Shown here: positions 1 to 64,000 of the stretch, piece by piece
Layout: each line of letters begins with the position of its first letter
How positions within the stretch are numbered: position 1 is the stretch's first letter
From: Glaucostegus cemiculus
Lineage: Eukaryota
Reading direction: 5' to 3'
Length of the DNA: 64,000 nucleotides
NCBI GenBank assembly: GCA_976551045.1
Contig: CDPCPM010000281.1
Coordinates: forward strand, 2,852,001-2,916,000
Program-made: the position numbers and the translations under genes
The notes under the pieces: generated by a model
Seen by the model: only the letters and a program-made list of their open reading frames with translations
The model's database searches: none
Told to the model about the DNA's origin: nothing

Positions 1-259
1 TGGGTACGTAGATGAGACATACCCATATAAGAAAAGAACATATTTCAATTAAATAGATTTTTCATTTTCTGCACTAGATTTTCTGGTTATCTCTACAAAT
101 ACAGACTGAAGTTATTTAATCCTCCTAATTGGAACATGACACTAAAGATGAAATTGAGGAACTTGTTTGGTACTGTTACTAATGCTGTCTGTTGCTTCTG
201 AACTAACATGCCACTTCTTTCAAAGATCTTTGAATTTTGCATTAATTGGAGGTTAAGGA

Positions 260-321
260 GGGACTTGGGTTTGGGAAAGCTAAAGGTGGGACTTGGGTTT
301 GGGAAAGCTAAAGGTGGGACT
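260..321. repeat. Perfect 28-bp tandem duplication (GGGACTTGGGTTTGGGAAAGCTAAAGGT x2 plus partial)
   Basis: Directly visible direct repeat. Confidence 0.95.
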
Positions 322-2299
322 GCCATCTCTGGGGCAGGTAGAAAGTTTGATGCACCAAGGGTCAGGGTTAGAGGTAGGGAGCTGGTTGGAGAAGTGGCTA
401 CAGAGACACAACAGATCTTCAAACCAAGTGTGAAGTTGGGACTCTGCAACTGCATGAACCAACATGTCTGACAGGGATCCTGCTGTGAGATGACATTTAA
501 ACATTAGTAATAGCTGACATCTGATCATTTTGTCAACCATTTTTGTATTATTTATTGTAACAATACCTTTTCGTGATTGGAATTTGTGTATTTGAAATTG
601 TGTTAAAAAATGCAGTGTTTAGTAACATTGCCTTGGGAAATGCATGGGCCTGAAATCAAACCTTTGTACTTGATGCACACAAGTCAAACAGCTCCCATGA
701 TTTAAAACACCATTGCATTACATTTGTACGCTGGAAACTTTTGGTGGAGCTACCAATTGCTGAAAATCTGTTTTTCTTTGTCATGGTGCAGGTCCCATTG
801 AACTGGGTGAGGGGAAAACAGGAGGTGATGATACTTTGATACCAGGCCATGCATTTTCCAGGTGCACTTTCCTGTTGTTCCTCTAGGTGGCACATCATCC
901 CACTAAAGGTTGAGTTGCCTGTAGTTTTTTTTAGGCGAGTTGGGAATGATTAGGTGTGGTGGGCAGGCGGAGGGAGCAGGTTGCTGGTGTGCACTGGACA
1001 GCATTAACTACAAAATAGCTTCAACTTCATGGAAAGCTGGCATTTTTACTTGTGTAGATGCACTTTGTTTTTGCTCATTTTCTTTTGATCACTTTGGATA
1101 AGAGTATTTCAGCCTCCAATTAAAAATTGCCTTGTTAAATTCATAATATGCAGGTTATGATTTTTTGGTAAAAGTGCAGGCATACAAATTTTTAAAACGC
1201 AAAAACTACCAACAAAGAACTGTAGTTAAAATCTGAAGTAAGTGGATTTACAAACAATCATTATTAACAATCATTATCTGTTCCATGATGAAATTAGTTT
1301 TCTGAATGAAAAAGATTTCCCCTGTATTCTGACTGTGGTATATTTGTAAGGACTTGTCCTCTGTTTTCCCCCTTTATTGTTTTCCTGGAAGACGTGACTT
1401 CTTGCTGCTGTTTATTCACACTCCAGCATCTGTCATGTGTTTGCTTTAGTTGAGCAGTATTACCAGGCACCCTACTGTTGAAAATATGATGGACAAATCC
1501 CGCCCCATTTTCTGTACACGTTCCCTTTATTGTAGTAGTGCATATATTGCAACAGAGTATGAAACTTTTTACTTGGGTATTGAGACCAATGGGCATTGGC
1601 CAAGATTATAGAGATCAAATGTAAATCTTTCTGATGTGTATATACTCAACTGATTGATGCTGTAGTCTTTCAGATTTAATATTAAGTTTACAGTTAAATG
1701 TTCTGGCAACAAATGTCATTTTGCACTCTTCAACCTGAGATATTTGATTGATAATTCATTGGAATAGGGTGATTCTCACAATTCTACTTCGTCAACACTA
1801 TGCTTGGCCCTAGGCTTTGGTCTTTTTAATACAATTTCCCTCCTTCCCTTGCCCTCTCCCCACAACTTTTTCCACACCTCTTCAAATTTGTGTTGGTATC
1901 AACTATATTTGGTGAGTTAAATGAACAAATAGCTTGATCTAAGGCTTCTGTCAGTAAGCTATTCCTACTAGTTGTAACGTGAATACAGATTGCAGACTGT
2001 CATTCTAATACATACTCCCAGCACCGGTTCTTTAGGGCACTGTCATTATAGCAATGGCAGCAACATGTATTCATGAAGCTCTTTTAATAGAGCAAAATAT
2101 ATCAAGGTGCTTCACAGCAAAACAATGCAAAATTTGACACACTGCCACATTGGGAAAGCACATTTTGTGCTTATCTTGGATTTGAGATTAAAATATAATA
2201 GCCAAATATAGTTTTTTTTTTCTATTTCACCAAAATAACTCAAAGTGCTCATTTTATTCAGTTATTCCAGGTTAAAATTAAGTAGAATCAAACACTGTT

Positions 2300-2650
2300 C
2301 CAGGATTTGAGTTCATAATCCAAGATTACGTTTCGGAATGGTAGTGACATTGCCAATTTTGGGATGAGATGCAAAATCTAAATTCCAACTACCTTTTACG
2401 GTGGGTCCACAAGATTACACGGCAGTACTTAAAAAGCTGAGAATTCGCCTCAAGTTGTTATCAACCACCTTCTCTTGCATCCATTTCCATCACCAGGTAC
2501 ACAACTAGTCAATTATCGCTTTGCACTTTGTAGGATCTCCCAGCCATATTGCCTATACTTGAACTTGATTTAATGGTAACTATTTGAAAGGTAGTTCATT
2601 GTGAAATGCTTTAAGATGTGACAAGGCTTCATTTACAAGCAAGTTTGTTC
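2300..2650 (+). mobile_element. Highly decayed DeuSINE (SacSINE1-like) remnant
   Basis: Patchy similarity to the copy at 52235 (tttgggatgagatgcaaaa, tatttgaaaggtagttcattg...gctttaagatg); by eye. Confidence 0.4.
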
Positions 2651-2742
2651 TTTCTTTGAGAATATTTTTAAAAAATTTCACTTTAATACTGTCAGGAACA
2701 TTGCTAACCTGGTGTATTTGTGATTGATCATTTCTTTTCCAG

Positions 2743-3012
2743 ATTGGTATGGTGGCCTGGAAGATGCACCTGAAGTCACCAGAGTGCCCAGATGGTCGTG
2801 ACATCATTGTCATAAGCAATGACATCACTCACAGGATTGGGTCCTTTGGGCCACAGGAGGACCTCCTGTTCCTGAGAGCTTCAGAACTTGCCAGAACCAA
2901 AGGCATCCCGCGCATATACATAGCAGCAAACAGTGGAGCAAGGATTGGATTGGCAGAGGAAATTCGACACATGTTTCATGTAGCCTGGGAAGATCCTGCT
3001 GACCTGTATAAG
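2743..3012 (+). CDS. ACACA: Acetyl-CoA carboxylase alpha, CT-domain exon 1 of 11 in window ([51 protein letters not shown]...DLYK)
   Basis: ttttccag|ATT acceptor, AAG|gtacat donor, 270 nt, phase 0-0. Translation matches the ACC carboxyltransferase N-lobe; AWKM and [16 protein letters not shown] are ACC1-type rather than ACC2-type residues. Confidence 0.97.
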
Positions 3013-4586
3013 GTACATGTTAGCTGAGAATGGGTAACTATGGCAAATACCATTGCAGTTGGCTCATTTTATTATGATGTCCACATATGAATTTCTTATA
3101 CCTGAATCACTGTCTCGGAACCAGTGGTGACTTCTACAGTATGTTGCCCATTGGCTTGATTGGATATTTCAGATTGTTTTAAAAGATTCATTCAAGAGGC
3201 CTTGTAGTGGCCAGAAGTATTGGAGTATAATGCTGCAAAGATGAAAATCAAAATAGCACTCCCGTATAAATGAAGCTCTTTGTCTTGAGTGCAGAAAATT
3301 TAGGGTAGGGAGCAGCTGCCAGGAAGGACCAGGAATTTCTAGTTGACATTAAACCCTGCAAATCTGACAATCTACAAGTTTTAATGAGTCTTTTTTTTGA
3401 TTCAGAAGTACAGCTGGATTTTAGAATAATAGATCCATTGCTGCTAACCCTTTATGGGATGACGAATCTCCATTTTCTTGTATCTGGGTTTAAATATTAC
3501 CCAGGCTGAATTCTGGCATGGATACTGCTTTCTGGTCTTCCAAGGTGTTAGAGCTGGGAGTAACAATGCCAAAAGGATCCCAGAAATGTAGCATTATGTT
3601 CTGTTGCAAACGTGTGTTTCCCAAATTAAAAGGACACTGTGTCAGGGATCCTGTCCTTCTATCCTGTATGCTGCTGGCTAGACCCAAAATTACATAGAAA
3701 CTTTCCTGCTACCGGCACCTCCTCCCACTCCCCCCCCCCCCCCCAAAAAAAAAGATAAAATTCACAGCCCTTAACCATTGGGTAAAATGAGTGTTAACTA
3801 CAGCTTCAAATCAGCCCCTGCCACAGTACATTTTGTATCCATTCTTTTTACACAGCTGATTCTATCTGGTATGATTTTTAAAGGGAACCATTCTCCCCTG
3901 ACTTTAGTCCCGATGCACACTACTGATTTAAAATCTCCACTGCCTCTATCTATCGTGCCGAGCTGTCTCTGATTGTAAATCAGAAGCAGGTGCTCGGACT
4001 GGACTCCGGAGGGAAACTTGCCATTTAAATATATCACAGTGCTACAAGAAAGAGAAGGACAGTTGATAGGAATGCTGCTAGGTATATGTATAAAATGTAG
4101 CCCCTCCTCTACCATTAACCTTTATCTGTGAGCCTATAAAATAGGTGCTGGCTCACAATGCATTACAATTTTAACTGGTTGTGTTCAAATTTCTAAATAA
4201 CTATATATAAAATTTTGCAAGTTTTTATCAGTTTTATTCCTAGTTGACATTTTATTGGGATAGTTTTGATAAAAGTGGTTTGAACCCTTAACCACTCTGT
4301 TGATAATGTTTGAGTAAGTATCAACAAACAATTTCATGGAACTCTGCAAAAATTTCAGTGTGTTTAACTCTGGCATTTTACAGTGTATGTTTCATTTAAA
4401 ACCTTAAAGCCCAATAGTAGTATCAACATTCAAATGAAAAGAAAATGATGAGAAATCCATTTTTGTAAATAGAAACTTTGCAGCTAGAGGCTGCTCTGCA
4501 GTCATCAGTATAGGCTCTGAGTCTGGGCTGCAGTGGAACGTTCTTTTGGCTTTTTGAAATGCACTTATTGTCTTGTATATCTGCAG

Positions 4587-4684
4587 GGATACAAGTACCT
4601 GTACCTCACACCCCAGGACTATAAGAAGGTCAGTGCACTGAACTCTGTCCATTGTGAACATGTTGAGGATGAAGGAGAGTCAAG
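4587..4684 (+). CDS. ACACA: ACACA exon ([33 protein letters not shown])
   Basis: ctgcag|GGA acceptor, AG|gtaagc donor, 98 nt, phase 0-2, in frame with flanking exons. Confidence 0.97.
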
Positions 4685-5539
4685 GTAAGCTTCATAATGA
4701 CATTGAAGTCACAAAGGCTCCATTGTCATATAGTATTGGTTATATAATTTCAATTCAAACAATGGAAAAAGCATTTGATACGGTTTAGCTGCTGCTCCAA
4801 ATACAGATCACATCTTCAGAGGTGCTTGAAGCTATGTAGCTGTACTGATTGCAGATTGGTACTGGGAGTAATTTGGTAATCTAAATTTAAAGTATCACTA
4901 GAGGATTGCACAATTTTATATTGTGGGTTCTTCCACATATATGCAGCTTACATATTTTCTCAGCAATTATCTTTGTTTAGTGCCTCATCTCTGGAATGCT
5001 TCTCAGCAATCTCAGCTGGGTGGTGTATGGGGCGGGAGTTTGTATTGAGTAAGAGTATTCTTTCTGGCACTGTGGAATCTAGCTGCCTGGGTTTTTATTG
5101 AAGTATCTGCAGTCAACTATGACATTTTAGTGGGAGGGGAATGCTTTTGCTCTTGAACAGTTAAGTAATTTTAATTCCCAACATCTGAGTGTTTCTGCTA
5201 GCAGTGAAGCAAAGGAGGCTCACAAAGTCCTACTCTGTATCATCCTTATCTGGTGTAAATGAGGAATAACAAATTGATTGAGTTACCAGATGCTTATCGG
5301 TAGCAAGGGAACTGTGCTCCTTCACCTTTGGGAGAGTAGGGTAGAGACTGGAAGAGGTAGAAAGCGAAGCCCTTTATGATCTGTGGATCCTTGTGCTTTA
5401 TTGTTTGGATATTTGAGTTAGTTGCATGTCAATGGAAACCCCACAAGCCCTAAGCCACATTTAAATTTAGCGTGATTCAATATGGATTAGGTTCCTTGCT
5501 AATGTTCTCTGCAGGTGATAACGGCTTCTTGTCTCACAG

Positions 5540-5660
5540 ATACAAAATAACGGACATCATCGGAAAAGAAGAGGGCCTGGGAGTGGAGAATCTCCGAGGA
5601 TCAGGAATGATAGCGGGAGAATCATCCTTAGCTTATGAGGAAATTATCACCATGAATTTG
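5540..5660 (+). CDS. ACACA: ACACA exon ([40 protein letters not shown])
   Basis: tcacag|A acceptor, TTG|gtatgt donor, 121 nt, phase 2-0. Confidence 0.97.
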
Positions 5661-5764
5661 GTATGTCCTGAATTTTTGTTTTAGAAAGCCTTGTCAAAGA
5701 TTATGTATTTGTGTGCTTTGGTGTTGGATTTGTCTCAGTGAGAAAAAATTCATCTGAATTAAAT

Positions 5765-6085
5765 GGTCAATCAGTTCAATTCTTACCCCTCAGACTTAAG
5801 TACATAACCTAGTCAATGGAGATCCAATTGGATGTAAAGTGCTGAGGGCTCTGTCTACATTCTCAGTTGAACTTAAGCAATTCTTTGGTACCCTTTGACA
5901 AAGAGCAGAGCGCTTACCCGGAAGTCATTGGTGTAAGAAAAGATTAAATGGTCACTACCTCATTACTATTTGTGGGATGTTGCTGTGCACAAACTGGTTC
6001 TTGCATTTCATATATAACAGCATTATCTCTACTTTGTAAGTTATTCATTATACAGCATTCTAAGGTCAAGTGAAGTGCTCCAATC
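5765..6085 (+). mobile_element. Decayed DeuSINE (SacSINE1-like)
   Basis: Deu-core-like segment 'gattaaatggtcactacctcattactatttgtgggatgttgctgtgcacaaactgg'. Confidence 0.55.
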
Positions 6086-6272
6086 ATCAAACCAGTGAAT
6101 TGTCAATTTGTCTCCATAACCAAATAAAAATTTCAAAGGCTTCTCATTGATTTAATAATCAACACCATTTTTGGGAATGCATTTTGGGAAATTGAAGGAC
6201 CACAGTGCACCATAACTGGGGAAATCAGGTGTACTATTCATGTCATACGTGTGTCACCACACCATCTTCTCC

Positions 6273-7005
6273 AGTCACAAAGTCAAAGTTGAGTTTATTG
6301 TCATATTCACTACACGTATGCACAGGTGCAGCGGGCAACACGGTAGTGTAGCGGTTAGCGCAACGCTATTACAGTGCTAACGATCGGGGTTCGATTCCCG
6401 TCGCTGTCTGTAAAAAAAAAAAAAAAAAAAATTTGTACGTTCTCCCGTGTCTGTGTGGGTTTCTTCTGGGTGCTCTGGTTTCCTCCCACATTTCAAAGAC
6501 GTACAGGTAGGTTAATTTGGGTTTAAAATGGGCAGCGCGGACTCATTGGGCCAGAAGGGCCTGTTACCACGCTGTAAGTAAATTTTTTTTTTAATTAAAA
6601 AAAATTACTTGCAACAATATCCCAAGCACATAGCATCAGATCAGCAGCATTCACAAGAAAAACATAAATTAAACATAAGTTGTACACAAATTTTACAAGA
6701 AAACACAATTAGAACAAAGGAAAAGTCCATTGTAGGGCAAAGTGGTCATAGTGTTGCTATACTGAGGTAGTGATTAGGGTTGTGCAGGTTGCTTCAAGAA
6801 TGGTTGAAGGGAAGCAGCTGTTCTTGAACCTGGTGGTGTGGGACTTCAGGCTTCTGCCCAATGGGAGAAGATGGCATGGCCCAGATGGTGGTGATCTTTG
6901 AGAGGCAACGTCTATCAAAGATCTCCACATTGGGTTGTGTCCACTGCTCTCTGCATTTTCTTGTTCCTGTGCATTTGAATTGCTGTAACAGGCCATAATG
7001 CAACT
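6273..7005 (-). mobile_element. Rex1/Babar-type LINE 3' fragment, interrupted by a V-SINE
   Basis: Colinear with copies at 50678 and 61078; decayed ORF end (RSLKSHTTRFKNS); (GACTTT)-like tail. Confidence 0.8.
6331..6600 (+). mobile_element. tRNA-derived V-SINE (HE1-like)
   Basis: A box tagtgtagcgg, B box ggttcgattcc, V-core ttctcccgtgtctgtgtgggtttc...ggtttcctcccacat, CR1/HER1-like tail tgggccagaagggcctgtt. Confidence 0.85.
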
Positions 7006-7183
7006 AGTCACAGAATCTATCGCTATTGTTTATACTCAGTGCATTTACTCTTTCTCGTTCTTGATGGGTATTTTTTTTAAAAAAAGATTATTTACTTGAA
7101 CAATGTACCAACTGTTCAAACATTTCAATTAGGTAAGTCTTTGGCTGCAAGACCTGCTTTCTGATTATAGTGTCTGATTGCAG

Positions 7184-7294
7184 GTCACCTGCCGTGCAAT
7201 TGGCATTGGTGCATACCTTGTAAGACTGGGACAGAGAACTATCCAAGTAGAAAACTCGCACATCATTTTAACCGGAGCTGGAGCCTTGAACAAG
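7184..7294 (+). CDS. ACACA: ACACA exon ([37 protein letters not shown])
   Basis: ttgcag|GTC acceptor, AAG|gtaaga donor, 111 nt, phase 0-0; conserved [12 protein letters not shown] motif. Confidence 0.97.
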
Positions 7295-7684
7295 GTAAGA
7301 TCAAGCTCTCTCATTGATAATTCTCCGTACTGGCAGTCCTTCCCAAGATAACTCTCTCTCCAGCATCCATCACTGTAGTACACTGTAGCTATCAGCCGAA
7401 GACCAATATAGTATTGAGTTTACAAAAATAATGCAATTTTATTTTTATTTAGAATTACAGGATATTTGAATTATTTATGAAACACTTGTATTTTTGAGTG
7501 ACAGTCATTTTTTAGAGCCATACTTAATGAAAACGTCCCCTAATATTCTCTAAGGAAGCTTGTGCAGCAATACAATAAAAAGAGTATAATGGGATTGTGC
7601 ATAGTGTAAACTGATCTAATGTAGCCAAAAGCAGAATTCGTCAAATGACTGGAAACTGGAATATGAATTGTATAGCAAGGCACC

Positions 7685-7729
7685 CTCTACATGTGGGAAA
7701 AGAGCTTGAACTCTACATGTGGAAAAGAG
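7685..7729. repeat. Short tandem duplication CTCTACATGTGG(G)AAAAGAG x2
   Basis: Directly visible. Confidence 0.85.
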
Positions 7730-10546
7730 TGGAATAACTATTGTGGTAGAATAGAATGTTACATTATTCTACATAAACTAAATAAGCTCGTGTTTTAAAT
7801 CCACGGTAAGTTGTACTGTTTACACACATTCCACCACCCTTCTGTGTATGGTACCTTTTGCCTAGTTTGAAGAATTATTCCTTGGCTGTGAAACCAAAAC
7901 CCTTCTGCCAGAACAACTTGGCATACAGGGGAATTGGGGAGGAGGTTGAGGGGGGGTGGTGTCAAAAAATATTTAATACCTTCCAGATGATTTGCAATCT
8001 GTTTTATCTCCGAATCACACTGCAACAAAGTTAAAATTAAACTGGTAGCAAATGCTTGTTGCTTTCTAAACACCTTTAGTAATGAAAAAGTATTGAGGCC
8101 CAATATTCTCTCTCTACAGGTTTACTGCTTGCATATATAGCAAGAAATGATCATCTGGTGGTATTGTTCAATAACATGGAATTTTCAGGTGGTTAAAAAT
8201 TGTTCTATGGAGGGCGCTAATATCTATAAAGGAACTGCATTCGTTTGATTAATATATTTGGTTGCACCTCACTAAGTGTATGTCAACTGAAAGCAGATGT
8301 TTTTCTTAAATGGGATAATAGCTGGGATTCTGCTGGTTGGCTTTTCCTTTTCTCCTGGTCTTGTACGATGAAGGAGAAATTTCAACACCTGGAGTAAATG
8401 GGGACTCCTTTTTGACTGGTGTAGTGATGTTATTGTTGGCAAAACTGCTTATGAATTAGTTTCAAAATGTCCATTTCTACCATTATACAAGGAATTGCGT
8501 AAAAGCAGTACAGATCACTCTGCCAGGGCATTTTTATTTTACTTTCAAAACAAAGGGCACACTTTTGGGTGGTTTTCCTGGGTTACTTCTTTGATGAAGG
8601 TTGGTGATGACCTTGTGACATCTCTGAGTTGGATGATAGATTAATGCATGAATCTTGAGGTATTTCTTTAACAACCCTTACTTGTAATTAAATCTTTAAT
8701 CACATAGCCACTCATTTGATTGTAACCGATTTTGGAACATGTACTTTGGAAGGTGTCTAAGTAATTGACAAACATTCATAATTTCTTGGTTACTTCTGGT
8801 ATTTAAATGGGTTAGCCGTAGCTGTCTGCTTGACTTTCTATCCAAGGTTTGGCACTTCTGACCATTTTGCATTCCCTAACCACAGCCAGAGTTAAAATTA
8901 GGCTGATAGCAAATGCTTCTCTACACTTTAGTAAAGATATTCAATATTTTGTCATGTGTGGATAAAAGTTCATTTTCTCCACCCATTGAAGTGTTTATGT
9001 AAAATAAAATCTTTTCACTTGCTGTTGGTGGCCACAAAAGAATCCTGACTGGGGCAGACCTGACATCTGTACTGATGACCACTGACAAATTTCTAAGGAG
9101 GCATGATTTAGCAAACCTTCAATATGTAAATTAAACTTGTCATGGCATTTGACTTGAACACAAAAAAAGCTCTTAAAATTAATAATAGGGCTGAAGCATC
9201 CAAATCTCCAGAGTTTCAACCTTCTCTCCACAACCCAATTTTATGGGTCCCTCGTTCGTAAGACACTGTTCTGAGTCTGGTCCTAACTTAATTTTATTAC
9301 TATGCTCAGGAAGATATCTGCTCTCTGCCAGACTTCTGTTGTTCTGCTCTGGGAGAGAAATGTTTATGCTCATTCAGGGCTGTCAGAAAAGTTTGATTAT
9401 CCCACGATTTGTTCACCACTCACCATCTCACCTGTACTATCTTTAGGAGTACCGAGTGAAATCAAAATGCTTTCACCACAATGAAGGTGAATACTTTGCA
9501 CATTTGCCTTCACCTATTCTTGTTTACCTCTTGATATTTAGTTAAATGCTGGAATCTGGGGATCAGAAATCAGCAGCCATCCTGACGGTGCTGATGGAGC
9601 AGTGATCTGGGGAGATCACTAAATTACAAAATCACAATCCTAAATTTACTGAAGAACATCCAATTAGGTTCACAGTTGATAAAGAGGTTAGTGGAACAGG
9701 GAATTTGCAGAAATAACCCTTGAAATAGTTGGTAAAAATTTGGAGGAGGATGTGGTTCAACATTGTGAAGATGCAATTTTTTCTAGCAGTCTCCCTGTCT
9801 ATATGTTTATTACTTCCTGGCATAAATGGGGAAGAAATTATGTGGGGTAATACTGTCCAGAAAATACAAAATTCAAATCAAATCACAGAAGCTCCTTGAT
9901 GAAGGTACACCAAAGTTGAAATTATCCCAGTAAGTACGCTATAACTGATGATAACCCTAATTTCTTACACAATAGAATGGATGAACTGTTCATTGTGACT
10001 CTTTACTGGGGCTGCGTTGGAAAAACTCAAAATAATTAGCACGGCTTGAGCACTAATATTGCTCATACCCTTAAATTGTATGGGTTATCACTTGCAGAAT
10101 AAAAAAATTAGAAAGTATATCTGCTTGAGTATAATTAGGAAGGTTTTTGATTGCCAGGTAATCATCCTTAGGTTGTAACAGTATGATTGAAAAAGGGTAG
10201 CTTTTAATTGTTGACATCAATGGTGACAGCAAAACTCACTGCATCAGCCTGTATGGTTGCCCTCTCAGTATGGTACCAGGAAGGTAGACTAAATGAGTTT
10301 CTGGATTGCGTATTCAAGCCTTTTGGCACTTATTTATAACTTCATTGAAATTTCCATCCCAATTTTTATTGCCTTTTGTAGTTTTATTGCAAATTATTGG
10401 ACTAGAGCAAGAAGCACAGATGTTTGTAGGGATGACAGTTGAGGTCGGTGCCACGCCAAATCACTTCTTCATTCATAGGTGCCAACATTAAAGCAAGAGT
10501 TGGTGGTGAAAATAAAAAAAATTATTACATAATTTGCTTATGGAGG

Positions 10547-10743
10547 TAAAAACCAAACTGCTAGAGGAACTTAGTGGACCAGGCAGCATCTGTGGAGGCA
10601 GAAGGATGGTCAGCCTGATACGGGGTCTTGACCCGAAATGTCAACCATCCCTCAGCCTCCACAGATGCTGTCTGACCCATTGTGTTCCACCAGTAGTTTG
10701 GATTTTGCTTCAGATTCCAGCATCTGCAGTCTCTTGTATCTCC
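10547..10743 (+). mobile_element. Penelope-derived hairpin element with decayed hammerhead core
   Basis: Inverted arms; central ctgatac-ggggtcttgaccc-gaaatgtc; degenerate 15-bp TSD (10532-10546 vs 10744-10758, 12/15 match). Confidence 0.75.
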
Positions 10744-11484
10744 ATTGGCTTATTGAAGATTGGACATTTAGTTGGTGTGCACAAATTGTGAGAGGGCATT
10801 CTGGCTGGATCTAAAAATCTTATTTAAAATAATCTGTTCAAAAAAACATTTGGCTAATGGACACATTCTGGATCTCCATCAGTTTTGGGAGACAACTGAT
10901 TTCCCCTCACTTCATTTTCCCTCACCACGCTCTGCCATCCTCACTCAATCACTGACCGGACAGGGGGCAGAAATTTAGACCATCAAAAAGACAACTGGTA
11001 GTGAAAGGGTTGATCCCAACAAGCAAACTCTTAATGCCATAAGTAGGTTCAGGTCGTATTCCAGAAAAGTGACTACAGAAACTTGTGCTAATGTGAAGAG
11101 TGAGCTTTACAGTGAAACCCCGATAATCTGGCACTGTTGATACTTTGGTGGTGCTAGACTAGTAGATTTTCCCAAACCTATTAATACCCGAACATTAATT
11201 CCTATTAATACCCAAACATGATTTATTTTTTCATTTATTTATGTTACACAGTATAATAAATGTTCCAATGGACTCATTGACCGTAAAAGGAGTGCTAATA
11301 TTCAAGCACTCTGGACGTCAGCTCTTGCTACAGACCCAGCCTGTAGCTGGATACTGGCTCTGGCTGGACTCCAGAATCTGGCTGGACTCTAGACCCCAAC
11401 TTGTATTCAAAGCCAATGAGAGAGCCAGATGAGGAACTATTAGAATTTCTAAACATTTGTACGGCAGGTTATTGGAGTTTTACT

Positions 11485-11872
11485 GTACCATCAAAGGTGC
11501 TTTTCTTCAGATGTGATGTATGCAGAAAGTACATTTACTGTCTTTGTTGGCACTGTTTTGAAGATCAGGGGAATTATTCTGACTACCTGCCACTATTTAT
11601 TCCTAAATCAACAATACTGAGATAGATTATCTTGTCATTATCACATTGCTTTTAGTGAAATCTTGCTCTGTGCAAATTTTTCCCCACCCTCCCTTCCCTT
11701 TGGAGCAGACTCGATGGGCCGACTGGCCTGCTTCTGCTCCATTATCTTGTGATCTTGTGAATAGAGTACAACTGTGAATATGTTTCAGAAAGTACATCAT
11801 TGACTATAAAATGCTTTGGGACATTCTGGAAGGAATATGAAATGCACACAGTGATGCAAATTCTTTTCTTAT
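11485..11872 (+). mobile_element. DeuSINE (SacSINE1-like) interrupted by a CR1 3' tail (about 11690-11760)
   Basis: Core gattatcttgtcattatcacattgct...gctctgtgcaaattt; tail aaagtacatcattgactataaaatgctttgggacatt; insert gatgggccgactggcctgcttctgct...(cttgtgat)n. Confidence 0.7.
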
Positions 11873-14800
11873 TTTACATGTAAAATTATGTATTATTGCT
11901 TTTATTTTAAAAAAGGGAAAATGTACAAAAGAAACAAACTATGGAAAAACTGTCTAGTCAGGTTACAAATTACCTATGAAGTGATGCAAGAATATTTTTT
12001 CTTAAAATGCTGCTGTGACAAAGCACTTGGAAAATGTAATATTTTCACACATTTGTGACATGGGATCCAGTATTCAGATCACTAACCATTACTACCATCA
12101 GATAGCTATCAATGAAGGACATATTTCTTATGAAACACAGTGCCAAAGGCAAGGAGATTTCTGATAGAAAGTGACGGGGGTAAGATGGACAAATAAGATT
12201 TTTAAGAAGTGGAAAGTAGCTCCCCTCTTTGTATTATTGAGGAATTAATGGGTGGCAGGTTTCAGGGGGACTGGGACATTGAACAAGCTCAATAAAATTG
12301 CCAGCATTTCATCAGGGGGTAGTGAAGAGACAAAGACTTCATTTTCTTTTGTTTAAGAAAAAGCTTTCTTATTCCACTTTAGAAAACCATAATGCACTCA
12401 GTGGGTACAAGTTGCTGTGAATGTGATTTGGTTGGAAATAGAACTCCTTCCGAGGCACACAATACAATTCGGGAATCCAGAGGGAAATGCTCAGCAATCC
12501 TGTGTGTTGTTTTGCTCCTGTCCCATTAATGTGGAATAGTGACGGTCAAGGGTGCCACTTTCCACTGGAATTTAGACAGGGCTTGCTTTCTGCTTGACTG
12601 AGCCTGTGTCACTGCTCAGTTTGGTGATTCACAGACAGTTAATGTGCAATACAGGCAGCCTTCAGCTGGCCATTATCATTTGTAGACCAGATTATTTTAT
12701 CAAGGGGGGTGGCGGGTGATCAGTGCTGGAAGTTGCCTAATCACGTTATGTCTGCATTACCTTCTATGTGTCAGTGGTCTGTAACTACAGAACCAAATTG
12801 CCGTAAGACACCTAGATTCATTTAGGTGCCCTGTGAACCCTTGCCTATGAGATACAGGCAAGAGAGAGAGGGAAAAAATGGATTTTACTCATACTGAATC
12901 AGCTTTAATTTGCTGTTGGAATACTTGCATGCATAATGAACAGAGATGGCAAGGTGTCATGGACATCCTTCCATCCCATCTTACAATAAACAGCTGTACG
13001 TGAAACATCAACATTTCGATCTCTCTGACCTGTTGGCTCGTGTGAAAATTGAAATAATGATAATGTACGCCTCAGACTGCATCAAAGTATCAGCACATCA
13101 AAGCCAGGAGGCATGAAATGCAAATGATAACATAAAGCAGATGGATTGAGCATGATCGCCGACACAGAATGAATTTCAATACAGCTTGAGATAAATACGT
13201 TATCCCAGCATTTTTTTTTGTTCTTGGTTCTGACTCCTGACGATATTTTTTTTCACACTCCAGCAATCACTCGCTCCATCTCTTGCGTTTCAGGTCATGT
13301 CGGCACAGCTCCGGTGGAAATAATAGGATATAAACTCGGAGGTTGTTATTTGCATAGAAATAGCATGGAGCCCCAGGCAGTGGAGAGAAGGACAAGGAGA
13401 TCATTTGTCTAAAATTTTAATGAAAACTTTTGCTGAGGCAGAGGTTTTTCTCCCCCCTCCACCATCCCGTCCCCATCCCCCTTCCTCCCCACTGGTAAAT
13501 TAACATGGCTCTACTGTTGAATTAGATGGTACAGGATAAATTGTAGTGAAGGAATGCAATGACATATAAATTTCAATTTGGTTCCAATGATAAAAACTAG
13601 ACATGGAGGTTCTGTTGCGGGGGTGGGGGGGGGGGTGGAGTGAGGTGAGTGGTGGCAGAAAACGTAGCCCTAATTTTGTTGAACTCAATGCAGTAATACA
13701 TTTTACTTTGAAGGATTGTTGCAGCCTTGTATAAACTCTGTAAAGCAGCAGCAGTCTTGTTTGTGTTAAGTATTATTAAAGGGAGCTTTTTTTTGCAAGG
13801 TAGTCCCACCTTGGGCATGTTTAATTTTATGAAGGCTGAAGCCATTCTTCTTTTTTAAAAATAATGTAATTTACATAATTTTGGTTTGAAGTGCAGAAAT
13901 TGAAGCTTACAACAGAGAAATTTGCAAGCAATTTTTTTGTTGTTTATAGTTAATCTACCTTTTGCTTAAAAAGACTGATAATTTGGGTTGTTCTTTGCAC
14001 TGTGCAATCTAATTATTTTAAGGGATGCTGCTATGTGTATTTTCAAATTGGCTTTGGTAAAGTTTGAGGGAGTACCTGAAACGGCCCACTTTCAGTGTTT
14101 GTGCAGGGTCTTCAGATAATTACCTTCTATATTTTGTTTATATTTATTGACTCAATGCTTTATTTCTGCTTCATGGTGATAAGAATTTTTATTTTTGAAC
14201 AAAGCCATAATTTTTTTTTGTGTAGTTCATTGTCCTTGAGGTGATGCGATAGATGCTGATAAAACTTCTGCTCCTCTTTTCTGGGGATCAGTGGAGGTGT
14301 GAAGATTTGCTTGGAGTCCCCCAAGAGTGTGCCAGTGGTTACAGAAGTCTATCATAAATATTTTCAGGTGGTCTCTGAAAGTATGTCAATATTTGTATGA
14401 TGTCTCCATGTCAAAAGTTTCAAACCCATTATTATACAAGATGCTTTAACACATAATTTGATATCAACCATCTCCTCCCTCAGAGCAGTACTGCTTAAGG
14501 CAAGTGATTTACATGGTTTGACATCCTGCGACAAATCAAGTGGTTTTTGCAATCTACTGTGACTAGTGCGATTGTATTAAAAATTTCTTAACGGTCTTGT
14601 TTCCAAAGCAGAATCTGATCGTGACGGCGCAGTGCTGTATTCCTATTACTGTGCCAATTTAAAAATGTTCCCTCTGGAACCCTTTTAGTCATCAATCTGC
14701 ACACTATGGTTAAATGAACTGTTAGTGCACTGGAGCTGACAATAGATGACCTACAAGGTAACCAGATACTCGGTAGTTTCAAGTGATTAGATAGTAAACA

Positions 14801-17719
14801 GTGCCATGATGAGCAAGTCTTACCATCTTGTTTTATACGAGTATTTTTTCATGGGGCCTCCTGAGTCCAGTGTTAAAATGGCAGAACTGATGGAAGTTTT
14901 GCTCCCTCACAAGATTTATTCACAACAGAGTTCCTTCTAACATATCACAAGAAACTTGCTGAAGGTGTTCAGAAAACAGGTACTCACTAAAAGAGAGTTT
15001 ACAAAGACTTGCAATGCAATTGAAGGAAAGGGAGTAGGGGGAGTTGTCAGAAATGAGGACTGCTGAAGGGGAGGTGTAGCAAATGGGACATTGTCAACTG
15101 AAGGCCAGGCTGCAAATGGCAGATTAAAAGCAGGAGATAAGAGACCTGAATGTTTGGAGTCCAAGGAGTACAGTGGTTGTGCACTCACAGGCAGTTGTGT
15201 AGCTAGAGAAGCTGCAAGGTAGAAGAGTACAAATATACTTCATTATTCAAGTTGTGGCTTTTGGTAAGCTGTAGCGAGAAAAATCACCAATTCTAGTGGT
15301 TGTACATTATGTACTGAGCTGTCGTCGTGGTAGAGCTCGTCTCTGGTTATCACATTCTTGTCTCCTCTGGATATTCCAGCTGGTGCTGTAGTTGAGACCT
15401 GTTTGGGAGATGGTGGAAAATATATGTCACATTGTTGTTACAGCTGGCTATCTCGTGTCACAAGGTTTTAGTATTTCAGTTTACTTCTCTATTTCAATCT
15501 GCTGCATTTTGTTTTCAGATATACTTCAGGTTCCTGCTTCAACATGTTGAATTTATTTAAACACCTTTTAATGTGGTTTAAAAATATCCCAAGTCAATAC
15601 TGGGATATGTTGAGTTAAGCAAAGCAACTTAATTGTGATTGACTCTCGGTGGTTCTGGCGCCTTTCCCAGTGGAGTTGCAGAAAGGAATATCTACCCATA
15701 CTTAGGACAACTCTACTTCTTCAAATCCTAACCCTTTCCATATCAAGTCTGCTTCCACATTTGACTCTACCTCAAGCTTCTGCCATCTGAGTTCTTTTTC
15801 TACATTGCTTTTCAACTGATCTCTACACTCCGCAACCTTGTATCTTCTGTTTTTATTCTGCCCATCTCCCGGTGGAAGAGTTTTACTTGTTTCACTTTCA
15901 GTGATTGGACCTCAAGTCCCTCTGCCTCTCGCTTTCTATTCAGAAACCTTTTGGTCATTTTTTTAGTTGTCTCTTAACTCCTGTGGAGGTTGAGAATCTG
16001 TTCCCTTCTTCCTCTGTGAAGCTCATTCTCTGTTGGGGATGTTAAATAAATGCAAATAGTTTTATTAGATTTAAGTAACTGCCAATCAAAATGTCAGGTG
16101 TGACCAATTTTGCTGAGATGGATTTTGTGCAACATGGTTTTGTTAGCACGAGTGATAGAAAGCCAGCCAGTCATGACTCGCCCATTACAATGATCTTTTA
16201 ACACTTAAGCAGCTAACAAACCAGTTAACCATTATAAATGTCAGAAAATCTGTGGACTCAGCTTTGCAGCAAAGATTTTCAATAATGGCGCAGCTTCTGA
16301 TACAAAAAGTGTGCATTTGAGTGGGGGTTTCCATTTTTTTATTTTCCTGAATTGCAGTTGCTAATTTTAAAAAAAATGACAGTGGGTTTCTTTCTTGGAC
16401 TACCGTAGTCCTTACAATTATAATTCCACAGTGTTGTTGAATAGCTAATTCCAAGATATTGGCCTAAGAATGAATTGTGGGTGAACGTGAACTCTGGGTT
16501 TTGAGTAAGCAGTCATGTCTGTCTTTACTATATTTGGAGAAAGTTTATGGTCAAAATGAGCAATAAATTTCAGGAATTAATAATCTATGCATTCCTAGAG
16601 ATGAATGAACATGCTCATAAGTTGGCCTTCAATCATAACAAAGCAAATAAAGGAGCAGGTAGTTGTCATTCATGTTAACACCAATTCTGTGCAATTATAT
16701 AGTCCTGCAGAAGTGGCAATAGATATTGCCTCTCAAAGTCATGTTCTCAAGATCCGAGTTAGCTGGATCTTCCTGCACTGATCCTGCTAAGTCGGAGGAA
16801 ATTGCAGGTACAAATTCCGGGTCTTCTAGACCTCGTGCAGTTATTCCACTAACTGAGCAGCCACACACCACCAACAGTGGGAGCACTGAGGAGAGTGCCA
16901 CTTGTCTGAGGCATTCACAGAAATTCACAAGTGGTATTTGCCCCCCAAAAAGTTTGCTAAACACACATGCCACACAAAGTTTAGTACAGTTTTAAAGGAA
17001 ACCTTCAAATTATTGCAGTTTGCATTCTTTTATTGTGCAGTAAAGGGACCATCAGTTGTGCAAGAGCAAATATCCACATCCTACCCAGAAAAGTAAACCT
17101 GGTAGAATCTGTTTCTTTGAAGCAGAAAAAGGCACCTAGGGTTTTAGTGCTATGAGCTTGCTCACTCCAGTCCATGTTTTAAACGTCTGCAGTACTACAC
17201 TGGCACTTTGACTGGCTCTTGAGTTCTGGAGGTTGTTTAGTGGTGTTGCCATTCCTTTGCCATGTCTCCAAAGATTCTGTTTCCATCCATCCTTTTCCTT
17301 CAGAGACCTGGACTGTGTTTGAGTAGATGCCGAGTGAATAATAGTCTTTTCCTATATAAACAATAAATGCTCAAGTGGCCACATGGATTTACACTGAAGT
17401 CCTATACAGTGTGGAACCCATTAGTATGCCAGACCTATAGCTGGCTGTACGTGACCATAAGACAGATCCAGGCCTTGGGCTGCTGGACTTGTGTGATAGC
17501 TGTGTGTTTTCCTGGAAGGGCCCTATGCCATAATAAAAGTTTGTGAGGATTGTTGACAATGTTGTGCATTATGATGAGCTGATTATTGCAACAGATCATC
17601 TTAACACAATAAAATGCATCACTCATCATTGATGCACCTGACCTTAAGCATGGGCTACTTTTAAGCTCTCCCCACGTATCTGATTCTTGTATGTTCGTTC
17701 ATCTCAATTGGCCACAGTC

Positions 17720-18085
17720 TCGCTGCAGAATAGGGCAACCATGAGTTCCAGTCCTACTCCAGAGTTTGTAAACGTAAGCCAATGTTTCAGCGTTGAAGAG
17801 GTGTTGCTTTCTTGGAGATGCTGTTGTTTGAATTAAGTATTAAGCTGAACTGCTTTAACCTGTTTTCATAAAAATAAAACTAGTGGCATTATTGGAAAAA
17901 GCGGGTGTTCTCATTGTCCTGGCCACTGTTTCTCCAACAGTTTCATTGCCTGTTTTTGAGGTCAAGACTGCTATAAATTGGCTTCTTTGTCTCCACAACA
18001 AACACTGCATTTCAAAGTAATTCGCAGTATGTGAAGAGTAACAAGATGTTTGGAGCAGATGAGACACCACGTAAACACTTTTTTA
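17720..18085 (+). mobile_element. Decayed DeuSINE (SacSINE1-like)
   Basis: gttccagtcctactccagag head and gtgttctcattgtcctggcca core similarity. Confidence 0.55.
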
Positions 18086-18534
18086 TGTTATGCCTTCAGT
18101 GCTGGAATACTGAAGTTTGCTTTTTCAATGCCCTCTGCTGAAGGCTGTCCTCTTGTTCTCCTCCTCCACAACATCCAGCTGCTGCTGTGACCATGCTGAG
18201 GAGTTGAAAGCTCCTCTCTATGATTCACCGAGTCAGTGCTTTGGTGACATTGCAAAAATCTTGCCCTTTATTTGACTGCTTCGTACCAGGTCTGGGTTTG
18301 AGTGTTCCCTTCCACTACGCAATTCGGCATGACAGACCTTTATTTTCTTGCATTAATTTTTGCAACTGCACATTAGGAAGAGTGAGCAAAGCATAAAATC
18401 CTCCACTGGTGTTCATGCACGCCTGACTTATTCAAGTTGATCAAACATTTGGCCCAGACCAGTCACTTGAGATGCTTCAATGTTTGATAATAATATGGGT
18501 GTCAAGCCTGTTAGAAAGCAAAATGCTTCTTCAC

Positions 18535-19253
18535 TAGCGATTCTTCTACTAGGTGGTCCCTCATCCATTCTAGTTAAGTGGGCTCTGGGGTGAACCAGTG
18601 GAAGCCACTAAAGGGGATCTGCAGACTCTTCGACAGCTGAAGCCAGAGAGTGCTGATGGGGTAGGCTGGTAGGTAGTTTGTGAGCCAATGGGCTCCTACT
18701 GATGTCTGCTGCTCCTTTTGTCTACTCCATTGCATGAACTCTTGATTCCCTATGCTATCCTGAATTCCCCTTTTCCACTCTGAGCTGAGATTCCCAGCAG
18801 TTAGTAGGGATGTTGCAATTTTTTCAGAGTGGCTTTGAGCAGATCCTTGAATCTTTCCATCTGCATACTTGTTGACCTCTACTTAATGATAGAGCTTGGA
18901 ATAGTGTCTGGTATCAAGCATATGAATGATGTTGCCTGCCCAATGGAGCTGACTGGGTGTAACTAGGGCTTCAATGCTGCAGGTATTGGCTCAAGAGGGC
19001 CAGTCCCAGTGAATTTGGAGGATTTTGTGAAGACAGCATTCATGGTGCCTTGAGATGCATGTTGTAGGTTGTCCAGGTCTTTAGAAGCTTACATAGGAGG
19101 GCAGAGATCACTGCTGCCTGGTGGACACTGAGTTTTGTGCCAGGTCTGAAGTCTTGATCTTCAAGCACCCTTTTCCTCAACCAACCAAATTTTCCATGGG
19201 CATATTAATGGCAATAGTGAATATCTTGATTGCTGTCTACCTTTGCTAAGAGG
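18535..19253 (-). mobile_element. RTE-clade LINE, 3' part (degenerate)
   Basis: Minus-strand translation GKFGWLRKRVLEDQDFRPGTKLSVHQAAVISALL...SIEALVTPSQLHWAG resembles the RTE RT C-terminal region. Confidence 0.8.
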
Positions 19254-19254
19254 T

Positions 19255-20085
19255 CCTTGTGAAGAGACTTTCGGCTACTGTCCTAAGAAGAGCTAGGACT
19301 GACGTGATTGAGGAGCTATTAACTACAAGCAGTAAGCATTCCTGGATTGAAAGCTCAACCATTCTTCAAGAGGAGTGGGGGAGAAAAAAGAGAATCAGTT
19401 CCTCATGACCAAGAGAACAGATGGTGGAAAGAAAGAACACAGGAGGTTCAGCAACAACAGTCATGACATGCTGAAGTTCTTTGGCACCATCAGGACCACC
19501 TCTGGGTCAAATGCCAAAAGTCCCCACTGCACTCTTGAGCGATTGAACAAGTATTGAGGCAATCGATGCTCACTGGAAATTGACTCCTCCCACCGCCTGA
19601 AGAGCCTGCTTCCAAATCACATTGTGGACTCTGTCCATCTGAAAGTACAATGGACATCATCTTCACCATGCAGCACCTCCAAGATAAACACAGGGGACAG
19701 CACCAACCACTAAACCTGCCCCTTTGACTCCAGAAGATACTTTCTTTTAAGATCATTATTCGTCACATGTACGTCAAGACATACAGTGAAATACATCTTT
19801 TGCGTAGTGATTTTGGGGGGCAGCCCGCAAGTGTCGCCATGTTTCCGGCACCAACATAGCATGCCCATAACTTCCTAACCTGTACGCCTTTGGAATGTGG
19901 GAGGAAACCGGAGCACCCGGAGAAAACCCACGTAGACACGGGGAGAACGTACAAACTCCTTACAGACAGTGGCCAGATTTGAACCCGGGTGCTGGCACTG
20001 TAAACCATTGTGCTAACCACTATGCTACCGTGCCGTCCACTGTGGAGCATTCTCCTCAAATTTAGCTGCCCACAAGTTTGTCTCT
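19255..20085 (+). mobile_element. RTE-clade LINE, more 5' RT fragment in opposite orientation, interrupted by a V-SINE
   Basis: Degenerate STMDIIFTMQHLQDKHRGQHQPL (19645-19715) resumes after the SINE as LWSILLKFSCPQ (20040-20075). Confidence 0.75.
19755..20038 (-). mobile_element. tRNA-derived V-SINE
   Basis: Reverse complement of the head and V-core seen at 6331 (gtgggaggaaaccggagcacccggagaaaacccacgtagacacggggagaac), with a different 3' tail. Confidence 0.85.
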
Positions 20086-20939
20086 GTTTTGTTTAAATTT
20101 TATTTTCACATTTAATTTTTCTTAACAGGAGCTCTACCGCAATCTTTTCCTCAAGCGCAAAGCATTTTAAAGCTAACACCTTAAGTCTTTTCAGTATTTA
20201 AAACCCTTGATCATTGACAGTAGAAAAGCCACCTGCCTGTAGTGTAACCACTTGTACACGGAGATTCCCAGCACAGAATGAACAATCCTCTGTACCAGCA
20301 AATAAGCAGTCCTGAAAGTTGTCTTTAATGACCCACTCTGTCTAGAATTGCTGCTCACTTACTTGTGTCTGCAGCCTAAATATTGCTGTTTGTGACAATG
20401 GTCATTATTTAATAATACCCCCCACCCCCCAGTACATTTACTTTCAATGTAAGTGAGATACAGGGACAGAAGGGGGTGAAGTAATTGTGTTAATATTTTG
20501 TAAAATAATATTAAAGCATTAATTTCTAGTATTGTACATGCCACCCATGGGACGAAAATGGAGTTGGATCTGAGAACTATAAATGATGATCTTGGCTTTA
20601 AGGTCCAACAATATTAATCAGAAATGTTTCTTAAAATAGCAATTTTTTTTAGAACTGGATATTTTCTTTGTCTAAAGCATTTAGCATAATCTGAACTGTG
20701 AGGGAGGTAAGGGACAGAAACTAACGGTTGCTAATGAATTTTGATTCAAATCAGAGCAGTCTGTACTTGTCAGGATGACAGACTTGTAATTTAACCTGCT
20801 CAAAAGCATTTCCTGGCAAGTTAAAAATAACACTAAATGTGTGTGCAACTAGCACTTCATTCAGCTAGAAATCTCTCATTTTGCAGTTTATTTTACTGCT
20901 TTACATTTTTTTTAGGTTGGTGAAAAAACAGTATTAAGG

Positions 20940-21170
20940 ATCGTTACCATAATATCGCAATACTTTGACCATCTTACACTACAATGGACATTTTTGTTCT
21001 AATTGTGTTCTTTAACGTATAATTTATTCTTAATTTATGTTTTTCTTCTGAATGTTGTGTATCTGATGCTATGTGCCTATGATGCTGCTGCAAGTAATTT
21101 TCTCATGTACGTGTGCATATGACAATAAATCCGACTGACTTTGAAACTCAACTTTGAATTTTGACTTTGA
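20940..21170 (+). mobile_element. Rex1/Babar-type LINE 3' UTR
   Basis: Reverse complement of 6273-6760 and 50678-50880; ends gacaataaa...(actttg)n. Confidence 0.75.
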
Positions 21171-21509
21171 CCACCCTCTGTACCTTCACCTATCTACATT
21201 TTCAAGACTTGCCTTAGGGTTACCTCTTACCAGAGGTAATCCACCATTACCTCTTCTCTCCTATCCAAGATGATAAAATACCAGTTGGTTAAAGAGAGAT
21301 ATCTTAAAGTATAGCAAATCTGTCATGGATTTTAATTTGAAGTCCAAGAATAAAGGTTAACTATTTTATTTAGTAATTAGACAAATTTTTATGTTTGGTA
21401 CAGAATCCATGGCTATTTTAATCCTCAGCTGGGCAAGTTCTCTGTGATTTGTGTCCAGGTTATGCCAGCCAAAGTAAGCCCATTCTCTCCTTGATATGAA
21501 ACCTTGTGC

Positions 21510-21665
21510 TAGAAATCTGAAAAACAGAAAATGCTGCAAATACTCAGCAGGTCGGACAATATCCATGGAGACGGAAAGGATCAACATTTCCAGTCTATGG
21601 CCTCTCAAAGATCATCAATCTGAAACATTAACTCTGTTTCTTTCCGTGGTTTCTGCTGGGTTTGC
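21510..21665. mobile_element. Penelope-derived hairpin element (older subfamily)
   Basis: gaaatctgaaaaacagaaaatgctgcaaatactcagcaggtc...atcatcaatctgaaacattaactctgtttc. Confidence 0.65.
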
Positions 21666-21879
21666 AGGTCATGGTCAGGGCTCCTACATGAGTCACTACA
21701 GTTGGTATTCACGGTTCATTCCACTCTCAGATTTGATGCCCTATACATTGGAAAGCATGGGCTTCTATGGGGAATATGGTCTGTAGATAGGATGGGATCC
21801 AGCGGGGATACCTTCCGTGACCACCACACGTGAGCTTACATGTAAAGAGGTATTAACCAGTGAGGTGCCAAAGAGCTGC

Positions 21880-22250
21880 AGCCAATGTGAAACTACAGCA
21901 AACATGCCATGGGTCAACATCTTGGGCTAAAGAAGAGATAAGAGGGTAAGAGCAGGATGGGATAAAGCAAAATCACTAAACCTTTGGCAAATCTGTTTTT
22001 ATTTGTTTTCGCATACATGCTCTCTGTGTCTGAACATATCTGAATTTATTTTGTGTTCATCTTGAAAAAGCTTTTATCTCCATAGTGCTAAACACCATTA
22101 CAATTTGCGTTGCTAACTAGAGGTGAGGTCAGTTAAAATAAAGAGAGGTCAAATCACAGACTATTGCTATTAAACAGCAACAGAATGCACATACAGTGAC
22201 AGGGACACTCTTTGCTGTCTTGGAAGGTTTTATAGAGCAGCAGTTAGTCA
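21880..22250. repeat. Diverged local duplication, copy A (partner 27488-27847)
   Basis: Colinear direct-repeat similarity along about 370 bp; not recognised as a TE. Confidence 0.9.
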
Positions 22251-24504
22251 CTGTAGGAATGCTGAGATGTATGCAATAACCTTCAGGCAGCATAATTTCT
22301 ATTAATCAGCTCTGGGGTCATTGGCAGAACACACAGAAATCTGTAGTGGGGGATGGGGGAGAAATAAGGAAAGGCAACCACTGAAACCACATTCTTTCTC
22401 AATTCTTTCAAATCCACTGGGCTCGTAGCAGTTTGTAGCCTCATAACAGGTTCAGAATGACTGCCTTAAATAGTATGAAATGGAAAGAACTGAACAACTG
22501 TGGTACCACACACAAAAAAAAGCCCAGGGCTACAAAAACACTGGCATTTTGGGAGTGAAATTGCTTCTGTTAATTTAAGAGGGAAAAAAGAGGCATGAAT
22601 ACAAAACAGGATTCGGTCTTTGCACCAACTTTATCATTTCCTTTGTATTTACTTTGAGATTCTAAGACTCCGTAAAGGGTCAGTTTATGGCATGGCCCTC
22701 CTGGTTTCAAAAAATGTATTGTCAGTAGTAACAAGATAGGCATCTGATTCTTCAGTTACCTGTTATTACTAACAAAAGAAAACCCTTAGAATGAAATAAA
22801 TTAGTCTTAGGAGTTATTTTGCTTAGGGGTTTAGAGTGTGTGTGTGTGTAGACTATGCTGGTCACTTACACAACATTGAGAACAGCATTAGCTGTTCTCA
22901 CTTGTGACAGACACATCTATGTAATTTTACTTATACTAAGTATTTTGTTTATAGTCTGGACCAAAAGACTTAGAGTTTTGTTCCATTTTATACAATTTGA
23001 ATTTTTGTAAAATTGGGATCATGTGCTACCAAGGATCGAGAACCTTGCAGTTAATTGAGGAGCGAAAGGATAAGAAACACATGAGGATTTTACAGAGCTA
23101 GATGGGACAACTGTCACCCCTAATTGTACCTTTTGAAGTGATTCAGTATAGATTATTTTGATAATAAGTCGATGAATAAGTATCCAGCTCCAGGAGAGAA
23201 ATCCAGCTGCTGTTGAGTTGAATCATACTGACATTTCAGAACTGGAGATCAGATTTCATACATCCATCATCCACTCTGCTGCTGGATTTGTCACTTTTAA
23301 AACAAAAAAGGTGGAACAGTGTCATGCTGAAGAGAGGAACTGGTGGACTTCACATCTGATCCCTCAGTTTTATGCCAGGAAACTTTAATAAGAGTTGATA
23401 CCCGAATGCTGGACTGAGAAATGTTTGTCCTTTTGGATTAAAGTGTGAACAGCTAACTTTTTTTGGTTTAAAAAAAATCACAAAGCTTTTGCACATTTCT
23501 TACTGAATGATCTGGAGCTTGCCTGGAGTTCAGTGGTTGGATTTAAGGAATGGTGAATTGCAGACTATACATTCTATTTTCATTATCTTCTTTCACTTAA
23601 TATCATTTCACACAATGTCTGTGATTACAGGAGACAGTTTGGCACTTTGGGCTTGTTCGTGAAATCTATTTCACACGGGCCTGTGGTTGTGCTGCCCACA
23701 ACATGCCCCTTGTTGGAGTACAACAATAGTAAACTAACAGTGATCTCATTCATTATGTAGAAACTTGAGTGTTTGCCAGTACATGAGCTGTCAGGGCATT
23801 CTGTCGGTGGAGCTTCTGGATGCCAGGATGGTGTTCAGAGCCCCACAAAATGCTTCAGGTGTGGTGGTTCTGTTTACCTGTTGCTAAACATCTGGAAAAA
23901 GTGTGGGCAGGCAGTGCAGATGGCAAATCTAGATAGTAGGTTGTGTTGAGGATGGTCCAATCCATTGTTTACAGTGATTTTGTTTTTATAACCTGCATCA
24001 GAACTCTCAAAAACCAACAGCAACCACTTAATTGGAGTTATACACCAAAAACTGGGCTCTGACATTCCACAATAAGATGCTTTCAGATAGCATTGCTTCA
24101 GAGTAATTTTTGTAGGTGCTTTTTAATAGTCCCTCTTAGTGCACCAACTAGTATATCATTTTCTGGCCCTGGTTCCTTGGAATTGACAACATTTTTCCTG
24201 CCTTGAATTAACTGGCCATGTTGTTTGCTGAGACTTTGCTTTTTTTTTGCCTTGCCTTGGACTCTCTCTGATTATTCTGGTGGAACATCGTGTTATTAGT
24301 CCTGCAGGAAATGGCCTAAGGTTGTGCCTGAGCCTTCTCCCAGTTTGAAGAGTTCACTGTTTATCAAAGTAAACAGTATTTTTGAATTTGTTTTTCTCTC
24401 TTATGGGAAATTTAATCTACACACAGATTGTTCTCCAAGTTCCCTGACAGATTTTTGGGCAAATGTGGATGTACATCTCGGTGATTGAGAGCTCAAAACA
24501 TGGT

Positions 24505-24600
24505 CACAGTTGCAGAAACTAGAGCCGGAGAATGATACAGCATGGAACAGGCCCTTTGGCACATTGAGCATGCTGATCATTAAGCACCCATTTTGCATTA
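24505..24600 (-). mobile_element. CR1/HER1 3' tail fragment
   Basis: atacagcatggaacaggccctttggc is the reverse complement of the HER1-type tail. Confidence 0.6.
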
Positions 24601-27487
24601 ATTTTATTCTAGCTATTTTATTTTCTCCAAGTTCCTATCAATTCTCCACCACCCCCAATTCTATCACTCACCTACACAATAGAAGCAATTTACAGATGCT
24701 AATCAATCAAATAATATTACTTCCACCAAAGTATCTGTTTGACATGTCTGTCTGATTTAAGTGATGAGCCAACTGTCTCTGTCATCCAATTAAAAGACGA
24801 CATGCTCCACTTCAACATCATCGAGACAAAATTATCGTTGGGCCTTGGGACAAGTTTTATAGAAGTGACATATGTACCCTACTTTGGAAACGCAGAGAAA
24901 GAAGGAGCGGGGTGTGGTGTTTGAGAAATGTATATACTCCATAGATGGATTTATACTAGAGGTGGATATTCCAGCTGGTGTTTCAGATGTAGGGGTAAAC
25001 AGGAATGGGAATTAAAGCATTATGGCTGTGTTTCTTTCTCAACCATGGTTGATATTGCACTGTGGGGTATAGGAACTTTGTTACTGATTCGCTATCGGGT
25101 TTTAAAGTATGATTCCAGCGGAGGGTGACTAAAATTGTAACACAAGTGAAAGTTCAGAATGAATCTCTTCATAATAAACGGATTGAAGCTTATTTTGCAG
25201 AATGAACAAAAGAAATATACGTGTGATTGCAATCCTCATCTTGTGGATGGTGTTTGCTGTGTCTTGGTACTGTACAGCTAAAGTATTCACTAACTTAGAA
25301 ACTGCACTTAAAATGAGTCTATGTTCTTCTTTTCTGCTTCCTCTTTAATATCACCAGCATAATGATATTACCTTGCAACTCCCTTGCGTAGCCTGGCTGA
25401 GTGCTTTCCAGCTTGTGATCTGTGACCTCCCCCAGCCCTTGGGGGATTGCTGGGGAATGGGGTTTTGAGTAAGGGAAGGAGGACAATGATTACAGAAGGT
25501 CCAAGAGGTTTCAATAATATTGAAATAATTTAGTTGGAAAGTTCACAAAGAAAGTAAAGATAATAAATATTTGCTTGGCACACTGGAAGCTCTGGGTGTA
25601 GGGCTGCCAGCACTCCTGAGGAACCCAGGAAAAGCCACAACTCCTTAAGGAGGTCCACAATGTCATAGGGTGTTTATTTGGGAGTGGGAAAGACTGGGGC
25701 ACATTTTACAAAGTGTGAACAAGTCAAGGTATCATGCAAAATGAAACAAGGTTGGGAACAACTGATTTGCAAAACTCCAGTTGTGGCCTAACCAGGGTTT
25801 TATATAGGTAGCTTCAACACCATTTTTTGTGTGTGCTGCTCTTTATGAAATCTCACTACTCCATATGCTTTACCAACTATTTATTCTGCCACTGAATGCT
25901 GAAGTCCTCCTGGCTCAGGAAGTTGAGGCCTGTGAGATGATAAACATGTTCATTTCAAACTGATGGGGAAATGCACCACCAAGCAAAATGGATCTTCAGA
26001 TGTGTTTTGCTCCACGTGGAAATTACATTGGTAGAAAACTCCTATTTTAGTGAATACTACAATCATTTTCAACTTTTAAATGCAGCAACAGATTTGTTTC
26101 TGGCAGTAGCATCAGAATAAATGAATAGGAGGAAAAAATGCTCCTTGTATTCTTTTTTAAAAAAAAATGTCATTAGTTGTGTAGAGAGTCACTATAAAAT
26201 CTAACAGGATATCTCAGACCTAGATTGGTGTCTGTTGTATATTTAATATTAGCAGTGTTAATCCAGCAAGTGTCAGCTTTTCTATTCAGTGAACCTATTT
26301 TATTAATCTGTTGAGTTTAATCTTCCTGTAGTGATTCTACAAAGCCATTAAAATAGTAAATACTCTCGCTGTGTATTCAAAAGGAAAAGCTGATAAAAGG
26401 GACACCACTAAATATCAAAGAAATTGCATCCCTGACAGTCCTGAGCATCCGTCTGTGTCACTGCAGAGTCCCCTCAAGGTTAGCCTGTACTTGGTTCATG
26501 GTTCCTCTGCTCTGACTTGTCATTTACATTAATAGGTTGCACCCTGTGCTTGGTGTCTAGCTGAAACAGAGGGGACCAGACGGGTTCCATGTGTGCGATC
26601 ATATTTTCACAACTGCTGACCCTGACCGCTTAACGCATGAGCGATGAAAATCTGCTTATACCATGAAAGTGCTGACAAGTGCAAGCACTTCAGTGACATT
26701 AATAGATATTTTCTTTGAAAAATAAACAATTTCTCCACAGAAGCACCGTGGTCCTAGGTGGTCTGTGGATTGTGGCATCTGTGGACGTGATGTCATGTTG
26801 GTGTATGAAATTAGATGCACGCAAATGAAGGTGGGCTCATAACCGATGCAATTTCTTGCTTTCACGATTAAATTCCTAACATAGAAGAGGAAAAACACTA
26901 ATCTTCCTGCGGGCACTGATGCAAATGGAGGCCCACAGTGACTCTTTGGAGATTGGAAAAATATGAAATCTGTTGGGTTTGTTCAAATAGTTGGGTTCCC
27001 TTTAGGCTTATTCATGTCTGTGTTATATTCATTGCTTCTTTCACAATATCTTAACAACTCCTGAACTTGCCCTTTGACATGCCAAAATATACATGAAGCT
27101 GCAAAATTTATCTGCTCCTCGGGAACAAAGCTAGACTCCAGTGTAAGGTTATTGTGTAAGTGTAAAATGAATGAGACGAGAATTTGATACCAATTTGTTA
27201 AGGTTTTGTACAGTGGTGATTTAAGCCCTGCGCTTTGGAGCCTTGGTCTGTCTCGTAGTTTTGCTTCCCATGAGTATCACTTTCTGCTGTGTTGAGAATC
27301 CACAGCTCAAGAGAAGGAGATGTAAAAGATGTTTAAAAATAACCAGAGGGACCATGACATTTTCTAACTATTTCCTGCCAAAGTGGGCCTAAACTTGCTG
27401 CAAGGCAAGTTGCCCCCTTTCAACACTAACCTGTGAAGTAAGTAGTAACTTGCCTGTTCCATATTTGCCAATGTCATCTTGGTAGCA

Positions 27488-27847
27488 AGCCAATGTGAAA
27501 CTACAGTATGTTTGTCATGAGTCATCATCTTGGGCTAAGGAAGAGGTAGGAGGGTAAGAACAGGATGGGATGGCAATGAAGGAAAATCACCCATCTCTCA
27601 GCAAATAAAACCCTTCGTCTTTGCCCACGTGCACTCTGTATCTGAGATATGTCTGAATTTATTTTGTTTTCATGCTAAAATGGTTCTTTGCCTCCATTGT
27701 GCTAAACACTTACTATTTGAATGCTAACCAGAGCTGGGATCAGTAAGCAACGTAGAGGGTCAAATTGCAGACTAGTTCTGTTAAACAGCAAAAGAATGCA
27801 CGTACACTTTGCTGTCTTGGAAGGTTTTATAGAGTGGTAGTTAGTCG
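27488..27847. repeat. Diverged local duplication, copy B (partner 21880-22250)
   Basis: Shares agccaatgtgaaactacag, catcttgggctaa, tctgaatttattttgt and tttgctgtcttggaaggttttatagag with copy A. Confidence 0.9.
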
Positions 27848-28509
27848 CATCCTGGTCCAGAATAGTGAAGGACTTGTGTTGCCAAATAGCTAAGACAATT
27901 AAAACGTATAAATAAATGCAGTCAATATAAAAATACACATTAACTAATACTTGTCCTTCTCCCTCACAGCTGTTCCTCTTCATTCAGATGAATGAGCTTG
28001 CTGTTCCAGCTGATGCAGGTTCAGCGGGCAAATTCCCCAGCATAACTGTTGTGAAAATGCAACAAGATCACTGTCTTTCACTGGACTCCATGTGGAGTTC
28101 AATGTCAGAGCAGAGTTATGAAAATCCCAGCCTGGAGTGCCAAACAGGTTTGGATGATCCATATTCAAATGTTGGTGTTTCAATGCGGAACTTCCAGCAA
28201 TTCTCAGCAAGATCCAATCCTGCTTTTATTCAGGGCAAGAAGAAAAAAACACTTTTGTAAAAATAATCTTTAATGTTACGCATATATGTTAAGGAGTAAC
28301 ATACTATGATGGAAAGTTGATGTTTTAGTTTAATTTGCAATTTATTTTATCAACCATATCTGCAGCATCATAGTAGTTTAATCATTATTATATCTTTTGG
28401 AAACTTGTTAGATTCAGACCTTTTTTTTTCCAGAACCTCGTCTCCAATAATGCTACATTCCTTCCAGAAGTTGCATTATTCTATAAGTGCTTTTGGGTTT
28501 TGTTTTGGG

Positions 28510-28640
28510 TATTAAGGGAATCAACTGATAGGGGGTGTATGAAGGAATGTGATGCTGAGGTGAAAGATCAGCCATGATCTTGTTGAATGGCAGAGCCAGC
28601 ATGAAGCTGCCTAATAGCCTATTCTTGCTTTTACTTTTTT
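28510..28640 (+). mobile_element. CR1 LINE 3' tail
   Basis: aagatcagccatgatcttgttgaatggcagagc...gcctattcttgct. Confidence 0.7.
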
Positions 28641-31600
28641 TGTAACTTTTTTTATTTTGCAACCTTTATTTTCAGTATTTATTGCTGGGCCCAAGTGGAG
28701 TCCCCATTTTGTATGCTTTGTTTGGTTTGCCATCTTTTTCAAATTGCAATATTTTTCAGTCACCAACAGTTGACGATACTATGTACTTGGAATTAATGAT
28801 TAATGATTTCTATTCTTGCTACCAAATTACTATACGTTCTCTGCCCTTTCATTTGTGATTATGGTATTGTTTCATTAGTGTGTAAATTGAGTTAACCAAT
28901 TGCATGTGTGGGGGGAAAAAAGTCTTTTTTTCTCGCCCCCCCCCCCCCCCCCCCGCCAGAACTGCATGACGGCCAGAACACATTTTGGAATTCTTAGAAA
29001 TTGCATTTAATCTCCCTTGGTATTCCTAAGGGAGAAAATGGTGGATTTATAATGGAAAGAGCTAAAAACATAAGTTTGCAGAAATGTGATTAACAACTTT
29101 GGGAATGCAATTAGTTTATAAAATATATTTTAGGTGTGGATTTTTTTAAAAAAAGAATAATTAAATATCAGTATGTTGCTAATTAAATATAATTAGTAAA
29201 TTGATGAAATTTAGATGTTAAATGTAGTGAGTAATTTATTAATTTCATGAGCAAAATAGGTAATTGCAAAATGGAGTGAGTAACTTTCTGAGTGGTGATG
29301 TGAGTGTTAAAATGTTTTTTTGCATAGGAATTGACAGATATTGTCAACAAGTCTAAAAGAAGTTTTCTACCATTGAAGGCATGTGGATGGTTTAGAATAG
29401 AGGTTTTGTATTTGTGACTTGGCCCTACAGCCTGGCTTGTTGTTTGAAATGTTCTGCAAGGGCCGAAGATGCAGTGTTGCTAGTAGCAGGAATATTTGTG
29501 GGTGACTCCTCCAAAGTTGTTATGGCTGTCCGGTGAGATGCTGCACAGCTTTTGGGTGGTCTCGGTATTCAATTTAACTGCTTCTAAAATTGTTCTTTTT
29601 ATATGCTTGGCTTCAGTTCACTGCAGGCTTTGTTTGCCGATTTTTGGTAGTGTTTCAATCCTGCCATCTCACATTTTCCAGATTTTGATTGTTCAAGCTT
29701 TCCTCCTGTAACTTCTTTCTTTACCATTCCACCAAACTTCTTCAGTGACTCAATGTCAAATGCTGAATAAAACCATCTTGTGAAGAGCCTTGGAATATTT
29801 TGATGCATTACAGGTGATGCATCAATGCAGTTTTCCATTGCTTTGTAGATGTAAAATTGAAGATTTGCTGCAACTAAGTGTAGGTTTATTACTTGCACTG
29901 CCTGGTGGAAATTTGGGTGCAGTTTACAACTTATTGGGTGAATCACTGCCTTTGCCTACTAAAAGTGATAAGTACATGTTCAGATTGCCCTGTCTTGGTA
30001 GTTGATGTATGAGCAGTTCAAGCAACCATAGGCAAAGAAGGAGATAGAAAGATCCAACTAATAAAAGATGCAGGTTTAAACCTCAAAAAAAAAAATTGAA
30101 GGAATTTACAGCCAGGTGAATAAATAAGAATAAGTTTGTTGAATTACTTGTAGCTGATTGAATTAACTCTTACTTTGAGATGTTAAACTGAGCTCACATT
30201 TGTCTACTTTGGAAGTCAAGTGACCTACAAAGGCACAGTTCCAAAAGGAGTTGGAAGCTTTCCAGGCATGCATGCCAAAGTGTTCCAAGCAATGTTAGCA
30301 AAGACGTTAACGAGAATGTATGCCTTATTGTGGTATAGTTTGGTTTCCTTACCTACGTAACTGTAGTCACTCCACTTCCTGAGATTTATTCTGGGAAGAA
30401 GTTTTGATGGAAGGTATTTACTTTTTACTGTTTAATTTAGGCCTTATAATTTTAGACCAATAAAGGTATGTTCCAGGAATTGTGAATTGCTCCTTTTAAA
30501 CTTGGAGGAGGGGCTCCAGCTATTTCTTTCTCATGTGAAAAACCCATCGTAACTCTTGCTTACACCTGCAGTGCTGGTGAGTTATGGGTCTTTCATACTG
30601 GTGGAAGAACACCGGTAATTCACTGTCACAGGTGAGCTATCATCCTGTGTGTTCAGAATTATCATCACATAAATCGTGTAATGAGGAACTTGGGCGGAAG
30701 AGACTTTGCTCTGAAGAGGGGAAGCGCTGAGCTTGTTTACTGCATAAACTGTGCTGCCGGTTTTTATTGTGCGGTATATCTCTCTGATGCAGTCGAAATC
30801 TCAGCCTGTGTTTTATTGCAGACAGTGCCAGACTGATGTGTTTGGCTTGCAATGATGTGCTTCTCCCCTCATAAAATAAACTGCCCGTGGCACAGAAGTG
30901 TTATTACAAATGCCTACACTGCCAGGCAGAATGTTGAATAGCTGCCGGCTTGTTGCATCCTTTGGTTTCCTGCCCAAGGGTATGGACAGAGAGAAGGTAT
31001 AGCATTATTATTCAGTAGTGCTAGAGCCTGAGTCCCTGCTGGTTAATGCTGAGTGCTTTAGAATCTGATTTACATCTGCAGGAAAGGCTAATCATGAACA
31101 GACGTAGCTTGTATGGAAGTATGGTCAATCTTTTGCCATCTGGATGATGTGGAGAGCAATGATACAACCATCGTAGCAGGCTGAACAATGCCATAAAGTC
31201 TACAGGTCCAGTGCCAAATCTGGAAGTGGGCAATTCTACCACTCTCTTCTGTACAGTTATAATGCTTTGTCACTACACAAAGTGGCTGGAAAATTGTTGC
31301 CCATACACACAGCAATGTCAAAATATTATCAGAAGCACAGTTGTATTTCTGCTTGTGTTTTAAATTTCATATGCTGTTCATGTAAAAATGCTTTGTACAT
31401 GTTTAAATATTCATGGTGCCAATTGCTCTTATGTTCCCCTGCTTAAGTTAACTGCTGTTAATGATTCCACTAGGTACTGATATCTACTACTCTGAGGGTC
31501 AGCTTAATGACACTATTGGGCCAGAAACTGATTCACAGCCATGCCTATTCCTGTTCTCACCTGAATTCCACGGTTGTCCTTCTAGTAGAGTTGGTTGCAC

Positions 31601-32701
31601 AGCAAGAAGGAATAACCAATTTCCTTTCCCCCCTAGATCTGGGGTGGTGGAGCAGATTAGGGTGTTCTTCCAGACAATATCAGCTGACAGGATGCCTCCA
31701 TCTGTGGCATAACTTCCATGTTTTAATGATTGATAACCGCATACAGTTTATAATTGAATCAGGTGCTTTGTTGCGTACAGTTCAGATCTAGAGACTTTGC
31801 CTCGGAAAGGGGCATTGCTTTTAATTTTCTGTTCGTTCAGTGGCACAAATCAAGTTCAAACCCACCTCCAATTGTTGACACAGAAATATATTGCTCTTCA
31901 GGCTTAAATATTAATAAAAACTGAAAACACTGAAAATTCTATCAGTTTGTTAAACATTTTGTCAAAGCGAAATTGACTGGTTGGTATTTATGAGGGAGAA
32001 TCTTCCATGTTCTCTATGCAGTTAAGCATCTGGAAAGTCATGGGTTTGCATGTCTTGAATGCCCTATTAATTCAGATTTCTAAAATATGCATTTTTGTTT
32101 ATTTTAAATTTTGCTGGATATACTTCAAAGAAGTCTCGGCACTCTGCATTTACCTTTTCTATTTTACTCAGAGGCTGCGATCAGTCAGCAGATATTTGCA
32201 CATTCATTTGCTGGTTGAACATCATGTGATTAAAATCTATCAGAGAATTAATAATGGAATTTACTTTCATTTTTAAAACTCAGCAAAATCTTAGAAACTT
32301 CTTCCATGAGAATTTGCATTTCTTTGGTTGGGGCAGATACTAAGAATATTCTTCTTACAGTTGTTAGTTCTCAGATTATTTGAATAGTACTTGCCTGATT
32401 TTTCTTGCCATTATTTCACTTGCCCACCACTCCTTGCCTGAATATGCTTTGTTGTGGCCATGGAAACCCTTCTTTATCATTTTGTGATGCCAGAAGGTGT
32501 TGGGGTCCAGACAAACCCAACCCAGTCTCACCCTGCACACAAGCCTTGAGCACACCTCACTCCAGCTGGAATGGATGTCTTCCTAACTAGGTTAGAAAGA
32601 CTCAAAGATGTGCATGCTTCTGCTACATCATCAAAACTGTGGTGAACTTGTTTTAATGTTATTTTCAGTGCTAATGTTGCTTTTCATTTTAAATCTCAAA
32701 G

Positions 32702-32845
32702 GTGTTAGGTCGGGAGGTGTATACATCCAACAACCAGCTGGGAGGGGTCCAGATCATGCACAACAATGGTGTGACCCACACAACTGTCTATGATGACTTT
32801 GAGGGAGTTGTCATCCTTCTTCAGTGGCTGTCCTACATGCCAAAG
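32702..32845 (+). CDS. ACACA: ACACA exon ([48 protein letters not shown])
   Basis: ctcaaag|GTG acceptor, AAG|gtctgt donor, 144 nt, phase 0-0. Confidence 0.97.
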
Positions 32846-33845
32846 GTCTGTATGTTAATTTGGATTTTGAGATATTAAGCAAAAATATTCATGATCTTTT
32901 AATGTGCATAATTTATGGTAACTATTATTTTAAAAATGACCAAATATTATTGGTGTAACTGGTAATAGCCAGTATTATATGCTTGCTAACAGTAATCCAC
33001 TCTGTTGCCTGCATAGCCAAAAATAAATCATAAAAGTAAGTATTTAATCGTTAATAGTTATTTAATTTATTTACAGACATTGATGCACACGACAAAGAAA
33101 ACCCAGATCTACTTTTAATAGATTATAACAATTTAACAAATTATGGTTGGGAGAGTTATATGTTTGACAGATAACCACACGGATATTTATTTGAAGGCAG
33201 TTGCTGGATATTTAAGAAACTTTAATCAAAAGCACTATAGACGTAATAAATAAAATCTTTTCACTGACAACCCATATGTTTGAGGCAATGCTGTTCATAT
33301 AGTCTTGTATATTTAATAGGTAATGACGTACACTGTTTACAATTGCAGGCACAATGGACAATTTATACAGTTGCAAACTATATAGCAGTTAATTTTAACA
33401 TTTACAAACTGAAATGCTTACACAAACTGATGCACTTTATATAGACAATAAACCACTATTTTAAGAGAACTTAAGGACTCAGGTGTATACATGGGAGAAC
33501 AATGTTGATAATGAAACCTGGAGTTGAATTTAGATGCTAGACTCTTTTTAAACTGTTTTAAATGAGCATATGATTTTGTGGAAAGATTTGGTTGGGGGTG
33601 ACTGGGAGAAGGATATTTGTACCTTTTGTTGAAAGGTTATCTCGTGGACCAACAGGAAACCTTTACTGGTTTTGTCTGCCATTTTTCTAGGTAAAAATTA
33701 TCACTTATTTTTCATTAGTGAACTTTTAATGCCTTGTTGGTGCTAGACTTGTAAATTTAATGTTGCAACTGCTTTGGTAGATTTGAAAGTGAATTACTTT
33801 TTGCAAATTGTGCTGATTCTATTTTTAAAATCATTTTATCTGCAG

Positions 33846-33966
33846 AATGTATCAAGTTCTGTGCCCATCCTCAAACCCAAGGATCCCATTGATAGAGTTA
33901 TTGAGTTTGTTCCTACAAAAGCCCCTTATGATCCTCGGTGGCTGCTTGCTGGACGATCTCACCCAA
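33846..33966 (+). CDS. ACACA: ACACA exon ([40 protein letters not shown])
   Basis: tgcag|AAT acceptor, A|gtaagg donor, 121 nt, phase 0-1. Confidence 0.96.
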
Positions 33967-34139
33967 GTAAGGAAAAGAAAATATTGTGCTTCAGTTACAA
34001 TAAATTACACCAAGGAGCGAGTTTATTTTCAGCATTGTGGGAAAATCTTAACTGAGTAGCCATGGTTGGAGGTAACACAAACCAGTACTTTTTGATTTAG
34101 CTGGTTATCCAACCATCCAACTGCTGGAGCTGCAATTGA

Positions 34140-34310
34140 AGCTAAAAGCTGCAGATGCTGGAAATCTGAAATAGAAATAGATAATGCCTGAAATAGTCAG
34201 CAGGTCAGTTCTGATAAAGAGTAATGAACCGGAGACACTAACTTAGTTTTTCTCTCCACAGGTGCTGCATGGCATGATAAGTGTTTCAGCCATTTTCTGT
34301 TTTTTGTTTC
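34140..34310. mobile_element. Penelope-derived hairpin element (older subfamily)
   Basis: ctgcagatgctggaaatctgaaata...gttctgataaag...tctctccacaggtgctgc...cattttctgttttt. Confidence 0.65.
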
Positions 34311-34544
34311 AATTTCTTGACCTAATTTAATTGATCAAAAGCTGTGCAATCTGAGCTACCACACGCTTTCCATTTTTCTCTTCTCTCTCCTGCTGAAGTT
34401 GGATCGATCTTCTATATTTATTGCTTGAAGTTCAGGCCATTATAAGGACTGTCTACTTCTGTGTCTGCAACATATAAAGTGAGGGGTGGGGATTGCACAA
34501 TTTTGAACCAACTCAAAACCTCCCACCAAATCTAATTGACTAAA

Positions 34545-35097
34545 ATCAGTGCACCTGGCTCTAACACATCTTACCTCAGTTTAAATGGTGGTGAAGCTCT
34601 CATCCATGCCTTAGATACTACTTATAGGCTTGACAATTGCAACATATTCCTTGCCTTTAACCCTAAGGAATTTTGTCATCATTTAAATCTCCAGTGCTGA
34701 AATCCTTGCTCACATCAAGTCCCAGCCACCCCTAAACCTCGTACTTGCTTATCTGCATTGGCTCCTGGTTATGCAGTGCTTAAATTTAAAAATTCTCACC
34801 GTTGCTTTCATGGTCCACAGTCATTTCCACAGCCCTGTGACCATCCCAAAATATTTGTGCTTCAATCGTTATGATTTGTGGATCATTCCTGAATTTAAAT
34901 GTTCACCTTCAGCTGCCAAAAGTGTAGGTTCCATCACTTCCCCCCACAATTCTTTTCTTCCTCTACAACTTAGCTGTTTGACCACTATTTTGTTCATCTG
35001 CCCAAACAGCAGCTGGCTTGTTTGATAATGTTCCTGTGAAGCAGTTGAGATATTTTGCTTCATTAAATGTTATACATGAAAACAAGTTGGTATTGTA
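34545..35097 (+). mobile_element. L2 LINE 3' fragment
   Basis: Degenerate EALIHA..RLDNCN..VLAYLHWLLV..LNLKIL motifs typical of the L2 RT C-terminus; L2-like tail. Confidence 0.7.
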
Positions 35098-35324
35098 TCA
35101 GAATCAAAATACCACAAACCTCTATACCATCCTTAAGCAGACCACACTGGTTACACTTACACTTCAGTAATGGTTGCAAACTTCTATCTACTTTTGCATA
35201 TTTTGCCAGTAGTCTTCCACCTGTCAGCTGGGCTGCTTTGATAACATCCTTGCATTTGAGTTAAATAATGGGTTCAACTTTCCCTCTGGTAACCAAGCAC
35301 TTAAGCTTTTTGCTTCTTTGATGA

Positions 35325-36175
35325 ACAGAGTGACCTTGGGGTTTAAGTCCATAATTTCTTGAAAGTGGTAACATATGTAGATAAAGCAGTGAAGAAGGTA
35401 CTTGGCTTAACAAGCGATCTGCTAGAGGAACTCAGCGGGTCAAGCAGCATCTGTGGGAGGAAAGGAATTGTCAATGTTTTGGGTCAAAACCCTGATCCGT
35501 TCAGCAGATTGTTTGTTGCTCCAGATTCCAGCATCTGCAGTCTCCTGTGTCTCCGAGGTATATGGCTTGCTTGCCTTCATAGGTCTGGATAGAGAATATA
35601 AAAGTTGGGATATTATGTTACAACTTTACAAAACACTGGTTAGACCACATATGAAGTATTGTGTGCAGTTCTGTTTGCCACACCACAGGAATGATGTTAA
35701 TGCACTGGAGAGGGTGCAGAGGAGATTCACCAGGGTGTTACCTGGATTGAAGGACTAGTTATGGGGAGAGATTGGCTAGGCTGGGCTTCCTGTTCCCTGG
35801 AGAAAAGGAAGCTTAGGGGTGACATGATAGTGATATGTAAAATTATAAAAGGCATAGATAGTCAGAATCATTTTCCCGTTGTAGGGGTTTCAAAAACAAG
35901 AGGGCATGGGTTTAAGGTGAGAGGAAGGAGTTTTAAAGGGAATCTGAGAGAAAAGATTTTTATACAGTAAGTGGTTGATATCTGGAATTTGCTGCCAGGG
36001 GAGGTGGTGGAATCAGATACGATTGCTACATACAAGTGGTATTCAGATGGGCATTTGAATAGGCAAGATACTGAAGGATACTGACCTAATGTGGGCAAAT
36101 ATGATTTGGAAAAAGATCGGTATGAATATGGTTGGGTGAAGGGACCATTTCTATGCTGCATGACTCTGACTGTCA
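35325..36175 (+). mobile_element. CR1 (HER1-like) LINE 3' fragment
   Basis: LYKTLVRPHMKYCVQF..LERVQRRFTRVLPGL..SLEKRKLRGDMI..KTRGH motifs; tail gggtgaagggaccatttctatgctgcatgactctga. Confidence 0.9.
35401..35555. mobile_element. Penelope-derived hairpin-family element inserted into CR1
   Basis: ctgctagaggaactcagcgggtcaagcagcatctgtgg...ccagattccagcatctgcagtctc, flanked by AGGTA direct repeats. Confidence 0.8.
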
Positions 36176-37583
36176 TACTGTGGGGACCCTCAGTTGTCTG
36201 ATTCAAGTTAATGGAATCACATTTTAGAAGCAGAGTAGATCATGCAGACATTGTATATTGTGACTTTAGTACTACTAGTCAGAAATGATTTTCCAGGCAT
36301 TGGTATTTATCCAAGACCTCCTTCAGTGGACTCTGTGAGGATACTTAATTCAAGGCTCTTTAGGACTTCCTGTGCATCTCATAAACAAGAAGTTACCATG
36401 ATATCTCTGCCATTATGTCAAGCAGGGACCACGAGGGAACATGCAGATCCTTCCTTCAACGAAGGTTACAAACAAAAACTGCTCAATGTTGAGTTCCTGA
36501 TAAGTAGACTAACTAGTCAGTTGTCTTTTTGTTTGTGGAATTTTGGTGAATGTGAAGTGGCTTCAGTGTTTTTCTACGTAACAGCAATGATATCAAGGTA
36601 ATTTGTTGATTATGAGATGCATAGGATGTTTCAGAGAGACTTGATGGATGCATGTTCTTTCTGTGGGTTTAAAGAATTAAGTACTGAGAGACAGACATGA
36701 TCCAGCTTCACAAAATAGCCACTTGTTTGAGTATTCATTATCTTGTATTGAGGTAATTGTACATGTCTCTAGAATGCTGCACCAGCAGTGTTTCTAGTGA
36801 CTCGAGCTCCTAATTTAGTGAGAGGTTTAAAGAGCAGATGATTCCTAGTGATAAGTTACTTCAGATCTCCCATAGGTTAAAAGTTAAAGTAATTTATTAC
36901 AGAAGATGGCAGTGCGATATTCTTCATATTGACAACAAACACAGGTTTGGAATGTAAAAGGCAGTCAGCGACACCTGACTTCAAGATAATTTCAGGATTG
37001 ATGGTAACATTATACTGTAGGGTCGAAGTCACATGGATTGAGAAGTAGACTAACAATATGGTAATTACAGTTTGACTTTTGATTAAAACACTTGCTGAAG
37101 TGATTAAGCCAACACGATTGCTTATCTAAACCTCTGGGGTTTAAATTGCTTTTTGTGCTTTGTGTTGTTTTTTTTTCATGTAACCCTGCTAATTTACTGA
37201 ACCATTCCTCCAAGCCCTCTTTCAATTCCCCCCCCCCCCCCCAAACTTCGGTTAGCTAGGAAATAGGATATGAGAATTGTAGTTAATTTTCATGTCTGTG
37301 AAATGGTTGCAAAGAAATAATATTCCTAGGGCAAACTGCGTAATTATAAAGATATTCTGAATGTTCCATCCGTGTTGGGACATTTTATGTGTGGCTTCAT
37401 CTATGAAATAGTGAACCTGTTTGTAGACGAACATTGGAAAGATCCAGCTGGTGGTCATCAGGTGGCCTTCATGACTGAGGAATGGTTCAAGATCGCTGAC
37501 AACCGAAACTTGAGCCACAATGTTATGCTTAAATAAATGGAAATAAAAATTGTAAAAAATCAGGGCTTTCCTTATCCATGCAG

Positions 37584-37680
37584 CACAAAAAGGACAATGG
37601 CAGAGTGGCTTCTTTGACAATGGATCCTTCATGGAAATCATGCAACCCTGGGCACAGACAGTGGTGGTAGGAAGAGCCAG
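37584..37680 (+). CDS. ACACA: ACACA exon ([33 protein letters not shown])
   Basis: atgcag|CA acceptor, AG|gtaagt donor, 97 nt, phase 1-2. Confidence 0.96.
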
Positions 37681-39819
37681 GTAAGTAATAAGATACTTCA
37701 TTATCAATTATTTTATTCCTTTCACCACCCCATTTCCACCACCCCTACCCCCCCCCCCCCCCACCCTGACAACAGCTCCATTCAAGGATATTCGTAAGAC
37801 CCAGGTGGACACATGAATTCCATCCCTATTTTTCTCTTATAAAACTGAATGGCAGTAAGCACTGAGCCCATGCACACTGGTTGTAGAGGGATATATTTGA
37901 TATCGTAGAGGTGCAAGAGGGAACCTGTTTGCATATAGTAGGGGGACATTCTGGTAAATAAGATCAGGTGTTGTGAACCTGCTCCCAAGAACTTCAAGTG
38001 GTGTGCTTGAAAAATATAAAAGGAATATAATTTCTTGTAGAAATGCAAAACCCTGTGAATGCTGGAAGTTATCCATACCCTTTGGAGTTTTGGCACAGGC
38101 TTATTAATTCCCAGTTCTTGCATCATCAGCTGGCAAGGTGCTAACAAAAATGTGGAATAAAACTCCTACCCAAATCTCAACAGAGCTATCCTTGTCTACA
38201 CTTATGTCAGTTTGTCCATTTCACAGCCAGGGATGTTTTTTCAGCAGGATTCAACCAGCTGAGGAGAGGTTTTGTGGTATATTCTCACGAGCTGGGCTAT
38301 GCCTTCACAAATTCATTTCACATAGGCTGGAAGTGTATAATTTACATCCAACATTTCAACATTGCTTTTACATTGGAAACAAGCTCTGTTTAAGCAATCA
38401 CATGGATTTGTTTCGCATAGCATAAACAAACTGGTTTTATCTATATAGGAAACATATATGTGGTAGGGTGGGGAGGAGTGGGGGTTATTTATTTGCCCCC
38501 TCTCTCAGAACAGTTATATAGCACTTACAAGAAATTGCCATTCCTTAAGTTATCAGAAACCATCGCACCGAGCTCTCCAAGATGGCCAGCAGCAACTTTT
38601 TGTGTGCACAATATCTAATGTGAAAGTGGGATTTTCTCCATTCAGTTTACTCAGTACAAAAAAACCAAATTAATGGTGCTAATAGTATTCCATTGCCCAC
38701 TATTTTACCAGGTTTTTATTACATAAATTCATAAAAGACAGAGGTTATTTGTCCCTTAAACCTGTGCTCGTTCCCCAAAAGGTATGCCAATTAATCATAC
38801 TGTCACCTTTTCTCCATTGTTTTACTAACTTTATCAAAAGGAAGTTGGAACTTCAGTTTAAAAGATAATTAATGAATCTGCTTTTCCACTTTTTCAGCCT
38901 GACTATAATTTATTTGTTGATTTTTTAAAAATAAAGCTAATTTACACTCCATCCCTGTGGCTTTTCTGCCAATTATCTGCTTAGCTTAAAGCACTTGGAA
39001 CAGCTTCTCCCCATCTAATTTACCAAATTCTCTCATTGGGCTGCGTGTTTTTTTACTGATGGTTAGGAAGAGAACTGCCAGCAAGGCTTTCTTGGAGGAA
39101 TGAAAGTAGGGATATTAGTGCAGTTCTGATGGGTGCGCCTGTGTATGGCAGGATGGAAGTTAGGATTGTGCTGGAGTTCAGATGCCCATGCATTTGACCT
39201 CCTCGTCATAGCACTGAGATCAGAAGAACTGGTTAGTCATACTGAGGGGCTAGACACCCTTCAGATCTGGCCCATCAGCTACACATCAGTTGGTGTTTGT
39301 AGCACTGCTGAGGGCAGTAGATTGAAAAGGTTATGTACAGGTAAAATGTTTTGTGTTTTGCTTCATTTGATATTAATACCTTCTAATTTATATCAAATAC
39401 ATTTTAAATACTTTTTTAATTTTAATAATGTTGGTTTGTTTTTAATTATTTAACTGTTTTCAAATACGACTGAGTTGCTAAAAGGGTATCAGGGATAGGC
39501 CCTCTGGAACCACTCCCGGAGACCTAGTCACTACTCACAAAATGCTCTGCTTCAGGATACTTTCAGCAGTGAGGCCTGGAACAATTAGATCTGCAGGGTT
39601 GTAAAGGGTTTCCAGGGCCTTGGAGGTCTCGGGCTTGGTTGAACATGATCTGGCTCATTATATTAAATCTCTCCTTTCTACATAATAGGTGCTCCCTCAT
39701 TCTGTTAAATGGGCAAAACAAAAGTGTATTGTACAAATTCATTGATTTTAATGTTGCTTGGCCATGCCTATCCAAATCACTTGAAGCCAACTGACTATTG
39801 AAGAAAAGCAAAAGGGAAG

Positions 39820-39960
39820 ATAAAAATGCTGAAATTCATAAATAAACTAAAAACTATTGGAATTGTGCAACAGTGCCATCAAGATCTGAAAGAGAATGTT
39901 AGATTTTCATTGGAGTGAGCCATTGTATGTTGTCGTTCATCAGAACAGGACATTTGCAAC
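39820..39960 (-). mobile_element. Decayed Penelope-derived element fragment
   Basis: aaatgctgaaattc...; reverse complement contains gttctgatgaa. Confidence 0.4.
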
Positions 39961-41404
39961 TTGAACAAAAGAGCAGGCACTTTCCCTCTCTCTGGAACAC
40001 TTTCATTAGATGGCACAGGCTGACTCAAACCACTTGGTTATGTGGACCTCATACTTACGAAGGAAATTCACTACTATGTTCTAAAACAGGGCTGTTGTCC
40101 AAGAATACGTTGTACAATAAATGGATGTTGACACAGGGAGCTTTTTTTATTCCACTTCTTTCCCTCCTCCCCCCACCTTCTCTTACTAAGTGGACTACTT
40201 CCTTTGCAACCCCACCAATTTCCACCTCCCTCTTACCCCCTCACCCCCCCCCCCCCCCAACTCGTACAGCCAACCACCAGCCATCATAATTTTATCCGAT
40301 TCATTTCTTGCCGCTCTTGGCTGACACTCTTCAAGGGACAGTTAAATGGATGTCCTTTTGTTTGTCATGATGAAATGATGGCAATTACCCAGATGTTTTC
40401 AATGACACGCCACTCTAAAATGCTTGAGTGGTTTTGTGTATAAATGAGGCACCAGCAAACGTGCAGAAATAGGATGAGAAACAAAAGAGATTAGAGCACT
40501 TAAATGTTGCTGTCTTTCTTAGAAGAGAAGTGTGTTTTCGTTTTGGCAGGAGTTTAGGGGAGCAAAGCTAATCGTAAATGCATTGTAAAATTTAGATAGT
40601 GCCCAAAGCACCTATTTGCCTCTGTGGGACTCAGTAGTAACAAGCCAAATGTTGTGTGAAAAGATTAACAAGCAAAGAGGTGGCCACATTAGTGAGCTCA
40701 TTGGAGCTGCAAGATTACAGTGCTTTTATTCTGTTTTGTACAATGATAGTTTACTCACTGGTGAGCACAGACCTGATCCTGACCTGTTTTGCCAACACTT
40801 CAAATAATTTGAATAAATAGTTATTCCTGCTATTTCCATATATATTTTTAACATACTGTTCTCCAAGTCTGTCAGGTTGAAATATTGAAGATTAAAAATG
40901 CAGATGTAAATTTTGCAAATGCCCAGTTGATGAATATTTCCATAAACCAGGAGACTCAGACTTTAAAGATTGAGTTGCTGATTTAAAGTGGGATTATAGC
41001 AGGTTTTTATCTCAAGGGATAATAATGAGTGGTGCATCCTGTAAACTTGAATTAATATTTGTACTGTGAATGGATCGAATTTATTTATTTTAAAAACGCA
41101 GTAGAATATGTGGGGTGCTTAGGGCAGAAACTTCGGGGAATACAGACTGCAAATCACCATTGTACAGTATTTTGTGGTATATCAAAGCACTTCCACTGAT
41201 ATCTAAATTCCTGAAAAGCTTCCTTTAAATTTCTTTTGGTCAATTCCAGGTTTAGGTTATGATCATGAAGTTAGTGAGAATGTAAAGTCAGTATAAGCAG
41301 TGGGCAATGTTGGATGCTGAATGGCAAGATCAAGCAAGCAAGGAAAGAGCTTCAATTCTTCTTCCTTTTTCCTGTGTCCTGACAAAAGACAGTACAACTG
41401 CTTC

Positions 41405-41631
41405 GGTAGGAACAAAGGACTGTAGATGCTGGAATCTGGAGGAAAGTCACAATGATGCTGGAGGAACTCAGCAGGCCAGGCAGCATCCGTGGAGGAAAGC
41501 AGGCGATCAACGTTTCAGGTCAGAACCCTGACCCAGATCCCGAAGAAGGATCCTGACCCCAGAAGTTGACTGCCTGCTTTTCTCCACGGATGCTGCCTGA
41601 CCTGCTGAGTTCCTCCAGCATCATGGTGTCT
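41405..41631. mobile_element. Young Penelope-derived hairpin element with perfect 12-bp TSD
   Basis: TACAACTGCTTC at 41393-41404 and 41632-41643; inverted arms of about 80 bp. Confidence 0.9.
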
Positions 41632-41944
41632 TACAACTGCTTCTGGTTTTTTTTCCTCTACAAAACATTTGCCTTAAGTATGGCCACCACACTCTGAATT
41701 GCCTTCCATAAATGTGCGGGTCAACGGAATCTATTCAAACATTTCACTCATTACTGTCCTCTAAAGAAGTGCCATGTGCACGTCTCATTTTCTCATTGGC
41801 AGCATAGATTTAGAGGAACCTAATGCCAGATCAGAAAAAAATATTATGAAACTCTTTGAAGCATTAAGCCAACCAAACATAGCTCCAGAAGACTACATTA
41901 GCCTATAAAGTTACACGACATGACAATGTGTGTGTGTTACCCCT

Positions 41945-42240
41945 ACCTGGGAAGTCTAGAACCAGAGGTTGGGATCTCAAAATTAGAGGTAGGCCACTTA
42001 GTTCTGAAATAAGAAAACATTTCTTCATTCAGCCATTGAAATCCAGAGGGCTGTAGAGGTTCAATTATTGAGTTCATTCATAATAGAGGTGGATAGATTT
42101 CTGGATGTTAAGAGTAAGAAGGGATGTAGGAGTAGTGCAGGAAATTAATACAGACGTAGAAGATTGGCCATAATCTTAATGAATGGCAGAGCAGCCATTT
42201 ATGCTCCTTCTAATGCTGCTTCTCTTTCTTAGGTTCTTAC
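41945..42240 (+). mobile_element. CR1 LINE 3' fragment (older subfamily)
   Basis: tctagaaccagagg..ctcaaaattagagg..ttcttcattcag..gccataatcttaatgaatggcagagcag. Confidence 0.75.
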
Positions 42241-42289
42241 CCCTTACCACCCTATTTCCTCCAAGTTTCGTCTTGTGTCTTTTGCCCCA

Positions 42290-42790
42290 TTATTAGGTCA
42301 CTGTGCTATAGGAAAGATGTGATTTGTGCTGGAGGGAGTGCAGAGGAGATTCTCTAGGATGTTGCCTGGGATGGAGCAGTAAATAAGATGAGGAGAGACT
42401 GGAGAATCTAGGTCTTTTCTCCCTGGAGTGGAGGAGGTTAGGATGGGTCATGATTGAGGTATATAAAATTATGAGGGGTGTAGAACTTTTCACCATATCA
42501 GGGGTGGATAAAGCTGGAGGACATAGGTATTAGGGTAAGGGGGAAGAGACGGAGGGGATATGAGGGGGACCACCTACACCCAGAGAGTGGTGAGTACCTA
42601 GAATGAACTGCCCGAGAGAGTGGTTGAAGCTGGGGTGCTGACAGCATTTAAGAAGTGACTAAATAAGCACTTGAAATGCTGAGGTATGGAAGGCTATGGA
42701 CCAAGTGCTAGGAAGTGGAATTAATGCAGAAGGGTGCCCAGTGGACGGGCTGGGCCGAATGGCCTGTTTCCATGCTGTATGATTCTATCA
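42290..42790 (+). mobile_element. CR1 (HER1-like) LINE 3' fragment
   Basis: ctggagggagtgcagaggagatt...gaggtatataaaattatgagggg...gggccgaatggcctgtttccatgctgtatgattctat. Confidence 0.85.
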
Positions 42791-43854
42791 TAACGGATGA
42801 ACCTGGTACCTATCTTCCATGAACAGATGAGAACCAATGTGCAGTTCCTAGTCAAACTGTGGGGAAGGCTCAACCAATCAAGCTGGTCAGCAGCAAATTT
42901 TGCAATCAGTCTAATCAACACATAAAACTAAACTCTGCTGAATATCTGTGTTATAATGTTTAATTTACACCTTTGTCTGCTTTAGTAAATCTGTCAGTAT
43001 GCTTAATGAATACTTTAATTTGTCACTGTACAGTGACTTTGTCTAGTTTAGAGCATTGTTTTGAAAGGATTGGTAGAATGTTGACGACATTCTCTTTACT
43101 GGGTCATTATGGTGATCTTGTTTTGGGATACCCTGTTGCTGTAGAATGGTTTGCCATTTGTACAAATAGAAGCGAATACACTGCATAGGAGTAGCTAAGT
43201 GACGGACATGCTGTGTTCAGTTGGGACCTTGAGGTGCATCAGTGGACTCCCCATTACCACTGAAACAATAGACTATGTCACTCAGTAAACAATCAAGCAG
43301 CCACAGGCTCAACTATTCAGGCAGTGATAGAAACTTGAATAAAGTTTTAATTTCAGTACACAAACACTTTTTTTTGTTTTTACATATTCCCTTTGCAAAT
43401 TTAAGATTCACATGTGAGTGGATAATTTCTGAGCTGTATTCAACACATTGCAATACATGCACTATCGTAATAAATACGGTGACTCACTGCATTGTTATAG
43501 AATCACTCTTCCTGCATTAGTTGTTCTTTTCTCCTCCATCCCAGCTCGTGTGGTCTGTCACCTGTAATAGCCTTCATTTTTCTGCTCTGTTAAATTGCTT
43601 TTTTCTCTCTCTATTGCAGAACGTTGTAGAGTAAAAGTTCTACTGCAATGTTATAACTACTGGTGCTGGGAAATTTACCTCCTCTTACACTATGGGGTAG
43701 ATTCCACAATGCAAGTAGGATCTTGACATTGTGCTGCTATTCTATGCAGTACCTTGGCACATACTATATTTTAAAGCTATGGTATAAAAATAAGTTGTGC
43801 AGAACGTATGGTGTAGAGCTGTTTGGCCTAGCTCGTCTAGATTGATGTCTATAC

Positions 43855-44305
43855 TTCTACAGCCTCCTTTTCCTATGAATCTCAATTCTATTTCTTTCTC
43901 CCGTGTATTTGTTTGTCTAGCTTCCTCTTAAATGTATCTGTGCTGCTCCCCTCAGCCATTCTCTGAGAAACAGGTTCCACAGTCTAACAACTCTAGGTGA
44001 AGAAGTTGCTCCTGAATTACTTATGGATTTATTGGTGATTACTTATGATACCTTGTTTCTGTCACCTGCAAAAGCTAAAACATTTTCTCTATTATCTGTT
44101 CATGCTAAGACTTATTAGGTCAGCCATCAGCCTTTCTAGAGAAAGGTATCCCAGCCTATTCAGCTTTTCCTGATGTTTATAACCTCTGAATTCCAATGAT
44201 ATCCTTGTAAATCATATCACCATCTTTTTTAATATGGAAGCAGAACCAAGCACAGTACTCAAGCACAATCCAATCAATGTTTGATAAAAGTTGAGCATAA
44301 CTCTC
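43855..44305 (-). mobile_element. CR1 LINE fragment
   Basis: Reverse-complement similarity to the CR1 3' region (ttccacagtctaacaactctaggtgaagaag; cccagcctattcagctttt; cacagtactc). Confidence 0.65.
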
Positions 44306-47156
44306 TTCAGGGCAACATAGAAACATCAGTGGTTTCCATTTTTATTTATAAGGGTACAGGCTCAAAATGGTGACAGAAGTACATCTGTGCACGCTGATTC
44401 AATTAACCCTCGGTCTTTGACCTTGCTTCACCTCATTGTTGCATTTGGTCTTGACTTTGTATGTAAGCTTGGCTGATAATCAAGCACAAAACTTATTTTT
44501 TAAAGGAACTTTGGAAAGAAGCTGCCACAATGCAGTAATCTGCAAAAGCTGTGGCTTGAAAGACTTGATCAAGTCAAGATGTTTGTTTGAAATCAAATAC
44601 AAATTAAAATTGATGTGCTTAACAATCTAAGCAAATTTTTGCAGTCACTTGTCCAGCTGCTGAATATCTTGCTATAAGCTACTCCCTCTGTATTCAGTCG
44701 TTGCCTCGGGGGGAGAAAAAAGGGTTTCTTTTCTATTGAAAACACAAGAAGGGTAAAAGAGGAAATTCCAATTGCGTCCTGCTATCCTCTATACTATATA
44801 CTGCAATTTTAACATTGTGCAGCAAAAGCAAAGTCAGAAACATCATTGCTGCAGTCAATGGGTGGTGCAAGATCTGAGAGTCATCTTCTCTTGAAACTCA
44901 CTGTATGATTGATGGATTTGCTAGTGTGTTGTGACTGGCTCAGCCCTATGAGCAAAGTGAGCAGCTTAACTGAGAATTTTACTCCCCACAAGATCCTTGT
45001 GTATATATTCTTTTTAGAAGAGTTTCTTTCACCCTCATTTTATGTGGGGTTGTGAGCGCAGGTCGATATTTATTTTTGGTTTGTCTGCAAACTGACTGTT
45101 CATCCGTTTCACGCTTTGGTGGATGACATTCATGCAAGGGCACCACCTGGTTGTAATGCCAATAAATAATCTGCAGCTAATTACAAGCGAATGCTGTGTC
45201 AGGGTATATATTATAAGGTCTAATTGGCAGACATTTCCTGCTCACATCAAAATTGACTCTTTTAAGGAGACCTAAATTGAATGGACAATACCATGGGCCA
45301 CTCCATGGGTGGTTTCAATAGCAAAGCCTTGAGCGCTGTTGGAAATCAGCGCTTTCCTCGTCTCTTTCCTCTTGGCATTGCTGTCTCTCTTGCTCTTGCT
45401 CTTTTGCTTTTTCACTCCCATTGAACAGCCTCACTTTTGTTCACCTCCCATAACATTTCTCCCTTTAATGCTTGCTGTCTGTTTCTGCCTTCGTGGTGTA
45501 CTTCAGGATGCGTTCTTGGGTTGAATCTGCTAAGTAAATATAAATCCCCGTTTTATTTAGTCCGGGAAAGGACCCAAGGTGAATGCTGACCACAAATGGC
45601 CTTCAAAGCAATTTCTCATCTGAAAGTAACACTGTAGAATAGCATTTGAATACTTTGAAAATAAAGTAATATTTCATTTACAGCAAAGTTTATATCAATA
45701 TAGCGAATTCAAGAGTGTATGTTGTATTTTCAATTTATTCTATGAAAGGATTTCATAGAATTAGTGAATGATCTGGCACCAAGCCCCTATTCAGTCCATC
45801 AAATTGTGTCATTATTTTAAAAGAGCTATTCGATTACTCTTTTGTCTCTTCTCTATTAATATATGATGGGAGTATTATTGCAGATTAATCCTGTTCACTT
45901 TTGAAAAATTATCATTGGATTTGTTACTACCACCTATTCAGATCACAAAGCGATTTGTTTAAAGAAAGAAGTCCTCAGTTTGACTCTGTTCTGCCTCAAT
46001 GAAATCTTACCCTGGTTACCCAAGTTCTGTTCATTAACGTACATCTAAAAGAACAGTGGCCCTGTGAACACCAATGTATTCGAACAACCTCTGCAAAAAC
46101 ACGTGGTCGATACAATTCTTTGCTTCCTGTGCCATCAGTCAGTTTTCTATCCATGCTACAGTTGCCCTTCAAGTACTACACTGTTACCATCCCAGTCTGT
46201 TGTGGTGGTAAACTGACATCTTTCATCAGGTACCAAGAAAAGGACAGTGCAAATGTGTGCCCACTGTTCAGTGTGGATTATGGTGGGCTGAATGGCCATT
46301 TTACATGCTGTATGTCTGTATGACTTTGACTCATATCACCACTCTACAGTTCTTGCATCTTTCCTTAACTTGCATGCAAATTGATTCTTGAAATTAGAGC
46401 CTCTCTTTGGTGTCATACAGCATTCACCCGGTAGCATACGGTTCCTATGTTATCTCTTAATTCTAATCAAAAATTCCATTGTGATCTCTCAGCCCAATGT
46501 ACCTTTCCAGCCTTATAGCATCTTATTTCTTTAATACCATTACCAAAACTATGTTTGCCTTTCTTGTCGTTCCTAGTGACCTTGCCACCATAACTATTAA
46601 CTTCGCAATACTCAACAGATTGAGTTGGGTTTCTGTTTCCAGTACATCAAATCTCTTACACCTGCAACTCATCAATTGCATTAAACTGACTATGTATTTA
46701 CGTACATGCATTTCAAGTTCATCTTCGATTACTGTTTACTCGGCCACTATCAGATCCTACCTCTCGCTGAACTATTCTGTACTCCAGTACTATCTGGTGC
46801 TGTCTTCCAGGTTTTGTGTATCCACTTTGGCGGCTCAGTATTTCATGCTAGCACCTAACTCTCTGCTCCATTAGTTTAGTCTGTTCCCAGCCATATAAAT
46901 TAACCTTCCCAGAAAGATATTGGATCAAAGTTTCTCTGGTTGCAAGTTGTCCATCTTGAATGGGTCTACCACCTCTACCTCACAACTGGCCCAGGTAACC
47001 TGGAATCTGAACCCGTGCCTCTTGCATGTATAAACACATTTCAGAGCATTATACAGCTGCACCTGGCAGTCATTTGTCATCAGTGTAGAAATTTTATCAC
47101 ATGAGATAATAATATGTCAAATGGGACTGAAGTCATTGTTTTCTTTGCTGTTTCAG

Positions 47157-47253
47157 ATTGGGTGGAATACCTGTAGGAGTAGTTGCTGTGGAAACCAGGA
47201 CAGTAGAGTTATCAATCCCAGCAGATCCTGCAAACCTGGATTCGGAAGCAAAG
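47157..47253 (+). CDS. ACACA: ACACA exon ([32 protein letters not shown])
   Basis: tttcag|A acceptor, AAG|gtaggt donor, 97 nt, phase 2-0. Confidence 0.97.
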
Positions 47254-47479
47254 GTAGGTCTTGCTGACCTCTGATGTTCTCGGAGGTCAACTGGTTTAAA
47301 TGCCATTTTCTCACAATTTGGCTTATTACAGTTTTTACATTAATGAGATGATGAAAAAGTGGAAGAGAAAGTCAGAAACGCCAAGGCATCTCATTTTAAC
47401 AAATTAGGCAGAGCCTCTTTGGAAAAGTTGTGCTTTGCAGATTATTGCCAAGTTTGATCTGAAACTTAAGCAGTGAAAA

Positions 47480-47605
47480 AAAAACTGCAGATGCTGGAAA
47501 TCTGAAATAAAACTGGAAACTACTGGAAAAGCTCATCCGGTCAGGCACCTATGGAGAGAGAATCAGAGCTAATGTTTCAGATTGATGACCCTTCATCACA
47601 ACTTG
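47480..47605 (-). mobile_element. Penelope-derived element with decayed hammerhead core
   Basis: Reverse complement reads agtt-gtgatga-agggtcatcaatct-gaaac-att-agct. Confidence 0.7.
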
Positions 47606-47734
47606 AAAGTGTTAGGATTTGGAATGAGGTATTTCAGAAGCATAAGCAGAAAGGAAAAAGAACTGGGTAGCTTGCGTTAATAAAAGGATGAGTTCACTGC
47701 AGCAATGAGGAATGGCTTTAGCTCCGTTGAATCA

Positions 47735-49680
47735 TTTTTGTATGGAAAGAAGAGTAAGAAATTGCTGGTGGGAGTAGAATGTCACCCTCCCCCTGCACAC
47801 CTTTCCACCCCCCCCCAGAAGAAAGGCAGCACTGTAGGACAGAGTACCTGCCAAGACAAAACTTAACATTATTGGAAAAGTACTACAGTAATCATGGGTG
47901 ATTTTTAATTATCTTACAAATTGGACAAATCAAATTGGCAAGGCTAGCTTTGAGGACAAGTTCACTGAATGTATCTGGGATGATTTCTTACTACAATATG
48001 TTGAGTCAACAAGGGAGCAGGATATCTTGAATATGGCATTATGTAACGAGATGGAATTAAGTAATGATCTAATAGTAAACGATCCTTCAAGAAACGGTGA
48101 CCATACCATGGGTACAGTTTCAAATTCAGTTTAACGGTGTGAAAACAATATCCTGTATCTTAATAAAAGATGTTACAGTGGCACAAGGACAGGGTTGGCT
48201 AAAATAGACTGAGAACTAGACTTAATGGTCTAGCAATGGCAGATATTTAAGGAGTTGTTTCGTAAATTTCAACAAAGATATTTTCCAGTGAGAGACAATC
48301 TATGAGAAGGGTGCACCATCGGTGGCTAACTACAGAAGTTAAGGGTGGTATCAAATTTAAAGAAAAAGTGTTTAGTGTTAGGGTTAGTGATTAGAGTATG
48401 AGTGTAAACCTGCAAATAATATCGAAACAGACAATGAGAGGTTCTACAGGTATGAAAAAAAGAATAGCTAAAGTGCACCTTGGTCCCAAAGAGGAATATA
48501 GTCCCATAGGATCTCATGTCCGAAAGGCTTAGTAATTAATAATGGAAAACAAAAAAAATGGCAGTGATTCAAAATAATTATTTTGAATTGATCGTCACAG
48601 GAGAAAGCTCTAAATATCCCCAATAATAGTCGAGGAGCTATAGGGAGGGAGGAATTTAACACAATCGCAATCTATAGAAAAGAGTACTTGGCAAAATAAT
48701 CAGACCTCTAGACCTGATCCTGGGATCTTAAAATAAGTGTCTACCGAGGTAATGGATCTGTTGGTTCTAATCTACCAAAATTTCCTGGATTCTGGTGAGA
48801 ATCCAGAGGAGTGGAAAAATATAATGCCACTTTTCAAAAAAAAGGAGACAGAAGCCAAGAAACTACAGTCCACATTTGCAATACAAAGCATCTGGGGGTC
48901 CTAGTGCATAAAATACAAAGGGGTTTGCCTGCGGGTAATTAGGAAGGCTGATGAAATGTTGCAGGGGGTATGGAATACAAAAGTGTAGAACTTCTATTTG
49001 CAACCTTACAGGACACTGGTAAGACCATGTCTGAAGTATTATTTTTTCAGGAAATATTTAAGGAATGAGAAACGTACATTGGACGTAGATCAGAAAATGT
49101 TCACTTGGATGATTTCTAGGATGAATGCATTAACAAATGAAGAAAGGTTGAACTGGCTGGTTACATACACTTAAGACTATAGAAGAAAGAAAGGTGATCT
49201 TATTGAAACAGATAAGATTGAGGGGGATTGACAGAATGAATGCTAAGAGGATGTTTCTTCTGGTGGAGGTATCCAGAACTATTGGAAATGTTACAGAATA
49301 ACAAATAATCCATTTAAGACAGATGAAGAGGGATTTTTCTCTGAGTGTCAAAGGAAGTTGAGGGGTATGAGAGAGAGTGGGAAAGTGGTCTTGAGGCCGA
49401 CACTAGATCAGAATCAGAATCATTTTTATTGTCACAACCATATACACACACACAGTATGCAGAGGAGCGAGATACCGTCCTCCACAGGTGCACGTCACAT
49501 TAAATAACAAGCAAAAGCGACACACTGACACACACTAAAAAAAACATTAAAACCACGAAAATTAAATTAAATTCAGCAGGTTAAATAAATAGATTTAAAG
49601 TGAACGAACTGGTATGATCTTACTGAATGGCAGAGTGGGCTCGGGGCTGAGTGACTCACTCCTGCCTCTTGTTCTCAAAA
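47735..49680 (+). mobile_element. Long, internally deleted, decayed CR1 LINE (APE and RT remnants); 3' end interrupted at about 49410-49610 by an antisense LINE-like tail
   Basis: VIMGDF endonuclease motif (about 47888), LLQYVESTREQDIL, PLFKK, TLVRPCLKY, CR1 tail. Confidence 0.8.
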
Positions 49681-50079
49681 ACAAGCTGGAGAAAAAAATG
49701 AATGTCTGATATAGGGCGGAGACCAAAAAGAAATGGATGATGCAGGTTGGTTACCAACAGCTAATCTCTCTGGAGTAGGTGTAAATGGAGGGAGATGACA
49801 AGGACAGAGGAAAGAAAAAGGGAATAAGTGCTGGAACTGCGAGATAGAGAACGCAATGCAGTAAAACTCTGATAACCTGGCACACTCGAGACTTCATTGG
49901 CACCAGACGGGCAGATTTAATAGATTTTCCCGTGAAGCCAGTGAGCTGAAAGGGAATGCTGGAACTGGGGCCATGGTGAGTTGAAAGGAAGTATGGCAAA
50001 CATCTCCTGGTGAGCGAGATACTGAACCATCAGGATTTCTAAATAGTCAGATGGCAGATTGTAGGAGTTTTACTGTAAT

Positions 50080-50672
50080 TGCTGGAAATTTGAAATAAAG
50101 AGAAAGCTGGACAAGCCCTGTGTAGAGAGAAGGAACATTCTAAGTTGATGACCTTGCATCAGAACTGGGCAGTCTCTCACAAATTAGAAAGATTGGTTAT
50201 CTGAAATTATTGAATGCTGAAGACTTGAGGATTGTAGCTTGCTGGATGGAGAATGAAGTGCTTTTCCTCAGACGCCCTTTGGGTTAAAGTGACAGGTAAC
50301 TGGAAGCTTAGAGTCACCCTTACAGACTGAACAGAGGGACTTTGCAAAGGTGTGACCAAATTAGCATTTGTTTTTTTTCCCCAATATAAAGAAGACAATG
50401 TTGTGCATACTGAATTCACTACACTAAAGTGGGGAAAGTGCATGTGACTTGATGCATCATCAGGAAGGAATGCTTGAGCCCTTGGCTGGTAGGAAAGAAA
50501 GAGGTAAAAGGGCAGATGTTGCACTTGTTGCTGCAAGGGAAGTGGTGTGAGAAGGGGTGTGGTTGATAGATGGAAAACTCAACCAGGGAGTCATGCAGGA
50601 AAGGATCCATCCAAAGGCCGAATAGGGAACTTACTGACTTCTTGAGCATTTCCAGCACTTTGTTTATTCCAG
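50080..50672 (-). mobile_element. Penelope-like element remnant: GIY-YIG endonuclease region flanked by inverted pLTR fragments
   Basis: Minus-strand frameshifted translation FPCSNKCNICPFTS..QGLKHSF..VTCT..LV / CTTLSSLYWGK..QSV resembles the Penelope linker plus GIY-YIG. A hammerhead-like ctgatgc-aaggtcatcaactt-agaat lies at 50135-50163. Confidence 0.75.
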
Positions 50673-50677
50673 AGCAC

Positions 50678-51335
50678 AAGTCAAAGTCGAGTTTATTGTC
50701 ATATGTGCAAGTACATGCATGGACAGGTGCAATGAAAAACTTACTTGCAGCAGCATCACAGGCACATAGCATCAGCGACACAACACTCACAAGATAAACA
50801 AAACATAAATTATACAAGAAATAACACAGAATAAAATAAGTGAAGTCCATTGGACTGCGAAATGATCATAGTGTTGCTATACTGTAGCAATTAGGGTTGT
50901 GCCAGTTGGTTCAAGAACCGAATGGTTGAAGGGAAGCAGCTGTTCTTGAGCCTGGTGGTGTGGAACTTCAGGCTTCTCTACCTTCTGCCTGATGGTCGAG
51001 AAGTTGGCATGGCCTGGATCCTTTCCTCCTTGAGGCAGCACCTCATGTAGATCCTCCCAATGGTGGGGACGGATGTGCCAGTGATTCATTGCGCTGAGTC
51101 CACTACTTTCTATAGCTTCCTGCGATCTTGTGCATTCAAATTGCAGTACCAGACCACGATGCAGTCGGTCAGGATACTTTCAACAGTATATCTGCAAAAG
51201 TTTGGTAGAGTGTTTGGTGATAATCTGAACCTCCTTAACCTTCTAAGAAAGTAAAGGCACTGGCATGCCTTCCTTGTGATTGCATCCAATATGTTAACGC
51301 ATAAGGAATTTAAAGCTGCTGACCCTCTCCGCCAC
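50678..51335 (-). mobile_element. Rex1/Babar-type LINE 3' fragment
   Basis: KACQCLYFLRRLRRFRLSPNTLPNFCRYTVESILTDCIVVWYCNLNAQDRRKL, typical of the Rex1 RT C-terminus. Confidence 0.9.
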
Positions 51336-51669
51336 ATGAGTACTGGTAGCACAATGACCCTAGTGGCTTCAATTCTCCACGGAAACTCATTGATGGTGTC
51401 ATAGCATAAACTTCCAAGAAAGATTTTGCATTTATATAATTATCTTTCATGGCATCCTGATGCACCAAAACATTTTTGAAGAGTAGTCAGCAATGTGATG
51501 AAAGGAGAGGCAGCAAGTAATTTATAGTTAACTCGGTGACGCAATAACAAATAAGTAATAACCAGATTTGGCCAATTAATTGGCTTACACCGGAACCCAA
51601 AAAGAAATGAAAGCTCCATGCATTAACCTATAAGGACCATTCAACGTTGATGATTGTGCTTTAGGATGC

Positions 51670-51945
51670 GATTCAAGCTATCCGGGGGACATCTTGACAG
51701 GTGTTATGATAAAATTGGTTATGAATGGAGAAAATGTTGAGAATCGCATGAGGAGTGGCCTCTGATTATTAACACTACTGTGCCGTTTGAGGGAGGAAAG
51801 GAGGTGGAGATCTTCAGAATCTCCACAGATATGACACAACCAAGTTCTATCTGCCCGGCGCCAAGATAGTAGATCCACCATAATCTTGATTAGAGGCAGA
51901 GCGGGCCTGAAGGGCTGGGTAGCATAATCCTGCTTCTACCTGTTA
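51670..51945 (+). mobile_element. CR1 LINE 3' fragment
   Basis: LSGGHLDRCY-like remnant plus tail cataatcttgattagaggcagagcgggcctgaagggctg. Confidence 0.6.
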
Positions 51946-52234
51946 AGTTTTTAAAATAGCCAAGCTTATTTCTTCAAAATGTTGTGGGTCACGTGTTCCT
52001 TTCCATTACGTGATGTCGCCATTTCTCAATACAGCAGGTCAAAACAGTGCATTTTAAAATTTGCTGTTTGACTTGATTTGTTTTCATCAGAAAAGTGGAA
52101 AGACTTGTTAAGTTGGCACATGATCACAATTTCTCCCCACATATTAGGGAAGCACCTGGATTTGGCAACTTGTAGTGTTGGACCCTGGAGTGTAAGCAAC
52201 TCATTTAAGTATTCTCCTCCATGTCTCAATGGGT

Positions 52235-52840
52235 AACATTTTTGCCTCTGAGTTGGAAAGTTCCAGTCCCACCTCGATGACTTGAGCATAAGATATCTTG
52301 ACTGTCACCCCAGTGTAGTACTGAGGGAATGTGGTGTTGTTGGAGATACCACCTTTCAGATGAACCATTAAGCAGAGGCTCACCTATTCCACCAGGTGAC
52401 ACTATTTGAAGTCAGGAAGTGCACCGAACTCTTTTCATTTGGCCACATTTTGCCTCAGTGGATGTCACTAAGGTTAATGAATTTTTTTAAAAAAACTACA
52501 AATGCTGGAAATCTGAAATAAAATCTGAAAATGCTAGAAACACACAGCAGGTCAGACACCATCTGTAAAAAAAAACTTAATTGGGAAAAAAAGGGCCCTT
52601 GACATTAAACAATAACTCAATTTCTCTTTCCACAGATGCTGCCTGACCTGATTTGTTTAAAGCGCATTGTTTTTGTCAATACAGCTGATGATTAAAACAT
52701 TACCACAGTTTATAGGAGCTTGTTCTGTTCAATTTAATTGTTGTGTTTCCTCCATTAAAATTCTTGTTATACTTCATTGGCTGTAAAATATTTTGGAACA
52801 TGCTGAGGTTATGACAGATACTATAGAAATCAAAGTCTTA
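52235..52840 (+). mobile_element. DeuSINE (SacSINE1-like), interrupted by a Penelope-derived hairpin element at about 52495-52675
   Basis: ttgcctctgag..gttccagtcccac..gacttgagca..ccagtgtagtactgagggaatg..ctttcagatga; tail tacttcattggctgtaaaatattttggaacatgctgaggttatga. Confidence 0.75.
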
Positions 52841-52934
52841 CTAACCTCTCCACTTTTCCCATAACTGTTCCATTCCCTGCTTTATTTAATGTGCAATTAC
52901 TGATCAATCGTATGTTTGTGGTATGCATTAACAG

Positions 52935-53070
52935 ATAATCCAGCAAGCTGGGCAAGTTTGGTTCCCTGACTCTGCCTTCAAAACTGCTCAAGCCATTAAG
53001 GACCTGAATCGAGAAGGGCTTCCACTGATGGTGTTTGCCAATTGGCGAGGTTTCTCTGGTGGAATGAAAG
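52935..53070 (+). CDS. ACACA: ACACA exon ([45 protein letters not shown])
   Basis: aacag|ATA acceptor, G|gtaaag donor, 136 nt, phase 0-1; ANWRGFSGG motif. Confidence 0.97.
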
Positions 53071-53365
53071 GTAAAGAGATTAAAGTGATATGTTTCCAAA
53101 TTTGCTTGCCTCAAAGGGCTATGCCCTCCATATTTTACTGCAGCAGGGAGAGAGGCATTTTCAAGCACAGTGCCTCCTCACCATAGTTCATACAGTTCAG
53201 AGGTTACACAAAGTTGCTGCCATGAAGCACTTGGTCTAGTGGTTGTACAGTAATCAATTTTGACCCACTGGCAGTCATACCTTTTGCATGCTCAGATGTA
53301 TGTGATTTGAACTTGGCGAAGCCAGAGCTGTAACCAGTTCAAGAAGGCAAGCTAATCTCCTGCAA

Positions 53366-53463
53366 TCGAGTCCTGATAAAGGGTCTCGACCTGAAACATC
53401 AACTAACCCTCTGCCTCCACAGATGCTGTCTGACCTGCTGAGGTCCTTCAGTAGTTTCTTTTA
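53366..53463 (+). mobile_element. Short Penelope-derived insertion starting with a near-intact minimal hammerhead core; perfect 12-bp TSD
   Basis: AATCTCCTGCAA at 53354-53365 and 53464-53475; agtc-CTGATAA-a-gggt-ctcg-acct-GAAA-c-atc-aact at 53369-53404. Confidence 0.85.
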
Positions 53464-54719
53464 AATCTCCTGCAAGATCTTTAACTGGCTATTCTGCATT
53501 CTTTGCGGTGAGAGTCCATGCAGTATGATGTGACTAATTTTTAAAATTTTTAGTAATGATGATGCAGTCCTTCTAGAACATGTCCACAGGCTCTTTAAAT
53601 TTGGAATTGCTGTAACTGGCGAGTTCAGTAGGTGCAGTATTTTTGTAGTTTAACTTCAACTGTTAAAGCAGCACACACAGTCTGACGCAAATGTTATCGG
53701 AGCTCCTTGGAATGATCAATCAATCACAGCTTTGACAGACTTTGTATTCTCTTCACTTGCATTAGTTTTCAAAGCTATGAGTCTGGATTATACCAGAGGA
53801 AAGTGTATTTTCAAATTATAAACTAAAAAAACCCATAGTTATAATGTTCATCAATGCCACTGTTTAAATATTTTTATATTAAAAATAATGTTCCCTTGGT
53901 GAGACGACACCTTGATAGGAGGTTCTGAGACAGATACTTCCACTTCAAACGTTTAATAAATCATAGTATTTTTAAATGCTTCAGAAACATTTTTATTGAA
54001 ATCTTATTTTATACTTCAAAATGTGCAGGAGGTTCTTTCAAGGAATCTGATGATAGTGTGCCTTTAAGCCCCCTTATACAGTCTCAGAAAATAAAACATC
54101 AACATTGCAAGGATCCGGTCTGTGAGACTGTTTGGCACAATAACTCCTTGTAAGTGAATGGAGTGATGTGTGCATGCAGTTTCTCCCTTAGCACCACTTT
54201 GATTATTCATGGGGATGGGAGGGGGTGCAGTGCTGTGGAGGGAGGAAGAAAATAAACAATTACACCATTCTTCAGTGAACACACACGGCAAGGAGTCAAT
54301 TGGATGGTGGGTAAAACATCTCAGAAATCGTGTGTAATGAGTAGGAAAAGATTAGACGCAGTTCTTGCTATGCTGAAAATTGACATTAGCAAAAACTCTT
54401 TACTAGACGACCTAGGAGGTCCAATTCAAGTTGGATAAAAAGCACATACAGATACGTTTGGATTGGTCTTCTGCACATTTTTATGTAGCTGGAAAGATTA
54501 TCAAGATAATGCAAAATTAAATTATAAAACTCGCTGAATATTTAGTTGGGGGGTATCCATATGCTAGGGTTTAGTGAGGCAGGCCAGCAGTGACCCACAA
54601 CAGTAAGAAATCAGCCGTGAAATTTACCAGAAATTAACACCAGGGTCGTTGTCTCAGCATGAGTGGTTTGATAGGATGCGAATCTCTGTGAAATTAACCA
54701 CTCTGTTCTTCCCCTCCAG

Positions 54720-54897
54720 ACATGTATGATCAAGTACTAAAGTTTGGTGCGTACATTGTCGATGGGTTGCGAGAGTACAGGCAGCCTGTGCTCGTGTACA
54801 TCCCCCCACACGCAGAACTGCGAGGTGGCTCGTGGGTAGTCATTGACACCACCATCAACCCCAGGCACATGGAGATGTATGCAGACAAGGAAAGCAG
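54720..54897 (+). CDS. ACACA: ACACA exon ([60 protein letters not shown])
   Basis: ctccag|AC acceptor, AG|gtacag donor, 178 nt, phase 1-2; ELRGGSWVV motif. Confidence 0.97.
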
Positions 54898-56512
54898 GTA
54901 CAGAAATCGACTCTGTCCACGATGTTAGTTAACTCTTTCATTTCTCCTCAGCCATTTGCAGTTTCATTTAAACGGATGTCTAATAAGTATGACATAGACT
55001 GGTGTCTGCTGAAATATTTCTTTTGAACTACAAGCAATTACTTCACTATCTCCAAACACAGTTAAAACCAACCCAGTACACCGTATGAAGCAGAGTGGGG
55101 AAAAAAGATATAACTATCCCCGCTCACTGATGTTACTCAGTTGATTGCAGATGACTACCAACCGTTTGTATTAACAAGATTCAGCCTCTTACAAAATTAT
55201 TACTGCTGAGTAGCTGAAATCCAAGAAATGAAAGGTTTTGTTCCTATGGGTTAAAGAGTCATTTTTATTTTATGTAGGTCTTTCTAAATTTCGAATTGAC
55301 TTTCTGCAGACACACCATATGAAGAATGGGTGCTTAAGAATGGTACTTTCACATGGTCAACACTACAAGGAGATGGGGGGAGGGGATAGTTCTCACTTCA
55401 GTTCCATGAATATTCTTTGCATCTTCCATCCCTCACTGGAAATTTCTTGCAAATCCATAGTTATGGATACTTTGTGATAGGATCACTAGATGCAAGTCAG
55501 AGCCTCCTGGTATTGAACCCGTTCAGTCTGACCTCAGAATTTCTCCACACGATGAGGGACACTGGCCTTGTGTACAAGGTGCTTTCACCACATTATATAA
55601 GCAAATTTAAATCTCTCTGAATTAAATATAATCGTATTTTGCCTTTACATATTTTTTTTCTCATCCTGGTATAAAATCGTCGATAGTTGTGTAACCAAGA
55701 TTGTAAGTGAGCTGCTCTCAAGTTGGCTACTTCATTCCCCATTTTATATTGCTTTTAGTCCACCTGCCTGTAAGAATAGTTTGTAACTTGAGGCACAAAA
55801 CGTGCTTGCAAGGTGTCTGTAGATAGTGATCGTCATGGATACAAAAGCAATATAAAAGGGGGTCAGAGTGATTTGCCTTTTTTATTTGCTGTTTCCTACC
55901 ATGCCCCACCCTACCTCTCATATGGACACACCTTTAGATATGAATTTCACCCCCAACCTATTTTTACTCTCTTCCTCCCATCTGTGTTGACTATAGCATT
56001 CCCCTGTCAAGTTGTCATATGACCACAATGTCACCATGGTGAAACCCAAAATGTCTATCACAGATAGTTTTTCTGCCATTTAATGCCATCAATATGGATT
56101 TTTTTTGGGTGGCTTTAATTTAGGCCTATTCTTTAATCAAATACAGATGCTTGTTATTTCATTTCTAGTACTGTCCCTCACATCTTCTGTAGAGGACAAT
56201 CAACCATGGAACCTTTGAGTATGGTTTGGCATAGGTACGCTGAGCAGAAATTGCCACTAATTATCTCCCTTCAAATCTTATCAAATAATATTTGCATGTT
56301 TCTAAGACCTGGGGCAACTAAGGTACTTGCAAAGGAAACCATAACCTCACCACCCCAGGCACAGATCTAAGAGTGATGTCTTTATTTATTGAGATCCAAG
56401 CTATATTGGTGTGTATATTTTTTAAAAGAATATGCTGAGATTTTGTGACTTTTAATTTATGTCTTGAATAATTGCATGGTTAATTAGCCTGTAAATGGGT
56501 TTTACTTATCAG

Positions 56513-56625
56513 AGGTGGTGTACTGGAGCCAGAGGGGACAGTAGAGATCAAATTCCGGAAAAAAGACTTGGTGAAAACAATGCGAAGGGTGGACCCTGTG
56601 TACATGAACCTGGCTGAGCGTTTGG
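56513..56625 (+). CDS. ACACA: ACACA exon ([38 protein letters not shown])
   Basis: tatcag|A acceptor, G|gtacgt donor, 113 nt, phase 2-1. The next exon (GTPEL...) was not found before 64000. Confidence 0.97.
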
Positions 56626-57329
56626 GTACGTGCAGTTTAATTTCTATCAACCTTCCTCCCACTCCCCGCCCCCCCACACCAACAAAGTTTTGTATAGCTT
56701 AATGCTTGAACCTGTGAAGTGCCTTAATATGGATGGTTGGTCTCGTATTTAAATTTGTTCTGCGATTCATTAATGCACTGTAGCTTTTATTTATTTATTA
56801 TTTTAAATCAGTCTCTCACAGTTTAATTTGATTACAGCCTGGAGGTTACAGGCCTCGAGGCTCAACTTGAGCTCATTTATGAGATTGTGATCTGTATGAT
56901 CTACTGTCATGGTTACCAAATCTAAATTAACAGGCAATTAATTTTTTTTACTGCCCAATCAATTTACTTTGCTTCACTTTTGAGCATCCCGTGCCTTTTA
57001 GAACATCACTGCCCCTGTCCAAAAAAATTAGAATGGTGATGCTTACTGATGTCCAGCAGTGCAGCCACTGAATTTAATCGATGGGTGAGTGAGACCCTAA
57101 TGTCACTTCCTGATTCTTCCCTTGCTTTTTATGTGGAAGTTCCTGGCCTCGACCCACTCCTTTCCCCAGCAAAATTGGCAAGATCAGGTGCTCCCTTTTA
57201 GATACAGTCAGTGAGTTATTAAGCCCGGTAAATCGGGAAGGCCTTAGGTTTTAATCAGAATAGTACATCAGGAGGACTATGCTGGATGTGCTTCACTTTG
57301 CTTTAGCCTTTTCCATGAGAAGTTTAACC

Positions 57330-57805
57330 ATGTATAGTTCTGACTGCTTTTTTTGAAAAGGATGTCGAGGCATCGGAAATGGTGCAATAAAGATTTACCA
57401 GAAACACAAGGTTAAACAGTTAGAAAAGAATAATAAGGCTGTCTCTTTTCACTCTAAGTGGGCATAAGCACAGGATTAACCTGGCTGGGGACTTTAAAGC
57501 ATGAAAATTATTTCCACTCATTGGGAAGAACAAAATGAAAGGCTATCGATACAAGATGGTCAGCAAGAAATCAGATGGCGACCGTTCAGAAGAAACTTCC
57601 TTATTCAGTGGTCAGAGTGCAGAACTCACTGATACAGGGACTAGTTGAGGTGATTAAAGTAGATGCATTTAAGGTGAAGCTTGATAAATGTATGAGGTAA
57701 ATGGGGATAGAGCGCTTTGCAGATAATTGTGTGAGTAAGGATGGGAGGGAGAATGTGAATTATAAAGGCTTGAATAGTCTATTTCTGTGCTGTGTATTCT
57801 GTGTG
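57330..57805 (+). mobile_element. CR1 LINE 3' fragment
   Basis: KDVEASEMVQ*RFTR-like remnant; gcatttaaggtgaagcttgataa; tail tgaatagtctatttctgtgctgtg. Confidence 0.7.
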
Positions 57806-59179
57806 AACAAGAGGTACATTTTACGCAACATGATAAAAGGAACATTCTGCACAATGCCACGGTGAATTGATGGGTTGTTTTTTTTTGTTGTTTATTTACT
57901 TTGAACACTTAGTGAAAAGAAAATCCTTCAAAAATGATAGCTGTCCTTTCAAACTGCAGTTTGAGCTCTAAGCAAGCAAAAGAGCTTGTCACTTGGAACA
58001 ACTTGTATCTGAAGAGCCATAAAAGCATTAGCTGTTGATAAAGACCTCAGTTGGATGAGTCATAATTGTGCCCAACAAAGAATTTGATTGTTAAAAACGC
58101 AGCCTAATGGAAGGAGAAAAGCTTTTGGAGCTTCGCAGAAACCCTCTCACACAAAGCATTGCATAATTTTACTTTTATGGCTAATTTAAGATTTTTTTCA
58201 AACTCCTGGTTATTATGGATCACTGGTCTTTGATGTTTACTTCACTCCATTTGCCACAAACAAGCAGTTAGGCTGAGGTTCCTGCTGACTCCAGCAGAAG
58301 CTGTGTCGACTCCATTTGTCTCTCACCGCACACTTCAGGCTTGCTGATTATTAAAGAGAATTTCACAGTCATTTAACTCTTGAAAGACTGAGGACAATGG
58401 TATCTGTTACGAATCATCTTGCGAAAATTCTACACAGGTAACTTGTTGTTAAAAGAAAGATGATCAGGAATATGCTACATGGGGAATTGCAACAGTAACT
58501 TTTATTAATTTAGCTTCTTTAACATTGCTGTGAGCAAACAAAAGTTTAATGTTGATGTGCATTAGGTGAGATTAAGGCAGAGAACCAATAGCTTGGTTTT
58601 TGTCTAAAAGGAGAAAAAAGAGAATGCAAGGTTTAGGGAGATAATTTTGCAATAGGAACTCTGGTAACTTAAGAAATGGCCCCAAATGATGAACAACATT
58701 TGGACACAATCAGGTTGACAGATCTGAAGGAGTGTAGAGATCGAGTGTTGTAGCAGCTGAGGAGATGAGATATTTTGTTGTACTTGGACCTGCAGTGAAT
58801 CAGTCAATGACACAGGATTTGGAAGCCTGAACTTGGTTCTCCCACACTTCACTTGAGCATGAACACACTTTCATTGGCCATGCAGTGTAATGCTGGAAAA
58901 TGCTTGGCTCCTGAAAAGCGAGCCACCTGGTTTAGTGCAGATCCCTTTCCTTTGCCCCAGTGGTGAAATTCTAGGACACTCAATGCCCAAGCCTCATACA
59001 TGTTCAAATAGGTTTTACTTGCTTTGTGAACCAGCACCCTTCCATCTCAACAGGAAGAAATCATTTGGGCTGAAGATGGTTGGAAAGTTGATTGAGGGTG
59101 GAGAGTAGGATACAGGCCTGATCTTTGTGTGTCAGGCAGACTCTGAGGATGGGCTGTGGGTGTGGAACCAAACGCTGAG

Positions 59180-59265
59180 AAAACTGGTGCAGGGTCTCTG
59201 TCCAAAACGTCAATTATCCCTTTGCCTCTTGACCTGCCGAGTTCCTTCAGCAGTTGTTTCTTGCA
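59180..59265 (+). mobile_element. Penelope-derived element half with decayed hammerhead core
   Basis: ctggtgc-agggtctctgtcc-aaaacgtc...gacctgccgagttccttcagcag. Confidence 0.55.
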
Positions 59266-59674
59266 CTAGGAAATCTATTGAAAGATGAACCCACTTGGAA
59301 CATAATGAATGTCTCAGACTCCCTGGCAATGAACTAGATAAGATCAGGCCCCCAGGAACCACTGTCAAAAGTAGTCTTAACACCCAGGTTGAAGTCTGCT
59401 TTGTTGTGTGACATCTGCCCCTTCTACAGGTCACTCTGTGCAGGGAAATTTACTGCAAGTGGCCTCAAAACGTAGTTGAATACCATTTGACCTAATTGTG
59501 CAAGCCCATTGGTCTCTTTGTGAATGTTTATTAAATATGCTGAGAGCCAGAGCAAAAATATGTAATCATTCTTTGATAAAATTCAATCTTGTAGCACCCA
59601 AAATTAATTTCAGTCATTGTGTATAGAGGAGACATCGCATTGAATGTGAAACAGAAGATTAGAATTCTTAGCCT

Positions 59675-59955
59675 CAGTCGTACAACAGAGCCACAGGGCC
59701 TTTGGCCCACCATGTCTGTGCTGACCATCAGGTAGCTGGTCTAATCCCCTTTGCCAGCACTTGATCTGTAACCAGCTGTGCCTTGGCAATTCAAGTGCTT
59801 GTCTGGATGCTGCTTAAATGTTGTGGGAGTACCTGTGAGCAAGGTGATCCAGATCTCAGTCCCCCCAAAAAATTCTTCCTTAGAACTCCCTTAACCTCTT
59901 GCTCCTCACCTGAACTCCATGTCCTCTCGTCTGAAACACCTCAGCCATAGGGACC
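59675..59955 (-). mobile_element. CR1/HER1 3' fragment
   Basis: acagggcctttggcccaccatgtctgtgctgacc...ttcaagtgcttgtct...ccatgtcctctcgt. Confidence 0.75.
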
Positions 59956-60099
59956 AATTTATTCGAGCTTTTGTTTGGCATTAGACTTCCCTCCTTACAG
60001 TTACTATTTCCAGTCCTTCCCCCTGAACAAAGCCTACTTTATTCTTATATTTGTCAGAACTCATTTGTAACATTGTTCTAAATGTGATTTTTTTTCTCT

Positions 60100-60225
60100 T
60101 AGATGTATGAATGATAGAGAAGTGGAGGTCTGTGTGGGAGGGAAGGGTTAGCTAGATCGAAGAGCAGGATAAAATGTCGGCATAATGTTGTGAGCAGATA
60201 GGCCTGTGCTGTAATGTTCTATAGT
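60100..60225 (+). mobile_element. CR1/HER1 3' tail
   Basis: agaagtggagg..gggaagggttag..tcggcataatgttgtgagcagataggcctgtgctgtaatgttcta. Confidence 0.65.
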
Positions 60226-61077
60226 AAAGGTTGCCTCTGGTAACCTTGCCAACTCTGGCTACTCTGGGGGTCAAGAGCCTGAGATGATTTTGTTTGCTGC
60301 CAATGGGTTCATTTAAGGTAGTTAATTACAATGGAATGTTTCAATTGGCTGGCCAGCGCACGCCAGTTCTCAGGAGTGTCCCATACACTTTGAACACAAT
60401 ATTTAAACTGTTAGTCAGAGACAAACATGCATGACTTCAGTGTGGGAAGGCTTCTCAATAAGATGATGAAAATTCTGAGCTCTTCAGCTTTGTATCCTCC
60501 CTGGTGGAAGTTCAGCAGTTCTTACACCACAGTGGAAAAAACGATTGCTGTTGGAAGGTATGAGTGCAGACGTATTTTGGGTGTCAAGTGAAACCCATAT
60601 TTCATCCCATTTCTCACAGTCTGGCTTATTAGTCTTGGTTTTGAAAGGTAGTTGTCCTATAACCAAGTGGTCATCATGACCAAATTTCTGCCTGTTAAGT
60701 AAGGTTTGTAACTGATCGTGTCGTGCACACTGAACTCGTAGGCCAGTGTTCTGAGGTGAATTAGGTCATGCCAACAGCAGTGATGTTAAGGACCGTATGA
60801 GACCCTACCCTCCCTCAGAAAGAAAGGGGATCAAGCCAACTCTCCCACTTCAGATCGCTGGGTTGTAATTTTCATCATTGCTCCTCGCACATGGAGAATG
60901 GCCATTTGTTCATGAGGTATCAGGAAGTGACTAAAGGCAAGGACAGAAGCTTCCAGAACAATGTAAAAAGAAAAAAAAACTTCAATTTAAAGAGGAAAGA
61001 CTTAAAATTTAAGGCTTCCTCGGTAGACTTGTGAGAAAAGAAACCTCTAAAGGACAGTGTTCAATAAAATAGTGGTT

Positions 61078-61960
61078 ACAGTTGAGTTAGTTGTCATATG
61101 CACAAGGGCATGTATGCACAGGTGCAATGAAAAACCTATTTGTAGCAACATCACAGGCACAAAGCAGCATTCGCAAGAAAAGTATAAATTAATAATGTTC
61201 TCAATTTTTACAAGAAAGCACAATTAAAAAAAGTCCATTTTAGTGTAAAGTGATCAAAGTGGTCATAATGTTGCTATACTGAGGTAGTGATCGGGGTTGT
61301 GCAGGTTGGTTCAGGAATGGAATGGTTGAAGGGAAGTAGCTGTTCTTGAACCTGATGGTGTGGGAAATCCATCTTCTGTATCTCCTGCCCGATAGCATCT
61401 ACAAGAAGATGGCATGACCCAGATCATGGGAGTCTTTGATGATGGATGTTGCCTTCTTGAGGCAGCGCCTCCTCTAGATGCTACCAATGGTGGGGAGGGA
61501 TGTTCCTGTGATGTATTGGGCTGAGTCAACTACTCTCTGCAGCTTCTTGTGTTCCTACGCATTCAAATTGCCATACCAGACCATGATGCAACTGGTAAGG
61601 ATACTTTCAACAGTGCATCTGTGGAATTTTGTGTTTTGTGATGTGCTGAACTTCCCAAGAAAGTAAAGGCACTGGTGTACCTTCCTTGTGATTGCATCTA
61701 TCTGCTGGGCCCAGGACAGGACATCCGATGTGTTAATGCTCAGGAATTTAAAGCTGCTGACTCTCTCCGCTGCCTGTTCCCCCAAGGTACTCTGGTGCAT
61801 GTTCGCCACCCCCCCACCCTTCCCCTTCCTGAAGTCAACAATCAGCTCCTTAGTTCTACTGACATTGGGCGAGAGGTTATTGTGGCACCACTCAACCAGG
61901 TGTCCTATCTACATTGATTTGTCTAACAATAGTGATGTTGTCAGTGAATTTGTATATGCC
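61078..61960 (-). mobile_element. Rex1/Babar-type LINE 3' fragment
   Basis: ERVSSFKFLSINTSDVLSWAQQIDAITRKVHQCLYFL...TVESILTSCIMVWYGN. Confidence 0.9.
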
Positions 61961-63709
61961 AAGAATGTAAGTGTGTGCAAGATAGTGGTGCATTTTAATT
62001 TTTCCATCACAGTGCCAGATTCACAAACAGAAGTTCAAGTAGTTTTACTGCAATGAGACCTATACGCAGAAGTTTTATTTTTACTTTTTGGGGTCTTGGC
62101 AGCACACCTTCCTGCTTCACCCGGCTTCATTTAAATTAGTTGTCAGGTGTCAGCCCACGCGGATCTCCTGAGCTTTGCTATGCAGAACGATGACCAGATA
62201 GCACAGAGTCATGTGGAACCACAAACCAAATCCGACTTACACTACAAGAAGCATTTAATTTGATGAGCAGATTTTTAGGGCCATAATATTACAGGTCTGC
62301 AATGCTGTCAAATGTAGGATTCAGCCAGCAGAGAGTGAGAATGCGAGTGCTGTTTGCAGTCAGCCATCCAATTGTAATATAAAAGTGCATTTCTTCATCA
62401 CTGAAAGTTGCATTTTGACTAGGGGGCAATAGTGTATGAGGGGCATTATTTGATCAGCTGTTTCCTGGCTTTTACTTCCCTTAACTTAGCTTGTCCAAAT
62501 CCTTTATTTGTGTTTTAGAGCAGTTCTGCAGCACAGTCTTCCTTATTTACTGTTGTATTACATCATTTTAGAATATACTTAATTGCTGTTCTATTTTTTC
62601 TATTTGTTTGTCATTAAAAGTGTTATCTGCTAAGAATAAGACAAGTTAATTTTTTTTTAGTCTTCAATTAGCTGGCATATTAGATCGCATGTAGTTCAGA
62701 TATCATTTGTCATTTTGTTACTAGAATTATTTTGATATTTTTAAGAATTTTAGCAAAAACTTGTATATTTTAAGATACATGTACAAACACATATTCGCAG
62801 AAAAATGAAAAATCCTGTCGACTTGACCTTTAACACTTTGAAAAGCATTCACAGGGGAAATTTAGCAGTCTCTGAAGGAGCTAGGATCAATCAATGGCTG
62901 ATTATGTTCTCATTCTGTGCTGGATTGATCTTTTACTGAACTGATGATAACAGGCCTTTGCCTGCTTCAAGAGGCAACCCAAAATGGGCTTTGACACGAT
63001 TGGTTGTGACAGGGATCAATCTGAATCCTGCTGAGTGGTATGAAAGGCAGGCACCCCCAAAGATCTGAGAAAGCTACTCCGATTCATTGTGATGCCCTTG
63101 TGATGGCAAATTTGTTCCTTCCAAAGACTCCTTTATGTTTTTCCTCCAACTGTAACAGAGAACCAATTTCAGAATTCAGCGGGCCAAACCGAGAAATTGG
63201 CAGATGCAGCCCTTGAACGTTTGCCTTCAGTTGGAAAGAAGAGAATGATTTCTTTATGTGGTAATGAGGATGACAAAAAAGAAAGCAGTAGGGCAGATCA
63301 ATACAGGAATGACAGATTAGAAGAGACACTTCATTTAAGACCAAAAAAAATACAGAAAACCTTTCCTCTTTAATATGGTAACTTATCAGAATTTGCATCA
63401 GATTTCCACTGCTTTTTAAAATTGCACTTGTCAAGTATTACATGTGGCATAAAAGAAAAATATTGATTAAAATTACGTGCCTATGACTTGCGAGGCAGCC
63501 ATGCAGCAGACTGTTTCGAAACACTGCCCTTCCAATGGATGTCATGATTACTAGCCAAGTATGCTGCTCTGTTTGACTGGTATGAATGCCACTGTAATAC
63601 ATTGAGGTTTATCTCCATGAAGGTTAGCTCCTTTATTGGAAGCTTCATGTTAGTATGAGATCAATATGGTTTTAAAAAGTATGGCATAGTCAGGCAATGC
63701 AGAATACAT

Positions 63710-63790
63710 GAAAAACACAATGATGCTGGAGGAACTCAGCAGGCCAGGCAGCATCCGTGGAGAAAAGCAGATGATCAGTGTTTTGGGACA
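63710..63790 (-). mobile_element. Penelope-derived hairpin-family half element
   Basis: cacaatgatgctggaggaactcagcaggccaggcagcatccgtggag, nearly identical to the arm at 41448-41495. Confidence 0.8.
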
Positions 63791-64000
63791 CACCAATTGG
63801 GACCAGGCCTGTGATTTGAATTTGAAGCCAAACAAACACTCCCCATAAACAAATCATACAATTCTAATGCAGCATTTGCAATAAGACAGATGAATTGTCA
63901 GCACAAACAGCAACATATGAGTACGATCCAATCACAGAGCAGGGTGATTAAGACTGGGTGCTCAATATTCTAGATTCTACAATTCCAAAATAACAGGCCA

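Follow-up and report, generated by a model that had tools for sequence, protein, structure and literature searches.

The 98-bp insert in an acetyl-CoA carboxylase (ACC) intron of Glaucostegus cemiculus (here called the focal copy) is best read as an old and fixed copy, bounded by a target-site duplication (TSD), of a repeat with a high copy number and an intact minimal type I hammerhead in its consensus. It is likely a 5'-truncated, tail-less solo pLTR of a cartilaginous-fish Penelope-like retrotransposon (PLE), and it is predicted not to cleave. We put the probability of this reading as a whole at about 0.82. The window analysed is the whole stretch of 64,000 nucleotides, and the coordinates of its features are collected in Table 1.

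The insert (53366-53463) lies between the two copies of a 12-bp direct repeat, AATCTCCTGCAA, at 53354-53365 and 53464-53475, and the hammerhead-like motif (53369-53404) sits near its start, with exactly the letters first written down. The first-pass annotation had described a 98-bp insert with a perfect TSD and the motif at its start, about 300 nt after an exon on the ACACA sense strand, and both repeats and coordinates were found as claimed. A 12-bp match was scored by 0/1000 random window pairs, so the perfect 12-mer at the focal flanks is beyond chance. In the window, only five exact direct repeats of at least 12 nt occur at a spacing of 60 to 400 nt, and two of these bound family copies. 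We also considered the right repeat as the tail of the element and rejected this, as the left copy is identical (12/12) and the likeness to the tail is only at chance level. The upstream exon (52935-53070) encodes ACC, with ACC1-type proteins as the best match. Eleven ACC exons, from 2740 to 56639, were matched, and all are on the + strand, so the focal insert, which begins 295 nt into the intron, is sense-intronic. The first ACC exon scores 90% against elephant shark ACC versus 84% against killifish ACC. Between 7300 and 32690 there are 25 kb without ACC exon matches, apparently a single long intron. The RNA reads of related organisms gave no depth on the focal flanks, which points neither way on expression; the focal copy likely has no role in ACC expression.

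Table 1. Features of the focal insertion and of the other family loci in the window
Position	Strand	Feature	Evidence
10545..10743	.	head-to-head arms; hammerhead and tail on + arm; 13-bp TSD (11/13)	nhmmer, arm mapping
21507..21660	.	- arm with weak + arm	repeat search, nhmmer
34140..34316	.	second subfamily; arms head to head, + arm with hammerhead, - arm with tail	nhmmer, arm mapping
35409..35554	.	head-to-head arms, tail on +, 14-bp TSD (11/14), inside LINE-like repeat	arm mapping
41405..41631	.	head-to-head arms, hammerhead on +, tail on -	repeat search, arm mapping
47474..47606	-	single antisense arm, hammerhead (C3G) and tail	nhmmer
50072..50168	-	old weak antisense arm with hammerhead box	nhmmer
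52488..52680	.	head-to-head arms, tail on -	nhmmer, arm mapping
52935..53070	+	ACC (ACACA-type) exon, upstream of insertion, ends phase 1	protein matches
53354..53365	+	left TSD, 12 bp	direct-repeat search, random-pair control
53366..53368	+	3 nt without family match; piled reads stop fitting before 53369	read pile-up
53369..53372	+	hammerhead stem I, 5' strand	read pile-up, pairing analysis
53373..53380	+	core box C3-A9 and extra nucleotide before stem II; 53378 is A at G8	sequence; family G in 86-95% of reads
53381..53392	+	stem II, 4 bp and tetraloop; closing pair G-U in focal copy, G-C in family	read pile-up, pairing analysis, consensus
53393..53400	+	G12-A15.1; mini stem III, palindromic and disrupted at 53398; cleavage triplet; scissile bond predicted between 53400 and 53401	read pile-up, consensus
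53401..53404	+	stem I, 3' strand; mismatch in the first pair, at 53401	pairing analysis, consensus
53405..53463	+	body of the element, with pyrimidine tract, CAG (53420-53422) and a hairpin (53436-53453); 3' end without tail	alignment, pairing analysis
53464..53475	+	right TSD, 12 bp	direct-repeat search, random-pair control
59120..59264	.	+ arm with hammerhead; inverted left part weak	repeat search, nhmmer
63706..63790	-	single tail-less arm without core box	nhmmer

Within the hammerhead, the focal copy differs from the family at four positions: 53378 (G8A), 53392, 53398 and 53401. Except for G8A, these are CpG changes that weaken stems I to III, the one at 53392 turning G10.1-C11.1 into G-U, and three CpGs lie inside the ribozyme. 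G8A is the sole change of the four that hits an invariant core base. It breaks the C3-G8 pair, and as C3 is kept, this is not the natural U3-A8 variant; the invariant core of CUGANGA, GAAA and UH is not found in the focal copy. The general acid of the hammerhead is supplied by G8, according to the part of PMC6155905 that was available. In the Anolis PLE, G8C abolishes cleavage, and G8A is not among the tested variants given in the available text of that study (PMC11167929). From these features we predict that the focal copy is inactive and does not cleave. Previously, it had been called near-intact, with three G>A changes, two of them at CpGs. By letter count near-intact is correct, but functionally it is not, as G8A strikes a catalytic position, and the comparison with the family adds a fourth difference, with 53392 as a further CpG change. 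Folded as a single strand, the 36-nt motif does not give a hammerhead fold (z 0.36). Two checks that the first-pass annotation had named, an Infernal search and an RNA-motif descriptor, gave it no support: the Rfam hammerhead models showed no match even at E 10, either over the whole window or in a local search, and a loose core descriptor gave 8 matches in the window versus 6.6 expected, which is chance level. The ribozyme call therefore rests on the family and not on the focal copy.

A minimal type I hammerhead of the dimer type is complete in the family consensus, a result supported by the aligned reads and window copies, with cleavage as a prediction. Reads from three related organisms (A, B, and C, none of them G. 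cemiculus) were aligned to 53100-53900 at 80% likeness; 44 positions, among them 53392, 53398, and 53401, lie outside the base table that was read out. In organism B the depth over the insert was 800 to 2600 times that of the flank for the ribozyme and 2300 to 7300 times for the body, which sets a minimum for the copy number. At 53378, where the reference has A, G was present in 3194/3700 DNA reads of organism B, in 470/497 RNA reads of organism A and in about 95% of the contig depth in organisms A and C. An intact GAAAC-GUC box (second box and triplet) is present in the consensus built from the loose ends of 4291 reads, and a CpG-aware consensus of the window copies showed the same intact core as the relatives' reads. 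Both the invariant core (CUGANGA, GAAA, and UH) and the full CUGANGA...GAAAC-GUC consensus that had been reconstructed earlier are present, with G8 in 86 to 95% of the relatives' reads. Stem II of the consensus has the G10.1-C11.1 pair and an extra nucleotide after A9, and 84% of its cells are paired. The mini stem III is palindromic and allows a dimer, as had been proposed, and it is broken in the focal copy. Across 12 window arms, positions 53397-53398 read CG in 2, CA in 6, TG in 3 and another dinucleotide in 1, which is a CpG-decay pattern, and the strand-swapped dimer fold reaches -12.9 kcal/mol for the consensus versus +6.8 kcal/mol for the focal copy.

Over the whole hammerhead, 82% of the cells are paired; only 3/500 shuffles were as high, in a control that related sequences can beat, and slid controls gave 17 to 41%. 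Five cells are changed on both sides, a number reached by 62/500 shuffles, and stem I is 71% paired, but with just 5 to 6 sequences per pair. Two subfamilies differ in loop II, in the cleavage triplet (GUC or GUU) and in the first stem I pair, which is C-G in one and U-A in the other. In a subfamily, core position 9 is C followed by A; this was seen in 3/7 window arms [10611-10620 (+), 50157-50166 (-), and 59182-59190 (+)] and in 180 and 131 contigs of the relatives. Judging from the sequence, this C9 subfamily may represent a natural variant of the core in which the extra nucleotide sits in a different register. There was no pile-up of RNA ends at the cleavage site in one RNA run, and fragmented RNA-seq is unlikely to show such ends.

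Iterated nhmmer searches identified 10 family loci at E<1e-3 and one weak locus (50072-50168), which brings the number in the window to 11, or 1 per 5.8 kb, with copies of about 100 to 230 bp. Two head-to-head arms are clear at 5/11 loci and weak at 2 more, the focal copy being single-armed, and such opposite-strand joints also occur in the reads and contigs of the relatives. The 3' ends fall into two classes, at about +63 to +69 and +93 to +101 nt from the predicted cleavage site, and the focal copy ends without a tail 63 nt past this site. Within one insertion, the difference between the 3' ends (the tail) is 34 nt at 10545-10743 and 40 nt at 41405-41631. A TSD is kept at 4/11 loci (12/12, 12/12, 11/13, and 11/14), including the perfect 12-bp TSD of the 41405-41631 locus at 41393-41404 and 41632-41643. 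No paralogous empty site was found for the 35409 copy inside the LINE-like repeat. At the 10611-10613 junction, the inverted arm starts at most 2 nt from the predicted cleavage site and extends stem I into a long helix; the 34207 junction overlaps the beginning of stem I by 2 nt. Base pairing between the tail and the body can close a two-helix structure around the conserved hairpin (10654-10743 and other tailed arms). This structure has 19 pairs, of which only 2 are changed on both sides, and from the modelled pairing it is a candidate binding or priming element. The 98-nt focal insert folds better than 200/200 shuffles (z -2.95).

Most family loci are long inverted repeats flanked by TSDs, which would also be seen if the family were a MITE-like DNA transposon whose terminal inverted repeats enclose a hammerhead-like centre by chance. 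Cut-and-paste elements are expected to have fixed ends and a fixed TSD length. The family has neither fixed terminal inverted repeats nor a fixed TSD length: the two ends of one insertion differ by the 34- to 40-nt tail, the centres differ between copies, single-armed copies such as the focal one have their own TSD, and the TSD length varies from 12 to 14 bp. This makes such an origin highly improbable. The features of EN+ PLEs are present in the family, namely, a hammerhead in the terminal repeat, a 5'-truncated copy in inverted orientation next to the 5' end (which the focal copy lacks), a 30- to 40-bp tail on one end only (the focal copy is tail-less) and a TSD of variable length (12, 12, 13, and 14 bp). 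The earlier link to Penelope pLTRs fits this anatomy of inverted arms, one-end tail, TSDs and 5' truncation. Membership of the family in the PLEs is likely and rests on anatomy, because no reverse transcriptase (RT) or endonuclease open reading frame (ORF) was found linked to it. A Pfam scan of 30/58 long frames in the window gave no RT, GIY-YIG or other PLE domain. Protein searches with two family arms returned a sawfish TEN1 isoform, an unnamed 189-aa product and four unrelated repeat-rich proteins, with no RT among them, and the motif had 0 matches in each of the contig sets scanned (two of metagenomes, one viral and one prokaryote).

Relative to the cleavage site, the starts of all 15 mapped arms lie between -32 and +40, and 13 arms begin within the hammerhead, on a map in which the reference itself begins at -32 (stem I) and longer starts are invisible. 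Such starts could point to a separate short non-autonomous element, either a PLE-derived SINE or a retrozyme monomer, that would have its own transcript and depend on a PLE protein for mobilisation in trans. The density of the family goes in the same direction, as does the lack of any match in the window to the upstream motif of the relatives' copies, and non-autonomous PLE derivatives have been described (bioRxiv 10.64898/2026.07.22.740005). However, in the relatives part of the copies continue upstream of stem I into coherent pyrimidine-rich sequence (loose ends before 53369, agreement 0.42 to 0.50), which speaks more for a longer element with truncated ends than for a short standalone one. 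In addition, the 5' ends differ from copy to copy, no promoter of a short element was identified, and the head-to-tail tandem units that define retrozymes in the available text of PMC7229834 are absent from the 11 tandem-repeat rows of the window. A non-LTR retrozyme as defined was rejected for the family on this last ground, and we consider a separate short element of any kind unlikely. The abundant non-autonomous family suggested by the first-pass annotation is indeed abundant (11 window loci and the depth in the relatives), but it may instead consist of truncated ends of a longer PLE, as many copies in the relatives continue upstream.

If the focal copy is a truncated solo pLTR of a PLE, the analogy with the Anolis element suggests how it may have arisen. 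The PLE endonuclease would have made a staggered cut that gave the 12-bp TSD, and reverse transcription would have begun about 63 nt downstream of the cleavage site, at the inner one of two internal initiation sites. The RT would then have copied through the uncut hammerhead and halted just upstream of stem I. Sister copies would have started at the outer site, with the 34- to 40-nt tail as a result, or would have added an inverted arm. After insertion, the focal copy would have undergone neutral decay, mostly CpG deamination plus G8A. Two internal starts together with an uncut RNA substrate would explain why genomic copies hold the whole ribozyme and end at two places. A bolder proposal, which we offer tentatively and regard as somewhat doubtful, is that the stumps are strong-stop products: the PLE enzyme would start at two fixed sites 63 to 100 nt downstream and be halted or turned back at the ribozyme, so that the hammerhead would serve as a 5' boundary or template-switch point and not as a cutter. 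If this is true, then at a density of one copy per 6 kb Penelope priming and fold-back junctions would be recorded in very large numbers in shark and ray genomes, and the family, through the splice acceptor that it carries, would be a source of new terminal exons, as in the sawfish TEN1 model.

The candidate acceptor lies in the body of the focal copy, where 53403-53422 (+) contains a branch-point-like pentamer, a pyrimidine tract and CAG, possibly a sense-oriented 3' splice acceptor. Splicing from the upstream phase 1 exon into the insert would meet a stop after three codons. The sawfish TEN1 isoform model ends in a family peptide that starts at exactly the acceptor junction, and the Ten1 domain breaks off there, at position 83 of 117; on these sequence grounds, the end of this isoform is likely an exonisation of a family copy. 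For copies in sense orientation, cryptic splicing is perhaps a more plausible burden than cleavage. Other repeats are also present in the window. A different insertion of about 180 bp, outside the hammerhead family, has a perfect 13-bp direct repeat (24431-24635). A second repeat family has four copies (6600-6870, 20940-21140, 50680-51440, and 61075-61700), and a frame in it (51110-51439, -) matches Pfam PF09004, which is typical of LINE remnants. A weak tRNA-like match at 23797-23852 (+), with 25.3 bits for the mascRNA model versus a gathering score of 42.5, is possibly a SINE head.

The focal insertion is old and common to two related organisms. Both junctions are spanned by contigs of organism A, and the right one also by a contig of organism C, and the focal flanks are 4 to 6% diverged in organism A. 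An empty site of the focal copy was not seen, as organisms A and C carry the insert and organism B has no depth over the right junction. A perfect TSD as a sign of youth was considered and rejected: the body is diverged at 5/39 positions, and the right repeat is already altered in organism A.

The first-pass annotation had stated that every copy is core-mutated, which is correct for the 7/7 arms in which the first core box is preserved (5 on the sense and 2 on the antisense strand, with six partial boxless arms left out of the count); each carries 1 to 3 core changes. It had further suggested that core mutations in sense-intronic copies are favoured, as an intact ribozyme would cut the ACC pre-mRNA. 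All five sense arms with a core box are indeed mutated, three of them by G8A, and tandem retrozymes are modestly under-represented in Xenopus introns, according to the part of bioRxiv 10.64898/2026.07.22.740005 that was available. G8A occurs in 3/5 sense versus 0/2 antisense arms, with p=0.02 against the 14% read frequency when the focal copy is included and 0.10 when it is not, a weak hint from a small sample. However, the two antisense arms are mutated too, and sense arms with a hammerhead are not depleted (5 versus 2). The core has 16/77 mismatches versus 62/252 in the non-catalytic body of the same arms (Fisher p=0.54), and neutral decay with each arm's own divergence gives a probability of 0.36 that all 7 arms are mutated and of 0.37 for the 5 sense arms. 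In organism A, G8 is equally frequent in RNA reads and in DNA (95% and 95%), and there was no significant difference by RNA strand (196/212 versus 274/285, p=0.11; library strandedness is not on record). Moreover, single minimal hammerheads showed no cleavage in vitro in the available text of PMC4209133, and the hammerhead of the Anolis PLE needs the element's protein in that of PMC11167929, which leaves little activity to select against. Selection against self-cleavage is thus quite improbable, and the damage of the focal copy is what ordinary ageing would give. The data point to an absence of selection on genomic minimal hammerheads within host transcripts.

[quoted passage not shown] The ray family shares these marks, the type I topology, the short stem I, the dimer-requiring mini stem III and the occurrence mostly as single dispersed motifs from truncated PLEs. 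It differs in a stem II of 4 to 5 bp versus 7 to 8 bp in Schistosoma, in the mutated core of the focal copy and in being tied to the PLEs by anatomy and not by an ORF. The available text of that paper does not mention cartilaginous fish, and two of its supplementary files contain no shark or skate term. EN+ PLE insertions are described with a head-to-head inverted copy, a 30- to 40-bp tail at one end, TSDs and solo pLTRs (Arkhipova 2013, PMC3846280; Craig 2021, PMC8557442), and for the Anolis PLE (Poseidon) reverse transcription from two internal sites that define the tail, with uncut RNA as the insertion substrate, is described (Frangieh 2024, PMC11167929). The ray family resembles these in all of the insertion forms, in heavy 5' truncation and in the uncut genomic hammerhead, whereas its TSDs are 12 to 14 bp versus 8 to 10 bp in rotifer PLEs, its copies are only about 100 to 230 bp long and very dense, and an ORF-bearing copy was not found in the window. 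Animal non-LTR retrozymes (Cervera 2020, PMC7229834; Li 2026, bioRxiv 10.64898/2026.07.22.740005) are likewise non-coding, PLE-derived and dispersed as monomers with a type I hammerhead, but they form head-to-tail tandem units of about 150 to 450 bp that give circular RNA, whereas the arms of the ray family are inverted and free of tandem units. A literature search on shark and elasmobranch Penelope hammerheads, with Repbase and Dfam outside its scope, found no description of this ray family. PLE hammerheads have been published for fish, coelacanth, frog and reptiles (PMC4209133; bioRxiv 10.64898/2026.07.22.740005), and retrozymes for one chondrichthyan (bioRxiv 10.64898/2026.07.22.740005), at least in the parts of these sources that were available. 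With the present family, cartilaginous fish join the vertebrates in which Penelope hammerheads are very numerous, and the density of the family makes it a large sample for the formation of inverted-plus-tail PLE insertions and for selection on genomic minimal hammerheads in host transcripts.
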